Sequence record: PQ356295.1
From: Escherichia phage KKE7M
Reading direction: 5' to 3' (one strand)
DNA: 64,000 nt
Shown here: piece by piece, positions 1-64,000 of the stretch
Position numbering within the stretch: the stretch's first letter is position 1
How the letters are laid out: the number at the start of each line of letters is the position of its first letter
Translations under genes and position numbers: made by a program
The notes under the pieces: generated by a model
Told to the model about the DNA's origin: nothing
What the model saw: the letters and a program-made list of their open reading frames with translations, nothing else
Database searches by the model: none

Positions 1-177
1 GCCCTTCTTGAGCAGTCCAGTTTATAAAGTGTCTGTTATTAGCTAGAACGTTTTGTGGGTTTAATACATAGTGTTGCACTGTAGGATCTACAGTTAAACC
101 TGTATTACGATCTAAGAACTGAATATGTCCATCGATCAGTTGAAAAACATTGTCAATTCTGTGCTTAATTCTTGACA
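1..177 (-). CDS. partial CDS (N-terminus only, continues past window start); probable distal tail/tail-fiber protein
   Basis: ATG at 177-175 preceded by AGGAG RBS; frame open to position 1 (MSRIKHRIDNVFQLIDGH...); last gene of the tail string. Confidence 0.5.
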
Positions 178-651
178 TTAAATCACTCCTGCCATCACTA
201 AACTACCTATCCAGGTAGCTCCATTATCATAACTAACAAATTCAAAAATATCTGTAGCTCCCTGTTTATAACTCAAAACAGGAGCGCGACCAAAACTCCA
301 TTTAACAGATTGAGGCCACGTTACTTTATTTGCTCCACTTCCTTGACGTAGGGATAGAGTAAAGTTTTGAACAATGTTAGTTGTAACTGGAACATTACTA
401 AATGAAATACTGCAAGTTGGACTAGATAAAGTGGCAGAGAAATACTCTGCCGTGCTAATATCTAAAGCTAGGGTATTTGTAACAGTACCCCTTGCAGAAA
501 GACGATTTCGTGTAACACCAGCACCAGCAAGAAGAACACGTAATGATGTTTTCTTAGTGATGCCTGATTGATCTGTTACAAAATAATCTGTGTCTGAAAC
601 AGATGTTGTTACAGGTAGATCAGACACCTTGATTGTAGTTAAATCAGCCAT
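178..651 (-). CDS. hypothetical tail/baseplate protein
   Basis: 157 aa ORF in tail gene string; stop abuts start of next gene (TAA-ATG); Ser/Thr-rich beta-type composition. Confidence 0.5.
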   Translation of the reverse strand: MADLTTIKVSDLPVTTSVSDTDYFVTDQSGITKKTSLRVLLAGAGVTRNRLSARGTVTNTLALDISTAEYFSATLSSPTCSISFSNVPVTTNIVQNFTLSLRQGSGANKVTWPQSVKWSFGRAPVLSYKQGATDIFEFVSYDNGATWIGSLVMAGVI

Positions 652-1279
652 TATTATTTGTAGCTCCCATTGTTGCTGTTATAGCATAGTTGTAATTGGT
701 TGCAAGACCTTTATTGGCTTCGTTAACAAGGTATTTTTCAAGCAATGCCTCGTTAGACCACTCATTCCACCAAGTAGAATAAGTATCTTTAGGAAGACCA
801 ACAATGTTAATAAAGCGATAGAGTCTATTTGCAGATTCAACAATTTCAAATGCTTCACAAGTGATTGCTGCATTATCATCACCAGCTTCTGGATAGATAT
901 ATTCTTCAGACGGCTGTGTACTGAACAGCGCACTAACAACTTGTTCACCAACTGTAACAGTAACGTTCATTGAGTAATACCTATCATCTCTATCATAAGA
1001 GGATGTATAGGAATTAATATTATCTATATAAACATTACTTGCGATAGTTGATAAGAAAATGCGATCAACAATCTCTTTCTTCTTGGCAACACCAATAATC
1101 TCTTGCAGATATGGAACCCCAAAATTAGAATTGAGGAACCATTCTCCACGGAAAGTTCTAAGCGTTATTCCAAGCGTCTGTGCTGCAATTTCACTTTTAG
1201 TTGTGGTTAGTGTTAAATCACCATCCACCATTACTAAATCGTTAGAACCATCAAGTTTTAAATCAAATGGTATTCCCAT
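644..1279 (-). CDS. hypothetical baseplate/tail protein
   Basis: 211 aa ORF, 8 nt overlap with downstream gene, within baseplate block. Confidence 0.5.
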   Translation of the reverse strand: MGIPFDLKLDGSNDLVMVDGDLTLTTTKSEIAAQTLGITLRTFRGEWFLNSNFGVPYLQEIIGVAKKKEIVDRIFLSTIASNVYIDNINSYTSSYDRDDRYYSMNVTVTVGEQVVSALFSTQPSEEYIYPEAGDDNAAITCEAFEIVESANRLYRFINIVGLPKDTYSTWWNEWSNEALLEKYLVNEANKGLATNYNYAITATMGATNNNG

Positions 1280-1282
1280 CTG

Positions 1283-2020
1283 TTAACCTCCATTTGGTTT
1301 GTCGGAAGTAACAGTGCTACCACCAGTTTCAACACCGCGTACAGGGTGTGTATGTGTGTGTAAACCAATGCCACCACTATCTTTCATACGACCGTCAGGT
1401 GTGATTGTTAAACCGTTTAAATTTACAGTACCACCTTTATATGTCATAGTCCCACCTTGCAGTGTAAGTTTTCCTCCTCCTGCATCAGTAAGAACGATAC
1501 TGTTTGGTGTCATATCTATTTTCATACCTTGTGTGTTGTACACAGATATATTACCGTTAGGATCAAACGAAGCGTAAGTTTGCTTATTATTTGAGATAAC
1601 AACTTTTTCAGAATCTACTTCTTCTGAAGAATCTGTAGCTGTTGCTATCTTAGGAATAAAACAGGCTGGATACAAACCACAAGGTTGAATTAATGTTCCG
1701 CTGCTGGCTGTATCTCCGTCTGTCTGGAAAGCATTCGACGGATCTCTTTCTGAAAAGACAACAACACCAATATCTCCTGCTTTAATTGGAAATGAAATTC
1801 TACCTGTACCACCACCATTTACCATAAAAGGAACATCGTGGAATGTTGGGTAATCTATTTCATCTTCAGTAGATCTGGTATTTTTTACGATAGATTCTAA
1901 AGTTACTGTCTTAGACCCATAATCTACACCAATTACCCTTACAGGTAAAGATGTATGTACTTCCGCAACTTGTTCGTTGATTAATCCACGGATTGCTGTT
2001 ACAAAATTTAAAGCATCCAT
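1283..2020 (-). CDS. putative baseplate central spike (gpV-like)
   Basis: 245 aa, Gly-rich beta-helix-like repeats and C-terminal HTHTHP His-x-His tip typical of metal-binding spike apex; position after hub-like gene. Confidence 0.4.
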   Translation of the reverse strand: MDALNFVTAIRGLINEQVAEVHTSLPVRVIGVDYGSKTVTLESIVKNTRSTEDEIDYPTFHDVPFMVNGGGTGRISFPIKAGDIGVVVFSERDPSNAFQTDGDTASSGTLIQPCGLYPACFIPKIATATDSSEEVDSEKVVISNNKQTYASFDPNGNISVYNTQGMKIDMTPNSIVLTDAGGGKLTLQGGTMTYKGGTVNLNGLTITPDGRMKDSGGIGLHTHTHPVRGVETGGSTVTSDKPNGG

Positions 2021-2022
2021 TT

Positions 2023-3033
2023 CTAGCCCTTCTTAATAATTGCAGATACAGATACAGACTCTACTTCAGTTGTCCAGTCTTTACCTTCCCTATCTCCTGT
2101 ATGAACAACAGACACCACCTTAAAACCACCATCATAGTTATGGCTCTTGAGCCAAACAGTTTTTTCTGGTAAGATAGCACCGTTCATTTCACATCTGAAC
2201 TTAACACCATCTGTAGGCTTTTTAGCTTTCTTAGAAGATTTGGTTACTTTTTGTGTCGGTTTAATATCATTGTGGAAAGGTTCTGGACTACCAATTAAAC
2301 CTGTTTCTGCACTAATATATGCACATCTTGCACTAGACATTTGTGATCTTGGTGTTACGTAAACAGATCCGTCTTGTATTGACACATTATGATCAATACC
2401 TTTACAGATACTTTCTAAGTAATGTGATGTGTTACCACACATAGCTGTTGCAGATGATAAAGTTTTCTCTGTGTCTACGTGAATATTACCTTCTGTAGTA
2501 CCTAAATCTTTAACTAAATCTTTAACAACCTTACTTACTTTTGTACCTTTCGGATAACTTCTGCTTGTCCTTGCTTCGGAGATGTTAATACCACCATCCA
2601 GACAATGTAACACTGTACGTCTGTCTGTATTGTTAAAGGTATCACTCACCCATTGCACCGTTCCCTTAAAGATCATAATTAACTCTTGACCTTCATAACC
2701 TACTGCCAAAGCAACAGCCAAGTTGTTACGAATACCCTTGTTAATATAATTAACAGTATCATCGCTTAGGTTATAAATAGTTATCTCAGCTTGATTAGGA
2801 TCTTTATTATTATCTTTTCTTATTGTGAAAGATATTTGGTGCTCCGTAATAACATACAAATTAGGGGTTGACTTTTTAGCATCCCCTAGTTTAGTATCTA
2901 AGTCTACTGTAGATTTGAAAGAGGAATTTTTTGTCCTTTTTTCTTTAGTATTAGTAGCTGTACCTATTAACAGTTTGTATGCTCTGTTTAGATTGGGTGC
3001 AGGAGCTTTTGTGTACTTTCTTTCTTCTGCCAT
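2023..3033 (-). CDS. putative baseplate hub / tail protein
   Basis: 336 aa ORF tightly packed in baseplate block; no specific motif recognised. Confidence 0.35.
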   Translation of the reverse strand: MAEERKYTKAPAPNLNRAYKLLIGTATNTKEKRTKNSSFKSTVDLDTKLGDAKKSTPNLYVITEHQISFTIRKDNNKDPNQAEITIYNLSDDTVNYINKGIRNNLAVALAVGYEGQELIMIFKGTVQWVSDTFNNTDRRTVLHCLDGGINISEARTSRSYPKGTKVSKVVKDLVKDLGTTEGNIHVDTEKTLSSATAMCGNTSHYLESICKGIDHNVSIQDGSVYVTPRSQMSSARCAYISAETGLIGSPEPFHNDIKPTQKVTKSSKKAKKPTDGVKFRCEMNGAILPEKTVWLKSHNYDGGFKVVSVVHTGDREGKDWTTEVESVSVSAIIKKG

Positions 3034-3049
3034 TTAAAAACTCCTTTTA

Positions 3050-3469
3050 TCATGCTTGATATGGAAGAGCGTCGATATAAACCAAAGCAAATCTTTTATC
3101 TACACCTGTGTCATAGTAATTAGGTCTACCATTTATTTTAACAGTATCTACCAAATAAAGTTGACCATCCGGCACAGATTCTATATACTTATATGGTTCT
3201 AGAAGATCTAAACCATTGGTTACTTTAAAAGTTACACTAGGATTGTCTCCTGATAAGCCTAATTGCATTTGCCACGCTTGATCTCTTGTATTCCATCTCA
3301 AACGTATATCATAATCTACCCCATCGAGAGTTACTGTATATGTTTGATCTGGGTACTGTTCTGTAGGTAAGTACCAAGAAGAATAACCTAACTTTTGATC
3401 AATAAATACCGCGTTATATCCGCTATTTGAAGTGCTTCTACTTACTCTTGAATAAGATGAAATAGCCAA
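3050..3469 (-). CDS. hypothetical tail protein
   Basis: 139 aa ORF in tail block. Confidence 0.4.
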   Translation of the reverse strand: MAISSYSRVSRSTSNSGYNAVFIDQKLGYSSWYLPTEQYPDQTYTVTLDGVDYDIRLRWNTRDQAWQMQLGLSGDNPSVTFKVTNGLDLLEPYKYIESVPDGQLYLVDTVKINGRPNYYDTGVDKRFALVYIDALPYQA

Positions 3470-3483
3470 AATATTACTCCTTA

Positions 3484-4200
3484 TTACTTACCGTCTGGAC
3501 TGTCATTACTCAAATGTTCAGTGCCTGTTGCTTGTCCTGCTCGTTTGTTCAAATCAGCATCTGGTTTGCTACCTGTTGCGTTTGTTTTGTTCTTAACACC
3601 TGTGTTTTTATTTGGTTGAGTCTTAAGTGCAATAGCGTTGGTTTCTCCGTAAGAAACTAATCTTACCTGTTCAAATTCCAAGTCAAATTGCATTGCATAC
3701 TCTGTTTGATATTCATATGATATGCCTTTCAAAATAACATTCTCATAGACCTTATGTTCTGTTATTAAAATGATAGGCTGTCTTTCATCAAATATTTTAT
3801 CTAAGTAAGTAATTGCTTGACTGATACGAGTACCGTTAACTCCAGCACTATATAGCATATCTCGCATTAATCTTACAGGTGTCTCTGTAATCATCCCTGA
3901 TAAAGAGAAAGTATTATTTTTAACTTGAACGTGATCGGACACATTAGCACCATTTTCTACAGGATAGCTAGTAACATCTGCTTGGCGTTTTACACCGATA
4001 TTTGGCACAGCATCAAAAACTATAGCTTGATAGTTTTGAATATATTGATCACTTGCACTATTGTAAACACTTGCTAAAATACAAAAACCATTCTCCCCTT
4101 TCACAGTAGAGGCAGAGTTATTTGTGTTTTTTGTAGAGTTTATATCTTGTTCCGCTTTATAAACCGCTTGAACGTGTTGTTCTGGAGTGTTTGCTGCCAT
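3484..4200 (-). CDS. hypothetical tail protein (first gene after tape measure)
   Basis: 238 aa ORF downstream of a terminator plus promoter-like element. Confidence 0.4.
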   Translation of the reverse strand: MAANTPEQHVQAVYKAEQDINSTKNTNNSASTVKGENGFCILASVYNSASDQYIQNYQAIVFDAVPNIGVKRQADVTSYPVENGANVSDHVQVKNNTFSLSGMITETPVRLMRDMLYSAGVNGTRISQAITYLDKIFDERQPIILITEHKVYENVILKGISYEYQTEYAMQFDLEFEQVRLVSYGETNAIALKTQPNKNTGVKNKTNATGSKPDADLNKRAGQATGTEHLSNDSPDGK

Positions 4201-4247
4201 ATAATTTTACCTCTTAATGTGATAAGAAACATTCTCCCTTATCACTC

Positions 4248-4278
4248 ATTTTATCACGAAAAACAACTCTTTGTCAAG
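4248..4278 (-). promoter_or_regulatory. sigma70-like promoter candidate (TTGACA ~18-19 nt TAAAAT)
   Basis: minus-strand TTGACA at 4278-4273 and TAAAAT at 4253-4248, directly after the terminator. Confidence 0.35.
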
Positions 4279-4289
4279 ACAAATAAAAA

Positions 4290-4316
4290 GCCCCGCCGAA
4301 GCGAGGCTTTATCCAT
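4290..4316 (-). terminator. stem-loop with U-run immediately downstream of tape measure gene
   Basis: minus-strand AAAGCCTCGCTTCGGCGGGGCTTT hairpin followed by TTTATTT. Confidence 0.5.
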
Positions 4317-6295
4317 TAACCACCAGTAGAAGATTGTCCACTGCTTAACTGAAGAGTTAAACCTTGTGAGAAGTTACTAAAACTGGTATTCATTGTTGCA
4401 TCTAGATAATTACTAAAACCATAGCCATCTGGAATAACATTAATCTGGAATGCGTTGTCTGGGATAACAACCGTATTCTCTACACTTAACGGTACTGGAA
4501 CACCTTGGCGTGGTGTTAGCATAGATGCTGTTAAATCAGGTCTATTGTAACCGATACTAGAAGCACTTGGGTTTAAGGCACTAGTTAAGAAACTACTATC
4601 AAAGTCACCTAAAGGTTGATTTTCAGGTTTATGTTGATCTCTTCCAATAGGCCAATAAGCCCAAGGATTACCACCAACCTGTGCATCGTAACCATACTGC
4701 GTACCATTATAATATTCTCTTACAGCTTCTTTAGTATTGTTTTTTGGCCCAACCTTATTTGAAAAATCAAGGAAGTATTTCGCAATTTTTGCAAGGCTAC
4801 TTACAATACTACCAGACATTTCACCAAGACCACGAGCAGCTTCCTGGAAAGTTTTCATATTTTCTGCAAAATCTGGTGCAGATTTTAAACCATCCATAAA
4901 ACCTACAAGTAAGTTATTGGTAAAACCTTCTCCTGCTGCACTAATTTGTGCTCTTAGCTTAACAAAATCTTGTGCTGCTTGGATGTTTTCGTCGTTAAGA
5001 GTTGCACCTGAATTACTTAACATTCTCAGGACTTCCATAAACTCTTTACCATTGTCCAAAAACATACGTTGGTAGTGCATTAAGTCATCACCAAGGTTTT
5101 CCATCAGACGACCAATTTGCGCAGAGTTCATTCCTCTTTTTTGACCTTCATTAACAAGTGCTTGAACAAAGTCTAAAGGTCTGTTCTGGAATTTAGCAAC
5201 ATCTTCTTTTGTCCAACCAAATTGGTTCATGATTTCATTAATACCACTATCTCCACCTTTCCATTTCCCTGATTTTTCATCAAACTCAGAGTGGAGTACA
5301 GTATTACCTAAACGTTCACGAACGTCTTTAATGTTATCAATAGCTTTAATAATACTAGCAGAGTCTACACCGTTCATCTCACCCCAAGTACGCATTGTTA
5401 GGATTGCGTTAGGGTTTACCTGTACGTTCTGACCACCTCTACTAACCATATTAACACGCTCTGCCGATGCAGTAATACCTTCGGCAATTTTGCTTATGCC
5501 TTGATATAAACCAGCACCTAAAAGAGCAGCACCAAACATAGCAGGGTTAAGAGCAATAGCAGCATTACCTACACCAGATAGCTTACGTTGTCTATCTCGC
5601 TGTCTTGCTTCTTTTTCTCTTCTTTGCTGACGTTCGAACTCCTTTCTTTCTCTTTCTCTAACACGCTGTCTTCTTTTATCTTCTGCTTCTTGCAGACGGG
5701 CAATTCTACGTCTAGCTCTCTCTTCATCAAGAAGTTGTGCATTCTTCTCTTTATGAGATCTGCGTAGTTCTTCTAACTGTCTAGCCAAAGTATTATTCAT
5801 TTGTTGGCTAGTGATCACACCTTTACGATAAAGTTCAACAGTTTCTTCTACAATCTTTTTAGATTTTTCTAGAATTCTGCTGTCTGCTTTTGTAAAAGGC
5901 ATAGCTTTAAAACTAAAATCGTCTTGCTTCATATTAGCAAGTGCTGCACGTTTAGCGGCGGCTTCTGCGGCTCTTTCCTCTGGTGTCTTACGTCCTCCAG
6001 AAGATCCAGAACCACCTCTACCACTTCCTCCTTTTCCACCACCACTTGAACCTCCGGTTGGTGGGATTGGTGGAGGATTACCGCCGCCAAGACCTGACAT
6101 TTGCTGCCTTATTCTTTTAGCATACTCTTCCATACTTTTAAACTGACGACGCATTTTAGTCATATTTAAAGATGGTTCAATAGATTCTGTAAAAGTTTTA
6201 AGGTTTTTAATTGCGTCTTTAGTATTTTTTAAACTGTCTTTATCTACAGTAAACGTTACTGTATTCTTAATCTTGGAAGTGTTAATTTCTAACAA
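4316..6295 (-). CDS. tail tape measure protein (candidate)
   Basis: 659 aa, Gly/Ser-rich linker, long Arg/Glu coiled coil, hydrophobic segment, lies between chaperone pair and baseplate genes. Confidence 0.55.
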   Translation of the reverse strand: MLEINTSKIKNTVTFTVDKDSLKNTKDAIKNLKTFTESIEPSLNMTKMRRQFKSMEEYAKRIRQQMSGLGGGNPPPIPPTGGSSGGGKGGSGRGGSGSSGGRKTPEERAAEAAAKRAALANMKQDDFSFKAMPFTKADSRILEKSKKIVEETVELYRKGVITSQQMNNTLARQLEELRRSHKEKNAQLLDEERARRRIARLQEAEDKRRQRVRERERKEFERQQRREKEARQRDRQRKLSGVGNAAIALNPAMFGAALLGAGLYQGISKIAEGITASAERVNMVSRGGQNVQVNPNAILTMRTWGEMNGVDSASIIKAIDNIKDVRERLGNTVLHSEFDEKSGKWKGGDSGINEIMNQFGWTKEDVAKFQNRPLDFVQALVNEGQKRGMNSAQIGRLMENLGDDLMHYQRMFLDNGKEFMEVLRMLSNSGATLNDENIQAAQDFVKLRAQISAAGEGFTNNLLVGFMDGLKSAPDFAENMKTFQEAARGLGEMSGSIVSSLAKIAKYFLDFSNKVGPKNNTKEAVREYYNGTQYGYDAQVGGNPWAYWPIGRDQHKPENQPLGDFDSSFLTSALNPSASSIGYNRPDLTASMLTPRQGVPVPLSVENTVVIPDNAFQINVIPDGYGFSNYLDATMNTSFSNFSQGLTLQLSSGQSSTGG

Positions 6296-6314
6296 GGGTA
6301 ATCCTCCGTATTAC

Positions 6315-6542
6315 TTATGAATCTGGAATTAATTTTTTCATAGCCGTATCCAGTTCTCTTATTGTTCTCTGTTGACCACGTTTAATATCCGCATCTTTAA
6401 CGTGAAGATCTTGTACATAATCTTCGAATGTTAAATATTCATAAATTTTAAGTAGATAATCTACACCATAATTATCTAACGAGGACAAGGTTTCGGAGGT
6501 ATTCTTAATTACCTTACAAAGAATTACTTCATACCATGTCAA
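6315..6542 (-). CDS. tail assembly chaperone -1 frame extension (GT-like)
   Basis: ORF in -1 frame relative to 6590..7072, open upstream across that gene's stop; slippery CCCCTTTTTTC at 6653-6663. Confidence 0.45.
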   Translation of the reverse strand: MTWYEVILCKVIKNTSETLSSLDNYGVDYLLKIYEYLTFEDYVQDLHVKDADIKRGQQRTIRELDTAMKKLIPDS

Positions 6543-6589
6543 GCTAAGGGTTTGTGAGGCAATTTCAATTGCTGATTTAATTGCCGGAC

Positions 6590-7072
6590 TTAACTCTTCG
6601 CTAGAGTCTCTATTCCTTGAAATTGGGTCAACAGTTTTCCGAAACCTCGTTTGAAAAAAGGGGCATAGTTCACCTCAAGAACTTTTGCAGCTAAGTCAAC
6701 AACTAATTCTGGGTGAGCAAAAAACAATTCATCAAAATTATCGGAAACACTGTGACCTGCTTCTGTGTAAACTTCATCTAAAATTTTACGTAAGAATGCG
6801 GCTAAGTTTTTTTCTTCCAGACCACTGAATAACTGGATCAGCGCCATAGCAATACGAGCTTCTAGATCTTCATCTGCTGACATAAGAGCAGTATTATACA
6901 TTGTCATAGGAACAGCTAGTACACTACCTAGTTCTGGAATCCTTTCAAAAACTTTAGTTGGACTCCACTTGAGAACTCTAAATTTTACACTGCGTCCTTC
7001 ATCCAGATCAATTTCAACCATTACTTCTGGACGAGCAAATTTTGCAATAGTATTATCTTTTTGTTGTTCCAT
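6590..7072 (-). CDS. tail assembly chaperone (G-like)
   Basis: 160 aa acidic protein immediately upstream of tape measure; contains slippery run near 3' end. Confidence 0.5.
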   Translation of the reverse strand: MEQQKDNTIAKFARPEVMVEIDLDEGRSVKFRVLKWSPTKVFERIPELGSVLAVPMTMYNTALMSADEDLEARIAMALIQLFSGLEEKNLAAFLRKILDEVYTEAGHSVSDNFDELFFAHPELVVDLAAKVLEVNYAPFFKRGFGKLLTQFQGIETLAKS

Positions 7073-7117
7073 TATTTCCTCTCTCTTTAAAAATAAAGGG
7101 CATTTCTGCCCTTTTTA

Positions 7118-7597
7118 TTACTGAATAGTTAGAGCACTAATAGAGTTAAGTGCGTTAACACCAACACCTACAGTAGAACGAAGTAGGCTTGCATCTTTAA
7201 GACCAATTACCCATTGGTTTTCTTGAATAGTTTCACCAATAGTGTCGTCCGGTTGGCTTTGAATCCAACCAATTGTGCTGATATAATATCCGCGAGGGTC
7301 TTCTAGATATACGCTAAATGCTACTTGACGAGTAGAATACATCGTTTGTGCATAAGCAGCAAGAACTTCGTTTGCTGGGGAAGTACGTTGCAGTGACATT
7401 GTTAGCGTACCTAAACGGTTACGACTAAGCGCCAAGGAAACGTCACCATCAGTACCTGAATATGGGTTGATGATATCGTTAGTTTTGTTAATAACAATTT
7501 TGGTATCTGCGGCGAAACCCCAAGGTTCCCAACCACCCAAAGACAGGATTACTTGAGAAGGATCATAGGCCATTACGCCAGTAAGCATTTTATCCAA
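7118..7597 (-). CDS. tail tube protein (candidate)
   Basis: 159 aa ORF directly after putative sheath gene; TTG start with AGGAG RBS 6 nt upstream. Confidence 0.45.
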   Translation of the reverse strand: MDKMLTGVMAYDPSQVILSLGGWEPWGFAADTKIVINKTNDIINPYSGTDGDVSLALSRNRLGTLTMSLQRTSPANEVLAAYAQTMYSTRQVAFSVYLEDPRGYYISTIGWIQSQPDDTIGETIQENQWVIGLKDASLLRSTVGVGVNALNSISALTIQ

Positions 7598-7629
7598 AGT
7601 GGATCTCCTTTTATACTACTTTTCATATA

Positions 7630-7647
7630 AGCGGGGTTGCCCCCGCT
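7630..7647 (-). promoter_or_regulatory. intercistronic hairpin between sheath and tube genes
   Basis: AGCGGGG-TTGC-CCCCGCT 7 bp stem, no clean U-run on minus strand. Confidence 0.4.
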
Positions 7648-7655
7648 GCTTTTAA

Positions 7656-9062
7656 TTATGAAGATACAGTAGAGCTATTGGAATTCTGGCTATTTGCAGT
7701 GCGGTTCGTCAGAACGTTTACCTGCACTTTAACATAGTGGAAGAATCCAGCATATACGTATTCAATAACCATACCATCAACCAAACGTGCATTGATTTGA
7801 GCATCAGTCATATCTGCACGAGATGGGATATAGATAGTAGGTTTAAGGCTTACCAGAAGTCCTGTTTCCTCTGAAGTTACTACCTCATTGGCAATAGAAC
7901 CATTGTTAATACCTACTTGGATTGGGTTTGCAGTAACAGCCTGACGAATCAAAGCAAGACCAGCAGAAGTTGCTCTAACACCACTACCAAGCATAGATTG
8001 CTGTTTGAATAGAGCAAACAGAGATTCTTCTACGCGAGCTTTGAACCACAGAGCGTGTACCACATAGTCAACATAGAAACCACTAACCATGAAGCCATCA
8101 CGGTAGAACAGAACACCGTGTTCTTTACGGTAAATATTACCATTCTGTTGAACGATAAAGTTTTCTGCTGTCTGACCAAGTTTTTCAATCTCGATACCAA
8201 CAAGGGTTTTACCATGCAGGGTAGTAGTACCTGGTGTTGCAGAGCAGATAGAACCAACTACAGCAGCCTCTGGGAACACTGTATCAGCGTTAGTCATCCA
8301 CAATGCCATACAAGTGTTATTGTAGCCCATATCACCTAAGCGTTCTAGAATGTTATCTTCTTCTTTAGTTAGAACACCTGGTTGCGAGGTAGAGAAGAAA
8401 TACACTTTATCATGCTCTTCTACATAACCTGCTAGATCGATAATATCTTGTTCTGCGTGAGAATCAGATAGTAACCAGAACCAACTGTTTTCATAGTCTG
8501 CAATTTTAGCAATATCCTCTAAGATATCATTTGCATATTCTACTTTAGTTGTGAATCCTGAACTATCCATAGTAGCGTATTTACCTGCAACTGGGGTTAC
8601 AGTGATAACACTACCATCGTTTGACACAGTGAAGAATTCTTTATACACCATGTCTGCGTTGATCATTTCTGTTAAACCAACAACAATCTCTTGCGCAGTT
8701 GCAGTATCATCGGCAACAAACTTGAAGTCCTTGCTTTTTGAATTTGCTTTAATAGTGATAACGTAAGTTGCACTATCTTCAACTACTGGAGTTAGAGTTG
8801 TTTTAGAAACATCACGCTTACCGACGATAACTTGTTCCGGTGCGAACAGACCGTCAAATAGTAGTTTTGCCATTTTATAAGCTGGATCGGCAGTGCCAAA
8901 ACCTGCTTGCAGAAGTGCGTCTGAAGAAGTGAAATAATCTACAAGATTGCCAGTAACGTTATGCCCTGTAAGAATTAGAGGGATATCAAACTGTGTTTCA
9001 CTAATTGAAGTAGCACCGTAGGTAAGGGTTACGGAAACTACCTTATCACGAAAAGTTGCCAT
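7656..9062 (-). CDS. tail sheath protein (candidate)
   Basis: 468 aa ORF upstream of tube-sized gene and chaperone/tape measure set; size and order typical of contractile tail. Confidence 0.45.
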   Translation of the reverse strand: MATFRDKVVSVTLTYGATSISETQFDIPLILTGHNVTGNLVDYFTSSDALLQAGFGTADPAYKMAKLLFDGLFAPEQVIVGKRDVSKTTLTPVVEDSATYVITIKANSKSKDFKFVADDTATAQEIVVGLTEMINADMVYKEFFTVSNDGSVITVTPVAGKYATMDSSGFTTKVEYANDILEDIAKIADYENSWFWLLSDSHAEQDIIDLAGYVEEHDKVYFFSTSQPGVLTKEEDNILERLGDMGYNNTCMALWMTNADTVFPEAAVVGSICSATPGTTTLHGKTLVGIEIEKLGQTAENFIVQQNGNIYRKEHGVLFYRDGFMVSGFYVDYVVHALWFKARVEESLFALFKQQSMLGSGVRATSAGLALIRQAVTANPIQVGINNGSIANEVVTSEETGLLVSLKPTIYIPSRADMTDAQINARLVDGMVIEYVYAGFFHYVKVQVNVLTNRTANSQNSNSSTVSS

Positions 9063-9082
9063 TTATGCTCCTGTTAGAAACT

Positions 9083-9739
9083 TTATTCCAATGAATTATC
9101 CGTTGGGATATACTTAATTAATGATCCATCATCAGTCGTCGTAAAGTAATAAGTTTTACTTCTGTGAGCAACAATGTAAATCTTATCCAAAGGAAGATCT
9201 ATTGGAGTAGGATCATCGTAATCATCTCTGAACGAATGAATGTTCATATTAATTGCTTCAATTTCGGTAGTTACTAAATCCTCAATAACCATCGTAGTAT
9301 TGAATGTAAGAAATATTCTCGCTCTTTGTTCAGTTTTATCTCCATCCAGAACAGTGTTAGCCTGTGCAACATTTGTTGCAGATAGAAAGCTAATACCTTT
9401 GGAATAAAGATACTGGTATTTTAATTCATCTGCACCACGAAGTGCCGCAAGAACATAACTTAAAAGTGTCATTGGTCTTCCTCTAAAAGCCATAAGTTCT
9501 ATTTCATACTTATTGTCCATTAGATAGGAAAACGCATCTTCACTAAAAGAATATTTTTGTGACCAACCACCTGAATCATCAGATGATACAATACGTAATG
9601 TCAGATATGGGGTTGTTGGTTTAACAAATGGCTTATCCATAACATAAACCGGAAGCCCCACGAGTCTTTGTAAGAACTTAGCGATATTTAATAATATCGT
9701 ATTTTCATACAATTCAATTTGTTCGTAGATATTAGCCAA
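9083..9739 (-). CDS. hypothetical neck/tail completion protein
   Basis: ORF 9083..9784 in track; likely start TTG at 9739 with GAGGAGG RBS, overlapping upstream stop. Confidence 0.4.
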   Translation of the reverse strand: MANIYEQIELYENTILLNIAKFLQRLVGLPVYVMDKPFVKPTTPYLTLRIVSSDDSGGWSQKYSFSEDAFSYLMDNKYEIELMAFRGRPMTLLSYVLAALRGADELKYQYLYSKGISFLSATNVAQANTVLDGDKTEQRARIFLTFNTTMVIEDLVTTEIEAINMNIHSFRDDYDDPTPIDLPLDKIYIVAHRSKTYYFTTTDDGSLIKYIPTDNSLE

Positions 9740-10148
9740 AATTACCACCCTCCTCAGAATAAGAATAGGTGTTATTCTGGTCATCTAGAATAGCAACACA
9801 ATGTGTGTGTATTAAGAAAGATGTTCTTGTCCAGTCTTTCAAAGAATAAATGGAAAACCATTGTCCATCTATTAGTATTTGGTCAGATAATTGATCTGAT
9901 CCTTGCTGGATGCCTCTGATTTCTGTTTTTGTCCAGAAGCTATATTGTGCCTTAGATCTGTATCCTTCTGGCAGTGCTTGAAGTGTTCTACCTGATATTG
10001 GTTGCAAACTTGCAGCCTCTATTGTAAAGTCTTCGTATGCTACTGTATTACCCATATTGGAAATTGGCGAATCAGGATCTTGAACATAAGTTCTTTTACG
10101 ACCCTGATACGTTGTTAGATCAAGGAGAGTAAATTGGTCTAATAGCAT
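9732..10148 (-). CDS. hypothetical neck protein
   Basis: 138 aa ORF in head-tail joining block. Confidence 0.4.
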   Translation of the reverse strand: MLLDQFTLLDLTTYQGRKRTYVQDPDSPISNMGNTVAYEDFTIEAASLQPISGRTLQALPEGYRSKAQYSFWTKTEIRGIQQGSDQLSDQILIDGQWFSIYSLKDWTRTSFLIHTHCVAILDDQNNTYSYSEEGGNFG

Positions 10149-19975: not shown

Positions 19976-20245
19976 TTATGGTCTGTTAATTACTTTAACA
20001 GTTTGTCCTTTATCATTCATTAAATATGCTGATTCAGTTTTGTGAATGAATAACACTCTTTCACCAGCAATCACAGAAGCTACAACACCATCTGGTCTAT
20101 CATAACCTTCCCAATGATATTGAATAATTACTTCATCTTCTAAGCAATAAAAGAATTCTTCTTCATTTACTACGAATGGTACAGTGTTATAAATTCTTAC
20201 TTCCTCTTCTTGAGGAAACTTGCGAATTACTTTTAAAGTATACAT
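19976..20245 (-). CDS. hypothetical protein
   Basis: ORF 19976..20302 in track; likely start ATG at 20245 with AGGAGA RBS (MYTLKVIRKF...). Confidence 0.45.
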   Translation of the reverse strand: MYTLKVIRKFPQEEEVRIYNTVPFVVNEEEFFYCLEDEVIIQYHWEGYDRPDGVVASVIAGERVLFIHKTESAYLMNDKGQTVKVINRP

Positions 20246-20359
20246 AATATCTCCTGATAAGTATTTAGTAGTAGTAGTATGTTGTGCGTTAAGGAGTCGC
20301 ACCCCTCCATCTCAGAAGGAACTAGGCTTGTTCTTCGAAGACACCGCTGGCACGGAGTT

Positions 20360-20435
20360 TGGTCGTGGTAAACGGAGTCGAACCGTTGTTTCTCGATTAT
20401 CGGTCGAGTGTACTAACCATCTGTACGATACCACA
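20360..20435 (-). tRNA. tRNA, anticodon GAU (Ile) by hand fold
   Basis: 7 bp acceptor, T-arm AACGG-TTCGACT-CCGTT, anticodon loop CCGATAA, CCA encoded; C at position 33 is unusual. Confidence 0.5.
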
Positions 20436-20440
20436 ATAAT

Positions 20441-20523
20441 TGGCAGCAAGGTGAGGAATCGAACCCCTTGATCTATGGTTTGGAGCCATATTGAGTACCA
20501 TACTCTTTTAAATCTACCCAGCT
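20441..20523 (-). tRNA. tRNA-like, anticodon CCA (Trp), atypical D region
   Basis: clean anticodon arm TATGG-CTCCAAA-CCATA and T-loop TTCGATT, but 26 nt between acceptor and anticodon stem and imperfect acceptor pairing. Confidence 0.35.
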
Positions 20524-20581
20524 ATGAGTTCCTTGAAGTGTCAATGTAACTTAATCATTACACCAGAAGGGAGGTATTTAG

Positions 20582-20660
20582 TGGAGGCGGGAATCGGATT
20601 TGAACCGATGATCTCCAGCATATGAAACTGGCGAGGACGACCAGACTCCTCTATCCCGCG
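20582..20660 (-). tRNA. tRNA-Met (CAU), initiator-like
   Basis: acceptor CGCGGGA with 1-72 mismatch as in bacterial initiator tRNA, loop TTCATAT, T-loop TTCAAAT, CCA encoded. Confidence 0.6.
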
Positions 20661-20675
20661 CAATCTGTAGTAATT

Positions 20676-20760
20676 TGGTAGCTAAGGTGAGACTCGAACT
20701 CACAATCCCTTGGGGCAATACGTTCTAAGCGTATCGTGTATACCATTCCACCACTTAGCC
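20676..20760 (-). tRNA. tRNA-Leu (UAG)
   Basis: class II fold with long variable arm, anticodon loop CTTAGAA, T-arm GTGAG-TTCGAGT-CTCAC, CCA encoded. Confidence 0.65.
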
Positions 20761-20837
20761 ATAATAAGTACACCACTGTAAGAAGCCTCAATGTGCTATT
20801 GACAGTTAACCAAGTCTACTCCTTGGATGGTGTTATT

Positions 20838-20912
20838 TGGTGCAGAGAGATGGTAACGATCCATCCTTTCTACCTTTTCAGGGTAGCACTAATCCGTCTC
20901 AGCTATCTCTGC
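20838..20912 (-). tRNA. tRNA-Phe (GAA)
   Basis: perfect acceptor GCAGAGA/TCTCTGC, anticodon arm CTACC-CTGAAAA-GGTAG, unusual T-loop ATCGTTA. Confidence 0.6.
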
Positions 20913-20917
20913 AAATT

Positions 20918-20993
20918 TGGTCAGTGCGGCAGGACTCGAACCTGCGACCTGAAGCGTCCAAGGCTCCCACGCTACCAACTGCGCTACGCACTG
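20918..20993 (-). tRNA. tRNA-Pro (UGG)
   Basis: perfect 7 bp acceptor, anticodon loop CTTGGAC, T-loop TTCGAGT, CCA encoded. Confidence 0.65.
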
Positions 20994-21000
20994 TAAATCT

Positions 21001-21075
21001 TGGCTGGAGATCTAGGAATCGAACCTAGTCATCACGACTTCAAAGGCCGTTGCCTTCCCACTAGGCTAATCTCCA
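21001..21075 (-). tRNA. tRNA-Gln (UUG)
   Basis: perfect acceptor TGGAGAT/ATCTCCA, anticodon loop CTTTGAA, T-loop TTCGATT, CCA encoded. Confidence 0.65.
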
Positions 21076-21127
21076 ATAAAACTAAAAATCACTTAAAAAG
21101 AACCGCTAGAGTTTGAAGGAGAAAACC

Positions 21128-21154
21128 ATGAGCGAAAAGAGAAATTTTCTCTAG
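21128..21154 (+). other. 8-codon mini-ORF (MSEKRNFL) with strong RBS inside an 8 bp inverted repeat
   Basis: GAAGGAGAAAACC-ATG; flanked by CGCTAGAG (21104-21111) and CTCTAGCG (21149-21156); lies between two tRNA genes. Confidence 0.25.
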
Positions 21155-21174
21155 CGATTCCATTTAAATAATCT

Positions 21175-21249
21175 TGGAGCGAGTAACAGGACTTGAACCT
21201 GCACCTGGAGGGTGGAAACCTCATATGCTACCATTAACACTATACCCGC
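21175..21249 (-). tRNA. tRNA-Gly (UCC)
   Basis: acceptor GCGGGTA with one G-U, anticodon loop TTTCCAC, T-loop TTCAAGT, CCA encoded. Confidence 0.6.
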
Positions 21250-21260
21250 TTAACAATATT

Positions 21261-21290
21261 ACTCTAACATATTATTAGCCCCTTTGTCAA
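21261..21290 (-). promoter_or_regulatory. promoter candidate for tRNA transcript (TTGACA N18 TAGAGT), overlapping a hairpin
   Basis: minus-strand TTGACA at 21290-21285, TAGAGT at 21266-21261, about 12 nt upstream of the tRNA-Gly 5' end; hairpin 21277-21296. Confidence 0.35.
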
Positions 21291-21304
21291 GAGGCTTTTG
21301 ATAT

Positions 21305-21634
21305 TTATTTTAAAATAGTAGATGCACCACGTCTGTTTAGATATGCAACAGTAAAGTCCAAATCACCTATTTCTTCAGGTTCCCACTGACCTTCTAAGCC
21401 ATAGCAAGAACAATGATATGCGTGTACTTCATAAAACAGAGATGTTTTCATATCATAAAAATAAACGTGAGATTCACCTTCATAATATGCACAGTCATAA
21501 GTGGCAGAAAGAATTACAATGTTATCCTTATCTAACTCTACTTCATAATATCTTTCAACATCTTCGATATCATCAAAACCATCGAAAACATTGATGTTAA
21601 AATATTTCTCTAACTCTTTTTCTGTCACATACAC
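21305..21634 (-). CDS. hypothetical protein embedded in tRNA cluster
   Basis: 109 aa acidic ORF with AAAGGAG RBS (GTG start likely); no recognisable domain. Confidence 0.45.
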   Translation of the reverse strand: MYVTEKELEKYFNINVFDGFDDIEDVERYYEVELDKDNIVILSATYDCAYYEGESHVYFYDMKTSLFYEVHAYHCSCYGLEGQWEPEEIGDLDFTVAYLNRRGASTILK

Positions 21635-21651
21635 TCCTTTAGAGTTAAAAT

Positions 21652-21726
21652 TGGTGCTCCCACAAGGACTCGAACCCTGATAAGTTGCTTACAAGGCAAC
21701 CGTAATAGCCGTTATACGATAGGAGC
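21652..21726 (-). tRNA. tRNA-Thr (UGU)
   Basis: acceptor GCTCCTA/TGGGAGC, anticodon arm GTTGC-CTTGTAA-GCAAC, T-loop TTCGAGT, CCA encoded. Confidence 0.6.
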
Positions 21727-21732
21727 AATACT

Positions 21733-21809
21733 TGGACTCGACAGGATTCGATACCTGCAATTCCAGAAGCCTATTGGCGACTGGGGGTTTACCTTAACTC
21801 TACAAGTCC
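21733..21809 (-). tRNA. tRNA-like element without a canonical anticodon arm (possible pseudo-tRNA)
   Basis: 7 bp acceptor GGACTTG/CGAGTCC and T-arm with 8 nt loop TATCGAAT, but the 44 nt core does not fold into D and anticodon arms. Confidence 0.3.
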
Positions 21810-21816
21810 ATAATTC

Positions 21817-21901
21817 TGGCGATGGATCAAGGATTTGAACCTTGCTAGAACTTTCGTTCACGGATTAACAGTCCGTCGCCCAACCACTAGGCCAATCCAT
21901 C
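21817..21901 (-). tRNA. tRNA with anticodon GUU (Asn) but class II-like 15 nt variable arm
   Basis: perfect acceptor GATGGAT/ATCCATC, anticodon arm ACGGA-CTGTTAA-TCCGT, variable arm GAACGAAAGTTCTAG, T-loop TTCAAAT, CCA encoded. Confidence 0.5.
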
Positions 21902-21908
21902 TTTAATT

Positions 21909-21995
21909 TGGTGCAGGTAGTTGGACTCGAACCAACGAAGCCCCGAAGGGCAAGAGATTTACAGTCTCCAGCAATTGCCGCTATGCGATACCTAC
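21909..21995 (-). tRNA. tRNA-Tyr (GUA)
   Basis: class II fold, anticodon loop CTGTAAA, long variable arm with GCCC/GGGC stem, T-loop TTCGAGT, CCA encoded. Confidence 0.6.
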
Positions 21996-22000
21996 GTGTT

Positions 22001-22075
22001 TGGTACATCGTGAAGGATTCGAACCTTCGCTCCCTTGATTAAAAGTCAAGTGCCTTACCGCTTGGCTAACGATGC
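22001..22075 (-). tRNA. tRNA-Lys (UUU)
   Basis: acceptor GCATCGT/ACGATGT, anticodon arm CTTGA-CTTTTAA-TCAAG, T-loop TTCGAAT, CCA encoded. Confidence 0.65.
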
Positions 22076-22435
22076 ATACTCTTTACACCACCGTGTATGT
22101 CCAGCATAAGCCTTTGTACTATGGAATACTGCTCCGCAAACACACACCGTGGTTCTAATTCTGTTTCCCATGTCTTGGGAAATTCTTGTCTTCTTCATGT
22201 GACAAGCATGACACAAAAGTTGACATTTGGCAAGTTCTTCTTGCCATTTAGCCTCCGAACATGAACTCATTCGACTAATATAAAACTTCTTCTCGCTTGA
22301 ATCTTTATGATCAAATTCCAAGTCATCTACAGACCCACAATTAACACATTTACCTCCAAGCTGGAGGATTGCGGAAGCTCTTCGCTTCTGCCACCGAGTT
22401 TTCATGTATTCCCGCATATAATCATTACTTGGCAT
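22055..22435 (-). CDS. HNH homing endonuclease
   Basis: CVNCGS...EFDHKD...LLCHACH motif set; AGGAGG RBS; 3' end overlaps first 21 nt of tRNA-Lys. Confidence 0.7.
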   Translation of the reverse strand: MPSNDYMREYMKTRWQKRRASAILQLGGKCVNCGSVDDLEFDHKDSSEKKFYISRMSSCSEAKWQEELAKCQLLCHACHMKKTRISQDMGNRIRTTVCVCGAVFHSTKAYAGHTRWCKEYASLAKR

Positions 22436-22582
22436 ACATCCTCCTCGTATAAATTATCTTTAAAATAGCCAGTGTTTGCGGCACTTAGCTATGAAGTATT
22501 GGGGTATCGGTAAAGTGGTTGCCGCCACTTGCCGAAGATTTACTCTGCTAAAGTAAGAGTACAAGCTACATTAAAGATAACT

Positions 22583-22668
22583 TGGCGGTAGATGTAGGAC
22601 TTGAACCTACACGCCGTTTCCGACGACAGTTTAGCAAACTGTTGTGGCTACCATTTCACCAATCTACC
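22583..22668 (-). tRNA. tRNA-Ser (GCU)
   Basis: perfect acceptor GGTAGAT/ATCTACC, anticodon arm ACAGT-TTGCTAA-ACTGT, long variable arm, T-loop TTCAAGT, CCA encoded. Confidence 0.65.
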
Positions 22669-22713
22669 ATTTTTAATTATTCAAAACAACCTGAATCTGT
22701 TACTAATTGAATT

Positions 22714-22803
22714 TGGAGGAAGATAATGGAGTCGAACCATCACCGTATCGCTACAATGGGCCAGGGTTCAAACCTGGTTGCGCACCGCTGCGCCCTACCT
22801 TCC
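22714..22803 (-). tRNA. tRNA-Ser (UGA)
   Basis: anticodon arm CCAGG-TTTGAAC-CCTGG, long variable arm, T-loop TTCGACT, CCA encoded. Confidence 0.6.
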
Positions 22804-22867
22804 CGTTATCATACTTTAAATCTAACATAAAACTATCTTGCTTGTCAAGTAGTTTTTAAAAACTTTT

Positions 22868-22949
22868 TGGCCGGGGTGACAGGATTCGAACCTGCATACT
22901 CCAATTACTCGGTTAACGCCTGATTAGAAGTCAGGTGAGATACACCCCG
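22868..22949 (-). tRNA. tRNA-like, anticodon UCU (Arg), apparently lacking a D arm
   Basis: perfect acceptor CGGGGTG/CACCCCG and canonical T-arm, but only 7 nt between acceptor and anticodon stem (CCTGA-CTTCTAA-TCAGG) and 23 nt before the T-arm. Confidence 0.4.
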
Positions 22950-23030
22950 TTTTCACAGTAACTATAACAAAAAACTAAGTAAATGTCAAGATATTTTTAC
23001 TAAAATTATTATTTAAATTGAAGCCTAGGT

Positions 23031-23116
23031 TGGTGCAAGTGGAGGGATTCGAACCCTCAATCATTTAAGCGTTGCGTTTTAAGCACAATGTGTATCACCA
23101 ATTCCACCACACTTGC
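23031..23116 (-). tRNA. tRNA-Leu (UAA)
   Basis: perfect acceptor GCAAGTG/CACTTGC, anticodon loop CTTAAAA, long variable arm, T-arm GAGGG-TTCGAAT-CCCTC, CCA encoded. Confidence 0.65.
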
Positions 23117-23147
23117 ATATAGGAGATGCATAGCACCTCCTTTTAAA

Positions 23148-23223
23148 TGGTGGTTCCCCAGGGTTACAATCCCTGCCCTCGACACTTATGAGGTGTGCGC
23201 TCTCGTCAGTGAGCTATGGAACC
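23148..23223 (-). tRNA. tRNA with anticodon CAU (elongator Met or Ile2), unusual T-loop
   Basis: anticodon loop CTCATAA, D-stem GCTC/GAGC, T-loop ATTGTAA between CAGGG/CCCTG, CCA encoded. Confidence 0.5.
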
Positions 23224-23230
23224 TTGAATA

Positions 23231-23497
23231 TTAAGCATACTGGGTCATTTCACCAGCTTCGCGTTTCTCCAGAAGAACTGTAATCAAAGCAATAGCTGCT
23301 TCTTCTTCGTGAGGAAGCCCCATTTCATCCAGAAGAGCAAGGAAATCAATTACCAAACTTTCTGTTTTAAGGCTAACGCTACCATTTTCGTTTTCAGTAA
23401 GAACTGATTCAGGTTCAAAAATAAAGATTGCTCCACCTTTATTATCAATCAATACGTGCTTCTCAATCAATTCTTTACCATAAGTACGTTCTGTCAT
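23231..23497 (-). CDS. hypothetical protein
   Basis: 88 aa acidic ORF upstream of tRNA cluster. Confidence 0.45.
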   Translation of the reverse strand: MTERTYGKELIEKHVLIDNKGGAIFIFEPESVLTENENGSVSLKTESLVIDFLALLDEMGLPHEEEAAIALITVLLEKREAGEMTQYA

Positions 23498-23553
23498 AGT
23501 TTTCTCCTTTTTGTTTAACTTGGGCTTATCTTAGCAAATAACTAGCTATGTTG

Positions 23554-23664
23554 TCAACTAGTTTTTACAATATTTTTTCTTGATCTGTAACCTAGTGTAT
23601 AACCGCATACAAAAGATACAAGAGCAATAAAAACAGATAAGCCAAAAATAATTTCTGTAGACAT
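23554..23664 (-). CDS. small hydrophobic peptide (36 aa, single TM)
   Basis: ATG with AAGGAAACAGT RBS; MSTEIIFGLSVFIALVSFVCGYTLGYRSRKNIVKTS; below track cutoff. Confidence 0.3.
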   Translation of the reverse strand: MSTEIIFGLSVFIALVSFVCGYTLGYRSRKNIVKTS

Positions 23665-23677
23665 ACTGTTTCCTTAA

Positions 23678-23899
23678 TTATGTGAAATCTAATTCCTCCT
23701 CTGGTGCTGTGTAATTTAGAAGAAGATCAGTTACACTTTGATGTTGATAAACCCTTTCGGGACTGTCATCGAATGCCAAACTTGTACAAATCGAGCATAG
23801 ATCCGACTCTTGAATATTACCATTCCTGTCTCTACGGGAGTGATTAGTCAAGTGTCTGTTACAGGCTCGGCAACGAAAATAAAAATTATGTTGTTTCAT
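23678..23899 (-). CDS. small Cys-rich (zinc-finger-like) protein
   Basis: 73 aa with CRAC and CSIC pairs. Confidence 0.45.
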   Translation of the reverse strand: MKQHNFYFRCRACNRHLTNHSRRDRNGNIQESDLCSICTSLAFDDSPERVYQHQSVTDLLLNYTAPEEELDFT

Positions 23900-23970
23900 A
23901 AATCCTTCGTGAAGCCCATCCAGGGCAGTTATAGGCTCTCCTTACCTTAATCTTATCACGAAGTTTTTAT

Positions 23971-25704
23971 TTAGTCAACCTGGATGGTTCCCATAGTACG
24001 AAGAACCTCTACATCAACACGGTTGCGGATATCAGTGAATGTTTCATCACGTCCTTCTACTTGTGGTGTAATAACCTTACCATCCTTGAAGATAACTTGT
24101 AACTCATTGTCTTCATCCTGGATATCTTTAAAAGAAAGATTATCTACAAGAGAAAGATTACCATTGGTATCCTTAACAACCTTAATAAAACCTTTTGCAG
24201 AGCGTTTACCAGGATCAGTTTTAGGCTCCTTACTTACCAAAATTTCGTGTTCACCGATGATGCTACCTGTTGCTTTAACAGCAAAGCCAAAAGTATCTCG
24301 TGTATTGAACTGATAAGTATAACTACCAACACCAAATACAATATTGGAAGCTGCAAAACCTTTCTTCTTCAGTCGGCGTAAGATCTCGTGTTCTCGTTCA
24401 ACAGTAATAGAATCACCATAAATCATACCGATATGCTCATCAAGAACCTTGTAGCCTTTTCGGTTGATAGTACCACCAAACACTTCCCAAAGGATTTGAA
24501 TAGAACCTACTGCTTCACAATAAGGAATCTCATAAGTTTCATCAATACAGTCAGCAACACTACAATCCTGAAGAACATTGTAATACTTATTAACATCAGC
24601 CAAATGAACTACTTCAGTGGCTGTCGCAATACCATTATTTAAAAGATCTTCATAGTTGTCAAAAGATTCAACATTGTATCCTGCAACAACTTTAACCGGA
24701 TCTCCTGAATCTGGACGAATAACAAGACGACCATTTCGTGACATAATGGAATCTTTCAATTCTACCAGAATGCGAGTCAATACAGCCCAATAGTCATAAG
24801 AGTCTGCTACATATGAACAAAAACCTTCTGGAACAATTTCTTCGATATAACGACGAAGAAACTCTTTTTCTGCTACATAACGAAGCCCATCTACATCATC
24901 TTTAAGATGTGGGAAATGTTTCTTCAGATCTTCAACAATAGCTCCAATGTTAGTCGTTGCTACTGAATGTTCTGTTGCCGGAATCGAACCTGCAACAAAC
25001 TGATCATAATCAATACCATAATAGTCATGCACAGTTTCAATAGCCAGAATATTATCTGTTCCTGTGAACGATGCCAAGTGAGCGATACCACTCTTATAAC
25101 CATCTTCGATATTACTTAAACCACGTAGGCTAAAATCATGACACTGGAAGTTAACGTGATCAATATTATCACACGTTGCCATCGCATATGCCATAGCGAT
25201 ACGCTTATACTGAAAAGCTGCTGTGGCATTAGTCATTGTCTTCCAAGTTTCATCTGACAACAGTGTTTCCACATAGTTAGTTAACCAAAAGAATTTTTCT
25301 AAAGTATTATGCACAGTAAATACAGGAACACCAATAGGACACAAAACACCTTCTGGCAGAGATCGAACTTCCAGCGGAAGATAACCTAAATCGTGCAATT
25401 CTCCCCAACACTCAGCAGAAGGAGCAGAAGCACCTAATGCATTCTTAGACATACGATAAAATTTATTTACTGCTGCACTACGAGACATTTTAAAGAAGCC
25501 GTCCCACATAGTTACAAGAGCATCGGTTACTGCTCGACGAATACCTAAGACAATCACACCACGTGCTTCACGATCTGCATAGTGTGCAAAGTTTTTATCA
25601 TTACGAGGAGTTAAATTAGAGAAAATTAGTTTTGTATTTTGGTTGTACATCTGCTTGTGACCAGGTTTATACCAATCAGTAGCAAAAGGTGCAAAAATAT
25701 TCAT
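23971..25704 (-). CDS. nicotinamide phosphoribosyltransferase family protein (NAMPT/NadV-like; could be a Namat-type enzyme)
   Basis: 577 aa with RPDSGDP signature of the NAMPT/NAPRT family; adjacent to Prs-like gene. Confidence 0.75.
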   Translation of the reverse strand: MNIFAPFATDWYKPGHKQMYNQNTKLIFSNLTPRNDKNFAHYADREARGVIVLGIRRAVTDALVTMWDGFFKMSRSAAVNKFYRMSKNALGASAPSAECWGELHDLGYLPLEVRSLPEGVLCPIGVPVFTVHNTLEKFFWLTNYVETLLSDETWKTMTNATAAFQYKRIAMAYAMATCDNIDHVNFQCHDFSLRGLSNIEDGYKSGIAHLASFTGTDNILAIETVHDYYGIDYDQFVAGSIPATEHSVATTNIGAIVEDLKKHFPHLKDDVDGLRYVAEKEFLRRYIEEIVPEGFCSYVADSYDYWAVLTRILVELKDSIMSRNGRLVIRPDSGDPVKVVAGYNVESFDNYEDLLNNGIATATEVVHLADVNKYYNVLQDCSVADCIDETYEIPYCEAVGSIQILWEVFGGTINRKGYKVLDEHIGMIYGDSITVEREHEILRRLKKKGFAASNIVFGVGSYTYQFNTRDTFGFAVKATGSIIGEHEILVSKEPKTDPGKRSAKGFIKVVKDTNGNLSLVDNLSFKDIQDEDNELQVIFKDGKVITPQVEGRDETFTDIRNRVDVEVLRTMGTIQVD

Positions 25705-25736
25705 AGTTATGTCTCCTTGTTTGTTAGTGTGGGAGT

Positions 25737-25765
25737 ATCTTACTAAGCATACTCCCTATTGTCAA
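25737..25765 (-). promoter_or_regulatory. promoter candidate (TTGACA N17 TAAGAT) overlapping an 8 bp hairpin
   Basis: minus-strand TTGACA at 25765-25760, TAAGAT at 25742-25737; stem GGGAGTAT/ATACTCCC at 25731-25756. Confidence 0.35.
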
Positions 25766-25775
25766 CACTTATTAT

Positions 25776-26669
25776 TTAAAAATTCCACACGTATGGAAAT
25801 ACAATTTGTTGTTGCAAATCTGACTGATTCTTAACAAGAACACCGGAATCTTCTTGGATGTTATCTTCCCACACATTAAGAGAATGAATGCAGTCAAAGT
25901 GCTCACTTAACTCTTTAAGACCTTTAGAAAAGATACCGTGTGTAACATATAACTCAATCTTACCTGCGTTACGAGCACGTAGCACTTTAGCCAACTCAAT
26001 AAAAGTTCTACCACCATCACAGATATCATCTACGATCATCAGGTTACGCTTATTGAAATCCTGTACAGAAATGTCTGTACGAACAATAGCACCTGTTGCG
26101 GTATCTCTAACCTTCTCTGCACAGAACACATCTAAAGACATTTTCTTAGATAATTTAAATATTTTCTTAAGAGCACCACCATCAGGGCTAACAAGAGCAA
26201 AATTCTCCATACGTAACTTCCACTTTAAAGTTTCGTAAGCAATCTCTTCTTGAGGTATTACACAGAGTCTGTCAAACACTGCTGGAGTAACATCACTGTG
26301 GGGATCAGCAACGATAACACGTGAGAAATTTAATGAGTTAATTATAGAAGCAAATGCTTTAACTCCGAATGCTTCTCCAGGCTCACACACTCTGTCTTGT
26401 CGTGCATACGGTACATACAGCATGAGTAAATCAACACAATATGGTTTATGATATAGCATATTGTCCAATGCATTCTTAGTCATAACCAAAGTCATCAAGT
26501 CTTTAGCAGATCTTACTTCTAAAGTGAGTAAGATTCTGTCTGTAGCATGATTGAAACCTGATAGATTCGTATCTAATTGAACATGTTGTTCTCCACCAGA
26601 GAATGTAAACACTTTAACGTCTACATCAGTAACATAACAGTCAACACCATGCAGAATACTAACTTTCAT
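25776..26669 (-). CDS. ribose-phosphate pyrophosphokinase family protein (Prs-like; could be an ADP-ribose pyrophosphokinase)
   Basis: 297 aa with VSPDGGA and DDICDGGRT PRPP-binding loop motifs. Confidence 0.8.
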   Translation of the reverse strand: MKVSILHGVDCYVTDVDVKVFTFSGGEQHVQLDTNLSGFNHATDRILLTLEVRSAKDLMTLVMTKNALDNMLYHKPYCVDLLMLYVPYARQDRVCEPGEAFGVKAFASIINSLNFSRVIVADPHSDVTPAVFDRLCVIPQEEIAYETLKWKLRMENFALVSPDGGALKKIFKLSKKMSLDVFCAEKVRDTATGAIVRTDISVQDFNKRNLMIVDDICDGGRTFIELAKVLRARNAGKIELYVTHGIFSKGLKELSEHFDCIHSLNVWEDNIQEDSGVLVKNQSDLQQQIVFPYVWNF

Positions 26670-27078
26670 TCTTTATCTCCTTAGTTGAGTTAGGACTTTA
26701 TGTTCTCTACTCTACCTACAGATAGATCTAAAGTCAATAGATATTTATTATTTAATTAATAATAAAATTAATAAAGAATCTATTGTTAGTATAGAGTATG
26801 TATGTTAGTATTATAGACATAACATAGTGCTATATGTAGACTACTCAGTTGTTTGTTAGATCATGTATCACAAGATTAGATAACACCCCCTCGCTGCGCT
26901 CGGCGTTTTTCGGGGGTTAGGGTAGCATACTTTTTTGCGTTTGTCAACACCTTTTTGGATTATTTTTAAGTACAACCTAAACCTCCTAAAAACGATTGTA
27001 ACGAGTTTTACTGTGAGGTAAGGTGATTGCATATCTTAAAGGCGATTAGCTCGTTACAGAGCCATACAGGAGGAAATA
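26670..27078. promoter_or_regulatory. AT-rich divergent intergenic region with short repeats and a GC hairpin
   Basis: 409 bp between minus-strand and plus-strand gene blocks; direct repeat GTTAGTAT twice, inverted CAATAGAT/ATCTATTG, CCCCC...GGGGG hairpin near 26886-26917. Confidence 0.4.
26709..26737 (-). promoter_or_regulatory. promoter candidate (TTGACT N17 TAGAGT) for the Prs/NAMPT-like operon
   Basis: minus-strand TTGACT at 26737-26732, TAGAGT at 26714-26709. Confidence 0.35.
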
Positions 27079-27447
27079 ATGAGGGTCACACGTTACGTTA
27101 GAAGTGAAACAATAGATGGAGGCATAATGTATGCTTTCTACGATGATAAAACTTTTTGTTCTGCGTTCTATGAAGAAGACTTGTCTATGGAATGGCAACA
27201 AATCATCTTCTTACTTGACATTTTGAAAAGAAGAGATAACTTTGAAGGTATTGAGTGGACAATGGGAAGCAAAGTTATCGTTGCAGGTTTAAGCAAACAT
27301 GAGTTGCTTGACTTAGACTGTAAACTTTGTAATTATCAATTCTCAAAACGTTTACCATTAGAAAGACAGTTAGGAGTTGAGATTCATGTTGACTTGGGCG
27401 ATGGAGTATCCTATACTCTCAACAATCATAGTGCTGACATTAATTAG
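27079..27447 (+). CDS. hypothetical early protein
   Basis: 122 aa ORF with GGAGGAAATA RBS. Confidence 0.5.
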   Translation: MRVTRYVRSETIDGGIMYAFYDDKTFCSAFYEEDLSMEWQQIIFLLDILKRRDNFEGIEWTMGSKVIVAGLSKHELLDLDCKLCNYQFSKRLPLERQLGVEIHVDLGDGVSYTLNNHSADIN

Positions 27448-27513
27448 TGGAATCACAAAGTGCGTCACAAGCATTTGCGATTGTTTAACACATTTTAAAC
27501 AAAGGAAAAATAA

Positions 27514-27711
27514 ATGAATCAAACTATGCAAACAATCTATAGAGTCATCCTTGGTGAGTTCCATGTTGTTAAGTCAACATTGAATTATGAAGAAGCTAAA
27601 GAGAATTTCTTGCTGTGGGTTGAAGCATTCTCTGAAGTTGAAAAGGTGAGTTACAATTGTGTAACTTTAACTGCTGATCACGTACCTGTATTGGAGTTTA
27701 TTAAGAAATGA
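27514..27711 (+). CDS. hypothetical protein
   Basis: 65 aa ORF with AAAGGAAAAATAA RBS. Confidence 0.45.
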   Translation: MNQTMQTIYRVILGEFHVVKSTLNYEEAKENFLLWVEAFSEVEKVSYNCVTLTADHVPVLEFIKK

Positions 27712-27947
27712 AAAAAGAAATTTTAACTGATGTAACATATTCTTGTATTAGCAAAGGTGGTTTATATCGTGTAGTTGGCTTCCCTAAACCAGCAGGTGTA
27801 TCTAAAGTATTTGATCCTGTTGTGATCTACGAAGATGTAAGGACTGGTCAACAGTATTGGCGATTCCAGCAAGATTTCTTACACCGCATGGAGGTTGTTG
27901 ATGGCGAAAACACCGAAGAAGCGATCCGTAACAAAGCGCGCATCTAA
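27708..27947 (+). CDS. hypothetical protein
   Basis: 79 aa ORF, ATGA overlap with upstream gene. Confidence 0.45.
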   Translation: MKKEILTDVTYSCISKGGLYRVVGFPKPAGVSKVFDPVVIYEDVRTGQQYWRFQQDFLHRMEVVDGENTEEAIRNKARI

Positions 27948-28224
27948 AGATGGGGCGGCAAAAGCCGCTCCTAAGAAGGAAAAATTTGACACAGAGGCTT
28001 TTGTCTTTGATACTCCAATAGAAAAGATAGAAGAAGCTCTTGCTAAATTTGAAGAACGTGATGCAGATCCTTTTACAGAAGATGAATTATACTGGTTTGG
28101 CTGGTGGGTTTTGAATCTACCAGAAGCTAAAAAACGAGGAATGAAGTCAGTTCCTATTTGTGCAAAAGAATCGGCTGTGTTAGGTTTATACGAGAAGCCT
28201 AAAAGAAGGAGCAAAAAGAAATGA
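27901..28224 (+). CDS. Lys-rich basic protein, possible DNA-binding
   Basis: ATG at 27901 with GGAGG RBS; KKRSVTKRASK N-terminus and KPKRRSKKK C-terminus. Confidence 0.45.
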   Translation: MAKTPKKRSVTKRASKDGAAKAAPKKEKFDTEAFVFDTPIEKIEEALAKFEERDADPFTEDELYWFGWWVLNLPEAKKRGMKSVPICAKESAVLGLYEKPKRRSKKK

Positions 28225-28499
28225 GAAAAACTTATCTGAAGTGTTTGTCTGTTGTGCAAAATGAATGGTATTCAGGTTTGCTGACAGCAGGTAAGAAATA
28301 TGAAGTGCTCAATAAACCAGGCGCAAGATTTTCATTAATCAAGAACGACGAAGGCACTGAAATGCTTATTTCAGTTGCAGATTCTGTGTATGGTACTTTT
28401 GAGTTGGTCTATGAATATGTACCAATTATTCTTGAATACAGCGGTACAAACAAACCTTACACAGCTTTAGATGTGATCAACAACAAAAGGAATAAGTAA
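28221..28499 (+). CDS. hypothetical protein
   Basis: 92 aa ORF. Confidence 0.45.
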   Translation: MRKTYLKCLSVVQNEWYSGLLTAGKKYEVLNKPGARFSLIKNDEGTEMLISVADSVYGTFELVYEYVPIILEYSGTNKPYTALDVINNKRNK

Positions 28500-28690
28500 T
28501 GTTCCTTATTTATTCAGGTAAAGCCAAATACATGCAAGGTGTAAAGCGTGTAGAAGTAGCAGATACTGTAACTATAGGAAAATCCTTTATTCTTTATTTG
28601 TTTTATATCAATGGAGAAAGATTTGCTGTTTCTAAGAAGTTGGTAGATAATGGTAAAACTTGGAAAGAAGAGAAACAGGAAGGGGGTTGA
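28499..28690 (+). CDS. hypothetical protein
   Basis: 63 aa ORF. Confidence 0.4.
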   Translation: MFLIYSGKAKYMQGVKRVEVADTVTIGKSFILYLFYINGERFAVSKKLVDNGKTWKEEKQEGG

Positions 28691-29034
28691 TAGTGGCTAA
28701 AATTCTTTGGTTAGACGATTTAAGAGATCCTAAAGATTATGGTTATGAGGATGCCATTTGGTTAAAATCTTTTGAGGATTGGTTAGCTTTTGTTTCAGAT
28801 GAAGATAATTTCAATAATATCTCAGAGATACACTTCGACAATGATCTTGGAGAAGATCAGGAAGGATATCATGCATTCTTAGACGTAGAATGTATGTTGT
28901 ACGTGGGTGAATGGGATGCTCTTAAAACTATCTATGTTCATACATCAAATCCTTCTGCTGCTGGTAAATATATGTTAGCTAAGGAAAATTTTATTTCATC
29001 CTATGGTGTTGAAATTAAACGTGTTAACTATTAA
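28660..29034 (+). CDS. hypothetical protein
   Basis: ORF in track; likely GTG start at 28693 after GGAAGGGGG. Confidence 0.45.
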   Translation: MERRETGRGLIVAKILWLDDLRDPKDYGYEDAIWLKSFEDWLAFVSDEDNFNNISEIHFDNDLGEDQEGYHAFLDVECMLYVGEWDALKTIYVHTSNPSAAGKYMLAKENFISSYGVEIKRVNY

Positions 29035-29042
29035 GGAGGTGT

Positions 29043-29189
29043 TATGCTTTATGTTATTTGGGTAGATGAAGGGGATGGGTTTTATGTATACAAACACACT
29101 AACCATTGGCCCGATGTAGAAAAAGCACTTGCAACTTTTGAAGATTGCTTTTACGATATATATACAGACGAAGAGTATGAAGAGAATTG
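29043..29189 (+). CDS. small hypothetical protein (48 aa)
   Basis: ATG with AAGGAGGTGTT RBS; below track cutoff. Confidence 0.4.
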
Positions 29190-29549
29190 ATGTGCGCTAC
29201 TAATCAACATGATATTTGTTACCAACCTCTTACCTGGATTGGTGAGGATCACTATGCTCAACGTGTTATAGTCTGCGCTGCGAATAAGTATATTCTCAAC
29301 AATGGCGAAGAGTTAATTATTCCTTGTGTTAGGCATGCAAATCCTGTACTATCTGCACAACTTAATGTTTTAAAAGATGCAGGATTGATCGATAAACTGT
29401 TTTGCTTACCTGATAATCAAGGGTTTATTGATCAGTATTATAATTGGTGGAGTCGCAAAGATGCTTATATCATTGCAGATAACGCCAAACAAATTAACTA
29501 TGAAAGAAATGGTCACGACAGTGAACTATTCAGCGAGGGATTATACTAA
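29187..29549 (+). CDS. hypothetical protein
   Basis: 120 aa ORF. Confidence 0.45.
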   Translation: MMCATNQHDICYQPLTWIGEDHYAQRVIVCAANKYILNNGEELIIPCVRHANPVLSAQLNVLKDAGLIDKLFCLPDNQGFIDQYYNWWSRKDAYIIADNAKQINYERNGHDSELFSEGLY

Positions 29550-30100
29550 TGTTTATTACAAGTGATTTGCATTTTATGCACAAACGTATTCGAGAGTTTG
29601 CTCCTGCATATCGCCCGTGGGAAGATATGGAGCATATGACAGAAGCCCTGATCGAAGCATGGAATAAATGTGCCACAACACCAGGAGTAAAGATGTACCA
29701 TCTTGGGGACTTCTGTTTCGGGACTGAAGAAGATACCCGTAAGATTGCTTCCCGTCTCCAAGGGGATATTACTTACTGTGTTGGGAACCATGATTACAGT
29801 AAACACAGAAAAGTGCTTGCAGAGTATGGAGAAGTGGTTTATTATGACGAAGTGAAATATCAGAAGCTGTTTTTCGTCTTAAGCCATTACCCTATGGCTG
29901 CCTGGAATAAACAAGGGCATGGATCAATCATGCTACACGGGCACTCTCATGGATCATTCCCTGATCATTTGTATGGGAAAATGTTGGATGTTGGTTGGGA
30001 CGCACACGGAAAAATCTTGCATTTTGACGAAATTATCTCTATTATGGATAAGCGTGATATTGTTGTTGTAGATCATCATAAGATAATCAAAGGAGATTAA
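29549..30100 (+). CDS. calcineurin-like metallophosphoesterase
   Basis: DLHF, GDxxxG, GNHD and HGHSH metal-binding motifs. Confidence 0.7.
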   Translation: MFITSDLHFMHKRIREFAPAYRPWEDMEHMTEALIEAWNKCATTPGVKMYHLGDFCFGTEEDTRKIASRLQGDITYCVGNHDYSKHRKVLAEYGEVVYYDEVKYQKLFFVLSHYPMAAWNKQGHGSIMLHGHSHGSFPDHLYGKMLDVGWDAHGKILHFDEIISIMDKRDIVVVDHHKIIKGD

Positions 30101-30101
30101 G

Positions 30102-31034
30102 GTGGCTAAGTTCAACTGTGATGACCTGATTGCAAAAGGTTTAGTGCATAAAAAAGAAGTTAAATCTGGAGAGTATGCTGGTCTTGCTGTACTTAAATAC
30201 AAAAACAATGTATTCTGGGACAATTTGTGGGACGTAGACAAACGCCTTCTAGATTGTCGTGGGTTGGTTGTTGACTCAGAAGACAATGTTGTTATTTGGC
30301 CTTTTACTAAAATCTTTAATCGTTTTGAAAATGGTACAGATCTTCCAGCAGACCAACTTGTAGATGCTGTCCGTAAAGTAAACGGTTTTATGGCATCTGT
30401 AGGTGTGTACAAAGGGAAACTTGTTGTATCAACAACAGGGAGCCTAGAATCAGATTTTGCAATTATGGCAAAGAACCGTATTGTTTCCGAGTGTGACGAC
30501 ATAGAGTATTTCATTAAGTGGACAGAAAGTGCAAAAGCAACTTTTCTTTTTGAAATCTGTGATCCTTCTGATCCACATATTGTCGAAGAAGAACCAGGCG
30601 CGTACTTAATTGGAGCAAGAATTCAAAACCTGGATGGGACAAGTTTCATGTTACCTGAAGGTGTTCTTGATGGGATTGCATCTGTTACAAAGTTTAAACG
30701 TCCTGAAGTTTATCCGATGATTAAATTTTCAGATGTTGTTGAAATGTCTAAACATTGTAGACACGAAGGCTTTGTTGTTCGTGAAACAAACTATCCGTTT
30801 AACTTACTCTTAAAGATTAAGTCACCATACTATCTTGCTAAGAAGTTCCTTATGCGTGGTGGTAATAAGAAGTGGGATATGATTTGGGACAACCCAAACA
30901 ATGCTAAACAAATTGTTGACGAAGAATATTATACTTTGCTAGAATGGCTTCGAAATAATTTTACGAAGGTTCAATGGGCTGCTCTAGATTCACAAGAGCG
31001 ACGTAAAGAAATAGAAAACTTCTTTGGAGGCTAA
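30102..31034 (+). CDS. nucleotidyltransferase-fold ligase, probable RNA ligase
   Basis: motif I-like KVNG, motif IV EGFVVRE, motif V LLKIK; flanked by phosphoesterase and kinase genes. Confidence 0.45.
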   Translation: MAKFNCDDLIAKGLVHKKEVKSGEYAGLAVLKYKNNVFWDNLWDVDKRLLDCRGLVVDSEDNVVIWPFTKIFNRFENGTDLPADQLVDAVRKVNGFMASVGVYKGKLVVSTTGSLESDFAIMAKNRIVSECDDIEYFIKWTESAKATFLFEICDPSDPHIVEEEPGAYLIGARIQNLDGTSFMLPEGVLDGIASVTKFKRPEVYPMIKFSDVVEMSKHCRHEGFVVRETNYPFNLLLKIKSPYYLAKKFLMRGGNKKWDMIWDNPNNAKQIVDEEYYTLLEWLRNNFTKVQWAALDSQERRKEIENFFGG

Positions 31035-31439
31035 ATGAAACAACTTATCATTTTACGTGGTGTTTCAGGCGCAGGTAAATCTACAGTAGCAGAAATTATT
31101 TCTGAAGGTTATTGGCCTATCTGTGAGGCAGATCAATATCATTACACAGAAAACGGTGTTTACGATTGGAAGCCAGAAAATGTAGGTAAAGCACACGCAT
31201 GGTGTCAGAGTATTGTTCGTGATGCTATGGCATCTAATATTAAAAAGATTATTGTCTCTAACACTTCAACCACAGAGAAAGAACTTAAACCTTATTTTAC
31301 TCTTGCTGAAGAGTTTGGTTATCAAGTTATCTCTTTAGTTGTTGAAAATAGGCACGGTAACGACTCAATTCATGAGGTTCCACAACATACTCGTGATCAG
31401 CAAGAGAAACGTCTTCGCAGTTCACTTAAGCTACAATAA
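31035..31439 (+). CDS. P-loop kinase, probable polynucleotide kinase
   Basis: Walker A GVSGAGKST at N-terminus; 134 aa kinase-only size. Confidence 0.5.
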   Translation: MKQLIILRGVSGAGKSTVAEIISEGYWPICEADQYHYTENGVYDWKPENVGKAHAWCQSIVRDAMASNIKKIIVSNTSTTEKELKPYFTLAEEFGYQVISLVVENRHGNDSIHEVPQHTRDQQEKRLRSSLKLQ

Positions 31440-31448
31440 GGAGAGTGT

Positions 31449-31769
31449 ATGGAAATTTATTCTGGTGAAGGTAAGTATTTTACAGTAGTCGATAATGGTG
31501 AAATTATTATTTATCGCTACGGAAGTGAGTGGAGGAACGAGACAGGAGACGGTTATATCTTATCTTTGCTCCATTTGATTAATGATCTTAAGGAAGAACT
31601 TGAAGAAACAAAACGTTCATATGATGACCAAGTAGATTCATTAGAAAACATTATTTCAGATCTAAATGAAGAAGTTTGTTATTTGAGTGGACAAGTTTCA
31701 GAGTTAACACTGGAATGTGAAGATTTAGGTGATGTTATTGCAGATTTAAATGAACGTCTTAAGGATTAA
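31449..31769 (+). CDS. hypothetical acidic coiled-coil protein
   Basis: 106 aa ORF. Confidence 0.45.
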   Translation: MEIYSGEGKYFTVVDNGEIIIYRYGSEWRNETGDGYILSLLHLINDLKEELEETKRSYDDQVDSLENIISDLNEEVCYLSGQVSELTLECEDLGDVIADLNERLKD

Positions 31770-31772
31770 TAT

Positions 31773-31997
31773 ATGAGTACAGCTATCTATGTTAAAGGTG
31801 TAAGCGAAGATCAACAAATGTTATTCTCATTTGGTGAGAATACTGAAATGGAAGATATGTTTAATGATATCCTTGATGCCCTTTCTTCGGAAGGGTTCAC
31901 AATGATTACATACTTTATGGCAACATCTTCTGAATACGTTGATACAGATCTTGAAGACTTGATGGAAGAGATTCAAACTCTTGTGTATAATTGGTAA
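31773..31997 (+). CDS. hypothetical protein
   Basis: 74 aa ORF. Confidence 0.4.
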   Translation: MSTAIYVKGVSEDQQMLFSFGENTEMEDMFNDILDALSSEGFTMITYFMATSSEYVDTDLEDLMEEIQTLVYNW

Positions 31998-32194
31998 GGG
32001 TAACTATGACATTTATTGAAGAACTAACGAGAATTGCAAACGCACCTAACAGTAGCGAAGATCCTTACTTTATGGTGGATGATTACACTGGTGGTAATAT
32101 TGATGATGCCTATGAACTAGGCAGACTACACGGTGAAATTGAAATGGCTAAATGGGTTCTTTCGCAACTGGAGGTTAAAGATGAAACAAACTAA
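31991..32194 (+). CDS. hypothetical protein
   Basis: 67 aa ORF. Confidence 0.4.
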   Translation: MVRVTMTFIEELTRIANAPNSSEDPYFMVDDYTGGNIDDAYELGRLHGEIEMAKWVLSQLEVKDETN

Positions 32195-33296
32195 TCCTAC
32201 ATTATATGGTAAAACTTCTACAGGTAAAATTAAACAGTGGTCAGTCTATACCGAAGGTAGTGTTGTAACTGTTGCTCATGGTCAATTAGGTGGAAAGATT
32301 ACTAGCAAATCTTATACAGCAGAACCTAAAAATATTGGTCGCTCAAATGAAACAACAGCAGAAGAACAAGCTGAAATAGAAGCTCTTGCCAAATGGACAA
32401 AGCAACTTAAGAATGGGTATTATAAAACAAAAGAGGAAGCTGAAAACCATGTTCCTTCCACACCCATGAAATGTCAGGATTATAAAGATTATGCTGATCG
32501 TGTTTTGTTCCCAGGTTATGCACAATATAAATTGAATGGCCTACGTTCAATGATTAACATGCAAGGTGAATGTTTATCTAAAGCTGGGGAGGTATATAAA
32601 CTTCCACCTCACTGGAAAGAAATTCCAACCTTCATTAAAGAAGTAGTTGGTCATCCTCTTGACGGTGAAGTTTTTGCTGGCTTGGGTGTCCTTAGCCTTC
32701 AACAAATTAATAGTGCGTGGAAAAAGCATAATGCTAACACTCCGCTTCTTAAATACTATGTATATGATGTTCCTGTGCCATCTGTACCATTTGAGAAGAG
32801 GGTTCAAGTTTTAGCTGCTCTAAAAGAAGTTGTTGAAGATAAAGGTTTAGATGAACTTATTTGTGTAGTACATACAGAATACATTGAAAACCAAGAGCAG
32901 TTTGATGAATTCTATGCAAAGGCTCTACGTGAAAAAGCGGAAGGTGTGGTGTATCGTAACGCACAAGGTGTTTACGAGTTTGATAAACGTTCTTATGATG
33001 TTATTAAACGTAAACCACGGCAGACTCTTGAAGTTAAGGTAGTCAGTGCAAAACGTGATAAAAATGGTGACGGGGTATTGACAGGCGAGATGGAAAATGG
33101 TAAAGTAGTCGAATTCCTGATGCGTAAGGATTCAGATGAAACCATTAACTATCGTAAAGAAGAAAATGCTTTGACACTTATTGGTCAATTTGTTGAAATT
33201 GAGTACGAAGAATTTTCAGACGAAGGTATTCCTACCAAGCCTGTTGGGGTACGTGTACGTAAGATGATTCCAGGTACTTGGGAACCAGCAGAGTAA
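32181..33296 (+). CDS. ATP-dependent DNA ligase
   Basis: likely start ATG 32181 with GGAGG RBS; motif I KLNGLR, motif IV EGVVYR, motif V VIKRK. Confidence 0.65.
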   Translation: MKQTNPTLYGKTSTGKIKQWSVYTEGSVVTVAHGQLGGKITSKSYTAEPKNIGRSNETTAEEQAEIEALAKWTKQLKNGYYKTKEEAENHVPSTPMKCQDYKDYADRVLFPGYAQYKLNGLRSMINMQGECLSKAGEVYKLPPHWKEIPTFIKEVVGHPLDGEVFAGLGVLSLQQINSAWKKHNANTPLLKYYVYDVPVPSVPFEKRVQVLAALKEVVEDKGLDELICVVHTEYIENQEQFDEFYAKALREKAEGVVYRNAQGVYEFDKRSYDVIKRKPRQTLEVKVVSAKRDKNGDGVLTGEMENGKVVEFLMRKDSDETINYRKEENALTLIGQFVEIEYEEFSDEGIPTKPVGVRVRKMIPGTWEPAE

Positions 33297-33305
33297 GAGG
33301 TAAAT

Positions 33306-33485
33306 ATGGTATTAGCAACAGTTCTTATGATGTTAATTGCTATTGCAATTATAATGTTAGCCTCGTTTCCAGTGGACAAATGGTACTGCAATTTTTGTAG
33401 ATTTGTTGTTTTCCTCTGTGCTGGGGCGTATATGGGCGAATCGGTAGTTCGCATTAGTGTTTTGTTAGAACAATATTTTAAATAA
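33306..33485 (+). CDS. small membrane protein (59 aa, two hydrophobic segments)
   Basis: ATG with GAGG RBS; below track cutoff. Confidence 0.35.
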   Translation: MVLATVLMMLIAIAIIMLASFPVDKWYCNFCRFVVFLCAGAYMGESVVRISVLLEQYFK

Positions 33486-33494
33486 GGAGAAACA

Positions 33495-34217
33495 ATGATC
33501 GAGAATTTTTTCAAACAAGTAAAAGTGGACAATAGCTTCTTTATCAAAGCTGCCGATCAAATTGTTGCTTGGAATGCTAAGGCACGTGGTGGAGTAACTC
33601 CAGAGTTTACTCAAGAGATGTTTGAAGCTCAACTTTCTTTTGTACGAGAAGAACTTAAAGAGTTCCAAGCAGCAGCACAGGAAAATGATCACGTTGAATT
33701 ACTTGATGCAGCAGCAGATATTTTTGTGGTAGCATCCTACCTGGCGTTTATGTTCTTTGGTAAAGAAGGTGTTGATAAAGCTCTGGAAATGCCGACAGGA
33801 GATGTTCTGGCAGAAAACATCTACGATGTTATCATTGAATTTGATAAAATGGTAGAAAATGACTTGCAATTTGCCCTAATGTCTCTTACACTTACACGTA
33901 TGGCACGAGATACTTTGGTACGTTCTGTTTATAACGAGAAGAAGGTTATGCGTGAAGTGTTGAATAGCAATGAGTCCAAGTATCCTACCAAGAAGCAACT
34001 CCTGGCTATTTGGGAAACTAAGGATATTATTGAAGCTCTTGAAAAAGAATGTGATGCTATCGAGATGCGAAGCAAAGATCGTGCAGAAGGTTCTTATACT
34101 GGGGTACACGCTGTATATAACGAAGTTCAAAAGGTGTATGTATTCTTTGATGACAAAGGTAAAATTATGAAACCATCTACCTTTGTTAAACCTAATATCG
34201 CAGCAATCATTGCTTAA
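33495..34217 (+). CDS. MazG-like nucleotide pyrophosphohydrolase (candidate)
   Basis: N-terminal EExxEF...ELLDAAADI all-alpha NTP-PPase pattern. Confidence 0.4.
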   Translation: MIENFFKQVKVDNSFFIKAADQIVAWNAKARGGVTPEFTQEMFEAQLSFVREELKEFQAAAQENDHVELLDAAADIFVVASYLAFMFFGKEGVDKALEMPTGDVLAENIYDVIIEFDKMVENDLQFALMSLTLTRMARDTLVRSVYNEKKVMREVLNSNESKYPTKKQLLAIWETKDIIEALEKECDAIEMRSKDRAEGSYTGVHAVYNEVQKVYVFFDDKGKIMKPSTFVKPNIAAIIA

Positions 34218-34221
34218 GAAA

Positions 34222-34241
34222 TAAAGCCCCTTCGGGGGCTT
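34222..34241 (+). terminator. hairpin AAGCCCC-TTCG-GGGGCTT
   Basis: 7 bp GC stem with UUCG loop after the 33495..34217 gene. Confidence 0.45.
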
Positions 34242-34253
34242 ATTGGAGGTATT

Positions 34254-34532
34254 ATGTTAACAGCAGAAGATATCTTTAAACACGGTTTGCGTCAGGTGAT
34301 CAAATCCTTGAAGAATGCAGGTATTGAAGATATCACACAGGAAATTGTTGGTTTAGAAAAAGAAGGTAAGAGAACAGAATTTAAGTTTTACACAGAAGAA
34401 CAGTGGTTGAGTAACCCGCAAAACAAAGCTAATGAGGCTGTTAGTCTGTTTGGTAAATCTTATAAAGGATTTAAATATCCTGATCATATTGTCGAATATG
34501 ATGGTGTAAAATATTTTGTAGTTGTTATTTGA
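34254..34532 (+). CDS. hypothetical protein
   Basis: 92 aa ORF. Confidence 0.45.
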   Translation: MLTAEDIFKHGLRQVIKSLKNAGIEDITQEIVGLEKEGKRTEFKFYTEEQWLSNPQNKANEAVSLFGKSYKGFKYPDHIVEYDGVKYFVVVI

Positions 34533-34542
34533 GGAGAAAACT

Positions 34543-35427
34543 ATGTTTGCTAAAAATTTCAAATCTTGCGTAACCCTGATTTCTGGTGATGGCCTGTCTA
34601 TTTCAGCACTGAACACAGTAACAGACAAACCGCTGGATTTTGTTGTGGCACAGGGGCAACAAGCACATACCATTGGTCTTGTTCGTTTTGAAGATGATGG
34701 TTCCTATGTAAAAGTGTTCTCTGGTTTAGAGGTTATTAAAGTAGGGCAATCTGTTAAGAAAGTTAACAAGAAGAAAGTTAAACGCATTCTTAATGAAAAA
34801 CTCCAGGAGATGGAACAAGAGTTTATTGCTGCAAATCCTACTAAAGAATTCTTCTTGGATAAAGAAAGTAAAAAAGCAATTGAGGCTGATATCGTGTTTT
34901 CTCTGCTTCCAGAAACAGAGGCAGATGATTTCTACAACTATGTTGTTGTAGACACTGAAAACAGTATTACCTATGTTCTTAATGGTTCTAAGAAAATTAG
35001 TGAAGATATTGCTGTATTTCTTCGTGAGGTGTTGGGTACTTTCCCAGTTCTGCCGTTTAGTGTACACGAAGAAGCCATTATTAAAGGTTTTGATACCATC
35101 TTAGAAGAACATGAGGCTGAACGACTGACCCTGGGTAATTATATTAAACTTGAAGATTCTGAAGGTGTGGTTGTATGGAGTAAAGAGTCCCTTTATGAAT
35201 CTCGTGCAGTAGAACTTATGGAAGATGGTAAGCACGTTGTTGCCATTGGCCTGGAATATGACGGTTTCGTTAACTTTATTGTCGATAAAGAATTTAAGTT
35301 GAGTGGTATTAAATTCCCTAAATACTTTAACGATGAAGAAGGATCTTTTGAAGCATCTGTCCTTCTGTGCTTTAATGAAATCCGTGGTATTATGCAAGAC
35401 CTTATCAAGTCAACTATTCAAAAATAA
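34543..35427 (+). CDS. hypothetical protein, weak RdgC-like resemblance
   Basis: ORF 34522..35427 in track; likely ATG 34543 with AGGAGAAAACT RBS; about 295 aa acidic. Confidence 0.3.
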   Translation: MFAKNFKSCVTLISGDGLSISALNTVTDKPLDFVVAQGQQAHTIGLVRFEDDGSYVKVFSGLEVIKVGQSVKKVNKKKVKRILNEKLQEMEQEFIAANPTKEFFLDKESKKAIEADIVFSLLPETEADDFYNYVVVDTENSITYVLNGSKKISEDIAVFLREVLGTFPVLPFSVHEEAIIKGFDTILEEHEAERLTLGNYIKLEDSEGVVVWSKESLYESRAVELMEDGKHVVAIGLEYDGFVNFIVDKEFKLSGIKFPKYFNDEEGSFEASVLLCFNEIRGIMQDLIKSTIQK

Positions 35428-35430
35428 TAC

Positions 35431-35460
35431 TTGACTTACTAATTTAATATGTGTTAATAT
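35431..35460 (+). promoter_or_regulatory. promoter candidate (TTGACT N18 TAATAT)
   Basis: TTGACT at 35431-35436, TAATAT at 35455-35460, followed by hairpin CCTACCTA...TAGGTGGG. Confidence 0.35.
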
Positions 35461-35501
35461 GCCTACCTACTTAGTTAGGTGGGCTTTTAAGGAGACACAC
35501 C

Positions 35502-35714
35502 ATGAAAAAACTTCTTGTCGGTTTACTTTTAGTAATCAGTTCTTATTCTTATGCTGGTCAAATAACTTTAATTAATTCTGGAGAACAAGTTTCTGGAAGT
35601 ACAAAATACTGTTTTTACTCTAACGGTATGTACGACAAGGTTATAGAGGTTTCTGCAAGTCGTCAGTGTCCCTACACACGAACATTCTCAACAGAGAGTT
35701 CAGATGATGAATAG
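35502..35714 (+). CDS. small secreted protein with signal peptide
   Basis: MKKLLVGLLLVISSYSYA signal-like N-terminus; AAGGAGA RBS; paired cysteines. Confidence 0.5.
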   Translation: MKKLLVGLLLVISSYSYAGQITLINSGEQVSGSTKYCFYSNGMYDKVIEVSASRQCPYTRTFSTESSDDE

Positions 35715-35722
35715 GAGGTAAT

Positions 35723-36841
35723 ATTAGCGGTTACATTTTAATCCAACCGGAAGACCTGCACAAATATGTTGACGAGAACACAATTCTTGCAATAGACTAC
35801 GATCAAGTGGCGTTCCAAGCGTCTTCAGCTTTAGAGCAAAGAAAAATCCACGCTGTACATAAGGCTTCCGGTAATGTAAAAGAGTTTGAAACAAGAACAG
35901 ATTTTTGGGGTAAGTCTTCAAAAAATATTGGAGGATGGTTAGGAGCACTTAACGCGCAACGCGAAGCTGCTGGTAAGAAGTTGTTCTCTAGAGAAGATTT
36001 TGAAATAAAAGATGTTCAAATAGTTCCAGATAATATTTCTTTTACGTTTCAAGCTGCAAAGACAAAAATAACCCAGATGATGGATCACCTAAAACTTCAA
36101 AAGTATTGCGGTGTCATCGGGGTAGGAAAAACCTTCCGGCATTCTTTCAAAATGCCAAAAGAATATAAATCAGAACGATCAGATTTAAGACCAATCCATT
36201 TATCAGATACTAAAGATTATCTAGTTGAAAAACATAACGGTGACGTTGTTACTGGTATTGAGGCAGATGATGCTTTAGAAATCTATGGGTATGCAGGGTA
36301 TAAAGCCTACAAGGAAACTGGTAAGTTTTCTCATATTGTAGCGTCTATCGACAAAGATAGCTTGCACACACCAAGTTTACTCTTTAACTTTTATAAAGAG
36401 GATGGTGTTTATAAAAATCCTTGTATTATTCTGATTGATGAATCTATCGGCGATATCTGGATCGTAGAAAAAGGTAAGAAAAAAGAAATTAAGGGCTGGG
36501 GTAGTTACTGGTTAGCTTATCAAATGCTAATGGGCGATAAGACAGATAGTATTCGACCTTACCAAGATTTCGATGTTAAGTTTGGAGATATTACTTGCTT
36601 TAATCTTATTTCCAAATGTAAAACACAGGCTGAACTTTTTCAGACAGTTAAAGATCAGTATTATGAATGGTTCCCAGATGGCGTTAAATTTACTTCTTGG
36701 GATGGTGAAGAAGTAGAGATGACAACTGACGAATGGATAGAGACAATTTTTCAGTTGGTATATATGAAACGTTGGGCGAATGATGAAACAACTTTTGAAA
36801 GTATGCTACAAGCATATATTTCAGAGCAGGAGGAACATTGA
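35723..36841 (+). CDS. 5'-3' exonuclease / flap endonuclease (RNase H-like)
   Basis: GIEADDALE and LMGDKTDSIRPY helix-3-turn-helix motifs; FEN-like N-terminus LAIDYDQVAFQAS lies upstream of the GTG at 35807 and is reachable only from an ATT codon at 35723 after AGGAGG. Confidence 0.5.
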   Translation: MSGYILIQPEDLHKYVDENTILAIDYDQVAFQASSALEQRKIHAVHKASGNVKEFETRTDFWGKSSKNIGGWLGALNAQREAAGKKLFSREDFEIKDVQIVPDNISFTFQAAKTKITQMMDHLKLQKYCGVIGVGKTFRHSFKMPKEYKSERSDLRPIHLSDTKDYLVEKHNGDVVTGIEADDALEIYGYAGYKAYKETGKFSHIVASIDKDSLHTPSLLFNFYKEDGVYKNPCIILIDESIGDIWIVEKGKKKEIKGWGSYWLAYQMLMGDKTDSIRPYQDFDVKFGDITCFNLISKCKTQAELFQTVKDQYYEWFPDGVKFTSWDGEEVEMTTDEWIETIFQLVYMKRWANDETTFESMLQAYISEQEEH

Positions 36842-37800
36842 GTAAATTAACAGACGAACAGAAAGCCTTGATTGTATCTATGAAAGCACAAGGTTACTCT
36901 TCGCGTAAGATTGCACAAGAGGTGTTGGGAAGTTCTACTAAGAAGAGCACAGTAAATGATTACTTAGCTCGTGTAAATTCACCACATCGCGGTGCTCCGC
37001 AAGACAAAGGTGGGCCAGTAATTAAAATTATTGACGTAGAGACAGCACCGGAGATTGTGTATAGCTTCTCACGTTTCAAAGCCTTTATTTCACCTGAACA
37101 AGTTATTCGTCGAGGTTACTTGCTTTCCTATTCATCTGCTGACTTAGAAACAGGAGAAGTAGAAGGTAAGAACCTTAGCAATTACCCTCTGTTTGACATA
37201 GATCATACCGATGATTGGGAATTATGTCAAGATCTGTGGCACTTGCTTGACGATGCAGATATTGTGATCGCGCATAACGGTATTAAGTTTGATAAGGCTT
37301 ATATTAACCAACGTTTTGCTTTTCACGGTATGGAGCCACCATCACACTATGTTGTAATTGATACACTCAAGGCAGCTAAGAAGCAGTTTGCACTACCTTC
37401 TAATGCGCTTAAAGAAATGTGTTTGTATTTTGATACAGAAAACTTTAAACTTGACAATGAAGGTTTTCCTTTGTGGAAAGCATGTTGTGAAGGAGACAGA
37501 CACGCCTTCTTCCGTATGCAAACATACAACGATGGTGATGTTGTTTCTCTTAGAGATCTTTACATCAAACTTCGTGCGTGGATTCCACAACATCCTAACG
37601 TATCTGCATTCTATGACGATGAAAAACTTCGTTGTCCTCGTTGCGGTAAAGAGCACCTTGAAGTTGTTCCTGGTAAGGTTTACACAACAGCGGTTAGTAC
37701 ATTCCAAGTGCTAAGATGCACATCATGTAATAGCCTGTCTCGTGGACGTGTTAATTTGCGTAGCAAAGAGAAGCGTGTAAACACTGTTATTGGAATTTAA
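36838..37800 (+). CDS. DEDD-family 3'-5' exonuclease with N-terminal HTH and C-terminal zinc ribbon
   Basis: Exo motifs IDVETAP, HNGIKFD, YNDGD; CPRCG...CTSCN; TTG start overlapping upstream TGA. Confidence 0.6.
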   Translation: MSKLTDEQKALIVSMKAQGYSSRKIAQEVLGSSTKKSTVNDYLARVNSPHRGAPQDKGGPVIKIIDVETAPEIVYSFSRFKAFISPEQVIRRGYLLSYSSADLETGEVEGKNLSNYPLFDIDHTDDWELCQDLWHLLDDADIVIAHNGIKFDKAYINQRFAFHGMEPPSHYVVIDTLKAAKKQFALPSNALKEMCLYFDTENFKLDNEGFPLWKACCEGDRHAFFRMQTYNDGDVVSLRDLYIKLRAWIPQHPNVSAFYDDEKLRCPRCGKEHLEVVPGKVYTTAVSTFQVLRCTSCNSLSRGRVNLRSKEKRVNTVIGI

Positions 37801-37802
37801 TA

Positions 37803-37829
37803 AAAAGGGGCGGAAGCCCCTTTATTTTT
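37803..37829 (+). terminator. rho-independent terminator
   Basis: AAAGGGGC-GGAA-GCCCCTTT followed by ATTTTT. Confidence 0.6.
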
Positions 37830-37838
37830 GGAGGATTT

Positions 37839-38240
37839 ATGACTACAGCACTGGATATTCAAATTGATGGTGATCACTACAAACGTATGCGTATGCAACC
37901 TTTGGAACTTGCATATCTAATTGGTGCAACTCCTTGTTTCACTAAGTTAGCTAAGTATGCTTGTCGAAACAAAGGTGATCGTGTGATCAACCTAAACAAA
38001 GCGATTCACGTTATTCATATTGAAAAAGAATTGAGTGATAAGTATTACAATATGTTGTATGAAGCCTACCCTAATCTAAAAAACCCTGTAAAAATTGAGT
38101 TAGCTAATCAGCTAATTGATTTATACACAGACGATGATCTTGTTCGTAAGGCTTTAAAAGCAATGTATAAAGGTAAGTACATTGAAGCAGCAGATGCTAT
38201 TGAACAATTGAAGGAGAGTGTAGATGGCTTCTCACGGTAA
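37839..38240 (+). CDS. hypothetical protein
   Basis: 133 aa ORF with GGAGG RBS. Confidence 0.5.
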   Translation: MTTALDIQIDGDHYKRMRMQPLELAYLIGATPCFTKLAKYACRNKGDRVINLNKAIHVIHIEKELSDKYYNMLYEAYPNLKNPVKIELANQLIDLYTDDDLVRKALKAMYKGKYIEAADAIEQLKESVDGFSR

Positions 38241-38418
38241 ACAATACGGAGAGGGTGAAGTATATAAAATATACAATAAACGTGGAGATAAACTCCTATA
38301 TACAATCACAATCCCAGAAAACATGTGTAAGGCTGGTTTAGACCGTATGCTTTTCTTTAAGTATAACATTCCACCCGGAGATTATGTAGCTAAAAAGGTG
38401 AGCACTATTGGAAAATAA
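38224..38418 (+). CDS. hypothetical protein
   Basis: 64 aa ORF. Confidence 0.4.
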   Translation: MASHGKQYGEGEVYKIYNKRGDKLLYTITIPENMCKAGLDRMLFFKYNIPPGDYVAKKVSTIGK

Positions 38419-38983
38419 AGAACCTAAAGTTATTTGGGGAGATGGAACACCTTGGAAAACTCAAGCAGCCTTTTATACATATTTAAGGGGTTGCTTAAGG
38501 AAAGCATGGGTGAGACACCCGAATAAGATAAAAAAGATCCAATCTGTACGATTTAAAGCCGATAGGTTGGATAAAGATGGCAATGTAGTTTTAGATAAGA
38601 AAACAGGCAAACCGAAACAGGTTTGGAATTGTAAATGTGAATTGTGTGGACATACAGGAGGTATGAAAGACTTTCAAGTAGACCATATTAATGCAGCAGG
38701 TACATTAACCTGTTATGAAGATATCCCAAGTTTTGTTTTACGCCTATTGTATGTAACAGAAGACGACCTGCGTGTAGTTTGTAAGCAGTGTAACGCTATC
38801 CTGGCTTATGCTGACAAGCACGATATGACATTCAGGGAAGCAAAAGCGGAGAAAGAAGCGATAGCTTTATGCCAGTCTAAAAAGGATAAAAATTGGCTAA
38901 CGAAGCGCGGAATTTCACCAGAAAGTACAATAACTAAGCGAAGAAAACAGATAGTAAAAATTCTTCTTGACGAAGAGAAATAA
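38408..38983 (+). CDS. HNH endonuclease
   Basis: CKCELCGH...DFQVDHINAAG...CKQCNAIL HNH motif set. Confidence 0.65.
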   Translation: MENKEPKVIWGDGTPWKTQAAFYTYLRGCLRKAWVRHPNKIKKIQSVRFKADRLDKDGNVVLDKKTGKPKQVWNCKCELCGHTGGMKDFQVDHINAAGTLTCYEDIPSFVLRLLYVTEDDLRVVCKQCNAILAYADKHDMTFREAKAEKEAIALCQSKKDKNWLTKRGISPESTITKRRKQIVKILLDEEK

Positions 38984-39028
38984 TAAAGTATTATCGCTCC
39001 CACAAATGGGAGCGTTAGAGGAGAAAAT

Positions 39029-39592
39029 ATGGCTAAACTTTATTTCCGATATAGTCCAATGAACAGTGGTAAAAGCACACATCTGCTACAAACAGCTTGG
39101 AACTATAAAGAAAGAAATATGAAAGTTCTTCTTTTAACTTCAGCTTTAGATACCAGATCTGGTTGTGCTATTGCTTCTAGGATAGGTATTAAAGAGGAAG
39201 CAAAACCAGTTAAAACAAAAGAAGATATGCTGGAAATTTATACACAGCTTAAAGAAAATCCAGTAGATGCAGTATTTGTGGACGAATCACAATTCCTAAC
39301 TAAAGATATGGTTGACATTCTTGGAGATGTGGTAGATAATTACGATATTCCTGTATTCTGCTATGGACTTAAAACAGATTTTGCTACAGAATTGTTTGAA
39401 GGTTCTGAACGGCTATTAGCCATAGCAGATTCAATTACAGAATTGAAAAGCATTTGTAAATGTGGAAGAAAAGCTATTTTCAATGCTAGACTTATCGACT
39501 CTAAAGAACAGATTGTTATTGGGGGAGAAGACATTTACGAAACAATGTGTAGAAAATGTTATAACAGGAGAAATAATGCGTCTAGTATGTGA
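39029..39592 (+). CDS. tdk: thymidine kinase
   Basis: YSPMNSGKST P-loop, VDESQFL, C-terminal CxxC...CxxC zinc site; near-colinear with bacterial Tdk. Confidence 0.9.
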   Translation: MAKLYFRYSPMNSGKSTHLLQTAWNYKERNMKVLLLTSALDTRSGCAIASRIGIKEEAKPVKTKEDMLEIYTQLKENPVDAVFVDESQFLTKDMVDILGDVVDNYDIPVFCYGLKTDFATELFEGSERLLAIADSITELKSICKCGRKAIFNARLIDSKEQIVIGGEDIYETMCRKCYNRRNNASSM

Positions 39593-40166
39593 TTGGGATT
39601 TAGTAATAGCTCCTGCGGATATAGAATGGTTAAATTGGTTAAATGCGGTAAGTAGATCTAATATCAAATTTGATAAGACACATAAAACTGTGCATTATGA
39701 TATTACGAAATATTTCCCTGATTTTAAAAAGCAATTTGGTGTAGATCCTTACTCTTTTTGGGATAACCAACATCTATATGATACTATGGGCGTAGTACCT
39801 AATAGTACAGATGTTGTTCATCGTATAATTGCAAATGGAGCTAATATATCTATAGCAAGCCACACTAAGGGTGGACACCTTAGTTCTAAATATAGACACG
39901 TAACACGGTCTTTAGATAAAGTGGATTTTAGTAGAACATCTGGTAATGGTTTTTTCGCAACAAAAGAAAAATACTTATTACCTTGCGACGTAACTATTGA
40001 TGATAGGGCTGAAAATCTTGTCCTATTTCCAGATGAAACGTTGAAAATATATTTCAACACTATTTACGAAGATCCGTACTTGGAAGAGTTAAAGAAACTT
40101 CCTAATGTAATTATCACTGGTTTAGATAATCAGTGGGAAGAAATTGAAAGTATTTTACTACCTTAA
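39576..40166 (+). CDS. 5'(3')-deoxyribonucleotidase-like HAD hydrolase (candidate)
   Basis: ORF 39462..40166 in track; likely ATG 39576 with AGGAGAAATA RBS; N-terminal DWD motif. Confidence 0.35.
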   Translation: MRLVCDWDLVIAPADIEWLNWLNAVSRSNIKFDKTHKTVHYDITKYFPDFKKQFGVDPYSFWDNQHLYDTMGVVPNSTDVVHRIIANGANISIASHTKGGHLSSKYRHVTRSLDKVDFSRTSGNGFFATKEKYLLPCDVTIDDRAENLVLFPDETLKIYFNTIYEDPYLEELKKLPNVIITGLDNQWEEIESILLP

Positions 40167-40175
40167 GGAGAAATA

Positions 40176-41147
40176 ATGGCAGATTCTATTTCAGCAAAAA
40201 TTATTGCACACTCTCAAACATCTGAAGGTAAGGATATTGTTACCTTTGAACTTGAATATCCTCGAATCATTCACTCTGAATTGATGACGCATCGTTTGTT
40301 TTCTCGTAATGCTGCATCAAGTCGAGCTATCCCTGTTAAAACTCTAATTGAAATGGTACGGCAATCTCCAGCACGTCCTTATCGTTTTGGTGCTAACCAA
40401 CCAGGTATGCAAGATAAAGGCACAGATCACGATGCCCTAATTGATGCAGGTTACACTGCAAAAGAATGGTGGGACTTGGCTGCACTAAGTGCTGCACGTT
40501 TTGCAGAAGAGTTTGCCCTTGCTGGTTATCATAAACAGGTTGCAAACCGATTACTAGAACCATTCCAGCGTATGAAGACTGTAGTAACCACTACAGAGTT
40601 AGAAAACTTCTTGTGGTTGCGCGTAGATGCTGATGCAGATCCTACTATTGAGGCTCTTGCTAAAGAAATTAAAAAACTGTATGAATCTTCTGAACCATAT
40701 CTTCTTTTCCCAGGGGAGTGGCATACACCTTACGTTAATCGTGATCGAGATCCAGAAACTGGTATGATCCGTTATTTCTTGGGTGAAACCTTCTCCAACG
40801 AGAAAATGTTGACAGAAGACGAAGCAAAAGCTATTTCAGCTTCTTGTTGCGCTCAGGTAAGTTATCGTAAGTTGAATGATACTAAAGATAAAGCATTGGA
40901 TATCTATTCTCGTTTGCTGTCTGGACAAAAGGTACATGCATCTCCGTTTGAACACCAGGCAACGCCAATGAAAGAAATGGATTTGTCAGGATTAAAACAA
41001 CAGAAAGGTGGTATTAATATTCCTCCGTTCCCTTCCTCTTGGGAAGAAGGTATTACACATATGGATCGTAAACATCGTTTGTGGAGTGGAAACTTCTGCG
41101 GTTGGATTCAACATCGTCAACTTTTGACTAACCATACAAAATGGTGA
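40176..41147 (+). CDS. thyX: flavin-dependent thymidylate synthase
   Basis: ThyX signature HRLFSRNAASSRA (RHR...SxR). Confidence 0.85.
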   Translation: MADSISAKIIAHSQTSEGKDIVTFELEYPRIIHSELMTHRLFSRNAASSRAIPVKTLIEMVRQSPARPYRFGANQPGMQDKGTDHDALIDAGYTAKEWWDLAALSAARFAEEFALAGYHKQVANRLLEPFQRMKTVVTTTELENFLWLRVDADADPTIEALAKEIKKLYESSEPYLLFPGEWHTPYVNRDRDPETGMIRYFLGETFSNEKMLTEDEAKAISASCCAQVSYRKLNDTKDKALDIYSRLLSGQKVHASPFEHQATPMKEMDLSGLKQQKGGINIPPFPSSWEEGITHMDRKHRLWSGNFCGWIQHRQLLTNHTKW

Positions 41148-41164
41148 TCAACTTAAAATTATAG

Positions 41165-41193
41165 TTGACTTTTAATTGAGATTCGTGTAGTAT
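41165..41193 (+). promoter_or_regulatory. promoter candidate (TTGACT N17 TAGTAT) followed by 8 bp hairpin
   Basis: TTGACT 41165-41170, TAGTAT 41188-41193; hairpin AGGAGAGC-TAT-GCTCTCCT 41205-41223. Confidence 0.4.
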
Positions 41194-41244
41194 AGGCTAA
41201 CGTTAGGAGAGCTATGCTCTCCTTAAAAGAGAGAAGGAGAATTT

Positions 41245-41655
41245 ATGTCACTAATTAATACAACCATTTGGGCGACCGTAAGTATGTCTACCATTAAGGC
41301 TACACCGATCTGGAAAGAAATGGCTAAAAAGCACGGAGGAAAAATTCCTCACGAATATCATAACACTACATTGCGAGCAGCATTAGTAATGCTTGGTATG
41401 TCTACCGATGGACATTATACAGTAGAACGTGGTGTTAATATTCGTAGTAACAACAATCGACGTGTGGTGTTTGCAAATACTACATTGTATACTTTCCCAG
41501 TTCGACAGGACTATAAATATAAGCGAATCTATCAAGGTGTAGATATTTTGCACTTTGGAGAAGAAGATTTTACAGGTTGGGGTAGCTCTCATATCAAAAT
41601 GGAAGACTTCGGAAATGAACATGATCCATCACGAGATGATGATTCTGAATTCTAA
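41245..41655 (+). CDS. hypothetical protein
   Basis: 136 aa ORF with GAAGGAGAA RBS. Confidence 0.5.
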   Translation: MSLINTTIWATVSMSTIKATPIWKEMAKKHGGKIPHEYHNTTLRAALVMLGMSTDGHYTVERGVNIRSNNNRRVVFANTTLYTFPVRQDYKYKRIYQGVDILHFGEEDFTGWGSSHIKMEDFGNEHDPSRDDDSEF

Positions 41656-41916
41656 TTGAGAGGCCAAATGACAGAAAGTAATAAATATGAAGGCTGTGAA
41701 ATTGAAGTCTATTTTGATGAAACATTAGGTTGCAATGTAACAGTTATCCTTGATACATCTAAAAGATTATCCCCAAAAAGACAAGAAGCAGACCGCAAAG
41801 CAAAGGCAAAAGGTTTTGAAGGTATAGATCATTTTGAAGGTTTTCTATACGCAAATGGCTTATATAATGAGATGCGTGGCGGTTATGATGTAGATGTTCT
41901 AAACATGCACAATTAA
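41656..41916 (+). CDS. hypothetical protein
   Basis: 86 aa ORF. Confidence 0.45.
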   Translation: MRGQMTESNKYEGCEIEVYFDETLGCNVTVILDTSKRLSPKRQEADRKAKAKGFEGIDHFEGFLYANGLYNEMRGGYDVDVLNMHN

Positions 41917-41927
41917 TAGGAGAGGAA

Positions 41928-44189
41928 GTGACTCAGTATCTAAGCAAATCTATCCGTTATGTAACAAAAACAAACGGCAAGAAAGAAGAATTTAATCCAG
42001 AAAAACTTCGTAAATGGTCAGAGTTTGCTGCTGGTAAATTAAATTGGTCTGAAATTGAACTCGAAGCTGTTAAACGTTGTTACGACGGTGTGCCTACTCG
42101 TGATTTACATAAAGCTATGATAGCAGCATGTATTGATAAGAAAGATCAGGCATATAGTGATATGGCAGGTCGGTTACTTCTTGGTATGATTTATAAACAG
42201 GCTCATGGGGGATATCATAATATCCCCTCCCTCCTGGATTTCTACAATATGTCTGTAAGTAAAGGCTATTGGGGAAAAATGGATTATACAGAAGAAGAAA
42301 TTATTGAGATTGGTAAAATTGTCGATCACGATAAAAACCTAACTTATGGTTATTCCGTACTGCGCCAGATGGTTGATAAGTATCTTGTGAAAGATGCGAT
42401 CAATGATGTTGTTTTTGAATCACCACAGTTTTTATTCATTGGTGTAGCAATGAAGGTAATGGAAATTCAACCAAAAGATCGCAGAGTAGAAGACATTAAA
42501 CGTCTATATACCTACGTAAGTGATCTCAAGATTAATTTACCATCGCCTTATTTAACAACTTTGCGTACTAAGATTAAAGGTAGTGCTTCTTGTTGTCTGT
42601 TTAGAGCAGATGATACAGCAGAATCTTTAGCAATTGCTAACTATCTTGCGCATGAATATACATTGAATAATGCAGGTATTGGTGTTAACCTCCAAACCCG
42701 TGCTACAGGACAAGGTGTTAAGAACAACCGTATCGTTCACGGTGGTCTTTTACCATACCTGAAATGGATGGAGACAAGTGTTGGAGCATCAAAACAAGCA
42801 AGTCGTGGTGGAAGTGCAACAGTAACGTTTACAATATTAGAACCTGATTTTGAAGATCTGGTACGTTTGAAAAACCCAACTACTGTTAGTGAAAAACGAG
42901 TAGATAAACTTGATTACTCTATCGTAGTAAACAATGCTTTCCTGCGTCGTGCAGCAAAAGGTAAAGATTGGATGCTAGTCAGTTATGACGAAGCACCAGA
43001 ACTCTATGAGGCGCTTTATAAAAGCGAGGAAGAGTTTGAAGAAGTATATGAAAAAGTTAGTCGCAAACGAATTAAGAAGAAGTTTGTAAAAGCACGAGAT
43101 CTTCTGGCAGAAATTATTACACAAAGAGCAGAGACAGGACGTATTTATATGTTCTTTGCGGATAATGCTAATAAGCATACTCCGTTTAAGGATGTTATTT
43201 ACCAGTCAAACTTGTGCCAAGAAATTTTCTTACCTACGAAAGCATTTCACAATATGACTGATCTTTTCACAGGTGAGAATACAGAAGATCAAGAATTGGC
43301 ATTATGCTTCCTGTCTTCTATTGTAGCTGGTCGTGTTACACCAGAAGAATATGAAGATGTTGCATATTATACCGTTCTGACTATTGATAATGTTATTGAA
43401 ACAATGCAGTATCCGTTTAAACATAACGAAATCACTGCTAAAGCACGTAGGTCTATCGGTGTAGGTATTACAAACCTTGCACATTATCTGGCAAGTAATT
43501 TTGTTACTTATTCAGATCCTTACGGCAAAAAACTAATTCATGAATTAGCAGAAAGACATTATTATTGGTTAGCAAGAGCTTCTCTTCGTTTGGCAAAAGA
43601 GAAAGGTAATGCAGAATGGATGCATAAAACCAAATGGCCTGGAGGATGGTTGCCTATTGACACCTACGCTAAAGCTGTAGACGATATTGGCAATTTTAAA
43701 CTTAAAATGGATTGGGAAGGTTTACGACAAGATATCATTGCACAGGGCGGTATCCGAAATAGTGTATTAGCAGCTATTGCTCCAAATGAGTCCAGTAGTC
43801 TTGTAAGTAATACGACTAACTCTGTGTATCCTGTACGTGATACTATAGTTTATAAACAAAGCCAAAAGGGTAATGTTCTGTTTATTGTGCCAGACTACGA
43901 TAAACTAAAAGATATTTACCAATCGGCTTGGGATACACCAGATAAAGATATGGCTGAAGCATATGGACTGTTGACTAAATTCTTAGATCAAGGTGCATCA
44001 TGTGATAAGTGGATTGACTATTCTAAGATGGAAGGTGGTCGTTTATCCATTAAATCAGAAATGCAATATATTCTTCAGTTTGCAAAACTTGGTGGTAAAT
44101 CTTTGTACTATCTAAATAGCAGAACAAAATCGGCAACCTCACTCGCTCAAGAGGATGAAGAATCCGGTTGTGAGGCTTGTAAGATGTAA
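41928..44189 (+). CDS. nrdA: ribonucleoside-diphosphate reductase alpha subunit (class I)
   Basis: 753 aa; SNLCQEIFLPT active-site region; GTG start after AGGAGAGGAA. Confidence 0.9.
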   Translation: MTQYLSKSIRYVTKTNGKKEEFNPEKLRKWSEFAAGKLNWSEIELEAVKRCYDGVPTRDLHKAMIAACIDKKDQAYSDMAGRLLLGMIYKQAHGGYHNIPSLLDFYNMSVSKGYWGKMDYTEEEIIEIGKIVDHDKNLTYGYSVLRQMVDKYLVKDAINDVVFESPQFLFIGVAMKVMEIQPKDRRVEDIKRLYTYVSDLKINLPSPYLTTLRTKIKGSASCCLFRADDTAESLAIANYLAHEYTLNNAGIGVNLQTRATGQGVKNNRIVHGGLLPYLKWMETSVGASKQASRGGSATVTFTILEPDFEDLVRLKNPTTVSEKRVDKLDYSIVVNNAFLRRAAKGKDWMLVSYDEAPELYEALYKSEEEFEEVYEKVSRKRIKKKFVKARDLLAEIITQRAETGRIYMFFADNANKHTPFKDVIYQSNLCQEIFLPTKAFHNMTDLFTGENTEDQELALCFLSSIVAGRVTPEEYEDVAYYTVLTIDNVIETMQYPFKHNEITAKARRSIGVGITNLAHYLASNFVTYSDPYGKKLIHELAERHYYWLARASLRLAKEKGNAEWMHKTKWPGGWLPIDTYAKAVDDIGNFKLKMDWEGLRQDIIAQGGIRNSVLAAIAPNESSSLVSNTTNSVYPVRDTIVYKQSQKGNVLFIVPDYDKLKDIYQSAWDTPDKDMAEAYGLLTKFLDQGASCDKWIDYSKMEGGRLSIKSEMQYILQFAKLGGKSLYYLNSRTKSATSLAQEDEESGCEACKM

Positions 44190-44196
44190 TGAAACT

Positions 44197-44217
44197 AGGG
44201 GGCTTTGTCCCCCTTTC
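44197..44217 (+). terminator. hairpin AGGGGG-CTTTGT-CCCCCT with T-run
   Basis: follows the nrdA stop. Confidence 0.4.
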
Positions 44218-44229
44218 TTAAGGAGGAAT

Positions 44230-44565
44230 ATGCCTACATTAGTTGTATTACCTGGGGCAACACCACAAAGACGCTGGGGAAATTATACACTGGTAGATAG
44301 TAAAGATTTTACATTCGATTGGTGTTGTCATTATATTGCAGGTTTTCAATTTTCCAGTGTTGAAATATGGGCTTCCAATGATCCCATAGCTACCTGGTAT
44401 GCTTTAACCAGAGCAAGGTATGAGGGAGAGGTTACTATATTACTCACAAAGAGTGTATGGGACGCATTAGAGAAGGCTTACCTAGAGGATGGTATGGAGA
44501 GAGAACACATTGATACAATAAAAGCAATGTGTGATATTGTGGAGGATTTAAATGGCAGCAATTAA
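44230..44565 (+). CDS. hypothetical protein between nrdA and nrdB
   Basis: ORF 44155..44565 in track; likely ATG 44230 with AAGGAGGAAT RBS. Confidence 0.45.
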   Translation: MPTLVVLPGATPQRRWGNYTLVDSKDFTFDWCCHYIAGFQFSSVEIWASNDPIATWYALTRARYEGEVTILLTKSVWDALEKAYLEDGMEREHIDTIKAMCDIVEDLNGSN

Positions 44566-45637
44566 CTTATACAACGACACTTACAAAGAAGGTTTCTACC
44601 CTGTATTTTTGGGAGAACAGTTAGGTATTTTTGATTCTATTAATGTAACATACCCAGAAATGCATCGTCTGTACAAACTACAAAAACAGCAAGATTGGGA
44701 TGAAAACGAAGTAAACTTAGATCAGACACGAAAAGATTTCGTAGCTTGTTCTAAAAGCAACTATGATGTTATGATCAAAAACCTATCCTTCCAATGGGAA
44801 AATGATTCACTTGCTAAATCAATCATCACTTTGTTTGCACCATTTTTAAGCAACAATGAAGCATGTGCAATGATGATGAAGCAATCAGAAATGGAAGTTT
44901 TACACGCTTTGACATATTCTGAAATTATTCGTCAGTGTATCCCTAATCCAAATGAAGTTATCGATCAGATTATGGAGAACGAAAGAATCTTCCAGAGGAT
45001 GGGTATAGTTGAAGAGATAATGAGTGATCTGGCAGAGGCAGGACATAAATATGCTCTAGGTCTGATTGAGAAGGATGATAACCTTCGTCTACTGATTCTG
45101 AAAGGAATGATTGCACTTATCGGTCTGGAAGGCATTCAATTCATATCATCTTTTGCTGCAACATTTGCCTTAGCAGAGCAGCAACTGTTTGTAGGTGCAG
45201 CTAAACTCATTCAAAAAATTATGTTGGATGAACTATTGCACGTTAAAATGGATTATGCTATTATTGATGCACTGCTGAAAGATCCTGTCTGGAGAAAAGT
45301 ATACGAAGATAATATCGACGTTCTGACAGAAATTCTTGACACGGTAGTTGGACAAGAGGAAGATTGGTGTGACTATCTGTTTAGTGAAGGAAGGATTATC
45401 GTTGGTGGTAACGCAGAGTTGTTCAAACTTTGGGTTTACTTCAATGCTGCGCCTATCTATCGCAGACTGAAAATGAAACACAAATTCCGTGCACCGAAGA
45501 AAAGTCCACTACCTTGGATGGATGTTTGGTTAAATCCAGACCAAATTCAAGCAGCAGCACAAGAGATCCAAATTACAGCTTACAAACTGAATTCAGCAAA
45601 TAAAGATGTAAGTGATGACGAGGAGTTAGACTTCTAA
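44552..45637 (+). CDS. nrdB: ribonucleoside-diphosphate reductase beta subunit
   Basis: 361 aa ferritin-like protein with paired Glu/His iron-ligand helices; downstream of nrdA. Confidence 0.85.
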   Translation: MAAINLYNDTYKEGFYPVFLGEQLGIFDSINVTYPEMHRLYKLQKQQDWDENEVNLDQTRKDFVACSKSNYDVMIKNLSFQWENDSLAKSIITLFAPFLSNNEACAMMMKQSEMEVLHALTYSEIIRQCIPNPNEVIDQIMENERIFQRMGIVEEIMSDLAEAGHKYALGLIEKDDNLRLLILKGMIALIGLEGIQFISSFAATFALAEQQLFVGAAKLIQKIMLDELLHVKMDYAIIDALLKDPVWRKVYEDNIDVLTEILDTVVGQEEDWCDYLFSEGRIIVGGNAELFKLWVYFNAAPIYRRLKMKHKFRAPKKSPLPWMDVWLNPDQIQAAAQEIQITAYKLNSANKDVSDDEELDF

Positions 45638-45855
45638 TGAAACTACTTTGTGTTGGATTAATTTCTGACTTCAAAGACGTTTTCGAAAAGGGAGCCTCTT
45701 ATGAGGCTTCCGAATTACAGAATGGTTTCTGTGATGTTTACGGCAAACGTTTAAAAAAGAATGGTGATCATTGGCTAGGAGTTATGTCTTGCGGTCATAT
45801 TATAGTTAATGGTGTAGCCAAGTTTGAAATTATCAAAGGAGAAAAAGATGATTGA
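45637..45855 (+). CDS. hypothetical protein
   Basis: 72 aa ORF, ATGA-type overlap with nrdB. Confidence 0.4.
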   Translation: MKLLCVGLISDFKDVFEKGASYEASELQNGFCDVYGKRLKKNGDHWLGVMSCGHIIVNGVAKFEIIKGEKDD

Positions 45856-46030
45856 TTTTGTTGATGTAGATATTAATTCTGACTTAACAGAAGATGAAGG
45901 TGGTGCTTTTGTGTGTTCAGATGGAGAGAAATGTTTTACTCTGATGGTAGAAACTTATGATGGTATCACAGAAATTCTGTTAACAGAGAATGAGTTAAAA
46001 CAGATGTTAGAAAAGATTGAGGAGCTTTAA
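45824..46030 (+). CDS. hypothetical acidic protein
   Basis: 68 aa ORF. Confidence 0.4.
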   Translation: MKLSKEKKMIDFVDVDINSDLTEDEGGAFVCSDGEKCFTLMVETYDGITEILLTENELKQMLEKIEEL

Positions 46031-46032
46031 TA

Positions 46033-46179
46033 ATGGACGATGTAAGTATTTGTCCTATCTGCGGCGGCACTGGGAATTTTATTGTTAGTATGGAACAATT
46101 TATTCCTTGTTGGAATTGTAACGGCTTAGGTTTCGTTCATACAGAAGAAAAAGAAGAGGAGGAAGATAGTGGGAGTTGA
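46033..46179 (+). CDS. small zinc-ribbon protein (DnaJ-type CxxCxGxG pair)
   Basis: 48 aa; CPICGGTG and CWNCNGLG; GAGGAG RBS; below track cutoff. Confidence 0.4.
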   Translation: MDDVSICPICGGTGNFIVSMEQFIPCWNCNGLGFVHTEEKEEEEDSGS

Positions 46180-46495
46180 TATTGCATGGCGTATGTTACA
46201 GGGTGCACCTTTTAATAAATGGGAAGAGGCTGTAGGAGAAGATCCTAAAATTGAAGAAGAATTTGGTGGAGATTTGAACTGGTTCTTACAAGAAGGTCTT
46301 GATTTAAGTCGTATCTCTCCTTTCTATGATGCTGATGAATCTTATTGCATATATGGCATTTATTTAGAAGGTGGCGAAGGAAGTATAGCTGTAGATCTTG
46401 AGCAACTAAATAAGAATGCAAAAGAAGCCTATGCACAACTTCTTGAAAAATATAACATTGAAACGGAAACTATTATTTCTCAACACGTTTGGTAA
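46169..46495 (+). CDS. hypothetical protein
   Basis: 108 aa ORF. Confidence 0.45.
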   Translation: MGVDIAWRMLQGAPFNKWEEAVGEDPKIEEEFGGDLNWFLQEGLDLSRISPFYDADESYCIYGIYLEGGEGSIAVDLEQLNKNAKEAYAQLLEKYNIETETIISQHVW

Positions 46496-46508
46496 GGAGG
46501 ATAGTAGA

Positions 46509-46706
46509 ATGATGCTAGATCAACTGATCAATGCTCCTCGCGTAACAGTAAGTCCAAAAACATTTGCATCACTTTTAGAAGATGCTAGAGAGGTTTATAA
46601 CTTTACTGAAGAAGAGCTTCCTGTTCCTGTTAAAAAAGGTTCCAGATGGTTATTTTATGAAGGTATTGTTTTTACTGAAGGGAATAATTGGAAGGAGACT
46701 AAATGA
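46509..46706 (+). CDS. hypothetical protein
   Basis: ORF 46416..46706 in track; likely ATG 46509 with AAGGAGGATAG RBS. Confidence 0.4.
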   Translation: MMLDQLINAPRVTVSPKTFASLLEDAREVYNFTEEELPVPVKKGSRWLFYEGIVFTEGNNWKETK

Positions 46707-47692
46707 AATACTTAGTAACAGGTGGTTTAGGCTTTATTGGAAGTGCGGTAGTTCGTTTCCTGGCTAAAAACACTAAGAATGATATTTACGTTATAGATAA
46801 ATGGGGTTACGCTTCAGACCCTAGAAATTTATCAGAAACACCTAATGTAAAGTTTTGTCGTGTTGACTTGACAAATGCTCAGTTAACTGCTAAGATTGTG
46901 GCAGATGTTAATCCAGATTATATAATGCATCTTGCAGCAGAAAGTCACGTAGATAATTCAATAGCATCACCGAGTGTTTTTATAAATTCAAATATTGTTG
47001 GAACATTTAATCTTCTAGAAGCTGTTCGTTTAATGGGAGATAAATCAAATCTTAAAATGTTTCATCATATTTCAACAGATGAAGTGTATGGTGATATGGA
47101 AGAAGGGGATTATCCGTTTACAGAACAGAATCCTTATAAGCCAAGTAGTCCATATGCTGCATCTAAGGCAGCAAGCGATCATTTGGTAAGAGCGTGGCAT
47201 CGTACTTATGGTATTCCAACAGTTATAACAAATTGTTCAAATAATTTTGGAGCGTATCATCATCCAGAAAAACTAATACCTAAAACGATAACAAATATCT
47301 TGATGCATAAACCAATCCCTGTTTATGGCAATGGTCTTCAAGTAAGAGATTGGTTATACGTTGACGATCACGCAGAAGCATTACACCTAGTAGTAACTAA
47401 AGGCAAATCTGGAGAAACATATAATATTGGGAGCAGAAACCCTAGAACTAATATTGATGTAATCTATATGATTTGTGATTATATGGATGCGGTGTATCCA
47501 TCTGAAACAGATGCTTGTAGCCTCATTGAGATGGTTACAGATAGACCTGGACATGATTTAAGATACGAAGTGAATCCTTATAAGATTGAAAAGGAATTAG
47601 GGTGGAAAGCTAAAGGCACATTTGAAGAAAAACTTTATTCAACCATTGATTGGTATGTAGATAACAAAGAGTGGTGGGAAAATAAAGTTTAA
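46703..47692 (+). CDS. rmlB: dTDP-glucose 4,6-dehydratase
   Basis: GGLGFIGS Rossmann motif, [20 protein letters not shown] (YxxxK). Confidence 0.8.
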
Positions 47693-47700
47693 GGAGGAGT

Positions 47701-48570
47701 ATGAAAGGTATTATCTTAGCAGGTGGTAGTGGAACAAGACTTTACCCAGTTACTAAAGGGGTTAGTAAACAACTATTACCAATTTATGATAAGCCTATGA
47801 TTTATTATCCACTCTCTGTCCTAATGCTTTCTGGAATTAGGGAAATACTAATAATTACAACACCAGAAGATCAAATTAATTTTGTAAATCTTTTAGGTGA
47901 TGGTTCTTCTTTTGGTATTTCCCTACAGTATGCAATACAGGATAGCCCAAGAGGTTTAGCAGAAGCGTTTATTATTGGTGAGAACTTTATTGGTGAAGAT
48001 TCTGTAGCACTTGTGCTAGGTGATAATTTATTCTTTGGTCAGAGTTTTGGTAGCATTTTAGATTCTGCTAAAGAACATATTGAAAAGAATGGTGGAGCTA
48101 ATATTTTTGGGTATCACGTAAATGATCCTGAAAGATTTGGTGTTGTTGAGTTTGATTCTGAAGGTACAGTGGTGAGTATTGAAGAAAAACCAAAAGCACC
48201 AAAAAGCAACTATGCAGTTACAGGCTTGTACTTTTACGATAATTCTGTTATACAGAAAGCTAAAAGCGTTAAACCTTCTGCTAGAGGGGAGTTAGAGATT
48301 ACAGATATAAATGAGATGTACTGGAAAGAAAAGACTTTACGTGTCTGTAAACTAGGAAGAGGTTTCACTTGGTTGGATACAGGAACACATGAAAGTCTTA
48401 TGGAAGCATCTCAATTTGTTCATGCAATAGAGAAGCAACAAGGTATGAAGGTTGCATGCCTAGAAGAGATTGCTTTTAAAAATGAATGGATTACTTTAGA
48501 TTCTGTAAAAAGTTCTGGAGAGGTTTTAAGTAAAACAGACTACGGTAAGTATTTACTTAAATTAAAATAA
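47701..48570 (+). CDS. rmlA: glucose-1-phosphate thymidylyltransferase
   Basis: [18 protein letters not shown]...[18 protein letters not shown], near-colinear with bacterial RmlA. Confidence 0.9.
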
Positions 48571-48581
48571 AGGGGAATTAA

Positions 48582-49136
48582 ATGATTCAAGCAACAAAAA
48601 TCGAAGACTTGTTGATCATTCAACCTGACGTTTATGGAGATGAACGTGGCTTTTTCTTAGAAAGTTTTAATCAGGCTTTATATGATCAATACATAGGTAA
48701 ACAAAACTTTGTCCAAGATAACCATTCACGTTCTATCAGAGGAGTTCTACGTGGGCTTCATTTTCAAAAGAAAAACCCACAAGGGAAGTTAGTACGTTGT
48801 GTTCGTGGTGAAGTTTATGATGTTGCTGTAGATATTAGGGTTGGTAGTCCAACATTTGGAGAATGGGTAGGTGTTCTCTTATCTGAAAAGAATAAAACAC
48901 AATTTTGGATTCCTCCTGGTTTCGCTCATGGCTTTGTTGTGATTAGCGATATTGCTGATTTTGAATACAAATGTACAGAATATTACGATCCGACTTCAGA
49001 GTGTAGTCTTGCGTGGAATGATCCAGATATCAATATAGATTGGGGTTTTGATTTAATCTTTAATGATATTAATTTTAAACCTATCTTGTCACAAAAAGAT
49101 CAGGAAGCCAAAACACTAAAGGAGATCATATTTTGA
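48582..49136 (+). CDS. rmlC: dTDP-4-dehydrorhamnose 3,5-epimerase
   Basis: 184 aa cupin-size protein with RGLHFQ motif; position in operon. Confidence 0.75.
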   Translation: MIQATKIEDLLIIQPDVYGDERGFFLESFNQALYDQYIGKQNFVQDNHSRSIRGVLRGLHFQKKNPQGKLVRCVRGEVYDVAVDIRVGSPTFGEWVGVLLSEKNKTQFWIPPGFAHGFVVISDIADFEYKCTEYYDPTSECSLAWNDPDINIDWGFDLIFNDINFKPILSQKDQEAKTLKEIIF

Positions 49137-49963
49137 CAAAATTTTTAGTCTTTGGTTCAAAAGGTCAATTAGGACAGTCTTTGGCAAAAGTTGCGCCAGA
49201 AGATGTTATTTTGATTGAAGCAAGTGATGTAGACATTACCAACTTTAAAGATGTTATGGATAGTCTTGTACAACATATGCCTGATGTTGTTGTGAATTGT
49301 GCGGCTTACACGGCAGTAGATAAAGCGGAAGAAGATGTTAACACCTGTATAAATGTTAATGCATACGGTGCAACAAACATTGCCAAAGCATGTAATGATT
49401 TACTGATACAGTTTGTACATATTTCAACAGATTATGTTTTTGATGGGAATGTTGCTGGCACAGAAGATAGTAAAACAAACCCCTTGAACATCTACGGTTA
49501 CAGTAAACAATTAGGTGAAACTTTAGTACAAACAGTTTGTCCTACAGCACTTATTATCAGAACAGCTTCTGTTTATAGTGAATTTGGACATAACTTTTTG
49601 AAAACTATGTTGGAACGCTACAACGGTGGTCAAAAAGAATTTAATGTAGTGTGTGATCATTTATCATGTCCTACTTATGCACCTGATCTTGCAGAAACAA
49701 TTTTTAAACTTGTAAAAGATGGTGTAAATAGTAAAATTGTACACTATGCAGGTGCAGATTATATTTCTTGGTATGATTTTGCACGAAAGATATTTCTTGT
49801 TATAGATTTATCTGTTACAGTTAATCCTGTATCTGCTTCAACCTATAATTCAAAAGCAGTCAGACCAGCAACATCTTATTTAAAAACAGATCCTACTTTA
49901 AATCCGCGAAGTGTTGATAGCGGTATTGTAAGAACTTTAACTATACTTTTAAACAAGGAGTGA
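49133..49963 (+). CDS. rmlD: dTDP-4-dehydrorhamnose reductase
   Basis: 276 aa, FGSKGQLGQ Rossmann N-terminus; last gene of rml set. Confidence 0.7.
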   Translation: MTKFLVFGSKGQLGQSLAKVAPEDVILIEASDVDITNFKDVMDSLVQHMPDVVVNCAAYTAVDKAEEDVNTCINVNAYGATNIAKACNDLLIQFVHISTDYVFDGNVAGTEDSKTNPLNIYGYSKQLGETLVQTVCPTALIIRTASVYSEFGHNFLKTMLERYNGGQKEFNVVCDHLSCPTYAPDLAETIFKLVKDGVNSKIVHYAGADYISWYDFARKIFLVIDLSVTVNPVSASTYNSKAVRPATSYLKTDPTLNPRSVDSGIVRTLTILLNKE

Positions 49964-50226
49964 AAATGAATTTTATTATCTACGGTAAACCAAATTGTCC
50001 TTTCTGCACTAACGCTAAGATTCTACTGGAACAGCGTGAACAGGATTTTAAATACCTTACCTTAGATGAAGACTATTCTTTAGATCAGATTCAGAATCTG
50101 GTTTTAGAGAAAACAGGTGTTCTACCACGCACATTTCCTCAGATTTTTGTGGAAGATGGTGAACAGCTAACCCACGTAGGAGGTTTTTCTGAACTACGTG
50201 AATTCATGGCTCAGATTGCGGAGTAA
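49960..50226 (+). CDS. nrdH: glutaredoxin (NrdH-like)
   Basis: 88 aa with CPFC redox motif. Confidence 0.75.
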   Translation: MKMNFIIYGKPNCPFCTNAKILLEQREQDFKYLTLDEDYSLDQIQNLVLEKTGVLPRTFPQIFVEDGEQLTHVGGFSELREFMAQIAE

Positions 50227-50229
50227 CAA

Positions 50230-50373
50230 TATGAAAGGTAAACAGAAACGTAAGATCTTTTCTCGTGCTTTGGCAACAGAGCTTAAGTCCCAAACTAAAA
50301 AGACGAAGCCTAAACGTGAAATGTCTCCTGAACACCTACTGTTTCAAGAGCTAGATCATGGGGAGGGCGACTA
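50230..50373 (+). CDS. small basic protein (47 aa)
   Basis: ATG 50230; Lys/Arg-rich; below track cutoff. Confidence 0.3.
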
Positions 50374-50386
50374 ATATAAGGAAAAC

Positions 50387-50887
50387 ATGGCTAAAGTAGT
50401 TGATGTGTTTGATATGTTACGTTTTGATGAAGGACTAAAGCTAACTGTATACACTGATACCGAAGGGTATTGGACAGTTGGTATTGGACACCTTCTGACA
50501 AAACTCAAAGATAAAGCAGAAGCTATACGCATTCTTGATAACTTAGTAGGTAGAAAAACCAATGGGGTTATTACTGAAGCGGAGGCTAGAAAAATCTTTG
50601 AGGGTGACGTAAAGAAAGCGATACAACAAATCCATTCAAGTACCATATTATCTCCTATTTACGATAAAGTAAGTCCTAATCGTAAAATGGCTATTATCAA
50701 TATGGTATTTCAAATGGGGTTGAAAGGTGCAGAATCTTTCAAAAATAGCTTGACTTTAGTGAGTAATTCATATTATACTCAAGCCTCTATAAATTTACGT
50801 AAAAGTAAATGGTATCGCCAAACGCCTAATCGCGCAGAGCGTGTAATTCAGGTGCTTAAAACTGGAACATTAGACGCTTATAACTAA
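50387..50887 (+). CDS. T4-type lysozyme (endolysin)
   Basis: DEGLKLTVYTDTEGYWTVGIGHLL catalytic region and WYRQTPNRAERV near-identical in pattern to T4 gene e product. Confidence 0.9.
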   Translation: MAKVVDVFDMLRFDEGLKLTVYTDTEGYWTVGIGHLLTKLKDKAEAIRILDNLVGRKTNGVITEAEARKIFEGDVKKAIQQIHSSTILSPIYDKVSPNRKMAIINMVFQMGLKGAESFKNSLTLVSNSYYTQASINLRKSKWYRQTPNRAERVIQVLKTGTLDAYN

Positions 50888-50888
50888 A

Positions 50889-50910
50889 CAAAGGGGCGAA
50901 AGCCCCTTTT
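50889..50910 (+). terminator. rho-independent terminator
   Basis: AAAGGGGC-GAAA-GCCCCTTTT. Confidence 0.65.
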
Positions 50911-50925
50911 ATAAGGAGTGCAAAC

Positions 50926-51678
50926 ATGGGAAATAAAACCGCAAAGGCTCGTCGTCAATCAGCAGCCAATGATGACAAACGTGCCAGTCGTTATGCGGCT
51001 AAAGCAGTAGGAAATGATGATTACCGTCTTGATGAATTTACCCCTATTGGGAATCAAGAAGCTATTGTAAGAAGCATGGTTTGGAATGACTTAACCATTG
51101 TTAATGCCCCAGCAGGAACAGGAAAAACAACAACAGCACTATGGAAAGCATTGCAAATGCTTAAAGCTGGTGACTTCAGAAAGTTGATTTTCCTTAAAAA
51201 CCCGACAGAAGTAGGTGATGATCAAATTGGTTTCTTATCTGGAGATAAGACTGATAAACTAGCAGCACACTATGAATCAACTAAAAGAATTTTCCAACAG
51301 TTTATGACTGCAAATAAATTGGAAAACGATATTGCAAGTGGCAAAATTGAACTTAATATTCCAAACTATGCACTAGGTGCTACGTGGGATAACAGCATTA
51401 TTCTTATTGATGAAGTTCAACTTATGTCACCAAATACAGTAAAACTTCTCCTTGAGCGAGCAGGTCTTAATACACGTATTGTCATTATGGGCGATGTTAA
51501 TCAAACATATGCAATTAAACGAAGAGCTAATGGGTTAGGTGATTTGTTAGATCGTGTTGTTCCTATTAACGAAGAAGGAGAAAGGGAAGCTATTGTAGAT
51601 TTTATTGGTTATGTTGAAATGACAACTGCTGATAACCAACGTTCCCGTTTGTCTCAGTTCATCACGGAAGTATATTAA
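50926..51678 (+). CDS. phoH: PhoH-like ATPase
   Basis: NAPAGTGKTT Walker A and overall PhoH length and pattern. Confidence 0.75.
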   Translation: MGNKTAKARRQSAANDDKRASRYAAKAVGNDDYRLDEFTPIGNQEAIVRSMVWNDLTIVNAPAGTGKTTTALWKALQMLKAGDFRKLIFLKNPTEVGDDQIGFLSGDKTDKLAAHYESTKRIFQQFMTANKLENDIASGKIELNIPNYALGATWDNSIILIDEVQLMSPNTVKLLLERAGLNTRIVIMGDVNQTYAIKRRANGLGDLLDRVVPINEEGEREAIVDFIGYVEMTTADNQRSRLSQFITEVY

Positions 51679-51714
51679 TAATTACAAGGCAAGGATGCCT
51701 ATTATGGAGGTTAA

Positions 51715-52206
51715 ATGACGCTAATTGAGATTGATCGCAATGGTATTGATGAATGCTATCAAGCTGGCTTAGTTAAGCCGAATGAGTTTAGACAGATTTA
51801 TATTGACAAGATTGAAAAAGAAATATCTCTTCGTTTAGAGAACATGACAACTTTGCAAAAAGTTCAGATGTTTTTTAGTTGGTTGAAAGGGGAGGATTGG
51901 CTAACTAAATATTACCAGGAATTATCTGATAGTCAAGAAGGCTTGTTTGAGTGTATAATAAATGTAGCTGGGTCTAATTCAGAATTACTCCTGATCGATG
52001 AAGAAGATTGTAAACTTCTTTTTCTTAGCAGCATCTTTCACAAGAAATCTATGTTAGTAAGAAATTGCAGTGATTTACTAAATCATCCACTAACAAGAAC
52101 TAATAAAATTCTTGTGGATAAAGAAACACTAAGAGCTATTGATTACCTCCGTAAATATGTAAGCGGTGGTAAAGCAGTCCTTAAAACACTACAGGAGGAA
52201 GTATAA
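51715..52206 (+). CDS. hypothetical protein
   Basis: 163 aa ORF. Confidence 0.45.
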   Translation: MTLIEIDRNGIDECYQAGLVKPNEFRQIYIDKIEKEISLRLENMTTLQKVQMFFSWLKGEDWLTKYYQELSDSQEGLFECIINVAGSNSELLLIDEEDCKLLFLSSIFHKKSMLVRNCSDLLNHPLTRTNKILVDKETLRAIDYLRKYVSGGKAVLKTLQEEV

Positions 52207-52859
52207 TGACAACAATTATTGCAACACGTAACAAAATTCTGTCTGACGGTAAGGTAACAGTAGGTAGTCGTGTAGACACTTTAAATTTCAAGAAAGTGCG
52301 TAAAATTGGGGACTACCTTGTTGGTGGTGCAGGACGTCTGTCTTCTATCCTGACTTTCTTTTCTTGGTTTGAACAAAACTTACAATGCCAGGCAGCACAA
52401 GAGACAATCCCAGGTTTGGTGATCCAGTCAGATCCCGATAAAGAAGATGAAGAGTTTGTGGCATTGGTTGTTCACCCAGACGGTAAAATTTATATGCACG
52501 AGGGTAATAATCCAACTCGAGCATATCCTTTAACTGAAGATTATTATGCAGTTGGTAGTGGGGCAGATTTTGCTTTAGCAGCTTTAGATGCTGGGGCAAC
52601 CCCGGAAGAAGCGATGGAAGTTGCAAAACTACGAGATGCTTTTTCAGGTGGTGAAACTTTTGTCGAAGAGATCGAAGAACAACTGGAGTTAACAGCGGAA
52701 GATATTCTGAACTTCAGCAAGGAGCAACTAATTAGTATGCTGTTGACTGGTGATCCTGATAGTGATGAAGCTGAAAGTATTTTAGCAGAAATGAAAGAAT
52801 CACAAGAAAAAGTATTGACAGTCTCTGAAAAACTTGATAAAGTATCCTCTGATAATTAA
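52206..52859 (+). CDS. HslV-like Ntn-hydrolase peptidase (proteasome beta-type), candidate
   Basis: N-terminal MTTIIA (Thr nucleophile after Met), KKVRK and AVGSGADFALAALDAG parallel HslV blocks. Confidence 0.45.
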   Translation: MTTIIATRNKILSDGKVTVGSRVDTLNFKKVRKIGDYLVGGAGRLSSILTFFSWFEQNLQCQAAQETIPGLVIQSDPDKEDEEFVALVVHPDGKIYMHEGNNPTRAYPLTEDYYAVGSGADFALAALDAGATPEEAMEVAKLRDAFSGGETFVEEIEEQLELTAEDILNFSKEQLISMLLTGDPDSDEAESILAEMKESQEKVLTVSEKLDKVSSDN

Positions 52860-52867
52860 TCTATCAT

Positions 52868-52886
52868 AAACCCCCTCAAGGGGGTT
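52868..52886 (+). terminator. hairpin AACCCCC-TCAA-GGGGGTT
   Basis: 7 bp GC stem after the 52206..52859 gene. Confidence 0.45.
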
Positions 52887-52899
52887 ATTAGGAGGAGAT

Positions 52900-53328
52900 A
52901 TGTTACCAGTACCTGTAATATTTGTAGAAAAAGCCTACTACTCTTTAGAACAAAACTGTAAAAGAGCTAAAAATTTTATTGAAAGTTTAGCAGAACAACG
53001 TTACACTGTATCTAAAAAGGGATGGTTTAGAAATTCACAATATTTAGTCAACCCTTTCGGAGAAGTTCGTGTGTTGTACGGCAACACAGAAAACATCTTA
53101 GAAAGAATGTTAGAACTAGATAGGATCTCCTCCTGTGATTATCAACTGTTGAAATTTTACGATGTGTCAGAAAACATTAAAAACTTTCTTGACGATTTGT
53201 CTAAACGAAAAACAGAAGAAGATACAATACCAGTATCTATGGAAGAATTAACGTTCTTAAGAGATATTATGGTTTTTGAAGAAAACCCTGAAATTACAAA
53301 AGAGGAGATTTTAAGTAGTGGCAAATAA
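52900..53328 (+). CDS. hypothetical protein
   Basis: 142 aa ORF with GGAGG RBS. Confidence 0.5.
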   Translation: MLPVPVIFVEKAYYSLEQNCKRAKNFIESLAEQRYTVSKKGWFRNSQYLVNPFGEVRVLYGNTENILERMLELDRISSCDYQLLKFYDVSENIKNFLDDLSKRKTEEDTIPVSMEELTFLRDIMVFEENPEITKEEILSSGK

Positions 53329-53827
53329 GTATGATCGTCCACCAACTGATTACTATCCTACTCCACAAAAATGTATAAATGCATTATTTAGTGTAATAGA
53401 TTTTAATAACCTTAAAGAAGAAGGTTTTATTTTTGCAGAACCGTGTAAAGGCGCTGCTGCTGCAATTTATCAACATTTTCCAGAAGGATCAGAATATTGT
53501 GAGTTAGAAGAAGGGAAGGATTATTTTAACCACGAATGGCATACTAAGCCGGATATTATAATCACAAATCCACCATTCAGACTTGCACTTGAGTTCTTGC
53601 AAAAGAGCTTAAAAGAAGCAGACGTTTGCATATACTTGTTGCGTCTTGGGTTCCTAGAGTCTATTAAACGAAGGGAATTCCATAAACAGAATCCACCAAC
53701 AAATTTGATTGTTCTCTCTGAACGACCATCTTTTGTTGCAGGTGGCACTGACAAGACAGCATATGCTTGGTACGTCTACGACCCAAAAAACAGGCTGGGT
53801 TTAACTCAACCTTTCTATTTTGTTTAA
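53318..53827 (+). CDS. DNA N6-adenine methyltransferase (phage Dam-like), candidate
   Basis: IIITNPPF motif IV and FAEPCKGAAA SAM-binding motif I. Confidence 0.55.
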   Translation: MANKYDRPPTDYYPTPQKCINALFSVIDFNNLKEEGFIFAEPCKGAAAAIYQHFPEGSEYCELEEGKDYFNHEWHTKPDIIITNPPFRLALEFLQKSLKEADVCIYLLRLGFLESIKRREFHKQNPPTNLIVLSERPSFVAGGTDKTAYAWYVYDPKNRLGLTQPFYFV

Positions 53828-53840
53828 GAGGAGCATTTTT

Positions 53841-54071
53841 ATGACCGAGAAATTTATTGTTACTATGGAACTCACCTTTGATGAAGAAGATTTTGATCTT
53901 CACGTATCAACTAAAGCAGATAACATTCACACAACACAGAGTGTTGCAATCGCTATGTTCTTTAAACAAGCAATTGCAAAACAAGCTGAAGTGTGTGCTG
54001 GTTTAGCTGTAGAGTATGCAGAAGTTGTCAAGGTTCTTGAAAATGCTCGTAACAACGATTGGGAAGAATAA
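53841..54071 (+). CDS. hypothetical protein
   Basis: ORF 53820..54071 in track; likely ATG 53841 with AAGAGGAG RBS. Confidence 0.4.
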   Translation: MTEKFIVTMELTFDEEDFDLHVSTKADNIHTTQSVAIAMFFKQAIAKQAEVCAGLAVEYAEVVKVLENARNNDWEE

Positions 54072-54274
54072 TGGCATACAATTACTATCTGGTATATTTT
54101 AACGAAACTAAGAAAAAAGACACAGGGACTAATGTTTATGCGGAATCCGAAGAACACGCAAAAGCTATTGGTTCAGTGCTTCTTTCTAGAATAGCAGGTG
54201 AAGAAATTCCTGTAGAAGCTATCTTTGCAGAAGTTGATCCTGGTATTCAAGAAGATGATATTACCACTACTTAA
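54071..54274 (+). CDS. hypothetical protein
   Basis: ORF 54059..54274 in track; likely ATG 54071. Confidence 0.35.
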   Translation: MAYNYYLVYFNETKKKDTGTNVYAESEEHAKAIGSVLLSRIAGEEIPVEAIFAEVDPGIQEDDITTT

Positions 54275-54277
54275 CTG

Positions 54278-54306
54278 TTGACTTTAACGTTAAGGTAGTG
54301 CATACT
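54278..54306 (+). promoter_or_regulatory. promoter candidate (TTGACT N17 CATACT) with palindrome TTAACGTTAA in the spacer
   Basis: TTGACT 54278-54283; 10 bp perfect palindrome 54284-54293; -10-like 54301-54306. Confidence 0.3.
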
Positions 54307-54331
54307 TCCTGTAACAGAACAGGAGGGTATT

Positions 54332-54994
54332 ATGAAGTTTGTACTGTATCATCGACTTTCTAAGAAGAAACAACAAGGCAACCAGTATGGTATAGAATCA
54401 CAGGAAGCAGATATCCAACGCTTCCTGGATTCACAAGAAAATTATACTATTGTAGGTAGCTTTGCAGAGTTTTATTCTGGTAAAGGCGATTGGAAGCAAC
54501 GTAGAGAGCTTGTAAAAGCTGTTAATCTTTGCAAAGAAACAGGTGCTACACTTGTTGTTGCTAAGGTTGACCGTCTTGGACGTAACACAGCTTCTGTTGC
54601 AACCTTGTTAGAGATGATTAATGTACGAATAGCAACGATGCCCTCCGCTGAAAATATGATAATAAATATTTTAGCAGTTCTGGCAGAAGAAGAGGCTCGT
54701 GCAATATCGGATCGTGTTAAGAAGAGCCTTAAGGTAGCAAAAGCGAAGGGAACGCTTCTTGGTGCAGCAAACCCTAAATACAAAAGAACAGATTATACGA
54801 AAACGGAAGAAGCAAAACGCTCAAAAGAGTTTGCGCTTTCTTTAAAAGATTCTTTAGTTGCATACAGGGCTTGTAAAACGCCATATATGACGATTGCAAA
54901 GCATCTGAATGAATCAGGAAAGAGAACTATTCGTGGGAGTTTGTTCGATGCCAAAGCGGTACAACGTCTTTGTGCAAAATTGAATATTAAATAA
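54332..54994 (+). CDS. small serine recombinase (resolvase/invertase family)
   Basis: LYHRLSKKKQQ catalytic Ser region, VVAKVDRLGRN, LAEEEARAISDRVKKSLKVAKAKG, C-terminal HTH-like tail. Confidence 0.65.
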   Translation: MKFVLYHRLSKKKQQGNQYGIESQEADIQRFLDSQENYTIVGSFAEFYSGKGDWKQRRELVKAVNLCKETGATLVVAKVDRLGRNTASVATLLEMINVRIATMPSAENMIINILAVLAEEEARAISDRVKKSLKVAKAKGTLLGAANPKYKRTDYTKTEEAKRSKEFALSLKDSLVAYRACKTPYMTIAKHLNESGKRTIRGSLFDAKAVQRLCAKLNIK

Positions 54995-55003
54995 GGAGGA
55001 AAC

Positions 55004-55207
55004 ATGGCAGTTCAATCTTTTGAGGAGACTGTTAAAAAACAATTCCTATCGAAGCGAGCGATGGTTGAATTTTTGCATTTTCTCGAAGTAGATAGGGTAC
55101 TTATTGAGACTACACCAGATGGTAACTGGCAAGTCTCGTATATTGCCACCAGGCATATCGTAGACAGTACGAAAGAAGAAATTTCGGAAGTTACGGTTGC
55201 TAGTTAA
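55004..55207 (+). CDS. hypothetical protein
   Basis: 67 aa ORF with AAGGAGGAAAC RBS. Confidence 0.45.
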   Translation: MAVQSFEETVKKQFLSKRAMVEFLHFLEVDRVLIETTPDGNWQVSYIATRHIVDSTKEEISEVTVAS

Positions 55208-55218
55208 AGGAGTTAAAT

Positions 55219-55791
55219 ATGCGTTTAGCTTTTAACGGGAAGATAAGCACAGCAAACATATTATCAGCAATAGGATTATTAGGTAAAAAATTCACACCTT
55301 TCAGTTTACCCGTTTGTGTAGATTTTGATCATGTATTTGATATTAATAATCCTTCACGTTGTATCGCCAGAAGTAATATTGATAACCCAAGTGAAAATCT
55401 GTTTTATATTACTAAACCATCCCAAGCAATTTTGAATCAATGGGAAGCAGGTCTGATTAAACCAGGTAAATATTTTGCATTACTACCTTGTAAATCATTG
55501 GCTATAGAGGACAGTCTAAACTATGCAAACAATCTTATTGTTACAGCATTCATTGTCTCAGAAAAAGAAGAAACTGCGGCACTTGCAAACACTGTTAAAT
55601 CTTTGTATGATTCTTTGGGTGTTACTTACACTACATTCGTTTGTGAAGATATTCCTCATTGCGTTGAATTTGTAGTAAATGGTGTAACTGTATGTCGTGT
55701 AGAAACAACGCAAGATGAGGACGTTTTTATTACTGTAGCCGATGTAATATCTGAACCTGTGTTTAGTTACGCAGTTTCATTAACACATTAA
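55219..55791 (+). CDS. hypothetical protein
   Basis: 190 aa ORF. Confidence 0.5.
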   Translation: MRLAFNGKISTANILSAIGLLGKKFTPFSLPVCVDFDHVFDINNPSRCIARSNIDNPSENLFYITKPSQAILNQWEAGLIKPGKYFALLPCKSLAIEDSLNYANNLIVTAFIVSEKEETAALANTVKSLYDSLGVTYTTFVCEDIPHCVEFVVNGVTVCRVETTQDEDVFITVADVISEPVFSYAVSLTH

Positions 55792-55801
55792 GGAGAAGGG
55801 G

Positions 55802-56128
55802 ATGAAAATAACGACAGAACAGGCTTTAATAGACAAAGGAAGGGAAATCTTAGAAAGTCATTTGGAGGATATTCAAAGGACTCCAGGGTATCTCGGCTGG
55901 CGTATACAAGAAGCCGTCGATTTTCTACCCCGAAAAAATAAAGAGATTGAGGTAAGATCTCTATTCCTCCTTGTTAAAGTAGATGGTGACGCTATATACA
56001 AAGATGTAGCGTCTCACATTGAACAAATAGAAGAAAAAGCCTACAAAGAATTTGCAGATCTTGTTGTAGAACATAATATAGAAGGTAAAGTTAATATCTT
56101 TATACTTATGGATTTTGAGGAGAATTGA
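55802..56128 (+). CDS. hypothetical protein
   Basis: 108 aa ORF with AAGGAGAAGGGG RBS. Confidence 0.5.
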   Translation: MKITTEQALIDKGREILESHLEDIQRTPGYLGWRIQEAVDFLPRKNKEIEVRSLFLLVKVDGDAIYKDVASHIEQIEEKAYKEFADLVVEHNIEGKVNIFILMDFEEN

Positions 56129-56871
56129 TGCTAGTATATCAAGAAATTAGTGTAAAAGATGATCAAGACCTGTTTATTATTGGTGATTTACATGGTTGCT
56201 TTGATTTGTACCAGAAAGGTGTTAATACTTTAGGTATCCGAGATCAAGATGTTGTTGTATCTTTAGGAGATCTTACAGATCGCGGCAAGCAGAATTTTCG
56301 TTGTACCGTTGAATTCACCAGAAAGCTAAATCGCTATGGTATTCGTGGAAATCACGAAGATATGATGATTAAAGGGTTGCTAGAAGGTGATAGACGATAT
56401 TACGAATGTTGGTTTCAGAACGGAGGCCATACAGTTCTAAATGAGTGTGGAGAAGAAGGTGCAACTGCTCTTGCTTTGATGCTAGAAGACTTACCTGTTG
56501 TACTTGTTGTCAATTATCGTAATATGAAACTAGGCTTTATTCACGGAGGATATCCTTCAGTTTTGGAACATCTGCCAGTGACGGAAGTTTTGCCATTTTG
56601 TTCGAATATGAATAAAGAACAAGTATCTCGATTCACAGAATCTTTAATGTGGGATCGTGATATGATAGATTGCGCCCTTGAAGGGATTCTTCTTCCTAGA
56701 GTTTCAGGAGTAGATTATGTATTTCACGGGCATTCTTATGTTCCTAAACCTGTGATTAGCAGTAATAGGGTATATATGGATACAGGATCTTGCTTCAATG
56801 GTAATTTAACCTTTGCATATTTTGATGATTCAAATACGTTACAATTTTATTCTACTTTAGAGGAGGACTAA
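56128..56871 (+). CDS. PPP-family Ser/Thr protein phosphatase (lambda-phosphatase-like)
   Basis: GDLHGC, GDLTDRG, GNHE motifs in canonical order; ATG 56128 with GAGGAG RBS. Confidence 0.8.
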   Translation: MLVYQEISVKDDQDLFIIGDLHGCFDLYQKGVNTLGIRDQDVVVSLGDLTDRGKQNFRCTVEFTRKLNRYGIRGNHEDMMIKGLLEGDRRYYECWFQNGGHTVLNECGEEGATALALMLEDLPVVLVVNYRNMKLGFIHGGYPSVLEHLPVTEVLPFCSNMNKEQVSRFTESLMWDRDMIDCALEGILLPRVSGVDYVFHGHSYVPKPVISSNRVYMDTGSCFNGNLTFAYFDDSNTLQFYSTLEED

Positions 56872-57191
56872 TGTATAAAGTCACAATTAAAGAGACGGTA
56901 GGGAATATTACGAAAGAAACTACTATTGAAACAGAAGATGTTGAGTTAGTCAAAGAGCTTTTATTTCCAAAACCAGAAATAAAAGATAATGACGAACAGT
57001 TGGATGAAGATAATGAGACAGCAAGGGATAAATGGAAGAAACAACTAGCGGAGATTTGGAAAAAGCCTCAAGTAACGCCTCCATTTGATCCTCGTACACC
57101 TTATAATCCCTGGGAAATTGGAAGCCCTTGGTATACGTATCCTATTACTCCAATTGTTACTCCTAATATTATTCCCAATATTACTTGTTAA
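56871..57191 (+). CDS. hypothetical protein
   Basis: 106 aa ORF. Confidence 0.45.
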   Translation: MYKVTIKETVGNITKETTIETEDVELVKELLFPKPEIKDNDEQLDEDNETARDKWKKQLAEIWKKPQVTPPFDPRTPYNPWEIGSPWYTYPITPIVTPNIIPNITC

Positions 57192-57201
57192 GGAGAAAAC
57201 C

Positions 57202-57780
57202 ATGAGCGATTTATTCTACACAGGTGTTGGTAGCAGAGACATTACAGACGAAGAATGGGACACTATGGTAGCTGTTGCAAAATGGTTATCTACATGGTTC
57301 ATTTTGCGATCTGGTAAAGCAGAAGGTGCAGATTCCGCATTTGAATGCGGGGTATATGATAGTGGAAACAATACAAAGAAAGAAATATACATTCCTTGGC
57401 CTTCGTTTAAAGGTAATGAGATAGAGGGAGAGGTTATTGTTCTTGACAGACCCGATAGTGTAAACTATGCTCTAACTTTGCAATATGCAAAAGAATTGCA
57501 TCCAGCTTGGGACAGATTATCTCAAGGTGCTAAAAAATTACATCAAAGAAATATCCACCAAGTTCTTGGCAGAGATCTTGAGAATCCAAAACCATCTTGT
57601 TTTCTTTTAGCTTGTGCAAATACAGATAAGAATGGAGATCCTTTAGGTGGTACAAGAACAGCTTGGATGTTGGCTAAAAAGTTTAATGTTCCTTGTTTTA
57701 ATATTCGAGGTAAAAGTAAAAAACAAATCTTCGAATTTATTAAACCTATTTTAGAGGAGAATGGTCTTGTCCAGAAATAA
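57202..57780 (+). CDS. SLOG/DprA-like Rossmann-fold protein (candidate)
   Basis: ORF 57085..57780 in track; likely ATG 57202 with AAGGAGAAAACC RBS; GVGSRD...SGKAEGADS pattern. Confidence 0.3.
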   Translation: MSDLFYTGVGSRDITDEEWDTMVAVAKWLSTWFILRSGKAEGADSAFECGVYDSGNNTKKEIYIPWPSFKGNEIEGEVIVLDRPDSVNYALTLQYAKELHPAWDRLSQGAKKLHQRNIHQVLGRDLENPKPSCFLLACANTDKNGDPLGGTRTAWMLAKKFNVPCFNIRGKSKKQIFEFIKPILEENGLVQK

Positions 57781-58285
57781 TATAAGTGTCATTAAAGATA
57801 GCTTTATTGATGTAACAAACGATATTGTACCTACAATACAATATATAGTTGAGGCACAAGGTTTAAACTTCATACGTGATAAAGTTAAGATTGTTTTTCA
57901 TAACACTCCAGGTTTTGTAATAGTAGGTTCAACAGAAACGATGTATCCTACAGATCTGATCACTTTAGACAAAAACTTAACACAAGAAGAAGTAGAAATT
58001 CTTAACCTCTATTGGTTAGGTTTTAAAAGATATGAGGATACAGCTTTATCCCGAATGTCAACTATTTTAGCTAATATTCTGGTGCGGAAAATTTCTAAAA
58101 TATGGGATGAAGAAAACCCAGATGAAATAATTTTACACTTTGCTAAACCGGAAGACGGGGCATATGATATAGACACATCTGAAATGGCTTATGGGTTTAT
58201 TATTTCTGGTAATGTATTACAGATGGAATCTTTATTGTATGTTGAGACAGTAAAACACAATAACAATTACGAGGAGGTTGTATGA
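57761..58285 (+). CDS. hypothetical protein
   Basis: 174 aa ORF overlapping upstream gene end. Confidence 0.45.
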   Translation: MVLSRNNISVIKDSFIDVTNDIVPTIQYIVEAQGLNFIRDKVKIVFHNTPGFVIVGSTETMYPTDLITLDKNLTQEEVEILNLYWLGFKRYEDTALSRMSTILANILVRKISKIWDEENPDEIILHFAKPEDGAYDIDTSEMAYGFIISGNVLQMESLLYVETVKHNNNYEEVV

Positions 58286-58539
58286 AAGGTTTAGAGTTTA
58301 ACTTTGTAGATGCGTGGGAAGGATGGGATGAACTAGGAGTAGGGGATTTATGTTTTTATGATGTTACCTTGAAGGAAGAATACAAACATCTAGCTCCTAG
58401 TGAAGATTGCGATGTGATTCTATCTATTCTATTAAGTCAGTCTATAGTGCAATTCGATTTCTTAAAAGGTAGTGAATGTATTGAAAGTAAAGCATTCCGT
58501 TTGGAAGTTTCTCTTGGTGAAGAAATTCCTGTAGAATAA
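58282..58539 (+). CDS. hypothetical protein
   Basis: 85 aa ORF. Confidence 0.45.
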   Translation: MKGLEFNFVDAWEGWDELGVGDLCFYDVTLKEEYKHLAPSEDCDVILSILLSQSIVQFDFLKGSECIESKAFRLEVSLGEEIPVE

Positions 58540-58544
58540 TATAA

Positions 58545-58567
58545 ACCCGCTTCGGCGGGTTTTTTGT
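58545..58567 (+). terminator. rho-independent terminator
   Basis: AAACCCGC-TTCG-GCGGGTTTTTT. Confidence 0.7.
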
Positions 58568-58621
58568 TGACAACACCAGTTTTTTCGAATAAACTACAGA
58601 AAAACAGAAGAGGAGATTAGC

Positions 58622-59035
58622 ATGTACTATAGTGACTATTTTGTAAACCCAACAAAAGAACAACTTCAATCGGCAGTGGATAAGATGCAGATTGTAGTTA
58701 AAGAATGTGAGAAAATAAGAAAACAACTACAAGAAGAAACTGTTGTTGTTAATAAATGGTTTGGTCTTAGAAAGAAGGTTGTTAGTAAACACAATATCAT
58801 CCTTGAAAAAGCAAAAACGACAGGGACTAGTTACGCCTTACAAGGCTTGTTGCTAAATTACATTGATATAGAACAACATTCTCTTCTGCACTGTTGGCTT
58901 CACAGTCCTAGTATTGAGGATCTCTTGTTCTGGTTGTCGTGTGAATCTGTACTTTTAAACGAAAATGAGGCTTACCGTTTAAACTTCTGCCTTAAGGCAG
59001 AGTTACCAGCTAGTGTTAAGGAGAAGAAGCAATAA
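58622..59035 (+). CDS. hypothetical protein
   Basis: 137 aa ORF with GAGGAGA RBS. Confidence 0.5.
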   Translation: MYYSDYFVNPTKEQLQSAVDKMQIVVKECEKIRKQLQEETVVVNKWFGLRKKVVSKHNIILEKAKTTGTSYALQGLLLNYIDIEQHSLLHCWLHSPSIEDLLFWLSCESVLLNENEAYRLNFCLKAELPASVKEKKQ

Positions 59036-60024
59036 TGAAAGTTTTAAGTCTTTTTGATGGTATGTCAGGAGGAATGCTTGCACTAAAAAGCGCAGGTATT
59101 GAAGTAGATAAGTATTATGCCTCAGAATTGGACAAATTTGCCATAGCTGAAAGCCAAGCCAATTTTCCAGATATTATTCAATTAGGTGATGTTACAAAAT
59201 GGAGAGAATGGGATATCCCGTGGGGAGAAATTGATCTTTTGTTAGGTGGTAGCCCGTGCCAAGGCTTCTCTTCTTCTGGTAAGGGTTTGAACTTTCAAGA
59301 TCCGCGATCTAAACTGTTCTTTGAATATGTTGAAATTCTTGAACATATTAAAAAGTTTAACCCTAATGTTAAGTTCATGCTTGAAAACGTTAAGATGAAG
59401 GTGGAGTGGGAAAACGTGATCACAAGTTACTTAGGTGTTGATCCCGTATTCATTAACTCCGCAGATTTCACGGCACAGAATAGGCAACGTTTATACTGGT
59501 GCAATTGGGAAATAAAACCTTGGGATATTACCAATGAAGTGTTGCAAGATATCATTGAAGATGATAGTATCGTAGACAGAGATAAGGCTTATTGCATAGA
59601 TGCAAATTATGCCAAAGGTGGTAATATAGAACAGTATTTTGAAAAGAGTCGCAGACAACTGGTTTTTTATCCGGCAGCAATATATGGGCGTAGAATTAAT
59701 GAAAATGGCAAACGTAGTACATCTAAAACTGATCGTTTGGTACATTGTTTGGAAGTTCAGGACAGTGAAAAAACTCGTTGCCTCACGACTGTGCCTAAAG
59801 ACGTACTACTAGCTTACATTCCACCTGGAAGATATCTAGATGCCTTTGAAAAATTGAGTGAAGGCGTACATTATAGAAAGTTAACGGTTAAAGAGTGTTG
59901 CCGCTTACAAGGTGTTCCAGATGATTACTTTAAAGTGAGTAGTAACACACAAGCATATAAGATGTTAGGCAATGGTTGGACTATACCTGTCATTGCGCAT
60001 ATTCTTAAATCTATGGAGGAATAA
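59035..60024 (+). CDS. DNA (cytosine-5)-methyltransferase
   Basis: motif I LFDGMSGG, motif IV GGSPCQGFS, motif VI ENV. Confidence 0.85.
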   Translation: MKVLSLFDGMSGGMLALKSAGIEVDKYYASELDKFAIAESQANFPDIIQLGDVTKWREWDIPWGEIDLLLGGSPCQGFSSSGKGLNFQDPRSKLFFEYVEILEHIKKFNPNVKFMLENVKMKVEWENVITSYLGVDPVFINSADFTAQNRQRLYWCNWEIKPWDITNEVLQDIIEDDSIVDRDKAYCIDANYAKGGNIEQYFEKSRRQLVFYPAAIYGRRINENGKRSTSKTDRLVHCLEVQDSEKTRCLTTVPKDVLLAYIPPGRYLDAFEKLSEGVHYRKLTVKECCRLQGVPDDYFKVSSNTQAYKMLGNGWTIPVIAHILKSMEE

Positions 60025-60147
60025 TGGAAACATTGTGGAAAGGCTGGAAGACTGCTCTGATAGCTTTTATAATTCCATTAACTTTTCTTGGTTGGTGTTT
60101 TTGGGAATTTATCTTTTGGGTAATTTCCCATATACATTGGGGGTAAT
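60025..60147 (+). CDS. small hydrophobic peptide (40 aa)
   Basis: ATG with GGAGG RBS directly after the methyltransferase stop; below track cutoff. Confidence 0.35.
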
Positions 60148-60759
60148 ATGACTCAAAAAGTTGCATATCAAGTAGATCGTGAAGATGGTGAAGGTAGCGT
60201 TGTAGTTTTTGATACACATGGTCTTGCAGCAAGACGCAGAGGCGCTTGTCTATTGGACATTGGTGGTGAAGATGAATACTGCACTGTACGTAGAGTAAAA
60301 GAATTTGATCAATACGCTGAAAAAGGTTTTGTACCTGCAAAAGCACTATTAGAAGCTGGATGGTGGATACCTAGTGCACATGATTATGATATTTTGGAAT
60401 CAGATACAGACGAGTTTAACAGTGAAAATTTTGTTTTCTCTCTGGATGAAAAATGCGTTTGGAAAGATTGGGATGAAATGGAACGCCATGCTTATTTTAT
60501 AAACGAAGCATTAGATCGTAAAACTTGGTTTGAAAATACAGTTAAAGCAGCGTATCCTCAATTTACTTTTACAGAGTTTTGGGGTGGCCCACACCATATT
60601 ACTCATGTGGCATACTTCGAGTTCCCAGGCTCACGCTATAAAGGTACTGTCTACTGGGATTGGGACGAGGACAAAGAACCTTCTGCTCAAGACTTCCGTT
60701 GCTATGTTTGTCAAGGTGATCAAGAAGCCCTTGACAAGTACCTTAAAAGTCTGGTATAA
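60148..60759 (+). CDS. hypothetical protein
   Basis: 203 aa ORF. Confidence 0.5.
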   Translation: MTQKVAYQVDREDGEGSVVVFDTHGLAARRRGACLLDIGGEDEYCTVRRVKEFDQYAEKGFVPAKALLEAGWWIPSAHDYDILESDTDEFNSENFVFSLDEKCVWKDWDEMERHAYFINEALDRKTWFENTVKAAYPQFTFTEFWGGPHHITHVAYFEFPGSRYKGTVYWDWDEDKEPSAQDFRCYVCQGDQEALDKYLKSLV

Positions 60760-60775
60760 TCCGTAAAACTTAACC

Positions 60776-60797
60776 AAAGCCCCAAGCAGGGGCTTTA
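60776..60797 (+). terminator. hairpin AAAGCCCC-AAGCA-GGGGCTTT with T-run
   Basis: follows the 60148..60759 gene. Confidence 0.55.
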
Positions 60798-60813
60798 TTT
60801 GTCTGGAGGATAT

Positions 60814-61347
60814 ATGGGTTTTGATGACATGTTATTATATGAGGAGGCTTGTGTGAAAGAAGCTATGGCTTTACCAGTTTTATCTATTGATATTACAACA
60901 GTAGACACTTTTTCAGATTGTGAAACGTGTGGATCGTATTCATCTATTGTACATGAAGTCAGTGGGGATTTAGGCACTTACGAAGATGGAGATTATGCAA
61001 GTTGTTTAGGTGATAATCGAGATGGTGAAGTGGCGAATGTTGCAAACTGGATCGCTTCTAAGTTAAAAGAAAGAAATCGTCCGTTCCCTAATCTTCTTAC
61101 ACCAGAATCTATGCTTAAAGCTGAACAAGAGATGGATGACTATGGTTATAAAGTAGATTATGACTATAATGATCCTACTTATAAAAAATTGAGTGACAAG
61201 TATTGGGAACTAGCTAATGCTTATGATAAATACTACTCTACAGAAAACATTGTTAAATTATTTTTAGATTTTGGAGTAGAAATTAATTGGGATTTCGAAG
61301 AGGAAGAGCGTTACGATGCATCTTATTGGGAGGACGAGGGTGAATGA
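60814..61347 (+). CDS. hypothetical acidic protein
   Basis: ORF 60799..61347 in track; likely ATG 60814 with GGAGG RBS. Confidence 0.45.
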   Translation: MGFDDMLLYEEACVKEAMALPVLSIDITTVDTFSDCETCGSYSSIVHEVSGDLGTYEDGDYASCLGDNRDGEVANVANWIASKLKERNRPFPNLLTPESMLKAEQEMDDYGYKVDYDYNDPTYKKLSDKYWELANAYDKYYSTENIVKLFLDFGVEINWDFEEEERYDASYWEDEGE

Positions 61348-62084
61348 TAGAACGAAAACCCTTACCAGATAGAGATTACTTGTTATCAAGGTTTAGTGTG
61401 GAGAATGGTCGTCTTGTTTGGAAACCTAAACCTTCTACAACAAAAGAGAACAAAAGGTGGAATAGCAGATACGCAGGGAAGATTGCAGGGACTATTGATA
61501 AAGTTGGTTACTCTCATGTCAAAATAGATGGTATTGTATATTTGGAGCACAGAATTTGTTTTAAAATGTATCATAATTACTGTCCAGATGTTATAGACCA
61601 TGACGACGGCAATAAACTTAATAATGCGGAAAGTAATTTATTGGATAGTAACTATTTATTAAATAATAACAATAGACACGTAGATGGGTTAGAAGGTATT
61701 TATGAAAAGGATGGTGTTTTTCTTTGGGTTATAAACTACAACCAAGAAACTTTCTCTGTTTCAGGTTTCAAAACTAAAGAGGAAGCTACTGTAGCTAGAG
61801 CTTTAGCAAAACAAGAAATTTTGAAAGGATCTTATATCAAAAAAGAAAAGAAGCGTATAGATAACACTTCAGGATTAAGTTGTGTGTTTGTGGCAACAAG
61901 AGAGAGAACATTCTTTTTCAAGTTTGTGTTTGACAAGACCGCTTATTGCAAATATGGTTTCAACGATCCAGAGAGATGTGCTATAGCTCTGGAGAAGTTA
62001 AGGTTGAAGGTGATGAAAGAAAAATATAAACCTGCAAATAAAAGCATTTGCGAAAAATATAAGGAGGAGATTTATGCCGCGTAG
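61344..62084 (+). CDS. HNH homing endonuclease
   Basis: GYSHVKIDGIVYLEHRICFKMYHNYCPDVIDHDDGNKLNN HNH core. Confidence 0.65.
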   Translation: MIERKPLPDRDYLLSRFSVENGRLVWKPKPSTTKENKRWNSRYAGKIAGTIDKVGYSHVKIDGIVYLEHRICFKMYHNYCPDVIDHDDGNKLNNAESNLLDSNYLLNNNNRHVDGLEGIYEKDGVFLWVINYNQETFSVSGFKTKEEATVARALAKQEILKGSYIKKEKKRIDNTSGLSCVFVATRERTFFFKFVFDKTAYCKYGFNDPERCAIALEKLRLKVMKEKYKPANKSICEKYKEEIYAA

Positions 62085-62889
62085 AGTCATATTCATAACT
62101 GGCGCAGGACTATCTGTGGATAGCGGTATCCCAGCTTTTAGAACAGATACTTCTTCAGGGGAGGCGTTATGGTCTTCTTATGATCTTTCTGAGGTCTGTG
62201 ACATTTTCAACTTCCGTGATGGTTATCAGCAAGAACAAGGTGTTCTTGATGCTATGGGTGGTTTAGATGCGGAAGGATATAACCTCTACCGTAAAACTCA
62301 CGACTTTTACAATAAACGTCGCGTGGAATTAGCGAAAGTTGACCCGAATCCAGCACATCTTCAGATTGGAGAATGGTTCAAAAAATATGGCCCAGAACGA
62401 ATTCTTAACATTACTACTAACGTGGATGACCTCCTTGAACGAGCAGGAGTAAATAGGGAAGAAGTGCTACATGTGCACGGTTTTCTTCCTGAAATTACTT
62501 TTCAAAGAAAAGCTGGACAACCTACAATTGTAAAAGATGTTGGTTATCAAGCCATAGATGTAGATGACTACCATTATGTAAAACCTAATGTAATTTTCTT
62601 TGGAGAAGCTGCTCCACTTTACACAGATATGTATCATATTCTTGATACACTAACGGCTCAAGATATGGTTGTAGTAGTAGGATGTTCAAACCAAGTTATC
62701 AATTTTAATTGGGAATTATTCCCTGCACTTAATATGGGTACAAAAATGATCGTTGTTAACCCAGGAATTAATTACGAAGAAACTCTTCTTTACGAAGATA
62801 GAGGAGTCTTTGTTTATCGAGAAAAGGCCGCAGATGCTTTTAGCAATCCTGCTTTCATAAAAATGATAGAAGATCATTTGACTAAATAA
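62074..62889 (+). CDS. SIR2-family (sirtuin-like) NAD-dependent protein
   Basis: FITGAGLSVDSGIPAFR NAD-binding motif, TTNVDDL, HVHG catalytic His; no CxxC zinc module evident. Confidence 0.75.
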   Translation: MPRRVIFITGAGLSVDSGIPAFRTDTSSGEALWSSYDLSEVCDIFNFRDGYQQEQGVLDAMGGLDAEGYNLYRKTHDFYNKRRVELAKVDPNPAHLQIGEWFKKYGPERILNITTNVDDLLERAGVNREEVLHVHGFLPEITFQRKAGQPTIVKDVGYQAIDVDDYHYVKPNVIFFGEAAPLYTDMYHILDTLTAQDMVVVVGCSNQVINFNWELFPALNMGTKMIVVNPGINYEETLLYEDRGVFVYREKAADAFSNPAFIKMIEDHLTK

Positions 62890-62896
62890 CTTAACC

Positions 62897-62917
62897 AAGG
62901 GGGCGAAAGCCCCTTTT
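62897..62917 (+). terminator. rho-independent terminator
   Basis: AAGGGGGC-GAAA-GCCCCTTTT, near-identical to the one at 50889. Confidence 0.65.
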
Positions 62918-62933
62918 CTTATAGGAGAATATT

Positions 62934-63191
62934 ATGACCACAGAACAAATCGTTAAAGACCATTTTATGATGCACTACGTTTATTACTTCAATAATAATC
63001 AGCAGAAAGGTGAGGGATTTTGTTATCTATCCGCACAACAAGGTTTTGGTATCCGTCAAGCAGATATTAACGGGGCAGTAGCTGGGATTACAAAAGGCTT
63101 GGTTGCAAACCTTAAAGATAATGTTGTTGTTGTCCCAACGTGCATTTCTTATCTCTCAACCTGTCCTGAAGAAGATTTTATGCATTCCTAA
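62934..63191 (+). CDS. hypothetical protein
   Basis: 85 aa ORF. Confidence 0.45.
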   Translation: MTTEQIVKDHFMMHYVYYFNNNQQKGEGFCYLSAQQGFGIRQADINGAVAGITKGLVANLKDNVVVVPTCISYLSTCPEEDFMHS

Positions 63192-63257
63192 AACCTCCTG
63201 TAACGCATTCTAACGCACTTTTTATTTTAGTAATACGTTTCCCTACCTTATGCAAAC

Positions 63258-63290
63258 AAAAGCCCCTAGAAGCGATTCTAGGGGCTTTAT
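63258..63290. terminator. bidirectional terminator between convergent gene blocks
   Basis: AAAGCCCCTAGAA-TCGC-TTCTAGGGGCTTT long perfect stem flanked by A/T runs on both sides. Confidence 0.65.
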
Positions 63291-63291
63291 T

Positions 63292-63366
63292 TTAGTCTTC
63301 TGTAAAATATCCTATGACAACAATGATAAAGATGATTAACACTACAATACTCTCTAATAAAGTCAT
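63292..63366 (-). CDS. small hydrophobic peptide (24 aa)
   Basis: ATG immediately after upstream stop; MTLLESIVVLIIFIIVVIGYFTED. Confidence 0.2.
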   Translation of the reverse strand: MTLLESIVVLIIFIIVVIGYFTED

Positions 63367-63588
63367 CTATAGATCTCGTTCATATAGTTCAATTATCAAT
63401 TCATCCTCTGCTGTTATCGTACCAATTTGCCAAGTGTGAAGATAAACCTCTGTATAAGAGTGTATCTTACTATCTAACAAGCACAGCCACGTATTGTTGC
63501 TTACCTTTTCTTGAATATGAACCTTAACCACGAAAGGGTGAGGGTTATCTACTAAGAAACCAATACTACCTTCTACAACTACAGACAT
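63367..63588 (-). CDS. hypothetical protein
   Basis: 73 aa ORF. Confidence 0.4.
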   Translation of the reverse strand: MSVVVEGSIGFLVDNPHPFVVKVHIQEKVSNNTWLCLLDSKIHSYTEVYLHTWQIGTITAEDELIIELYERDL

Positions 63589-63645
63589 AATACCTCCTAT
63601 TGTTTATGCTAAAAGTGTTTATAACATATAAAGAGCATATATACA

Positions 63646-63668
63646 AGAAAACCCGCCGAAGCGGGTTT
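63646..63668 (-). terminator. rho-independent terminator
   Basis: minus-strand AAACCCGC-TTCG-GCGGGTTT, same stem as the one at 58545. Confidence 0.55.
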
Positions 63669-63673
63669 ATGCG

Positions 63674-63997
63674 TCATACAATGTGTTTTGTTTTAACGTG
63701 CGAAGATTTAAAAATCTTGTTATGTAATGAAATACGATTATCACGGAACACATAATAGTTAGCAACATCTGGTTTATCAACACAGAGTGTAGCCACAACT
63801 TTCATAGGTATAGATACATTCTCACGAAGAGTAACACTACCTTTCAAACGTTCAGATGAAATGTGAATCAAACCTTCTTTTTCATCAATGATGACTTCTT
63901 TAACATTTTTGAAATTATAACAAGAGTTATCAATATAAGACACCCTTGCTTTTGTTTGCTTCTGTTTAGGACGAGAACCAGTGTTTATTTTTTGCAT
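63674..63997 (-). CDS. hypothetical protein
   Basis: 107 aa ORF. Confidence 0.45.
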   Translation of the reverse strand: MQKINTGSRPKQKQTKARVSYIDNSCYNFKNVKEVIIDEKEGLIHISSERLKGSVTLRENVSIPMKVVATLCVDKPDVANYYVFRDNRISLHNKIFKSSHVKTKHIV

Positions 63998-64000
63998 AGT

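What the first reader, a model, noticed from the sequence alone, without database searches (positions are those of the whole stretch)
6315..7072. Programmed -1 frameshift candidate in the tail assembly chaperone pair
The 160 aa chaperone-like ORF ends at 6590. The -1 frame is open from at least 6659 through 6315 and overlaps it. A slippery run CCCCTTTTTTC (containing C_CCT_TTT and T_TTT_TTC heptamers in the zero frame) lies at 6653-6663, about 60 nt before the zero-frame stop. This is the standard G/GT arrangement just upstream of the tape measure gene.
Basis: seen in the sequence. Interest (0 to 1): 0.45.

Follow-up and report, generated by a model that had tools for sequence, protein, structure and literature searches.

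The report
Phage tail-chaperone programmed −1 frameshift
This is the standard phage trick of making a short and a long tail-assembly chaperone from one gene by a ribosome slipping back one base on CCCCTTTTTTC; the site is real and invariant in over 60 related phage genomes, but it is ordinary biology that database records for this phage group do not annotate.

Summary
On the minus strand a 160-aa tail assembly chaperone gene (7072-6590, Pfam Phage_TAC_15) lies between the tail tube gene and the tape measure gene. A −1 frame of 119 codons (6674-6315) overlaps its last 82 nt. In the zero frame the run reads GCC CCT TTT TTC, giving two overlapping slippery heptamers, C_CCT_TTT (6662-6656) and T_TTT_TTC (6659-6653). 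Slipping at either gives the same 252-aa fusion (...NYAPFF|QTRFR...).

The window is a phi92-like E. coli myovirus (Stephanstirmvirinae). In 52 distinct relative sequences the two Phe codons are always TTT TTC, and the preceding codon (Pro, Cys or Ser) always ends in T. Other conserved Phe codons in the same gene vary freely. The extension has no usable start codon or ribosome-binding site, yet evolves as −1-frame coding.

No convincing downstream RNA structure was found. An SD-like GAGGTGA lies 10 nt upstream, as in dnaX.

The same site occurs at the homologous position in FelixO1-like phages. A 2025 paper proposed this frameshift for FelixO1-like and Pakpunavirus-like phages.

Verdict: a new member of a known kind. 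The mechanism is inferred; no protein data exist.

The parts
7656..9062 (-). Tail sheath gene (468 aa), context
   Evidence: phrog_205 tail sheath E=3e-104; PF11863
7118..7597 (-). Tail tube gene (159 aa), immediately upstream of the chaperone
   Evidence: PF11681 KPP10_Orf10, phrog_280; annotated as tail tube in relatives
7095..7114 (-). Terminator-like hairpin (AAAGGGCAGAAATGCCCTTT followed by ATTTTT) between the tube and chaperone genes
   Evidence: Consensus scan only; function not tested
6590..7072 (-). Chaperone gene 'G' (zero frame), 160 aa, 18.1 kDa. ATG at 7072 is preceded by GAGG at 7081-7078; stop TAA at 6592-6590
   Evidence: PF21822 Phage_TAC_15 E=6.7e-22 and phrog_3840 E=1e-49
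6670..6676 (-). SD-like GAGGTGA (7-nt complement of the 16S rRNA 3' tail), 10 nt upstream of T_TTT_TTC; candidate upstream stimulator
   Evidence: an SD-like match of 6 nt or more lies 10-13 nt upstream in 29 of 48 distinct relatives, against 1.2% of control windows in the same genes. The Glu codon here is GAG in 40 of 48, against 30% GAG overall in these genes. The stimulatory role is an inference
6675..6677 (-). Last stop (TGA) of the −1 frame upstream of the slip site; this sets the 5' limit of the frameshift window
6653..6663 (-). Slippery run CCCCTTTTTTC, containing C_CCT_TTT (6662-6656) and T_TTT_TTC (6659-6653) in the zero-frame register
   Evidence: T_TTT_TTC is invariant in 52 of 52 distinct sequences. 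C_CCT_TTT is invariant in 20 of 20 of the window's clade
6590..6652 (-). Dual-coding overlap: the C-terminal tail of G (KRGFGKLLTQFQGIETLAKS) in the zero frame and the GT linker (QTRFRKTVDPISRNRDSSEE..) in the −1 frame
   Evidence: The G tail is conserved in the zero frame across clades (GFG.L..). The RFR motif is conserved in the −1 frame. Substitutions peak at zero-frame third positions
6315..6653 (-). −1-frame extension 'T' (112 codons from CAA at 6653-6651, stop TAA at 6317-6315). Together with codons 1-140 of G it gives a GT fusion of 252 aa, 28.8 kDa
   Evidence: phrog_16039 E=2e-44 and phrog_10409 over fusion residues 168-230; aligns with the −1 ORFs of all relatives
6315..6542 (-). The 75-aa 'hypothetical protein' ORF (TTG start) as annotated in GenBank relatives; here read as the 3' part of T, not a separate gene
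   Evidence: no SD upstream, and the conserved block starts before it
4316..6295 (-). Tape measure protein gene (659 aa, TTG start preceded by GGAGGA)
   Evidence: phrog_16051 E=0; sequence

Best explanation
This is a programmed −1 ribosomal frameshift of the lambda G/GT type in the tail assembly chaperone gene of a phi92-like E. coli myovirus.

Most ribosomes translate 7072-6590 and make the 160-aa chaperone G. A minority slip back one base when the P and A sites hold CCU-UUU and/or UUU-UUC within CCCCUUUUUUC (6663-6653). tRNA-Pro and tRNA-Phe re-pair perfectly in the −1 frame. These ribosomes continue to 6315 and make a 252-aa GT protein (...VLEVNYAPFF-QTRFRKTV...).

By analogy with lambda, G and the G part of GT coat the tape measure protein encoded just downstream. 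The T domain recruits the tube protein, and the G:GT ratio is fixed by the slip efficiency.

The slip is probably helped by an SD-like GAGGTGA 10 nt upstream (as in dnaX) rather than by a downstream RNA structure.

Shown: the gene anatomy, family membership of G, the coding nature of the −1 frame, and nucleotide-level selection on the heptamers. Inferred: that the shift is ribosomal, its efficiency, the SD role, and the functions of the two domains.
For: 1. Anatomy: the ORF, the −1 frame and the register of both heptamers.

2. Identity and position: G matches PF21822 Phage_TAC_15 at 78.8 bits against a cut-off of 22. It lies between the tube and tape measure genes.

3. Conserved arrangement: 18 of 18 GenBank-derived sequences (window included) and 43 of 43 IMG/VR loci have a −1 ORF of 94-149 codons overlapping the end of G, with T_TTT_TTC in register. 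These span Stephanstirmvirinae, Vequintavirinae and Aeromonas phages.

4. Nucleotide-level selection: in 52 distinct sequences the slip Phe codons are TTT (52/52) and TTC (52/52). Two other conserved Phe columns in the gene split 29:21 and 20:31. The preceding codon is CCT, TGT, TCT or AGT (three amino acids) and always ends in T. In the window's clade the codon before CCT is GCC, TCC or GGC, always C-ending (20/20), although GGC is only 15% of Gly codons elsewhere in G.

5. The −1 frame is coding without its own start. The fusion proteins align through the site. The stretch 6592-6543 shows 67/57/123 substitutions at −1-frame codon positions 1/2/3, the same pattern as the annotated ORF. Of 46 distinct relatives in which the conserved motif could be located, 14 have no ATG, GTG or TTG before the conserved T block; in the rest the candidate starts are scattered and nearly all lack an SD.

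6. G is also made. Its zero-frame tail after the slip site is conserved across clades.

7. Heptamer efficiency: H_HH.U_UU.Y heptamers are among the most efficient in E. coli. U_UU.U_UU.C and C_CC.U_UU.U give more than 0.1% shifting without any stimulator (PMC4066793).

8. Homologous site in outgroups. FelixO1 and Sf14 have NFGSFF with T_TTT_TTC and a 106-107 codon −1 ORF. ICP1 has T_TTT_TTT. A Rheinheimera phage has lost FF but has lambda's G_GGA_AAG three codons further on. hhalign puts the FelixO1 and K8 chaperones on the window profile at 97% and 91% probability, with the motif aligned.

9. A −1 frameshift with a GTTTTT motif was proposed for those sister families (PMC12846349).
Against: - There are no protein, ribosome-profiling or reporter data. 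Everything here is comparative.
- No significant or conserved downstream hairpin exists in the window's clade (z about −1.2 to +0.9). Efficiency may therefore be low, although lambda G/GT also works without one (my own knowledge).
- An extra U inserted by RNA polymerase at the same U6 run would give exactly the same protein. Sequence analysis cannot separate the two mechanisms.
- The SD-like element is absent from several lineages (phiTE-like, KB57-like, Aeromonas). It also partly coincides with a conserved Leu-Glu-Val motif.
- The IMG/VR search pattern required ...NY[GA][CPS]FF at the protein level, so that sample is biased towards loci with Phe-Phe, though not towards particular codons.
- The sequences are phylogenetically related, so the counts are not independent events.
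- No record seen in GenBank, and none of 45 database homologues (all 151-175 aa), represents the fusion.
Confidence: 0.85

Rival explanations
1. Transcriptional slippage. RNA polymerase inserts one extra U in the U6 run of a fraction of the mRNAs, and normal translation of those mRNAs then gives the same 252-aa GT protein.
For: The site is a homopolymer (T6 preceded by C4). Inserting one U gives GCC CCU UUU UUU CAA, which reads APFFQ, identical to the frameshift product (from the sequence). UUUUUUU runs are under-represented in E. coli genes in all frames, possibly for this reason (PMC4066793). Slippage on heteropolymeric T/C runs is documented (PMC5009743).
Against: The run is exactly six T in all 52 distinct sequences and never longer. 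Efficient bacterial RNA polymerase slippage usually needs runs of about 8-9 or more (my own knowledge). The Rheinheimera outgroup has replaced the run by G_GGA_AAG, a ribosomal heptamer with no long homopolymer. The enriched upstream SD-like element makes sense only for a ribosomal mechanism.
Confidence: 0.07
2. There are two independent genes, as annotated in GenBank. The 75-aa ORF 6542-6315 is translated on its own from TTG 6542, and no fusion protein is made.
For: Relatives are annotated this way, as a 'hypothetical protein' of 38-88 aa. phrog_16039 is a 72-aa family built from such calls.
Against: TTG 6542 has no SD (upstream sequence CAAACCCTTAGC). It falls on a conserved Leu inside the conserved block. 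The 44 start-less −1 codons between the upstream stop and TTG 6542 (6674-6543) include a stretch, 6592-6543, that evolves as −1-frame coding. Fourteen relatives have no start codon at all before that block, and annotated starts differ from genome to genome. This reading does not explain the invariant heptamer.
Confidence: 0.04
3. The shift happens at another site in the 82-nt overlap, for instance the tetramer T_TTC in GGT TTC (6644-6641). This would give ...APFFKRGF-RKTV...
For: U_UU.C is the second-best tetramer in E. coli (PMC4066793). GGTTTCG is conserved 6-9 nt downstream of the heptamer in most relatives.
Against: Tetramers need a strong stimulator and are about 10-fold weaker than heptamers, and no such stimulator is evident. 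rV5-like phages have GGT TTA at this position. Conservation of GGTTTCG is explained by dual coding: GF(G/A) in G and RFR in T.
Confidence: 0.03
4. Artefact: a homopolymer sequencing error has split one continuous gene, or the downstream frame is open by chance.
For: Homopolymer runs are error-prone in some sequencing chemistries.
Against: More than 60 independent assemblies share exactly T6. The zero-frame tail of G and its stop are conserved. No −1 open run of 100 codons or more occurs among 2,225 runs in this window's genes.
Confidence: 0.01

Closest known systems
Phage lambda gpG/gpGT and the conserved tail-chaperone frameshift of dsDNA phages (Levin 1993; Xu, Hendrix & Duda 2004, as cited in PMC5009743 and PMC8785237)
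   Same: Two overlapping ORFs lie between the major tail/tube gene and the tape measure gene. The downstream ORF is in the −1 frame and has no start of its own. [quoted passage not shown]
   Different: The heptamer differs: T_TTT_TTC (plus C_CCT_TTT) instead of G_GGA_AAG. The chaperone belongs to a different sequence family (PF21822). The host virion is a large contractile-tailed myovirus. A candidate upstream SD stimulator is present.
Tail-chaperone −1 frameshift with an invariant GTTTTT motif proposed for Vandenendeviridae (Pakpunavirus, phage Adele) and Andersonviridae (FelixO1/Moogle-like), PMC12846349 (Dec 2025)
   Same: The chaperones are homologous (hhalign 97% to FelixO1 and 91% to K8). 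The T-run sits at the homologous N[YF]G.FF position. A −1 ORF of about 106-130 codons is routinely mis-annotated as a separate hypothetical protein.
   Different: That paper did not analyse this locus in Stephanstirmvirinae or Vequintavirinae. In the window the base before the T-run is C, not G, which creates a second overlapping heptamer. Pakpunavirus K8 has GTT TTT T in another register, with no canonical X_XXY_YYZ heptamer.
E. coli dnaX (tau/gamma) −1 frameshift
   Same: An internal SD-like sequence lies about 10 nt upstream of the heptamer: GAGGTGA at 10 nt here, and an SD at about 10 nt in dnaX (my own knowledge).
   Different: dnaX uses A_AAA_AAG plus a strong downstream stem-loop and shifts at about 50%. 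Here no downstream stem-loop is supported and the efficiency is unknown.
IS3/IS1-family transposase frameshifts that use U_UU.U_UU.C (PMC4066793)
   Same: The same heptamer is used for a −1 fusion protein in enterobacteria.
   Different: Those IS elements usually rely on a downstream pseudoknot or hairpin, and the proteins are unrelated.

Membership tests
Phage tail assembly chaperone G/GT pair with programmed −1 frameshift (Xu, Hendrix & Duda 2004 type) | Two overlapping ORFs located between the major tail (tube) gene and the tape measure gene | tested here: met
   Tube 7597-7118, G 7072-6590, −1 ORF 6674-6315, tape measure 6295-4316
Phage tail assembly chaperone G/GT pair with programmed −1 frameshift (Xu, Hendrix & Duda 2004 type) | The first ORF is a recognisable tail assembly chaperone | tested here: met
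   PF21822 Phage_TAC_15 at 78.8 bits (cut-off 22); phrog_3840, phrog_1613 and phrog_1688, all 'tail assembly chaperone'
Phage tail assembly chaperone G/GT pair with programmed −1 frameshift (Xu, Hendrix & Duda 2004 type) | The downstream ORF is in the −1 frame, lacks its own start and RBS, and is conserved as protein | tested here: met
   The first possible start is TTG 6542, with no SD. The conserved block and the third-position substitution bias extend upstream of it. Fourteen relatives have no start at all
Phage tail assembly chaperone G/GT pair with programmed −1 frameshift (Xu, Hendrix & Duda 2004 type) | A slippery X_XXY_YYZ heptamer in register within the overlap, conserved among relatives | tested here: met
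   T_TTT_TTC in 52 of 52 distinct sequences; C_CCT_TTT in 20 of 20 of the window's clade
Phage tail assembly chaperone G/GT pair with programmed −1 frameshift (Xu, Hendrix & Duda 2004 type) | The fusion protein is made at a low fixed ratio to G and is required for tail assembly | not testable with these tools
   Needs western blot or mass spectrometry, and phage genetics
Phage tail assembly chaperone G/GT pair with programmed −1 frameshift (Xu, Hendrix & Duda 2004 type) | The G domain binds the tape measure protein and the T domain binds the tube protein | not testable with these tools
   The single-sequence AlphaFold2 model of GT was too poor to use (pLDDT 43). No solved homologue was found
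Andersonviridae/Vandenendeviridae tail-chaperone frameshift (PMC12846349) | The short chaperone form is homologous to the FelixO1 and Pakpunavirus chaperones | tested here: met
   hhalign probability 97% (E=9e-11) to FelixO1 and 91% (E=1e-6) to K8, with the slip motif aligned
Andersonviridae/Vandenendeviridae tail-chaperone frameshift (PMC12846349) | [quoted passage not shown] | tested here: not met
   The window has C before the run (CCT TTT TTC). The T-run itself is at the homologous position. Vequintavirinae relatives (TGT TTT TTC) and FelixO1 (AGT TTT TTC) do contain GTTTTT
dnaX-type −1 frameshift signal | SD-like sequence 10-14 nt upstream of the heptamer | tested here: met
   GAGGTGA at 6676-6670, 10 nt upstream; enriched in relatives, 60% against 1.2% background. 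This is presence only; function is untested
dnaX-type −1 frameshift signal | A stable stem-loop a few nt downstream of the heptamer | tested here: not met
   Folding energy of the downstream 45-100 nt is no better than shuffles in the window clade, and no shared structure is seen

The most novel reading that the evidence does not exclude
Across this whole supergroup of myoviruses (phi92-, rV5-, FelixO1- and ICP1-like), the tail-chaperone frameshift may be tuned by an internal Shine-Dalgarno sequence 10-13 nt upstream, as in dnaX, rather than by a downstream RNA structure. In the window's clade a tandem double heptamer may add to this. The phage's own adjacent tRNA-Phe(GAA) and tRNA-Pro(UGG) genes decode exactly the slip-site codons and might also contribute. 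This would be a conserved, structure-free way of setting the G:GT ratio.
Probability: 0.3. Interest if true: 0.45.

Novelty: new member of a known kind. Interest (0 to 1): 0.3.

Why it matters
- **Annotation.** None of the roughly two dozen GenBank/RefSeq records inspected in this phage supergroup joins the two ORFs. The T part is called a 'hypothetical protein' of varying length, or is missed altogether.
- **Phage engineering.** Many of these phages are therapy or biocontrol candidates. Recoding or synonymous 'optimisation' of CCCCTTTTTTC would probably abolish tail assembly.
- **Recoding biology.** The family offers a deep natural alignment of a T_TTT_TTC site that persists down to about 25% protein identity. 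It includes one case of replacement by G_GGA_AAG and a possible upstream SD stimulator. This makes it a convenient test set for structure-independent −1 frameshifting in bacteria.

The finding does not change how tail chaperones are understood.

Tried and rejected
- **Downstream stimulatory structure.** I folded 45, 70 and 100 nt after the heptamer in the window and 13 relatives. z-scores were about −1.3 to +1.5 in most, and no shared helix appeared. Only the distant ABPH49 and Aeromonas sequences have a decent hairpin.
- **Rfam.** The scan of 6200-7200 gave only sub-threshold hits on the opposite strand (SraG-like at 34 bits against 50; a CRISPR-DR at 25 against 35) and no frameshift element.
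- **Structure.** The sequence search of the PDB with the fusion gave nothing below E=0.17. The single-sequence AlphaFold2 model of GT had mean pLDDT 43 and was not used for a fold search.
- **Fusion proteins in databases.** A search of 5.8 billion proteins for annotated or naturally in-frame G-T fusions returned 45 homologues, all 151-175 aa and G only.
- **Literature.** The rV5 genome paper does not mention a frameshift or a chaperone. Searches combining phi92, phAPEC8, PVP-SE1 or Vequintavirinae with 'frameshift' found only the 2025 Adele paper on sister families. The Vladimirov 2022 paper on T4-like chaperones is not held.
- **Other frames and sites.** A +1 shift is excluded, because that frame closes after 7 codons. 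Two other in-register T_TTT_TTC sites in the window lead to −1 ORFs of only 7 and 14 codons.

Full report
**Observation**

All genes of this region are on the minus strand. They run in the order tail sheath (9062-7656), tail tube (7597-7118), a 160-aa ORF (7072-6590), an open −1 frame, then a 659-aa tape measure gene (6295-4316).

- The 160-aa ORF ends with TAA at 6592-6590.
- The frame one base behind it has 17 stops between 7055 and 6675, the last being TGA at 6677-6675. It is then open for 119 codons to TAA at 6317-6315.
- The +1 frame is closed throughout.
- The run CCCCTTTTTTC lies at 6663-6653. The zero frame reads GCC CCT TTT TTC, so C_CCT_TTT (6662-6656) and T_TTT_TTC (6659-6653) are both in the X_XXY_YYZ register. 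The second ends 60 nt before the zero-frame stop.

A −1 slip at either heptamer, or an extra U in the mRNA, gives the same 252-aa product of 28.8 kDa...VLEVNYAPFF|QTRFRKTVDPISR....

**Is it more than chance?**

In 82 crude genes of this 37% G+C window, the 2,225 open runs of the −1 frame average 7 codons. The maximum is 69, and none reaches 100. Heptamers of the efficient H_HHU_UUY class occur in register 14 times in 17,932 codons, so about 0.02 would be expected in the 27-codon overlap.

**What the genes are**

The window is 99% identical to Escherichia phage vB_Eco_J-01 and about 98.5% identical to Justusliebigvirus (phi92-like) phages of the Stephanstirmvirinae.

- The 160-aa protein matches Pfam PF21822 (Phage_TAC_15) at 78.8 bits against a cut-off of 22, and three PHROG families named 'tail assembly chaperone'.
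- The −1 extension matches phrog_16039 and phrog_10409, both of unknown function. The latter match covers fusion residues 168-230, which lie partly upstream of the only possible start codon.

**Comparative test**

I collected 17 GenBank relatives and 43 IMG/VR loci. The GenBank set covers Stephanstirmvirinae, six genera of Vequintavirinae including rV5, SSE121, GAP31, phiTE, KB57 and Hena1, an Acinetobacter phage and an Aeromonas Plateaulakevirus.

- In every one, a −1 ORF of 94-149 codons overlaps the end of the chaperone gene, and T_TTT_TTC is in register within the overlap.
- In 52 distinct nucleotide sequences the two Phe codons at the site are TTT (52/52) and TTC (52/52). Two other conserved Phe columns of the same gene split 29:21 and 20:31.
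- The preceding codon is CCT, TGT, TCT or AGT. These encode three different amino acids, and all end in T.
- The neighbouring conserved Tyr, and the mostly-Gly codon next to it, vary freely at the third position.
- Within the window's own clade the codon before CCT is GCC, TCC or GGC, C-ending in 20 of 20, although GGC is only 15% of Gly codons elsewhere in these genes. C_CCT_TTT therefore also appears to be maintained there.

One caveat applies to the IMG/VR sample. One of its two search patterns required NY[GA][CPS]FF at the protein level. That sample is biased towards Phe-Phe, but not towards particular codons. The sequences are also related by descent, so the counts are not independent events.

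**The extension is translated from upstream**

- Fusion proteins built in silico align through the junction (NYG[CPS]FF | [QHR]..RFR). A conserved block of T (A....A....SL.W[YF][DE]) begins before the window's only candidate start, TTG 6542. That TTG is itself the conserved Leu of the block and has no SD.
- Between the G stop and that TTG (6592-6543), substitutions among 16 clade members fall 67/57/123 on −1-frame codon positions 1/2/3. The annotated ORF shows the same pattern, 316/218/541.
- Of 46 distinct relatives in which the conserved motif could be located, 14 have no ATG, GTG or TTG at all before the conserved block. In the rest the candidates are scattered and nearly all lack an SD.
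- G itself is also a real product. Its zero-frame tail after the slip site (KRGFGKLLTQF..., GFG.L motif) is conserved across clades. In the overlap, substitutions peak at zero-frame third positions.

**Stimulators**

I found no convincing downstream structure. Folding energies of the 45-100 nt after the heptamer are no better than shuffles in the window clade, and no helix is shared. Rfam has nothing relevant.

Upstream, GAGGTGA (6676-6670) is a 7-nt perfect complement of the 16S rRNA 3' tail, 10 nt from T_TTT_TTC.

- A match of 6 nt or more at 10-13 nt is present in 29 of 48 distinct relatives, against 1.2% of control windows in the same genes. FelixO1 and Sf14 have a 5-nt GGAGG at 13 nt, just under that cut-off, and ICP1 has AAGGAG at 11 nt.
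- The Glu codon involved is GAG in 40 of 48, against 30% GAG overall.

This is the geometry of the dnaX upstream stimulator (my own knowledge). I treat the role as an inference. Some lineages lack the element, and it overlaps a conserved Leu-Glu-Val motif.

**Is the heptamer competent?**

Sharma et al. 2014 (PMC4066793) measured all heptamers in E. coli. H_HH.U_UU.Y is among the most efficient classes. U_UU.U_UU.C and C_CC.U_UU.U give more than 0.1% shifting even without a stimulator. U_UU.U_UU.C is used by IS elements.

**Wider family and prior knowledge**

I reached more distant phages through the sheath protein and examined their chaperone loci.

- FelixO1 and Sf14 (Ounavirinae) have AAC TTC GGA AGT TTT TTC with a 106-107 codon −1 ORF.
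- ICP1 has T_TTT_TTT with a 128-codon −1 ORF.
- Pakpunavirus K8 has GTT TTT T, which is not a canonical heptamer.
- A Rheinheimera Barbavirus has lost Phe-Phe but carries lambda's G_GGA_AAG three codons downstream, with a 126-codon −1 ORF. The frameshift has outlived the particular slip site.

hhalign places the FelixO1 and K8 chaperones on the window's profile at 97% and 91% probability, with the motif aligned.

A December 2025 paper on Pseudomonas phage Adele (PMC12846349) proposed exactly this conserved −1 frameshift for Vandenendeviridae and Andersonviridae. It describes an invariant GTTTTT motif and notes that the downstream ORF is routinely mis-annotated. It did not analyse this locus in Stephanstirmvirinae or Vequintavirinae.

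None of the roughly two dozen GenBank/RefSeq records I opened joins the two ORFs. A search of 5.8 billion proteins returned only G-length homologues of 151-175 aa. The rV5 genome paper does not mention the frameshift.

**Mechanism and rivals**

The best-supported reading is a lambda G/GT-type programmed −1 ribosomal frameshift (confidence 0.85).

- **Transcriptional slippage** at U6 would give the same protein and cannot be excluded from sequence (0.07). The run is never longer than six T, one outgroup uses a non-homopolymeric heptamer, and an SD element is enriched upstream. All three favour the ribosome.
- **Independent initiation** of the 75-aa ORF, as annotated, is contradicted by the start-codon and substitution data (0.04).
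- **A shift at the T_TTC tetramer** (6644-6641) is possible but weaker and not conserved in rV5-like phages (0.03).
- **A sequencing artefact** is excluded by more than 60 concordant assemblies and by the conserved G tail (0.01).

The functional roles follow from the lambda work summarised in PMC5009743 and were not tested here. In that model G and GT coat the tape measure protein and T recruits the tube protein. The structural attempt failed: the single-sequence AlphaFold2 model had pLDDT 43 and there is no PDB homologue.

**Verdict**

It is a new, currently unannotated member of a well-known kind of recoding signal, at a site homologous to one recently proposed for sister phage families.

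Interest is modest (0.3). The added value lies in annotation, in a caution for phage engineering, and in a possible dnaX-like upstream stimulator.

Noticed in passing
window 20360-23223 (minus strand): A cluster of 15 tRNA genes. It includes adjacent tRNA-Phe(GAA) at 20838-20912 and tRNA-Pro(UGG) at 20918-20993, which are the tRNAs that decode the slip-site codons CCU, UUU and UUC. Any effect on frameshift efficiency is speculation.
   Followed up: no
window 7114-7095 and 4310-4287 (minus strand): Terminator-like hairpins with T tails lie between the tube gene and the chaperone gene, and just after the tape measure gene. The first could lower chaperone and tape measure expression relative to sheath and tube.
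   Followed up: no
L066:5265-5271 (Rheinheimera phage barba_12-7F): In this distant relative the Phe-Phe T-run is gone (HYGCLT). A lambda-type G_GGA_AAG heptamer lies three codons downstream, in register, followed by a 126-codon −1 ORF. The slip site has turned over while the frameshift is retained.
   Followed up: partly
L064:7700-7720 (Pseudomonas phage K8): The Pakpunavirus chaperone has TCG GTT TTT TCT. The T-run is in a different register and there is no canonical X_XXY_YYZ heptamer, although a 116-codon −1 ORF follows. How the shift works there is unclear.
   Followed up: no
GenBank MG065656 (Campylobacter phage C3), MG065682 (A112b), MG065676 (A116): Records labelled as Campylobacter jejuni phages match the query as well as the E. 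coli Justusliebigvirus records do (C3), or score the same as the rV5-like records (A112b, A116). This suggests contamination or host mislabelling.
   Followed up: no
L005:1974-3074 (Escherichia phage V18, RefSeq NC_041937): The tape measure gene is annotated as two overlapping CDSs (1974-2813, and from 2810 onwards). In rV5_ev168 it is one gene. The likely cause is an indel or sequencing error in V18.
   Followed up: no
L012:1970-3070 (phiTE) and L018:1867-3024 (Aeromonas 4L372XY): One or two extra genes (147-nt and 951-nt CDSs in phiTE, a 1,158-nt CDS in 4L372XY) are inserted between the chaperone pair and the tape measure gene. In phiTE an annotated terminator follows T. This breaks the usual tight T-to-tape-measure adjacency.
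   Followed up: no
window 33506-33512 and 39950-39956 (plus strand): Two further in-register T_TTT_TTC heptamers occur inside genes. Their −1 frames close after 7 and 14 codons, so they are probably chance occurrences.
   Followed up: partly
window 6990-7117 (plus strand): A sub-threshold Rfam hit to SraG sRNA (34.1 bits against a gathering score of 50, E=8e-4) lies on the strand opposite the chaperone gene and spans the terminator-like hairpin. It is probably spurious.
   Followed up: no

What the first reader, a model, noticed from the sequence alone, without database searches (positions are those of the whole stretch)
20360..23223. tRNA cluster of about 18 genes with several non-canonical members
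Most genes fold cleanly by hand (Met-initiator-like, Leu x2, Phe, Pro, Gln, Gly, Thr, Tyr, Lys, Ser x2 and others). Four have perfect or near-perfect acceptor and T-arms but abnormal cores. Several also carry unusual T-loops (ATCGTTA, ATTGTAA). The cluster is interrupted by an HNH endonuclease and a 109 aa ORF.
Basis: seen in the sequence. Interest (0 to 1): 0.55.

Follow-up and report, generated by a model that had tools for sequence, protein, structure and literature searches.

The report
Phage tRNA cluster with rewired tRNAs
This stretch of a phi92-like coliphage is a real cluster of 17 tRNA genes plus one tRNA-like RNA, and several members are conserved, structurally rule-breaking tRNAs, the most striking being an arginine tRNA with no D hairpin whose anticodon arm sits inside the D-stem and which standard gene finders miss across hundreds of phages.

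Summary
On the minus strand of 20360-23223, ARAGORN finds 15 tRNAs and Rfam adds a 16th. Comparative analysis adds a 17th and one tRNA-like RNA. An HNH endonuclease ORF and a 109-aa ORF interrupt the array. The window is a Justusliebigvirus (phi92-like), 99.4% identical to phage EC_OE_11.

The odd members are not decaying pseudogenes or boundary artefacts.
1. 22868-22949 is a tRNA-Arg(UCU) lacking a D hairpin. Nucleotides 11-13 pair with 40-42, enclosing the anticodon arm, and a D-loop-like strand (UAAUUGGAGUAU) follows. Across 140 distinct homologues these pairs are 100% Watson-Crick in ten helix variants. Anticodons are Arg (UCU, CCU, ACG, UCG) in 139 of 140. The family is essentially phage-restricted and almost never annotated.
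2. 20441-20523 is an 8/4-type tRNA-Trp(CCA) with its own long-range helix.
3. tRNA-Asn carries a covarying long variable arm.
4. tRNA-Ser(UGA) is the published 8/4 type.
5. The odd T-loops are swapped A54:U58 pairs, plus an A19:U56 exchange.
6. 21732-21810 is tRNA-like but has no anticodon loop.

Expression, charging and decoding are inferred, not shown. I found no prior description of the Arg architecture.

The parts
23148..23223 (-). tRNA-Met(CAT) with T-loop AUUGUAA and D-loop ACUGACGA. It has a swapped A54:U58 pair and A19:U56 in place of G19:C56. 7:66 is an A.G mismatch.
   Evidence: ARAGORN. Not reached by Rfam tRNA. phi92 annotates it as 'hypothetical tRNA'. Alignment with Erwinia phage FBB1 tRNA-Met shows GG + AUCGUAA there against GA + AUUGUAA here.
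23031..23116 (-). tRNA-Leu(TAA), canonical class II
22961..22989 (-). Sigma-70-like promoter TTGACA-17-TATAGT (11/12, TG extension). It ends 11 nt upstream of the first base of the Arg gene.
22868..22949 (-). Non-canonical tRNA-Arg(UCU), 82 nt with CCA. Layout: acceptor 1-7:72-78; U8 A9 U10; helix P2 11-13:40-42 enclosing the anticodon arm 15-31 (anticodon at 22926-22928); bulge 32-39 CGUUAACC; single strand 43-54 UAAUUGGAGUAU; T-arm 55-71; G73-equivalent; CCA.
   Evidence: Rfam 38.6 bits with the D-arm deleted. ARAGORN default misses it. Covariation.
22937..22939 (-). P2 5' strand (CUC, nt 11-13) of the Arg gene. It occupies the position of, and resembles, the canonical D-stem 5' strand.
22908..22910 (-). 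P2 3' strand (GAG, nt 40-42) of the Arg gene, located 3' of the anticodon arm
22896..22907 (-). D-loop-like single strand UAAUUGGAGUAU (nt 43-54). GG-A resembles G18 G19 A20 of canonical tRNA-Arg.
   Evidence: Invariant where the scan left it free. Compared with canonical phage Arg D-loops. The tertiary role is inferred.
22819..22848 (-). Promoter-like site TTGACA-18-TAGATT upstream of tRNA-Ser(TGA)
22714..22803 (-). tRNA-Ser(UGA) of the 8/4 type: 8-bp acceptor GGAAGGUA/UAUCUUCC, 4-bp T-stem AUGG/CCAU, 5-bp D-stem with 4-nt loop, and a 7-bp variable arm
   Evidence: ARAGORN. Best Rfam match is tRNA-Sec at 35.3 bits, below threshold. Homologues. The published class is in PMC5389517. phi92 flags it as pseudo.
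22583..22668 (-). tRNA-Ser(GCT), canonical class II
22055..22435 (-). HNH endonuclease ORF (126 aa). Its last 7 codons and stop lie inside tRNA-Lys. It is absent from most relatives.
   Evidence: phrog_4234, E 4.6e-25. No Pfam hit. 88% query coverage in most relatives. Spacer comparison with phi92.
22001..22075 (-). tRNA-Lys(TTT)
21909..21995 (-). tRNA-Tyr(GTA), class II
21817..21901 (-). tRNA-Asn(GUU), 85 nt, with a long variable arm (GAAC-GAAA-GUUC) and G73
   Evidence: The arm covaries: GUUC..GAAC in PNJ1809-36 and GAGU..ACUC in SSE121. 133 phage records cover at least 80% of it.
21732..21810 (-). tRNA-like RNA (X2): 7-8-bp acceptor stem, D-arm-like segment, T-arm with 8-nt loop UAUCGAAU, and no encoded CCA. 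The 'anticodon' arm is a 4 bp + 2x2 internal loop + 3 bp hairpin capped by AAUA, so there is no 7-nt anticodon loop.
   Evidence: ARAGORN only at lowered threshold. Compensatory changes against phi92 in the acceptor, T and central stems; in phi92 the central hairpin has a 6-nt loop. 87 records, never annotated.
21652..21726 (-). tRNA-Thr(TGT)
21305..21634 (-). 109-aa ORF of unknown function
   Evidence: phrog_8792; no Pfam hit
21261..21290 (-). Promoter-like site TTGACA-18-TAGAGT upstream of tRNA-Gly
21175..21249 (-). tRNA-Gly(TCC)
21001..21075 (-). tRNA-Gln(TTG)
20918..20993 (-). tRNA-Pro(TGG)
20838..20912 (-). tRNA-Phe(GAA) with T-loop AUCGUUA (A54:U58 swap)
   Evidence: phi92 flags it as pseudo.
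20676..20760 (-). tRNA-Leu(TAG), class II
20582..20660 (-). tRNA-Met(CAT), 79 nt, initiator-like acceptor and T arm (C1xC72 mismatch). It has a 5-bp D-stem and lacks the three G:C pairs of initiator anticodon stems.
   Evidence: The comparison with E. coli tRNA-fMet is from memory.
20441..20523 (-). Non-canonical tRNA-Trp(CCA), 83 nt (X4). Layout: 8-bp acceptor (A1:U72, conserved 4:69 mismatch); A9; long-range helix 10-12:52-54; UAAAA; 5-bp hairpin with UGG loop; anticodon arm (CCA at 20481-20483); 4-bp T-stem; G73; CCA.
   Evidence: Rfam 22.9 bits, below threshold. ARAGORN only at lowered threshold. Covariation. Covariance-model hits in other phage genera. 65 records, 64 unannotated; in Zyzzx only the end of the adjacent tRNA-Ser annotation overlaps the match.
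20360..20435 (-). tRNA-Ile(GAT)

Best explanation
The region is the tRNA gene array of a phi92-like (Justusliebigvirus) coliphage. It holds 17 tRNA genes and one tRNA-like RNA, all on one strand, and is driven by several sigma-70-like promoters. A free-standing HNH endonuclease cassette and a small ORF have been inserted into it.

The atypical members belong to conserved families that keep the acceptor stem, T-arm, anticodon loop and synthetase identity nucleotides but have a rebuilt core.

The clearest case is tRNA-Arg(UCU) at 22868-22949. The usual D-stem 5' strand (C11 U12 C13) pairs with GAG located 3' of the anticodon arm. The anticodon arm therefore leaves from the end of the D-stem where the D-loop normally sits. 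A D-loop-like strand (UAAUUGGAGUAU) then runs from this helix to the T-arm.

Shown: the secondary structure (by covariation), restriction to arginine anticodons, location inside same-strand tRNA clusters, near-absence from cellular genomes, and a strong promoter-like site directly upstream.

Inferred:
- The helix stacks on the anticodon stem to restore an L shape.
- GG-A in the strand plays the role of G18 G19 A20.
- Host RNase P and ArgRS process and charge the RNA.
- It decodes AGA, which the phage uses about as often as its main Arg codon.

More speculative: the rebuilt cores (Arg, 8/4 Trp, 8/4 Ser, long-arm Asn, swapped T-loop pairs) make phage tRNAs poor substrates for host tRNA-directed nucleases or modification enzymes. 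The tRNA-like RNA at 21732-21810 is not a decoder; its role is unknown, possibly a processing or decoy element.
For: Cluster identity and conservation.

Arg family, main stems. Among 26 distinct sequences, the acceptor, anticodon and T stems are 99.2% paired. 14 pairs change on both sides, and 0 of 500 shuffles reach any of the five measures.

Arg family, helix P2. Among 140 distinct sequences from four differently anchored scans:
- 11:42 is CG in all 140.
- 12:41 is UA 82, GC 29, AU 24, CG 5.
- 13:40 is CG 121, UA 10, GC 9.
- All three pairs are 100% Watson-Crick, in ten complementary helix variants.
- Shuffles reach at most 0.61 and 0.86, and sliding the partner by one column collapses the pairing.
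The first sign was Streptomyces phage Yaboi, with CGC:GCG.

Arg identity. With the anticodon loop left free in the scan, 129 are UCU, 4 ACG, 4 CCU, 2 UCG and 1 ACU. The discriminator is G or A in 133 of 140, and CCA is encoded in 94 of 140. One contig carries three copies, with ACG, CCU and UCU.

Context. In 76 of 88 loci there is at least one ordinary tRNA within 2 kb (median 4), always on the same strand.

Distribution. Only 4 hits, all on MAG contigs, in 185,579 species genomes. By contrast, 253 GenBank phage records cover at least 80% of the element.

Synteny. Mooglevirus Sf14 has a canonical tRNA-Arg(TCT) where Felixounavirus SME50 has this form.

Module homology. Canonical phage Arg tRNAs have UAGCUCA at positions 8-14 and D-loops such as AAUGGAUA or AGUUGGAUA.

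Promoter.

Codon demand. AGA is 32% of Arg codons, 13.7 per 1000, in the window's ORFs.

Other members:
- Trp: 92% paired, 14 pairs changed on both sides, 0/500 on four of the five measures and 1/500 on further pair types; the 8th acceptor pair is UA/AU/CG; the long-range pair 11:53 is AU/GC/CG.
- Asn arm covariation.
- Met G19:C56 to A19:U56 exchange.
- A54..U58 in 39 of 898 phage tRNAs, against 8 with A..A.
Against: There is no expression, end-mapping, aminoacylation or decoding data for any of these RNAs.

The nearest-neighbour energy model does not favour P2 (mean +1.15 kcal/mol), and only 4 of 58 sequences fold it on their own. It must depend on tertiary contacts.

Some contigs hold canonical tRNA-Arg(UCU) genes as well (L188, L025, L056, L061; L082 holds a canonical CCU). 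The rebuilt form is therefore not simply a replacement.

CCA is not encoded in a third of members.

Conservation figures come from pattern-anchored scans, though each conserved segment was left free in at least one scan.

Whether bacterial EF-Tu and the ribosome accept a tRNA without a D hairpin is untested.

The immune-evasion rationale has no direct support here.

The Trp family rests on 7 sequences.
Confidence: 0.72

Rival explanations
1. The atypical loci are decaying tRNA pseudogenes or gene fragments left by rearrangements and homing-endonuclease activity, with no function.
For: phi92 annotators flagged Ser-TGA and Phe as pseudo and the first Met as 'hypothetical'. ARAGORN at default settings skips three loci. 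X2 has no anticodon loop and no CCA. The spacer 20761-20837 folds no better than shuffles (z = -1.7). HNH genes sit next to the Arg element in some phages.
Against: Stems are maintained by compensatory double changes across very divergent phages for Arg, Trp, the Asn arm and the Met tertiary pair, and to a lesser degree X2. Unpaired connectors are invariant. Anticodons are restricted to Arg.
Confidence: 0.04
2. The rebuilt RNAs are real and selected but are not used in translation. They would act as tRNA mimics: decoys or sponges for tRNA-targeting defence nucleases, synthetase or modification-enzyme binders, or RNase P/Z punctuation for processing the polycistronic transcript.
For: X2 clearly cannot decode, yet it is conserved at 94-100% in 87 records. 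Some contigs keep canonical Arg(UCU) genes beside the rebuilt ones. No D-hairpin-less tRNA is known to work with bacterial EF-Tu and ribosomes; the abstract of PMC11551756 states that all known bacterial tRNAs are canonical. Irregular tRNAs described in PMC5389517 were charged but not used in translation.
Against: A decoy does not need four different Arg anticodons, an intact 7-nt loop with U33 and a purine at 37, a G/A discriminator and an encoded CCA. In the window, and in SME50's full tRNA annotation, it is the only AGA decoder found, while AGA makes up 32% of the window's Arg codons. In L188 the rebuilt copies supply the only ACG and CCU anticodons in the stretch.
Confidence: 0.2
3. The atypical appearance is an artefact of wrong boundaries or strand. 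With other boundaries, an intron, or the opposite strand, these loci fold as ordinary cloverleaves.
For: At a lowered threshold ARAGORN proposes an opposite-strand tRNA-Trp over the Arg locus and alternative calls around X2.
Against: Those alternative folds are full of mismatches. The same-strand structure has 99% pairing with covariation. The Rfam alignment shows the D-arm deleted and a 20-nt insertion, not a shifted cloverleaf. The 23 nt after the anticodon arm cannot form an anticodon arm (read directly from the sequence).
Confidence: 0.01

Closest known systems
Metazoan mitochondrial D-armless tRNA-Ser(AGY/GCU) (human structure, PMC9427863)
   Same: There is no D hairpin. A short 5' connector (CUCA in both) pairs with nucleotides 3' of the anticodon arm and stacks on the anticodon stem, and an A.C pair lies next to it (one search compared).
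   Different: The phage RNA keeps a canonical 5-bp T-stem and UUCGA T-loop. It has a 7-8-nt conserved bulge and a 12-nt D-loop-like strand with invariant GG-A, so it probably retains an elbow. The mitochondrial tRNA has lost the tertiary core, has a 6-bp remodelled T-arm and needs a co-evolved synthetase. Identity is Arg, not Ser. It is encoded by phages of bacteria, and there is no sign of common descent.
Canonical bacterial/phage tRNA-Arg(UCU) (e.g. Sf14 gt010, L048:2118-2194)
   Same: Same anticodon loop CUUCUAA, in some members the same anticodon stem, G/A discriminator, CCA, T-arm, U8 A9, the D-stem sequence CUC:GAG, and a D-loop-like AAUUGGA(G)UA. It occupies the same syntenic slot in Ounavirinae.
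   Different: The order of modules differs. The anticodon arm is nested inside the D-stem and the D-loop-like strand lies 3' of it, with an extra conserved bulge CRUUAANN. ARAGORN misses it in 84 of 88 loci.
(8/4) tRNA-Ser, (8/4) tRNA-His and allo-tRNAs of bacteria and phages (Mukai et al. 2017, PMC5389517)
   Same: Ser-UGA here has an 8-bp acceptor, a 4-bp T-stem, a long D-stem with a tetraloop and a long variable arm. The Trp gene also has 8/4 geometry and a long-stem, tiny-loop D hairpin.
   Different: Neither 'Trp' nor 'tryptophan' occurs in the main text of that paper. The Trp gene has no long variable arm. It has a 10-nt linker and a long-range helix 10-12:52-54 that encloses both the D hairpin and the anticodon arm.
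Class II tRNAs (Leu, Ser, Tyr in bacteria)
   Same: tRNA-Asn here has a base-paired variable arm with a GAAA tetraloop that covaries.
   Different: The anticodon is GUU and the discriminator G73, which are Asn identity elements (my own knowledge). Asn is a class I-shaped tRNA in bacteria. The arm is short (4 bp).
Small stable tRNA-like RNAs encoded in phage tRNA clusters (T4 species 1 and 2 RNAs; from my own knowledge, not checked here)
   Same: X2 is a conserved non-decoding RNA with tRNA-like acceptor and T arms, embedded between tRNA genes.
   Different: No sequence relationship was tested. X2 is tRNA-sized and keeps a D-arm-like segment.

Membership tests
Canonical tRNA (Rfam RF00005 cloverleaf): Arg gene 22868-22949 | 7-bp acceptor stem, 5-bp T-stem with UUCRA loop, 5-bp anticodon stem with 7-nt loop | tested here: met
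   99.2% paired with covariation. Rfam 38.6 bits, above the gathering score of 29.
Canonical tRNA (Rfam RF00005 cloverleaf): Arg gene 22868-22949 | Local D hairpin (10-13 paired with 22-25) between the acceptor stem and the anticodon arm | tested here: not met
   Only 7 nt separate the two stems. The covariance-model alignment deletes the D-arm. Nucleotides 11-13 pair instead with 40-42, 3' of the anticodon arm.
Canonical tRNA: Arg gene | Aminoacylation and use in decoding | not testable with these tools
   Only indirect evidence: Arg-only anticodons, G/A discriminator, CCA and AGA usage.
Mitochondrial D-armless tRNA-Ser(AGY) | D-replacement connector pairs with the variable region and extends the anticodon stack | tested here: met
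   P2 covariation. Description of the human structure in PMC9427863.
Mitochondrial D-armless tRNA-Ser(AGY) | Loss of the tertiary core and a remodelled 6-bp T-arm with a non-canonical T-loop | tested here: not met
   The T-arm is a canonical 5 bp + UUCGA(G/A)U. An invariant GG-containing strand is present.
(8/4) tRNA-Ser (Mukai 2017): Ser-UGA 22714-22803 | 8-bp acceptor stem plus 4-bp T-stem with no spacer between them | tested here: met
   GGAAGGUA/UAUCUUCC and AUGG/CCAU. The same geometry, with different sequences, appears in Felix-like and other phage homologues.
(8/4) tRNA-Ser (Mukai 2017): Ser-UGA 22714-22803 | Long D-stem with tetraloop, long variable arm, serine anticodon | tested here: met
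   GCGCA-GCGG-UGCGC; 7-bp variable arm; anticodon UGA. The best Rfam model is tRNA-Sec.
(8/4) tRNA architecture: Trp gene 20441-20523 | 8th acceptor pair real and 5th T-stem pair absent | tested here: met
   Pair 8:72 is UA 5, AU 1, CG 1. Read directly from the alignment, the 7/5 alternative leaves the 49:65 pair mismatched in 6 of 7 sequences.
(8/4) allo-tRNA group: Trp gene | Long variable arm | tested here: not met
   The variable region is 5-6 nt, and part of it forms the long-range helix 10-12:52-54.
Class II tRNA: Asn gene 21817-21901 | Base-paired variable arm | tested here: met
   A 4-bp stem + GAAA loop with fully compensatory changes in three genera.
Class II tRNA: Asn gene 21817-21901 | Isotype is Leu, Ser or Tyr (bacteria) | tested here: not met
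   Anticodon GUU in all homologues aligned.
tRNA pseudogene | No selection on structure: stems decay and there are no compensatory changes | tested here: not met
   For X2 the evidence is only partial.
HNH homing endonuclease: ORF 22055-22435 | HNH family sequence match | tested here: met
   12 PHROG families, 9 of them annotated HNH endonuclease; best E 4.6e-25. Pfam gave nothing at E <= 0.01.
HNH homing endonuclease: ORF 22055-22435 | Presence/absence polymorphism among otherwise collinear genomes | tested here: met
   Most relatives cover 88% of the query. phi92 lacks the ORF, and there the homologous spacer abuts tRNA-Lys.
HNH homing endonuclease: ORF 22055-22435 | Site-specific cleavage and homing | not testable with these tools
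   -

The most novel reading that the evidence does not exclude
The 22868-22949 gene represents a large, phage-specific class of arginine tRNAs with a re-ordered core, in which the anticodon arm is nested in a flipped D-stem and the D-loop is moved 3' of it. On this reading the RNA is charged by ordinary bacterial ArgRS and used by bacterial ribosomes. It would then be the first natural tRNA without a D hairpin to work outside mitochondria. Together with the 8/4 Trp with a long-range helix, it would be part of a broader phage strategy of rebuilding tRNA cores, for example to escape host tRNA-directed nucleases.
Probability: 0.5. Interest if true: 0.9.

Novelty: new variant of a known kind. Interest (0 to 1): 0.8.

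Why it matters
[quoted passage not shown] Here a differently wired arginine tRNA appears in hundreds of sequenced phages of E. coli, Salmonella, Klebsiella and Streptomyces and in soil, freshwater and marine viral contigs. It is invisible to ARAGORN, and it is unannotated or mislabelled in GenBank (for example 'tRNA-OTHER', or 'tRNA-Val(aac)' in phage Yaboi).

If it is charged and decodes, several things follow:
- It shows what the bacterial translation apparatus actually requires of the tRNA core.
- It offers a natural scaffold for orthogonal tRNA design.
- It corrects the tRNA inventories used in phage codon-usage and tRNA-immunity studies. Phages such as phi92 and Felix O1 relatives would gain their missing AGA and UGG decoders.
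- It gives a testable link between the structural remodelling of phage tRNAs and host tRNA-targeting defences.

Tried and rejected
1. A mini-arm 38-40:47-49 in the Arg gene, proposed by RNAalifold on the first 27 sequences. Rejected: it shows only one-sided Y/Y changes and is broken in about 20% of 58 sequences, while 11-13:40-42 covaries perfectly.
2. Reading the first hairpin as a D-arm and looking for an anticodon arm in the following 23 nt. No pairing is possible (sequence).
3. Opposite-strand tRNA-Trp call over the Arg locus. Mismatch-ridden, so rejected.
4. An obligate link between the Arg gene and HNH endonucleases, suggested by SME50 and Sugarland. Only 5 of 88 loci have one adjacent, and these involve two unrelated HNH proteins.
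5. The spacer 20761-20837 as a fifth odd tRNA. It has no T-arm motif, z = -1.7, and occurs only in close relatives. Left unassigned.
6. An exact-pattern scan for the Trp hairpin found only loci already known. A covariance model was needed to reach further.
7. Thermodynamic folding does not recover P2. The evidence for it is comparative only.
8. Literature searches for a D-arm-lacking phage tRNA found nothing relevant. The library lacks most subscription journals, so an earlier description cannot be excluded.
9. Pfam gave no hit for either ORF.
10. I looked for a tRNA-Arg-specific defence nuclease as a rationale. The retron Eco2 paper lists tRNA-Arg among many targets and is not specific.

Full report
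WHAT IS THERE

The window is a phi92-like myovirus (Stephanstirmvirinae, Justusliebigvirus). Bases 20300-23300 match Escherichia phage EC_OE_11 at 99.4% over 100% of the query, and dozens of relatives at 95-99%.

All features lie on the minus strand.
- ARAGORN at default settings finds 15 tRNA genes between 20360 and 23223, and none elsewhere in the 64 kb.
- Rfam's tRNA model at gathering threshold finds 14. One of them, 22871-22949 (38.6 bits), is missed by ARAGORN.
- Rfam fails on Ser-TGA, whose best match is the tRNA-Sec model (35.3 bits, below its threshold), and on the first Met.
- With a lowered threshold, ARAGORN also calls 21732-21810 and 20441-20518.

The ORF at 22055-22435 matches PHROG HNH endonuclease families (best E 4.6e-25). 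The 109-aa ORF matches a PHROG of unknown function. Neither hits Pfam. The quoted T-loops are present.

THE ARGININE GENE (22868-22949)

Between the 7-bp acceptor stem and the anticodon stem there are only 7 nt (UAUCUCA). After the anticodon arm (loop CUUCUAA) come 23 nt, then a normal T-arm, G, and CCA. The Rfam alignment shows the D-arm deleted and a 20-nt insertion.

A BLAST of the cluster showed this 82-nt piece at 81-89% identity in unrelated phages, where it is unannotated. An alignment with Felixounavirus SME50, Sugarlandvirus and an unverified Salmonella phage showed compensatory changes in all three stems and invariant connectors.

I collected the family through four scans with different fixed segments:
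- IMG/VR.

Results for the main stems, on 26 distinct sequences: 99.2% paired, 14 pairs with changes on both sides, and 0 of 500 shuffles reaching any measure.

Streptomyces phage Yaboi gave the key to the core. UAUCGCC...GCGUAAU there replaces UAUCUCA...GAGUAAU here.

In the final set of 140 distinct sequences:
- Nucleotide 11 pairs with 42 (CG in all 140).
- 12 pairs with 41 (UA 82, GC 29, AU 24, CG 5).
- 13 pairs with 40 (CG 121, UA 10, GC 9).
- All are Watson-Crick, in ten different complementary helix variants.
- Column shuffles reach at most 61% and 86%.
- Sliding the partner by one column destroys the pairing.
- Position 14 covaries loosely with 39 (A/C, C/A, C:G, U.G, A:U).

A competing mini-arm suggested by RNAalifold is broken in about a fifth of sequences and is rejected.

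The structure for the window copy is:
(((((((...(((.(((((.......)))))........)))............(((((.......))))))))))))....

READING THE STRUCTURE

Canonical phage tRNA-Arg genes in the same loci have UAGCUCA at positions 8-14 and D-loops such as AAUGGAUA or AGUUGGAUA. The rebuilt gene carries matching modules:
- UAUCUCA at 8-14: U8 A9, the D-stem 5' strand, and A14.
- GAGU at 40-43: the D-stem 3' strand.
- AAUUGGAGUA at 44-53: D-loop-like, with GG-A.

The modules of a normal tRNA-Arg are therefore all present but re-ordered. The anticodon arm emerges from the end of the D-stem where the D-loop normally sits. The D-loop-like strand follows the stem and leads to the T-arm. A conserved bulge, CRUUAANN, lies between the anticodon stem and the helix.

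Counting layers gives 5 + 1 (14.39) + 3 + 1 (U10.U43) = 10, the same as anticodon stem + 26.44 + D-stem in a normal tRNA. The following points are inference, not demonstration:
- The helix stacks on the anticodon stem.
- G48 G49 reach the T-loop as G18 G19 do.
- A50 serves as the A20 identity element of ArgRS (identity rules from my own knowledge).

The nearest-neighbour model does not predict the helix (mean +1.15 kcal/mol).

IS IT A WORKING tRNA-Arg?

Evidence for:
- With the anticodon loop left free in the scan, 139 of 140 distinct sequences have arginine anticodons: UCU 129, ACG 4, CCU 4, UCG 2, and one ACU.
- The discriminator is G or A in 133, and CCA is encoded in 94.
- One metagenomic contig (L188) carries three copies, with ACG, CCU and UCU, inside a 30-tRNA cluster.
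- In 76 of 88 loci ordinary tRNAs lie within 2 kb (median 4), always on the same strand.
- In Ounavirinae the gene occupies the slot between Ile-GAT and Ser-TGA that holds a canonical tRNA-Arg(TCT) in Mooglevirus Sf14.
- In the window a near-consensus promoter (TTGACA-17-TATAGT with TG) ends 11 nt upstream of the first base.
- AGA is 32% of arginine codons in the window's ORFs (13.7 per 1000). From my own knowledge this is several-fold above E. coli usage.
- No other Arg tRNA is found in the window.

Evidence against a simple replacement: some contigs also keep canonical tRNA-Arg(UCU) genes. No experimental data exist.

DISTRIBUTION AND ANNOTATION

253 GenBank phage records hold the element over at least 80% of its length. 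They include Justusliebigvirus, Felixounavirus, Sugarland-like Klebsiella phages, roughly 350-kb PBECO4-like jumbo phages, roughly 143-145-kb Escherichia and Klebsiella phages (UPEC06, AV124, KpS8), 69-70-kb Escherichia phages and Streptomyces phages. In the rows shown it is 'none', 'tRNA-OTHER', or in Yaboi 'tRNA-Val(aac)'.

ARAGORN misses it in 84 of 88 loci. In 185,579 bacterial and archaeal species genomes the pattern occurs 4 times, all on MAG contigs.

Six literature searches found no description of a D-arm-lacking phage tRNA. The abstract of PMC11551756 states that all known bacterial tRNAs are canonical. The held library is incomplete, so prior description cannot be excluded.

The closest known architecture is the human mitochondrial tRNA-Ser(GCU). 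Its CUCA connector pairs with the vestigial variable loop and extends the anticodon stack (PMC9427863). That tRNA has lost its elbow and has a remodelled T-arm. The phage RNA has not.

THE TRYPTOPHAN GENE (20441-20523)

Homologues in phi92, Klebsiella phage FKP3, Hafnia phage Zyzzx, Pectobacterium phage POP15, Citrobacter phage Tr1 and a 147-kb IMG/VR contig support the following layout:
- An 8-bp acceptor stem (8th pair UA/AU/CG; a conserved mismatch at 4:69).
- A 4-bp T-stem.
- A 4-5-bp hairpin capped by YGG.
- A normal anticodon arm with CUCCAAA.

Overall 92% of cells are paired and 14 pairs change on both sides. No shuffle in 500 reaches four of the five measures, and one in 500 reaches the fifth.

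Nucleotides 10-12 pair with the three nucleotides ending 2 nt before the T-stem: 10:54 GC/AU, 11:53 AU/GC/CG, 12:52 UA in 5 of 7. This is again a long-range helix using the D-stem 5' strand position, here enclosing both the small hairpin and the anticodon arm.

A1:U72 (G.U in one), G73 and CCA match what I recall of E. coli TrpRS identity.

A covariance model built from these sequences finds 83-nt relatives, all CCA, in Felixounavirus and Mooglevirus, where they are unannotated and have a 4-bp anticodon stem, and in Seunavirus. It also finds 8/4 Cys(GCA)-like genes in other contigs.

The 8/4 geometry is known for Ser, His, Cys and Sec-like tRNAs, including in phages (PMC5389517). Neither 'Trp' nor 'tryptophan' occurs in the main text of that paper.

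THE OTHER ATYPICAL MEMBERS

- Ser-UGA (22714-22803) is an 8/4 tRNA-Ser: GGAAGGUA/UAUCUUCC, AUGG/CCAU, a 5-bp D-stem with a tetraloop, and a long variable arm. The same geometry occurs in Felix-like and other phage homologues. This is a known kind.
- tRNA-Asn (21817-21901) carries a 4-bp variable arm with a GAAA loop. The arm is GAAC/GUUC here, GUUC/GAAC in Phapecoctavirus PNJ1809-36 and GAGU/ACUC in Seunavirus SSE121, so it is fully compensatory. 133 records cover at least 80% of the gene. A class-II-shaped Asn tRNA is unusual.
- The T-loops AUCGUUA (Phe) and AUUGUAA (first Met) have A54 and U58 in place of U54 and A58. In 898 ARAGORN-called tRNAs from the fetched loci, A..U occurs 39 times against A..A 8 times, across many isotypes. 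I read this as the reverse-Hoogsteen pair swapped as a unit.
- Against Erwinia phage FBB1 tRNA-Met (D-loop ..GG.., T-loop AUCGUAA), the window's Met has ..GA.. and AUUGUAA. That is G19:C56 exchanged for A19:U56.
- The second Met (20582-20660) is initiator-like in its acceptor and T arm (C1xC72), but it has a 5-bp D-stem and lacks the G:C run of initiator anticodon stems (the comparison is from memory).

THE tRNA-LIKE RNA (21732-21810)

It has a 7-8-bp acceptor stem, a D-arm-like segment, a T-arm with an 8-nt loop and no CCA. The central arm is a 4 bp + 2x2 internal loop + 3 bp hairpin with an AAUA tetraloop. In phi92 it is a 4-bp stem with a 6-nt loop.

Between the two versions there are compensatory changes in the acceptor (two pairs), T (one pair) and central (one pair) stems. 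The window version is 94-100% identical in 87 records, mostly Phapecoctavirus, although the neighbouring tRNA-Asn is only about 75% identical. It is never annotated. It cannot decode, and its function is unknown.

VERDICT

The cluster itself is ordinary for a large lytic phage. Its atypical members are not noise. At least four (Arg, Trp, Asn, Met) are maintained by compensatory evolution, and one (Ser) belongs to a published non-canonical class.

The Arg gene defines a widespread, phage-restricted and largely unannotated tRNA architecture that I could not find described. The secondary structure and the arginine specificity are shown here. Charging, decoding, the three-dimensional model and any role in evading host tRNA-targeting defences remain inferences that simple experiments can test.

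Noticed in passing
window 22055-22075 / 22001-22075: The HNH ORF ends inside tRNA-Lys: its last 7 codons and stop use the first 21 nt of the tRNA. In phi92, which lacks the ORF, the homologous upstream spacer abuts tRNA-Lys directly. The roughly 370-nt RBS+ORF cassette therefore looks inserted exactly at the tRNA 5' boundary.
   Followed up: partly
window 21076-21174 (-): A 99-nt spacer between tRNA-Gly and tRNA-Gln folds into a long hairpin with a 12-bp closing stem followed by a U-run (z = -4.1, 1 of 200 shuffles as good). It could be a terminator or a small RNA. In phi92 the spacer between tRNA-Gly and tRNA-Gln is longer and also holds an annotated small 'rIII' ORF.
   Followed up: partly
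window 23528-23557, 22961-22989, 22819-22848, 21261-21290 (-): Four near-consensus sigma-70-like promoters (TTGACA, 17-18 nt spacer, TG-extended -10). One lies upstream of the cluster and three are spaced through it, so the array is probably several transcription units. Overall 18 promoter-like sites were found against 7.3 expected.
   Followed up: no
window 22436-22582 (-): A 147-nt spacer upstream of the HNH ORF is conserved in relatives that lack the ORF and is moderately structured (z = -2.1). Its function is unknown.
   Followed up: no
window 20761-20837 (-): A 77-nt spacer between tRNA-Phe and tRNA-Leu with a 6-7-bp terminal stem and a 5-bp/7-nt hairpin but no T-arm motif. Its folding is not significant (z = -1.7) and it is seen only in close relatives.
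   Followed up: partly
window 23971-25704 (-): A 577-aa ORF next to the tRNA cluster looks like a nicotinamide phosphoribosyltransferase (my reading of the translation; not searched).
   Followed up: no
L188 (metagenome contig Ga0255783_10000721), 1-12056: A viral-looking contig with 30 tRNAs and a tmRNA call in 12 kb. It holds three rebuilt Arg genes (ACG, CCU, UCU) beside two canonical Arg(UCU) genes.
   Followed up: partly
L063:1495-1573 (Streptomyces phage Yaboi NC_048730): The rebuilt Arg(UCU) gene is annotated as tRNA-Val(aac). The 'anticodon' was taken from the conserved bulge CGUUAAC. Similar mislabels are likely in other actinophage records.
   Followed up: partly
L003:3084-3166, L048:2360-2442 (Felixounavirus SME50, Mooglevirus Sf14): Unannotated 83-nt 8/4-type tRNA-Trp(CCA) genes just upstream of tRNA-Ser(TGA). 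Their anticodon stem has only 4 pairs, leaving a 9-nt loop. A 2026 paper (PMC13092985) links this feature to UGA reading by tRNA-Trp.
   Followed up: no
L065:10290-10371(-), L185:8663-8742: 8/4-type tRNA-Cys(GCA)-like genes with U73 and a GUUAAC linker, found by the Trp covariance model in unrelated viral contigs.
   Followed up: no
all fetched loci (898 ARAGORN tRNAs): About 4% of phage tRNAs, across many isotypes, carry A54 with U58 instead of U54 with A58. This would preclude m5U54 formation (my inference).
   Followed up: partly
L003:2502-2946, L004:2501-3100: In SME50 and Sugarland, two unrelated HNH endonuclease genes start within or just after the rebuilt Arg gene. This holds in only 5 of 88 loci overall, so the association is occasional.
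   Followed up: yes
GenBank records MG065639, MG065645, MG065656, MG065689: Records named 'Campylobacter phage' are about 96% identical to this E. coli phage tRNA cluster. The host label looks doubtful.
   Followed up: no

Follow-up and report, generated by a model that had tools for sequence, protein, structure and literature searches.

The stretch of DNA analysed here (64,000 nucleotides in all, hereafter the window) carries on its minus strand, at positions 21817-21901, an 85-nt gene that is best explained as encoding a genuine, functional elongator tRNA of a phi92-like Escherichia phage, a tRNA-Asn(GUU) that decodes AAC/AAU and bears a long, paired variable arm. The long-arm phage tRNA-Asn is real and conserved, its arm is unexplained, and a testable mechanism is proposed for it below, by which the arm would reshape the tRNA so that defence nucleases cutting the host tRNA-Asn no longer fit it. 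That the gene is a working Asn tRNA is highly probable; the combined reading, a working Asn tRNA whose arm serves nuclease evasion, is given a probability of roughly 0.45.

A tRNA-Asn with a class II-type variable arm

The gene, whose full sequence on the minus strand is GAUGGAUUGGCCUAGUGGUUGGGCGACGGACUGUUAAUCCGUGAACGAAAGUUCUAGCAAGGUUCAAAUCCUUGAUCCAUCGCCA, was delimited by ARAGORN, Rfam model RF00005, the minimum free energy (MFE) fold and the annotation of record OQ108497.1. ARAGORN called a tRNA-Asn(gtt) of 85 nt with boundaries exactly at 21817-21901. RF00005 matched over its full length (1-71) at 56.5 bits (gathering score 29, E = 1e-10), with 12 nt placed as an insertion in the variable region; the cloverleaf stems, U33, a purine at position 37 and a score above the gathering threshold, which together characterize members of this family, were all found. 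The MFE structure (−29.5 kcal/mol, z = −2.57) is a cloverleaf with a fifth hairpin, GAAC-GAAA-GUUC. All three methods concur and none gave another fold or anticodon, so the anticodon and the reverse-complement register of the original prediction were right, as was its segment-by-segment description of the structure in every detail.

In the transcript, the acceptor stem GAUGGAU/AUCCAUC forms 7 perfect pairs and is followed by U8, G9 and the D arm GCCU-AGUGGUU-GGGC (21878-21894, minus strand), which has a U13-G22 wobble and a 7-nt D loop. G26 separates the D arm from the anticodon arm ACGGA-CUGUUAA-UCCGU (21860-21876), in which the anticodon GUU (tRNA positions 34-36) lies at 21867-21869. The variable arm GAACGAAAGUUCUAG (21845-21859) consists of a 4-bp GAAC/GUUC stem, a GAAA tetraloop and a 3-nt tail, UAG, and leads into the T arm CAAGG-UUCAAAU-CCUUG; the discriminator G73, read from the sequence, is at 21820, and the gene ends in an encoded CCA (21817-21819). 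The variable region is thus 15 nt long, versus 4-6 nt (nearly all 4-5) in short viral tRNA-Asn. Judged by the usual class features, the variable loop of 4-5 nt typical of class I is absent and a paired variable arm of more than about 10 nt, typical of class II, is present (15 nt, 4 bp, covarying), yet the anticodon is GUU rather than one for Ser, Leu or Tyr. Long variable arms in bacteria are, as had been pointed out at the outset, normally confined to Leu, Ser and Tyr tRNAs; textbooks list Leu, Ser, Tyr and Sec only.

The surrounding 701 bases (21600-22300) are 100% identical to those of EC_OE_11, an Escherichia phage that belongs to the phi92-like Justusliebigvirus in the Stephanstirmvirinae, and the 100%-identical record OQ108497.1 annotates the gene as tRNA-Asn, the plain label that it carries in GenBank phage records. 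It is one of 15 ARAGORN-called tRNAs in a minus-strand cluster, where the local order (21652-22075, minus strand; ARAGORN and the annotation of the identical record) is tRNA-Lys(UUU) (22001-22075), tRNA-Tyr(GUA) (21909-21995), tRNA-Asn, a tRNA-like spacer of 90 nt (21727-21816) and tRNA-Thr(UGU) (21652-21726). Strong, consensus-like promoter-like sites are located upstream on the minus strand, for example at 22848-22819. The tRNA genes in these phages neighbour homing-endonuclease genes able to move cassettes. Use of AAU/AAC reaches 52 per 1000 phage codons versus 42 in the E. coli sample, and AAY codons account for about 5% of the phage total; this high usage accounts for carriage of a tRNA-Asn without any defence role, but leaves the arm unaccounted for.

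Distribution of the long arm and selection on it

The original prediction had treated the tRNA as a one-off oddity, but comparison with related phage genomes placed it in a large conserved phage family. A BLAST search with the 85-nt gene matched 154 phage records (61 at ≥90% identity), and one with the T5-like long form matched 695 (274 at ≥90% identity). Long-arm tRNA-Asn is found in no fewer than 335 phage records of GenBank, spread over four phage groups, and on many IMG/VR contigs. Long forms of 82-86 nt were read directly in Klebsiella Stephanstirmvirinae, Justusliebigvirus, Phapecoctavirus (phAPEC8, ESCO13), Seunavirus (PVP-SE1) and, among the Demerecviridae, Tequintavirus Lindwurm, Novosibvirus Stubb and Priunavirus PSTCR5; among T4-like phages, CC31 has an 85-nt copy in its annotation, and other T4-like records gave matches of the same length.

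Two patterns were run against IMG/VR. The first fixed only the anticodon loop, G44, the GAAA loop, its closing C and GGUUC, leaving the stems free, and each of its 38 matches is an ARAGORN-called tRNA-Asn with a paired variable-arm stem; the acceptor, D, T and anticodon stems of these 38 long forms are highly diverse. The second fixed the anticodon arm and G44 but left the variable region free, and returned 99 further tRNA-Asn, 82 of them short (74-77 nt) and 17 long (79-87 nt), the latter with hairpins of 2-5 bp and loops that include GAAA, UUCG, UUAG and others. When the anticodon stem was left free, 11 further long forms with many differing anticodon stems were obtained, which rules out a host-like anticodon stem as a general trait of the long form. 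The design of the variant is a stable hairpin of 2-5 bp, usually 4 bp with a GAAA loop, in place of the variable loop of 4-5 nt.

On the cellular side, BLAST found no long-arm tRNA-Asn in 5,426 complete E. coli genomes or in 72,556 PLSDB plasmids, and a copied host gene is ruled out by these two empty searches. Among the at least 120 matches to the arm pattern listed from species-representative cellular genomes there is no long-arm tRNA-Asn; two coincide with unrelated tRNAs and all the others fall outside tRNA genes, in line with chance, as about 280 random matches were estimated for this pattern. Searches of openly accessible full-text papers, among them those on PARIS, OLD, retrons and tRNA identity, turned up no account of a long-arm tRNA-Asn. 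The long-arm tRNA-Asn is a widespread and apparently phage-restricted variant.

Other isoacceptors were surveyed in a sample of viral clusters that had been chosen for tRNA-Asn, so that the fraction of Asn tRNAs with a long arm is inflated in it. No long arm occurred among the 104 Met, 104 Arg, 86 Gly and 56 Asp unique sequences from these clusters. Long arms on class I tRNAs were also present there on Thr(UGU), Lys(UUU), Cys, Trp, Glu and Ile(UAU).

Selection on the arm was assessed in an alignment of 27 distinct homologues, all with a variable region of 15 nt. The extra helix is paired in 99.1% of cells, and three of its four pairs changed on both sides, with three to five pair types each (AU/UA/GC; UA/GC/CG/AU/UG; and CG/AU/UA/UG/GC at the inner pairs). 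The helix covaries on a par with the acceptor, D, anticodon and T helices, and the covariation score of the whole structure is 0.78, versus 0.06-0.14 in slid controls. Since the search patterns prescribed the loop and the outer G44-C pair, these carry no covariation weight, while the three inner pairs could vary freely. Changes that compensate one another, at three of the four pairs across 27 sequences, imply purifying selection on the helix; the variable arm is under selection, and a feature kept in this way is far beyond chance. A long arm conserved with covariation on an Asn tRNA has been present in hundreds of well-studied coliphage genomes, annotated merely as tRNA-Asn.

The core of the molecule differs along with the arm. 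In a subset drawn from one and the same pattern (16 long versus 67 short tRNA-Asn), G9 was found in 10 long but only 2 short forms, G13-A22 in 7 long and 0 short forms, and a D loop of ≤7 nt in 9 long and 14 short forms; G73, at 16 of 16 versus 65 of 67, did not differ. E. coli tRNA-Ser and tRNA-Leu sequences combine G9 with a non-Watson-Crick 13-22 pair, and the window copy has G9 and U13-G22. The long arm is therefore accompanied by a class II-like core, as these features are shared with E. coli tRNA-Ser and tRNA-Leu. Where the loop of the arm was left free, it reads GAAA, GAGA, UUCG, UUAG, UAAC and others, with GAAA and UUCG dominating.

A candidate role in evasion of tRNA nucleases

In E. 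coli, tRNA-Asn(GUU) is a secondary target of two Toprim defence nucleases, PARIS AriB and P2 OLD (PMC12409363, PMC12445682). For AriB the cut falls between positions 40 and 41, within U36AAUC/C41, and in an AlphaFold 3 model one AriB active site is at 40-41 while the other monomer sits on U16-U17 of the D loop (PMC12409363). Co-expression of T5 tRNA-Lys, tRNA-Thr and tRNA-Asn rescues cells and phages from PARIS, the rescue and resistance data concerning the class I tRNA-Asn of T5 (PMC12409363). P2 OLD acts on paired CNG motifs, at 28-30 and 40-42, cutting each behind its first C; northern blots traced cleavage by this enzyme for four E. coli tRNAs, tRNA-Asn among them, and the kinetics for tRNA-Asn were compared with those for tRNA-Thr(UGU) (PMC12445682). 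The window copy retains UAAUCC (that is, U36AAUC/C41) and C28GG/C40CG, identical to E. coli tRNA-Asn, with no substitution relative to the host tRNA at the recognition or cleavage sites of these nucleases. What differs from the host is the arm, which starts at position 44, four nucleotides downstream of C40, and the shortened D loop.

A mechanism can be proposed in which the arm reshapes that side of the molecule on which the anticodon stem, by its 3′ strand, passes into the variable region, such that nucleases cutting host tRNA-Asn after C40 (PARIS AriB, P2 OLD and relatives) would no longer fit the long-arm tRNA, while AsnRS, EF-Tu and the ribosome would still accept it. Shape-based evasion of this kind is our tentative assignment for the arm, held at somewhat less than even odds.

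Several features of the phages are consistent with such a role. In the same Cys-Asn-Asp slot, T5 proper has a class I tRNA-Asn of 78 nt with a mismatched anticodon stem that is mutated at the cut site (GCAUC-UUGUUAA-GUUGA), an allele found in about 135 records versus about 274 with the T5-like long allele; the mutated-stem and long-arm alleles look like two ways of solving a single problem. Of the neighbours in the window, tRNA-Thr(UGU) no longer has UAAU or either CNG motif, and tRNA-Lys has C16, a base that impaired AriB cleavage when E. coli tRNA-Lys carried it (PMC12409363); by their sequences, both neighbours look hardened by substitution. Thr(UGU) and Lys(UUU), which are long-armed in some viral clusters, correspond to the other two main AriB targets. 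Other observations weigh against such a role. Under PARIS, the T5-like phage Bas34 needed T5 tRNA-Asn in trans despite a tRNA-Asn of its own, cleavage of which the authors of the study could not exclude (PMC12409363); the Bas34 copy may be long or class I. Since long forms with many anticodon stems occur in uncultured viruses of unknown hosts, the arm is not tied to one nuclease motif.

Among other roles for the arm, the one that survives best is that of a structural stabiliser, a hairpin that would rigidify the core of a fast-made, under-modified phage tRNA and have no part in defence. With such a strut the tRNA would fold and work without host variable-loop modifications and base triples. 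The loops, mostly the stable GAAA and UUCG, the range of loop sequences seen where the scan left them free, the co-adaptation of core and arm, and a stem length varying from 2 to 5 bp, more in keeping with a general-purpose strut than with a dedicated binding site, all speak for it. It does not, however, account for the confinement of the arm to few isoacceptors (with none in the Met, Arg, Gly and Asp sets of the sample chosen for tRNA-Asn), and most viral tRNA-Asn, 82 of the 99 from the scan with a free variable region, do without one; we consider this role unlikely.

Still less probable is that the arm acts as a handle for a phage or host protein in processing or modification, or that the tRNA is a decoy that competitively soaks up a defence nuclease. 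GNRA loops are common docking elements, and a conserved tRNA-like RNA always follows the gene, both of which would suit a handle; the loop, however, is not invariant where it was left free, and no candidate partner protein was found. For a decoy, the window tRNA retains the full nuclease recognition sequence, and overexpressed viral tRNAs have been proposed by the AriB authors as competitive inhibitors (PMC12409363), but the strict retention of GUU and G73 would be unnecessary in that case.

How the arm was acquired bears on a further alternative, that it is a neutral relic. When tRNA bodies were compared with the anticodon and variable arms masked, long forms with G1-C72, the window lineage included, had a mean identity of 0.685 to viral tRNA-Ser(GCU) and 0.641 to short tRNA-Asn; long forms with U1-A72 were closest to short tRNA-Asn (0.654), and short tRNA-Asn had another tRNA-Asn as best match in 64 of 72 cases. 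As GUU is one transition away from GCU, and G73 is already in place in tRNA-Ser, one mutation would give a class II tRNA with complete Asn identity. The comparison suggests two independent routes to the long-arm tRNA-Asn, one for an Asn-like U1-A72 group and one for a Ser-like G1-C72 group, though the signal is weak, the window copy itself being nearest to Gln (0.69) and Ser(GCU) (0.66). A recent duplicate of the adjoining tRNA-Tyr (GUA to GUU) is ruled out, as its identity of 0.55 is among the lowest of all tRNAs compared. An arm left over from an insertion or a tRNA-Ser ancestor, tolerated as AsnRS ignores the region and spread by transfer of tRNA cassettes, would fit the two body types and the homing-endonuclease genes capable of such mobilization; it is nonetheless very improbable, as the compensatory changes in 27 distinct sequences are the mark of purifying selection, and the co-adapted core and probable independent origins point to repeated selection rather than drift.

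Returning to evasion, the most extended form of the proposal, in which a class II-shaped phage tRNA-Asn arose at least twice (by hairpin insertion into an Asn tRNA and, probably, by GCU to GUU change in tRNA-Ser) and its arm is armour against Toprim nucleases, is rather unlikely as a whole. On this reading, Thr(UGU) and Lys(UUU) tRNAs with long arms in viral contigs may be armoured as well. If the arm protects from anticodon-stem nucleases, it would represent a new principle in the arms race between phages and bacteria over tRNAs, and would aid in predicting which therapeutic phages resist PARIS-like or OLD-like systems.

Charging identity and comparison with known tRNAs

Charging was assessed by counts of identity elements and by comparison of tRNA bodies masked as above. 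The variable-loop side of the tRNA is the one from which class IIb synthetases approach, as in the AspRS-tRNA complex, and the fit of the arm with AsnRS is for this reason an assumption. Identity for E. coli AsnRS lies in G34, U35, U36 and G73 (Li, Pelka and Schulman 1993, as related in PMC9976931), bases that conferred Asn identity when moved into tRNA-Lys (PMC9976931). The window copy has all four, and G73 is present in 41 of 42 long-arm homologues. By these elements the tRNA is very likely charged with asparagine by the host AsnRS via GUU and G73, and we infer that AsnRS alone would charge it. If it does, the tRNA would show to what extent a class II body is accepted by a synthetase of class IIb, and would offer a natural scaffold for tRNA engineering.

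The original prediction had called the charging identity ambiguous, naming TyrRS and SerRS beside AsnRS. For TyrRS, and likewise LeuRS, this is unlikely to hold: TyrRS requires A73 and U35, LeuRS requires A73, and both enzymes have G73 listed against them as an antideterminant (PMC9976931). The discriminator A73 of tRNA-Tyr and tRNA-Leu is absent from the phage tRNA, which has G73 instead, and charging by either enzyme is accordingly rated unlikely. For SerRS the point was well taken, and it is the only real ambiguity, since this enzyme is blind to the anticodon and mainly reads the long arm and tertiary shape (PMC9976931).

The acceptor pairs G1-C72 and G2-C71 are invariant in E. coli tRNA-Ser (PMC9976931); the window copy has G1-C72 but A-U at 2-71, and thus departs from the SerRS acceptor pattern, and across the 27 homologues pair 2-71 is AU in 11, GC in 9, CG in 6 and UA in 1. 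The D loop of the window copy, at 7 nt, is without the 20a and 20b bases. Base 20b, as Biou et al. reportedly found in 1994, sets the orientation of the long arm in tRNA-Ser. In the tRNA-Ser(GCU) of the same phage the variable region likewise spans 15 nt, with 4 bp and a GAAA loop, equal in size to the arm of tRNA-Asn, but the unpaired bases at the arm foot number 0 (5′) and 3 (3′) in tRNA-Asn versus 1 and 2 in tRNA-Ser(GCU). T5-like and T4-like long copies retain both G1-C72 and G2-C71.

The least probable alternative is that SerRS charges the tRNA, alone or beside AsnRS, so that AAY is partly read as serine: the reliance of SerRS on arm and shape (PMC9976931), the equal-sized arm of the phage tRNA-Ser(GCU), the Ser-like bodies of the G1-C72 forms, the single base change from GCU to GUU and the acceptor pairs of the T5-like and T4-like copies favour it, but A2-U71 in the window copy, C2-G71 in 6 of 27 homologues (an anti-SerRS element in tRNA-Leu; PMC9976931), the missing arm-orienting bases 20a/20b and the differing arm foot argue against it, and serine at about 5% of codons, where substantial serylation would already be costly, would be highly damaging, yet hundreds of virulent phages keep the design. 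Were SerRS to charge the tRNA as well, this would be natural ambiguous decoding in a virus.

Compared with E. coli asnT, the phage tRNA-Asn, very likely a substrate of the same AsnRS, has the same GUU anticodon, loop CUGUUAA, G73, 7/5 acceptor/T architecture and UUCRAnU-type T loop, and an anticodon stem identical except at position 27 (A in the phage, G in asnT). It differs in its variable region (a 15-nt hairpin versus the 5-nt AUGUC of asnT) and in having G1-C72, G9, U13-G22 and a 7-nt D loop, whereas asnT has U1-A72, A9, C13-G22 and an 8-nt D loop. With bacterial class II tRNAs it shares a paired arm (11-16 nt in that class) and, as in many members, G9 with a non-Watson-Crick 13-22 pair; it is like tRNA-Ser in G73, and the phage tRNA-Ser(GCU) arm equals its own in size and loop. 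Unlike class II tRNAs, it has an anticodon that belongs to a class I amino acid; A73 (Leu, Tyr) and a conserved G2-C71 (Ser) are lacking, the D loop is short and without 20a/20b, and the unpaired bases at the arm foot differ in number. A defining feature of each class is missing from the phage tRNA-Asn: it has neither the short variable loop of tRNA-Asn nor the anticodon and acceptor elements of Ser, Leu or Tyr that mark class II.

Two known groups of tRNAs resemble it in form. (i) The allo-tRNAs, as outlined in PMC5389517, likewise have long variable arms and unexpected anticodons, and some are phage-borne; their acceptor/T stems are given there as 8/4 or 9/3, however, and on that description the standard 7/5 arrangement of the phage tRNA-Asn rules out allo-tRNA identity. 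(ii) The nev-tRNAs of nematodes likewise combine a class II arm with a class I anticodon and are conserved within one group; they are reported to be charged with leucine in vitro and poorly expressed (PMC3333845, PMC4300185). The nev-tRNAs are mischarged with Leu and belong to animals, whereas the phage tRNA has the full Asn identity set in a bacterial-virus setting; given that set and the absence of A73, correct charging would be expected, unlike in the nev-tRNAs. Of known tRNAs that pair a long arm with a class I anticodon, the nematode nev-tRNA is, by analogy of form, the nearest.

In function, the nearest precedent, again by analogy, is the substitution-hardened phage tRNAs. Known escapes comprise T5 tRNA-Lys, tRNA-Thr and tRNA-Asn against PARIS AriB (PMC11464382, PMC12409363), phage tRNA-Thr against P2 OLD (PMC12445682) and T5 tRNA-Tyr against retron Eco7 (PMC11555353). 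Like them, the window tRNA-Asn is a phage copy of a host isoacceptor that is cut by immunity, and it is clustered with Lys(UUU), Thr(UGU) and Tyr(GUA), all known defence targets. The known escapes, however, carry substitutions at or near the cut site or a shortened anticodon stem, whereas the window tRNA-Asn keeps the host cut-site sequence and adds an arm; should the armour reading be true, the phages would be countering defence by shape, in a way that differs from the escapes by point mutation described to date.

The tRNA-Asn slot and its 3′ neighbour

The 90-nt spacer directly 3′ of tRNA-Asn (21727–21816, minus strand) adopted a tRNA-like shape on folding (z = −2.97) and is homologous to the phage T5 feature annotated as 'rna3, putative tRNA-like RNA'. 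An rna3-like element is also found 3′ of tRNA-Asn in T5, which carries the class I allele, and in Lindwurm and phAPEC8, which carry the long allele, arguing that tRNA-Asn and the element form a module that travels together. The class I tRNA-Asn of T5 (78 nt; NC_005859 33952–34029, or 9953–10030 of L055, the retrieved T5 locus) has a mismatched anticodon stem (GCAUC/GUUGA), and its 5′ end is overlapped by the ORF T5.069, whose counterpart in a relative is annotated as a T5orf172-domain protein. In other T5-like phages the long-arm allele occupies the same slot, directly after tRNA-Cys. The overlap of the class I allele by T5.069 in T5, versus the long allele in the same slot elsewhere, suggests replacement of a cassette linked to a mobile ORF.

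Four 146-kb GenBank records (MG065639, MG065645, MG065656 and MG065689) bear the name 'Campylobacter phage'. Those of the four among the matches listed for the tRNA alone have a tRNA-Asn 100% identical to that of the window, and a 479-nt segment of the cluster was matched at 90% identity by all four. These phages look like phi92-like coliphages; their Campylobacter host label may therefore be wrong or derive from contamination.

Unannotated and possibly decayed tRNA-like sequences

An unannotated tRNA-like gene was located at 22871–22949 (minus strand; Rfam tRNA score of 38.6 bits), for which ARAGORN made no call on the window. The RNA has a 7-bp acceptor stem, a 7-nt linker in place of the D arm, and an anticodon arm of CCUGA-CUUCUAA-UCAGG with anticodon UCU (Arg AGA); its variable region, 23 nt long, contains the hairpin CCGA-GUAA-UUGG, its T arm is normal and its discriminator base is G. 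As a query it was covered to at least 80% in 232 phage records, with full-length matches at 82–100% identity in, among others, Felixounavirus and 143-kb Klebsiella phages; some records label the homologues 'tRNA-OTHER', and its 3′ half matches the tRNA-Arg of T5.

The identical GenBank record annotates a putative homing endonuclease CDS (about 22055–22435, minus strand) that shares 21 nt with the 5′ end of tRNA-Lys. Such overlaps typify mobile endonuclease genes lying within the tRNA clusters of phages. Between tRNA-Ile and tRNA-Met, a weak, sub-threshold Rfam tRNA match (20444–20504, minus strand; 22.9 bits, E = 0.18) may be a decayed tRNA remnant.

Enlarged tRNAs of other isotypes

The 86-nt gene annotated as tRNA-Lys in Salmonella phage PVP-SE1 (248–333 of its locus, L004) was assigned a 4-base anticodon by ARAGORN. 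Inspected by eye, the gene shows an anticodon arm of the Lys type (UCCGA-CUUUUAA-UCGGA), with ~10 extra nt inserted at the junction of the D arm and anticodon stem.

As the IMG/VR isoacceptor sample was picked around tRNA-Asn genes, arm frequencies are rough: a hairpin variable arm was found in a few viral tRNAs for Thr(UGU) (4/65), Lys(UUU) (2/51), Cys(GCA) (3/37), Trp(CCA) (3/45) and Glu(UUC) (2/55), but in none of the sampled Arg, Gly, Met, Val, His, Asp and Gln tRNAs. Of the 20 distinct viral tRNA-Ile(UAU) sequences (IMG/VR loci among L176–L288), 14 carried a variable arm of 21–27 nt. Within this arm an AGAUAA or AGAUUAG motif recurs, and all 14 have A73. They recall the nematode-specific V-arm tRNA nev-tRNA-Ile(UAU), reported to accept leucine in vitro (PMC3333845). 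These viral tRNAs could reflect recoding of AUA or a new mode of IleRS recognition.

What the first reader, a model, noticed from the sequence alone, without database searches (positions are those of the whole stretch)
22868..22949. tRNA-like gene with Arg anticodon UCU and no recognisable D arm
Perfect 7 bp acceptor stem and canonical T-arm, CCA encoded, and a textbook anticodon stem-loop (U33, UCU, A37). Only 7 nt separate the acceptor from the anticodon stem, and 23 nt lie between the anticodon arm and the T-arm. This is either a truncated-D tRNA, a tRNA-derived decoy, or a fold I cannot resolve by eye.
Basis: seen in the sequence. Interest (0 to 1): 0.5.

Follow-up and report, generated by a model that had tools for sequence, protein, structure and literature searches.

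The report
Phage arginine tRNA with rearranged core
This is almost certainly a working arginine tRNA of a phi92-like coliphage whose D stem closes around the anticodon arm instead of around a D loop; hundreds of phage Arg and Ile tRNA genes share this non-cloverleaf design, standard tRNA finders miss them, and I could find no published description.

Summary
On the minus strand (22949->22868) lies an 82-nt tRNA-like gene with a 7-bp acceptor stem, a UCU anticodon arm, a canonical T arm, G73 and CCA. Only 7 nt precede the anticodon arm and 23 nt follow it. It is not truncated and probably not a decoy. Nucleotides C11-U12-C13 pair with G40-A41-G42, so a D-stem equivalent encloses the anticodon arm. 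A D-loop-like segment (UAAUUGGA) follows that helix. The long-range pairs hold in 168/168 and 158/168 independent phage homologues, with all four Watson-Crick pair types. The fold occurs in at least 209 distinct genes from phages of Proteobacteria, Actinobacteria and Bacteroidota. It is absent from E. coli genomes and plasmids, and ARAGORN missed 163 of 166 copies. All 135 genes with A after the GG carry Arg anticodons. All 74 with U or G carry Ile-box anticodons plus A73, matching the ArgRS (A20) and IleRS (U20, A73) identity rules. The rearranged genes fill isoacceptor slots that canonical tRNA-Arg genes leave empty. In two related phages the canonical and rearranged genes occupy the same locus. 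The best reading is a functional AGA decoder with a new tRNA topology. Expression and charging are untested.

The parts
22868..22949 (-). Whole gene: 82-nt rearranged-core tRNA-Arg(UCU), RNA position i = 22950-i
   Evidence: Sequence read. Rfam tRNA 38.6 bits with the D arm deleted. Own covariance model R1 scores it 101 bits, against 36 bits or less for ordinary tRNAs.
22943..22949 (-). Acceptor stem, 5' strand (CGGGGUG, nt 1-7)
   Evidence: Pairs with 22872-22878. All 7 pairs covary; 99% of cells are paired across 43 and 106 sequences.
22940..22942 (-). Connector U8-A9-U10. U8 and A9 match canonical positions 8-9. U10 is proposed to oppose U43 as a non-Watson-Crick layer.
   Evidence: UAU in 103/106 distinct sequences, UAC in 3, UAG in phage PA11. 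The GTATC in the search patterns partly enforces this. The tertiary role is inferred.
22937..22939 (-). Helix X, 5' strand (C11-U12-C13): one strand of the D-stem equivalent
   Evidence: Pairs with G40-A41-G42. Paired 43/43 at all three positions in A1. On raw pattern hits, 168/168 and 158/168 paired with GC, CG, UA and AU types. RNAalifold predicts it on A2.
22919..22935 (-). Anticodon arm CCUGA-CUUCUAA-UCAGG; anticodon UCU at 22926-22928 (reads AGA, and probably AGG by wobble)
   Evidence: the stem covaries. The loop CUUCUAA matches both the Sf14 and the host tRNA-Arg(UCU) loops tabulated in PMC12482277.
22911..22918 (-). 8-nt bulge CGUUAACC between the anticodon stem and the 3' strand of helix X
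   Evidence: Subfamily-specific and 2-12 nt long across the family: CGUUAAYN, NGAAA, AGUA, AU and others. Its function is unknown.
22908..22910 (-). Helix X, 3' strand (G40-A41-G42)
   Evidence: As for the 5' strand. The rival pairing of nt 11-13 with the second GAG (nt 49-51) breaks in 13 and 3 sequences with no compensation.
22900..22907 (-). D-loop equivalent U43-A44-A45-U46-U47-G48-G49-A50. Proposed equivalents: A14, A15, G18, G19, A20.
   Evidence: The same AA..GGA spacing as the canonical D loop AAACGGAUA of Sf14 tRNA-Arg. The base after GG is A in 135/135 Arg members and U or G in 74/74 Ile-box members.
22896..22899 (-). Linker G51-U52-A53-U54 to the T stem (variable-loop equivalent). 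The last U is the proposed partner of A45, a Levitt-type 15:48 pair.
   Evidence: A:U in 144 sequences, G:C in 2, A:C in 1, G:G in 1. Suggestive only.
22879..22895 (-). T arm GCAGG-UUCGAAU-CCUGU
   Evidence: 99% of cells paired, stem covaries, canonical T loop.
22872..22878 (-). Acceptor stem, 3' strand (CACCCCG)
22868..22871 (-). Discriminator G73 and encoded CCA
   Evidence: A/G73 belongs to the bacterial Arg identity set (PMC9976931). CCA is encoded in about half of family members.
22961..22989 (-). Sigma-70-type promoter-like site TTGACA-17-(TG)TATAGT, ending 12 nt upstream of tRNA nt 1
   Evidence: The best match in the tRNA region, 11/12 with an extended -10 TG. This is a consensus match only.

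Best explanation
The locus encodes a genuine elongator tRNA-Arg(UCU) of the phage with a non-cloverleaf topology. Shown: nt 11-13 pair with nt 40-42 (helix X), so the D-stem equivalent encloses the anticodon arm, leaving an 8-nt bulge on the 3' strand. The segment that looks like a D loop (UAAUUGGA) follows helix X and runs through GUAU into a normal T arm. In gene order, the anticodon arm and the D loop have swapped places on either side of one D-stem strand. Inferred: helix X (plus a U10.U43 layer and nt 14) stacks on the anticodon stem to give about the same 10-layer arm as a D stem + nt 26 + anticodon stem. U8 pairs with A44, A45 with U54, and G48-G49 dock on the T loop, so an L shape is kept. 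A50 is presented to host ArgRS as identity nucleotide A20, together with C35, U36 and G73. The RNA would be transcribed from its own promoter, trimmed by RNase P and 3' exonucleases, charged with arginine, and used to read the phage's abundant AGA codons, for which E. coli has little tRNA. Why this fold is kept instead of a cloverleaf is not known.
For: Structure: helix X is paired 43/43 at three positions, with 13 and 7 double changes in the window's subfamily. It is paired 106/106, 106/106 and 96/106 in a diverse set. On raw pattern hits filtered only for acceptor and T stems it is paired 168/168 and 158/168, against 35+-5 of 168 expected with both pairs formed after shuffling. RNAalifold predicts it on A2. 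Rival pairings fail. Identity: in 209 distinct genes found without any constraint on the anticodon, A after GG goes with Arg anticodons (135/135: UCU, CCU, ACG, CCG, UCG). U or G after GG goes with UAU, GAU or CAU (74/74), and all 74 of those have A73. This matches the published bacterial determinants: A20, C35, U/G36 and A/G73 for Arg; D-loop 16/20/21, A73 and the anticodon for Ile (PMC9976931). The first three Ile members were found by the covariance model, not by a pattern. Use as a decoder: in 44 non-redundant loci holding both rearranged and canonical tRNA-Arg genes, the same anticodon occurs in both forms only twice, against 17.6+-2.8 expected; none of 20,000 permutations was that low. 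Shigella phage Sf14 has a canonical tRNA-Arg(UCU) at exactly the locus where Felixounavirus KhF2 has the rearranged gene, with flanks about 93-95% identical up to the gene borders. Context: the gene lies in a 16-gene tRNA array with no other tRNA-Arg. AGA makes up 31.5% of Arg codons in the window's ORFs. A strong promoter-like site lies just upstream, and CCA is encoded.
Against: There is no direct evidence of transcription, processing, charging or ribosomal use; everything functional is comparative. Nearest-neighbour folding does not find helix X for this sequence or for its own subfamily alignment. A 3-bp helix closing an 8-nt bulge must rely on tertiary contacts. The tertiary mapping (U8:A44, A45:U54, GG with the T loop) rests on invariant bases; the only covariation is 2 of 3 changes at the 15:48-like pair. 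Two loci do hold both forms with the same anticodon. An engineered D-arm-less tRNA is poorly tolerated in E. coli because PNPase degrades it (PMC11551756), so unusual cores can be unstable.
Confidence: 0.8

Rival explanations
1. A tRNA-derived decoy or sponge. It is not used in translation. It titrates or misleads a host tRNA-targeting nuclease (an anticodon nuclease such as colicin D or the PrrC/RloC type, or retron, OLD or Schlafen effectors) or another tRNA-binding factor.
For: The anticodon loop matches the host tRNA-Arg(UCU) loop, as a bait's would. Phage tRNAs are proposed to counter tRNA-depleting defences (PMC10264068). tRNA-Arg is among the host tRNAs cut by retron Eco2. The unusual body could make it a poor translation substrate.
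Against: A decoy should accompany, not replace, a functional tRNA of the same anticodon. Here the same anticodon occurs in both forms in only 2 of 44 loci, against 17.6 expected. The rearranged gene occupies the orthologous slot of a canonical tRNA-Arg(UCU). The window has no other tRNA-Arg despite 31.5% AGA usage. A decoy has no need to keep synthetase identity elements outside the anticodon loop, yet A20/U20 and A73 track the anticodon perfectly. An intact 7/5 acceptor-T domain and CCA are also kept.
Confidence: 0.07
2. A decaying tRNA pseudogene that lost its D arm through deletion and rearrangement.
For: ARAGORN does not call it. Most GenBank records leave it unannotated or place a CDS over it.
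Against: The unit is conserved as a discrete 77-85-nt gene across phages of three bacterial phyla. Compensatory changes occur in all four helices. Loops and linkers are strictly conserved, and it has its own promoter-like site. Pseudogenes do not covary.
Confidence: 0.01
3. A class II-like tRNA: the D arm is truly absent and the 23 nt form a long variable arm (CCGA-GUAA-UUGG), as single-sequence folding predicts. Alternatively, a cloverleaf with other boundaries, such as the tRNA-Leu(UAA) annotated in phage 121Q.
For: The minimum-free-energy fold of the window sequence contains that hairpin. 121Q and EGole annotate homologues as tRNA-Leu.
Against: The hairpin's pairs are not maintained: one pair is broken in 22/43 sequences, with only a single double change. 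RNAalifold does not predict it on either alignment. Other subfamilies have only 2-5 nt there. No alternative cloverleaf is found by ARAGORN or Infernal. A UAA 'anticodon' would sit in a 4-nt loop.
Confidence: 0.02

Closest known systems
Canonical bacterial and phage tRNA-Arg(UCU), e.g. Shigella phage Sf14 tRNA-Arg(TCT) (NC_042075 15811-15887) and E. coli argU
   Same: Same anticodon loop CUUCUAA, 7/5 acceptor-T domain, canonical T loop, A/G73, CCA, a GGA motif for position 20, and the same position in the phage tRNA array. Presumably the same job of reading AGA.
   Different: In the canonical gene the D stem (GUUC/GAGC) closes the D loop 5' of the anticodon arm. Here the stem closes the anticodon arm and the D-loop-like segment lies 3' of it. 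There is also an extra 8-nt bulge and no ordinary 5-nt variable loop.
Metazoan mitochondrial D-arm-less tRNAs (e.g. tRNA-Ser(AGY)) and the engineered E. coli 'mini HisT' (PMC7609411, PMC11551756)
   Same: No local D hairpin between the acceptor and anticodon stems, only a short connector. They show that translation can tolerate non-cloverleaf tRNAs.
   Different: Those lack any D-stem or D-loop equivalent, lose the D/T-loop contact and fold into a Y shape, often with co-evolved factors. This RNA keeps a covarying D-stem equivalent, a GG-containing D-loop equivalent and a canonical T loop. It must also work with unadapted host enzymes. PMC11551756 states that natural arm-less tRNAs exist only in mitochondria and that all known bacterial tRNAs are cloverleaves.
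Allo-tRNAs, tRNA-Sec and (8/4) phage tRNA-Ser/His (Mukai et al., PMC5389517)
   Same: Non-canonical tRNAs found in phage tRNA clusters and overlooked by standard tools. An (8/4)-type tRNA-Ser(UGA) lies immediately next to this gene.
   Different: Those change helix lengths (8/4, 9/3, long D stem) but keep the four-arm cloverleaf order. Here the helix lengths are standard (7/5/5) but the order of elements is changed.
Circularly permuted and split tRNA genes (Cyanidioschyzon merolae, Nanoarchaeum); from my own knowledge, not tested here
   Same: The order of tRNA segments in the gene differs from the canonical order.
   Different: In those cases processing restores a canonical mature cloverleaf. 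Here nothing suggests processing. The rearrangement is internal to the core and would persist in the mature RNA.
tRNA-like domains of tmRNA and plant-virus TLSs; from my own knowledge
   Same: An L-shape mimic built with non-canonical connectivity. tmRNA lacks a D stem but keeps a D-loop/T-loop contact.
   Different: Those lack a decoding anticodon arm or use pseudoknotted acceptor stems, and they are not elongator tRNAs.

Membership tests
tRNA (Rfam RF00005, canonical cloverleaf) | 7-bp acceptor stem, discriminator base, 3' CCA (encoded or added) | tested here: met
   CGGGGUG/CACCCCG, G73 and CCA. All 7 pairs covary.
tRNA (Rfam RF00005, canonical cloverleaf) | T arm: 5-bp stem and 7-nt UUCRANY loop | tested here: met
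   GCAGG-UUCGAAU-CCUGU. 99% of cells are paired.
tRNA (Rfam RF00005, canonical cloverleaf) | Anticodon arm: 5-bp stem and 7-nt loop with U33 and a purine at 37 | tested here: met
   CCUGA-CUUCUAA-UCAGG. The stem covaries.
tRNA (Rfam RF00005, canonical cloverleaf) | Local D hairpin (10-13/22-25 closing the D loop) between nt 9 and nt 26 | tested here: not met
   Only 7 nt lie there. Infernal deletes the D arm, aligning 4 nt against 15. ARAGORN makes no call.
tRNA (Rfam RF00005, canonical cloverleaf) | Score at or above the curated gathering threshold | tested here: met
   38.6 bits against a threshold of 29, the lowest of the 14 Rfam tRNA hits in the window.
tRNA (Rfam RF00005, canonical cloverleaf) | G18-G19 docking on the T loop to form the elbow | tested here: inconclusive
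   A conserved UGG is present, but 3' of the anticodon arm. The contact itself cannot be tested with these tools.
tRNA (functional definition) | Aminoacylated and used on the ribosome | not testable with these tools
   Only comparative evidence: isoacceptor complementarity, the orthologous swap and identity covariation.
Bacterial tRNA-Arg identity set (PMC9976931) | A20 in the D loop, the main ArgRS determinant | tested here: met
   A50 follows G48-G49, as A20 follows G18-G19. It is A in 135/135 Arg-anticodon members and U or G in 74/74 Ile-box members. The equivalence to position 20 is inferred from this.
Bacterial tRNA-Arg identity set (PMC9976931) | C35, U/G36 and A/G73 | tested here: met
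   Anticodon UCU and discriminator G. Across the family N73 is G 63, A 49, U 19 and C 4.
Mitochondrial-type D-arm-less tRNA | D arm replaced by an unpaired connector, with no D-stem equivalent and loss of D/T-loop interaction motifs | tested here: not met
   Helix X covaries. The GG motif and a canonical T loop are retained. The carriers are phages, not organelles.
Class II tRNA (long variable arm) | A base-paired variable arm between the anticodon and T arms, plus a normal D arm | tested here: not met
   The candidate hairpin 38-41/46-49 is not conserved: one pair is broken in 22/43 sequences. There is no D arm.
Allo-tRNA / tRNA-Sec type | 8/4, 9/3 or 8/5 acceptor/T-stem configuration with a long D stem | tested here: not met
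   The configuration is 7/5. The neighbouring tRNA-Ser(UGA), by contrast, looks like 8/4.
Rearranged-core phage tRNA family defined here (model R1) | U8-A9-U10 connector, a 3-4-bp helix X enclosing the anticodon arm, a 2-12-nt 3' bulge, UAAYUGGN, a 4-6-nt linker, and a canonical T arm | tested here: met
   The window gene scores 101 bits. Members score 46-102 bits and ordinary tRNAs 38 bits or less.

The most novel reading that the evidence does not exclude
Phages have evolved and widely exchanged a second, non-cloverleaf architecture for elongator tRNAs (Arg and Ile) that works with unmodified bacterial ArgRS/IleRS, EF-Tu and ribosomes. On this reading the fold is kept because the rewired core makes these tRNAs invisible or resistant to tRNA-targeting nucleases that recognise the canonical D-arm/anticodon-stem geometry. 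Those could be host defence nucleases or the phage's own host-shutoff nucleases. The anticodon loop and the synthetase identity elements stay untouched. That would be a structural route of immune evasion distinct from the anticodon-loop mutations proposed so far.
Probability: 0.3. Interest if true: 0.92.

Novelty: new variant of a known kind. Interest (0 to 1): 0.85.

Why it matters
Textbooks and recent primary literature state that all bacterial-system tRNAs are cloverleaves and that arm-less or rearranged tRNAs are confined to mitochondria (PMC11551756). If these genes are functional, that statement needs amending. It would mean the bacterial translation apparatus routinely accepts a tRNA whose core is wired differently.

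- **Annotation.** ARAGORN missed 163 of 166 copies. GenBank records leave the gene blank, label it tRNA-OTHER, tRNA-Undet or tRNA-Leu, or lay a CDS over it. Phage tRNA repertoires and codon-adaptation analyses are therefore systematically missing Arg(UCU/CCU/ACG) and Ile(UAU/GAU) decoders.
- **tRNA biology.** The family is a natural experiment on which parts of the core ArgRS, IleRS, EF-Tu, modification enzymes and the ribosome actually need. It includes at least two natural Arg-to-Ile identity switches (C35->A35 with A20->U20 and A73).
- **Engineering.** It is a compact, naturally validated alternative scaffold for orthogonal tRNAs.
- **Phage-host conflict.** It gives a concrete, testable candidate for structure-based escape from tRNA-targeting immunity.

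Tried and rejected
1. ARAGORN on the whole window and on the local region makes no call, so no standard cloverleaf with other boundaries exists.
2. Local variable-arm hairpin CCGA-GUAA-UUGG: favoured by single-sequence folding but rejected by covariation and absent from both RNAalifold predictions.
3. Pairing of C11-U12-C13 with the second GAG (nt 49-51): broken in 13 and 3 sequences with no compensation.
4. My first collection scan used a wrong gap length and found nothing. It was corrected.
5. RNAalifold on the window's own subfamily (A1) did not recover helix X. It did so only on the diverse alignment.
6. I suspected that the 'Arg_TCT' analysed in the Sf14 paper was this fold. It is a canonical cloverleaf, which turned into the orthologous-swap evidence.
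7. The idea that the fold is exclusive to Arg was refuted by Ile members.
8. A search for the element in 5,426 complete E. coli genomes and 72,556 plasmids found nothing. In 185,579 species genomes there are only 16 true members. Of these, 15 lie in MAG contigs, and five of the six checked with ARAGORN carry phage-like tRNA arrays; one lies next to an integrase at a tRNA-Pro site.
9. Ten literature searches and eight papers read gave no description of this topology. Subscription-only literature was not searchable.
10. The Rfam E-value scan of the region gave only chance-level non-tRNA hits (PreQ1 and others, E >= 0.6).

Full report
**1. Context.** The window is a phi92-like Escherichia phage (Justusliebigvirus), 95-99% identical to EC_OE_11, phi92 and relatives. 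Its minus strand carries a tRNA array at 20360-23223. ARAGORN finds 15 tRNAs there, none for arginine. Rfam finds 14 tRNA hits. One of them, at 22871-22949 on the minus strand (38.6 bits, gathering score 29), is the finding and is not called by ARAGORN.

**2. Observation.** The minus strand reads CGGGGUG-UAUCUCA-CCUGA-CUUCUAA-UCAGG-CGUUAACCGAGUAAUUGGAGUAU-GCAGG-UUCGAAU-CCUGU-CACCCCG-G-CCA.
- a 7-bp acceptor stem;
- a UCU anticodon loop with U33 and A37;
- a canonical T arm and an encoded CCA;
- 7 nt before and 23 nt after the anticodon arm.

Infernal matches the tRNA model only by deleting the D arm.

**3. It is a conserved gene, not a relic.**
- BLAST of the element with its flanks shows that only the 82-nt unit is shared, at 82-86% identity, with unrelated phages: Felixounavirus, the 350-kb Asteriusvirus 121Q/PBECO4 group, T5-sized Klebsiella phages, Vequintavirinae, Erwinia and Streptomyces phages.
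- Annotators left it blank, overlaid a CDS, or called it tRNA-OTHER, tRNA-Undet or tRNA-Leu.
- A pattern scan of viral contigs gave 60 loci and 43 distinct sequences.

**4. The fold.** Comparison with a Streptomyces phage copy showed CUC...GAG replaced by CGC...GCG. That suggested nt 11-13 pair with nt 40-42.
- On 43 sequences, these three pairs form in 43/43 at each position. Pair types are UA 30, AU 8, GC 5 at 12:41 and CG 36, UA 4, GC 3 at 13:40.
- Pairing to the second GAG breaks with no compensation.
- The local hairpin favoured by single-sequence folding is not maintained.
- A covariance model (R1) separates family members (46-102 bits) from ordinary tRNAs (38 bits or less).
- On 106 distinct, more diverse members the helix pairs in 106/106, 106/106 and 96/106, with all four Watson-Crick types.
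- To avoid circularity I counted raw pattern hits filtered only for acceptor and T stems: 168/168 and 158/168 paired, against 35+-5 of 168 expected with both pairs formed after shuffling.
- RNAalifold recovers the helix by itself on the diverse alignment but not on the window's subfamily, which has the 8-nt bulge.

So the D-stem equivalent ('helix X') encloses the anticodon arm. The general layout is:
- acceptor stem (7 bp);
- U8-A9-U10;
- X5' strand (3-4 nt) plus 0-1 nt;
- anticodon arm;
- bulge of 2-12 nt;
- X3' strand;
- UAAYUGGN;
- linker of 4-6 nt;
- T arm.

**5. The D-loop equivalent and amino-acid identity.** The segment after helix X (U-A-A-Y-U-G-G-A) has the AA..GGA spacing of a canonical tRNA-Arg D loop, for example AAACGGAUA in Sf14.
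- Scans that did not constrain the anticodon plus model searches gave 209 distinct parsed genes.
- The 135 genes with A after GG all have Arg anticodons: UCU 100, CCU 21, ACG 11, CCG 2, UCG 1. A GCG case was also seen.
- The 74 genes with U (73) or G (1) after GG all have UAU (63), GAU (7) or CAU (4), and all 74 have A73.
- The first three Ile members turned up unsought in a model search. The later scan was a prospective test of the prediction, and it held.
[quoted passage not shown] For Ile they are A73, the anticodon and D-loop positions 16/20/21 (PMC9976931).
- The base after GG therefore behaves as position 20.
- Both bulge subfamilies (CGUUAA.. with linker GUAU; NGAAA with linker YACAU) contain Arg and Ile members. 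That implies at least two independent identity switches, each a single anticodon change (C35->A35) accompanied by A20->U20 and A73.
- The restriction to Arg and Ile may simply reflect descent from one rearranged tRNA-Arg. This is inference.
- A Levitt-type 15:48 pair is suggested but weakly supported: A:U 144, G:C 2, A:C 1, G:G 1.

**6. Are they used as tRNAs?**
- Among 44 non-redundant loci with both rearranged and canonical tRNA-Arg genes, the two forms share an anticodon in only 2, against 17.6+-2.8 expected; none of 20,000 permutations was that low. For example, L137 has rearranged CCU and UCU with canonical ACG and CCG.
- Shigella phage Sf14 (Mooglevirus) has a canonical tRNA-Arg(UCU) 249 nt downstream of tRNA-Ile(GAU) and upstream of tRNA-Ser(UGA). 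Felixounavirus KhF2 has the rearranged gene at the same place. The flanks are about 93-95% identical up to both gene borders. The two folds are interchangeable cassettes at one locus.
- In the window, AGA is 31.5% of Arg codons, or 13.7 per 1000 codons. From my own knowledge, AGA is rare in E. coli.
- The best sigma-70-like site of the region (TTGACA-17-TG-TATAGT, 11/12) ends 12 nt upstream of the gene.

**7. Distribution.**
- Carriers infect Enterobacteria, Pseudomonas (podophage PA11), Streptomyces (BoomerJR has both an Arg and an Ile copy) and Bacteroides (crAss-like Kehishuvirus). Many uncultured viral contigs also carry the fold.
- The element is absent from 5,426 complete E. coli genomes and 72,556 plasmids.
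- In 185,579 species genomes a specific pattern found 25 stretches, 16 of them genuine. Fifteen lie in MAG contigs; of the six I checked with ARAGORN, five carry phage-like tRNA arrays. One lies beside an integrase at a tRNA-Pro site.
- ARAGORN missed 163 of 166 copies.

**8. Mechanism.**
- Shown: the secondary structure, its conservation, the identity covariation, the complementarity and the orthologous swap.
- Inferred: helix X plus a U10.U43 layer and nt 14 stack on the anticodon stem, reproducing the length of the canonical D-stem/26/anticodon-stem arm. U8:A44, A45:U54 and G48-G49 with the T loop rebuild the elbow. A50 is read by ArgRS. The tRNA supplies AGA decoding.
- Not known: the role of the bulge, and why this fold persists. 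Evasion of tRNA-targeting nucleases through a changed body is attractive, because the loop is unchanged from the host's and the published evasion idea relies on loop mutations. It is untested, and I give it about 0.3.
- HNH endonuclease genes abut the gene in several phages. They might drive its horizontal spread.

**9. Novelty.** Reviews of non-canonical tRNAs (PMC7609411), the allo-tRNA paper (PMC5389517), a virus-wide tRNA survey (PMC6409571) and a 2024 paper stating that all known bacterial tRNAs are cloverleaves (PMC11551756) do not describe this topology. Searches for the motif sequence and for several descriptive phrases found nothing. Subscription-only literature could not be searched. 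I rate it a new variant of a known kind: a tRNA with a new topology.

**10. Limits.**
- There are no expression or charging data.
- Thermodynamic prediction does not support helix X for this subfamily.
- The tertiary contacts are inferred.

Noticed in passing
window 22714-22803 (-): The tRNA-Ser(UGA) next to the finding is itself non-canonical. Rfam's general tRNA model misses it, and its best hit is the tRNA-Sec model at 35.3 bits, below the gathering score. By eye it has an 8-bp acceptor stem, a 4-bp T stem and a long D stem. That makes it an (8/4) allo-type tRNA-Ser of the kind Mukai et al. reported in phages. The phi92 record flags it as a pseudogene. It also sits beside the rearranged tRNA-Arg in 121Q and near it in Felix-like phages.
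   Followed up: partly
window 23148-23223 (-): ARAGORN calls a tRNA-Met(CAU) here, but Rfam gives no tRNA hit at E <= 0.01. The sequence has a non-canonical T loop (AUUGUAA), a D loop without GG, and an A.G mismatch at the base of the acceptor stem. The phi92 record calls it a 'hypothetical tRNA'. It may be another atypical tRNA or a tRNA-like RNA.
   Followed up: partly
window 22819-22848 (-), 21261-21290 (-) and 22961-22989 (-): Three near-consensus sigma-70 promoter-like sites (TTGACA, 17-18 nt, TAnAnT, each with an upstream TG) precede individual tRNA genes in the array. This suggests several separately transcribed units.
   Followed up: no
L338:16055-16135 (Shigella phage Sf14) and the homologous stretch of L006 (KhF2), between tRNA-Arg and tRNA-Ser: An unannotated, conserved tRNA-like sequence with an acceptor stem, a T arm, CCA and an anticodon loop CUCCAAA (Trp). 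It has an oversized D region and matches tRNA models only weakly: 21.5 bits against tRNA-Sec, E = 0.045. The Sf14 paper says its 26 annotated tRNAs cover 19 amino acids, and Trp is absent from the tRNAs annotated in the stretch I read.
   Followed up: partly
L002:1091-1600 (Roth37), L336:169-621 (PA11), several Felix-like records: HNH homing-endonuclease genes lie immediately next to the rearranged tRNA gene, or are annotated over it, in unrelated phages. The PA11 enzyme is annotated as similar to the T5 tRNA-region endonuclease F-TflI. Homing could explain how an 82-nt gene is shared at 82-90% identity between phages whose flanks are unrelated.
   Followed up: no
L009, L011, L014, L023, L029 (listing): In family members that do not encode CCA, the 5' leader and 3' trailer are complementary and extend the acceptor helix to 9-10 bp. 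This may be a precursor-processing feature or a longer mature stem.
   Followed up: no
L001:2176-2251 (phage phi92): ARAGORN reads phi92's tRNA-Lys as 'tRNA-???' with a two-base anticodon (tt), whereas the window's orthologue is a normal tRNA-Lys(UUU). This could be a one-base difference in the anticodon loop or a sequencing error in the phi92 record.
   Followed up: no
L198, L200, L170, L156 and many loci: Many phages encode tRNA-Ile with a UAU anticodon, in both canonical and rearranged folds. These could read AUA without the lysidine pathway that bacteria normally use. The four rearranged CAU genes carry the Ile signature (U after GG, A73), so they are probably tRNA-Ile2 rather than tRNA-Met.
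   Followed up: partly
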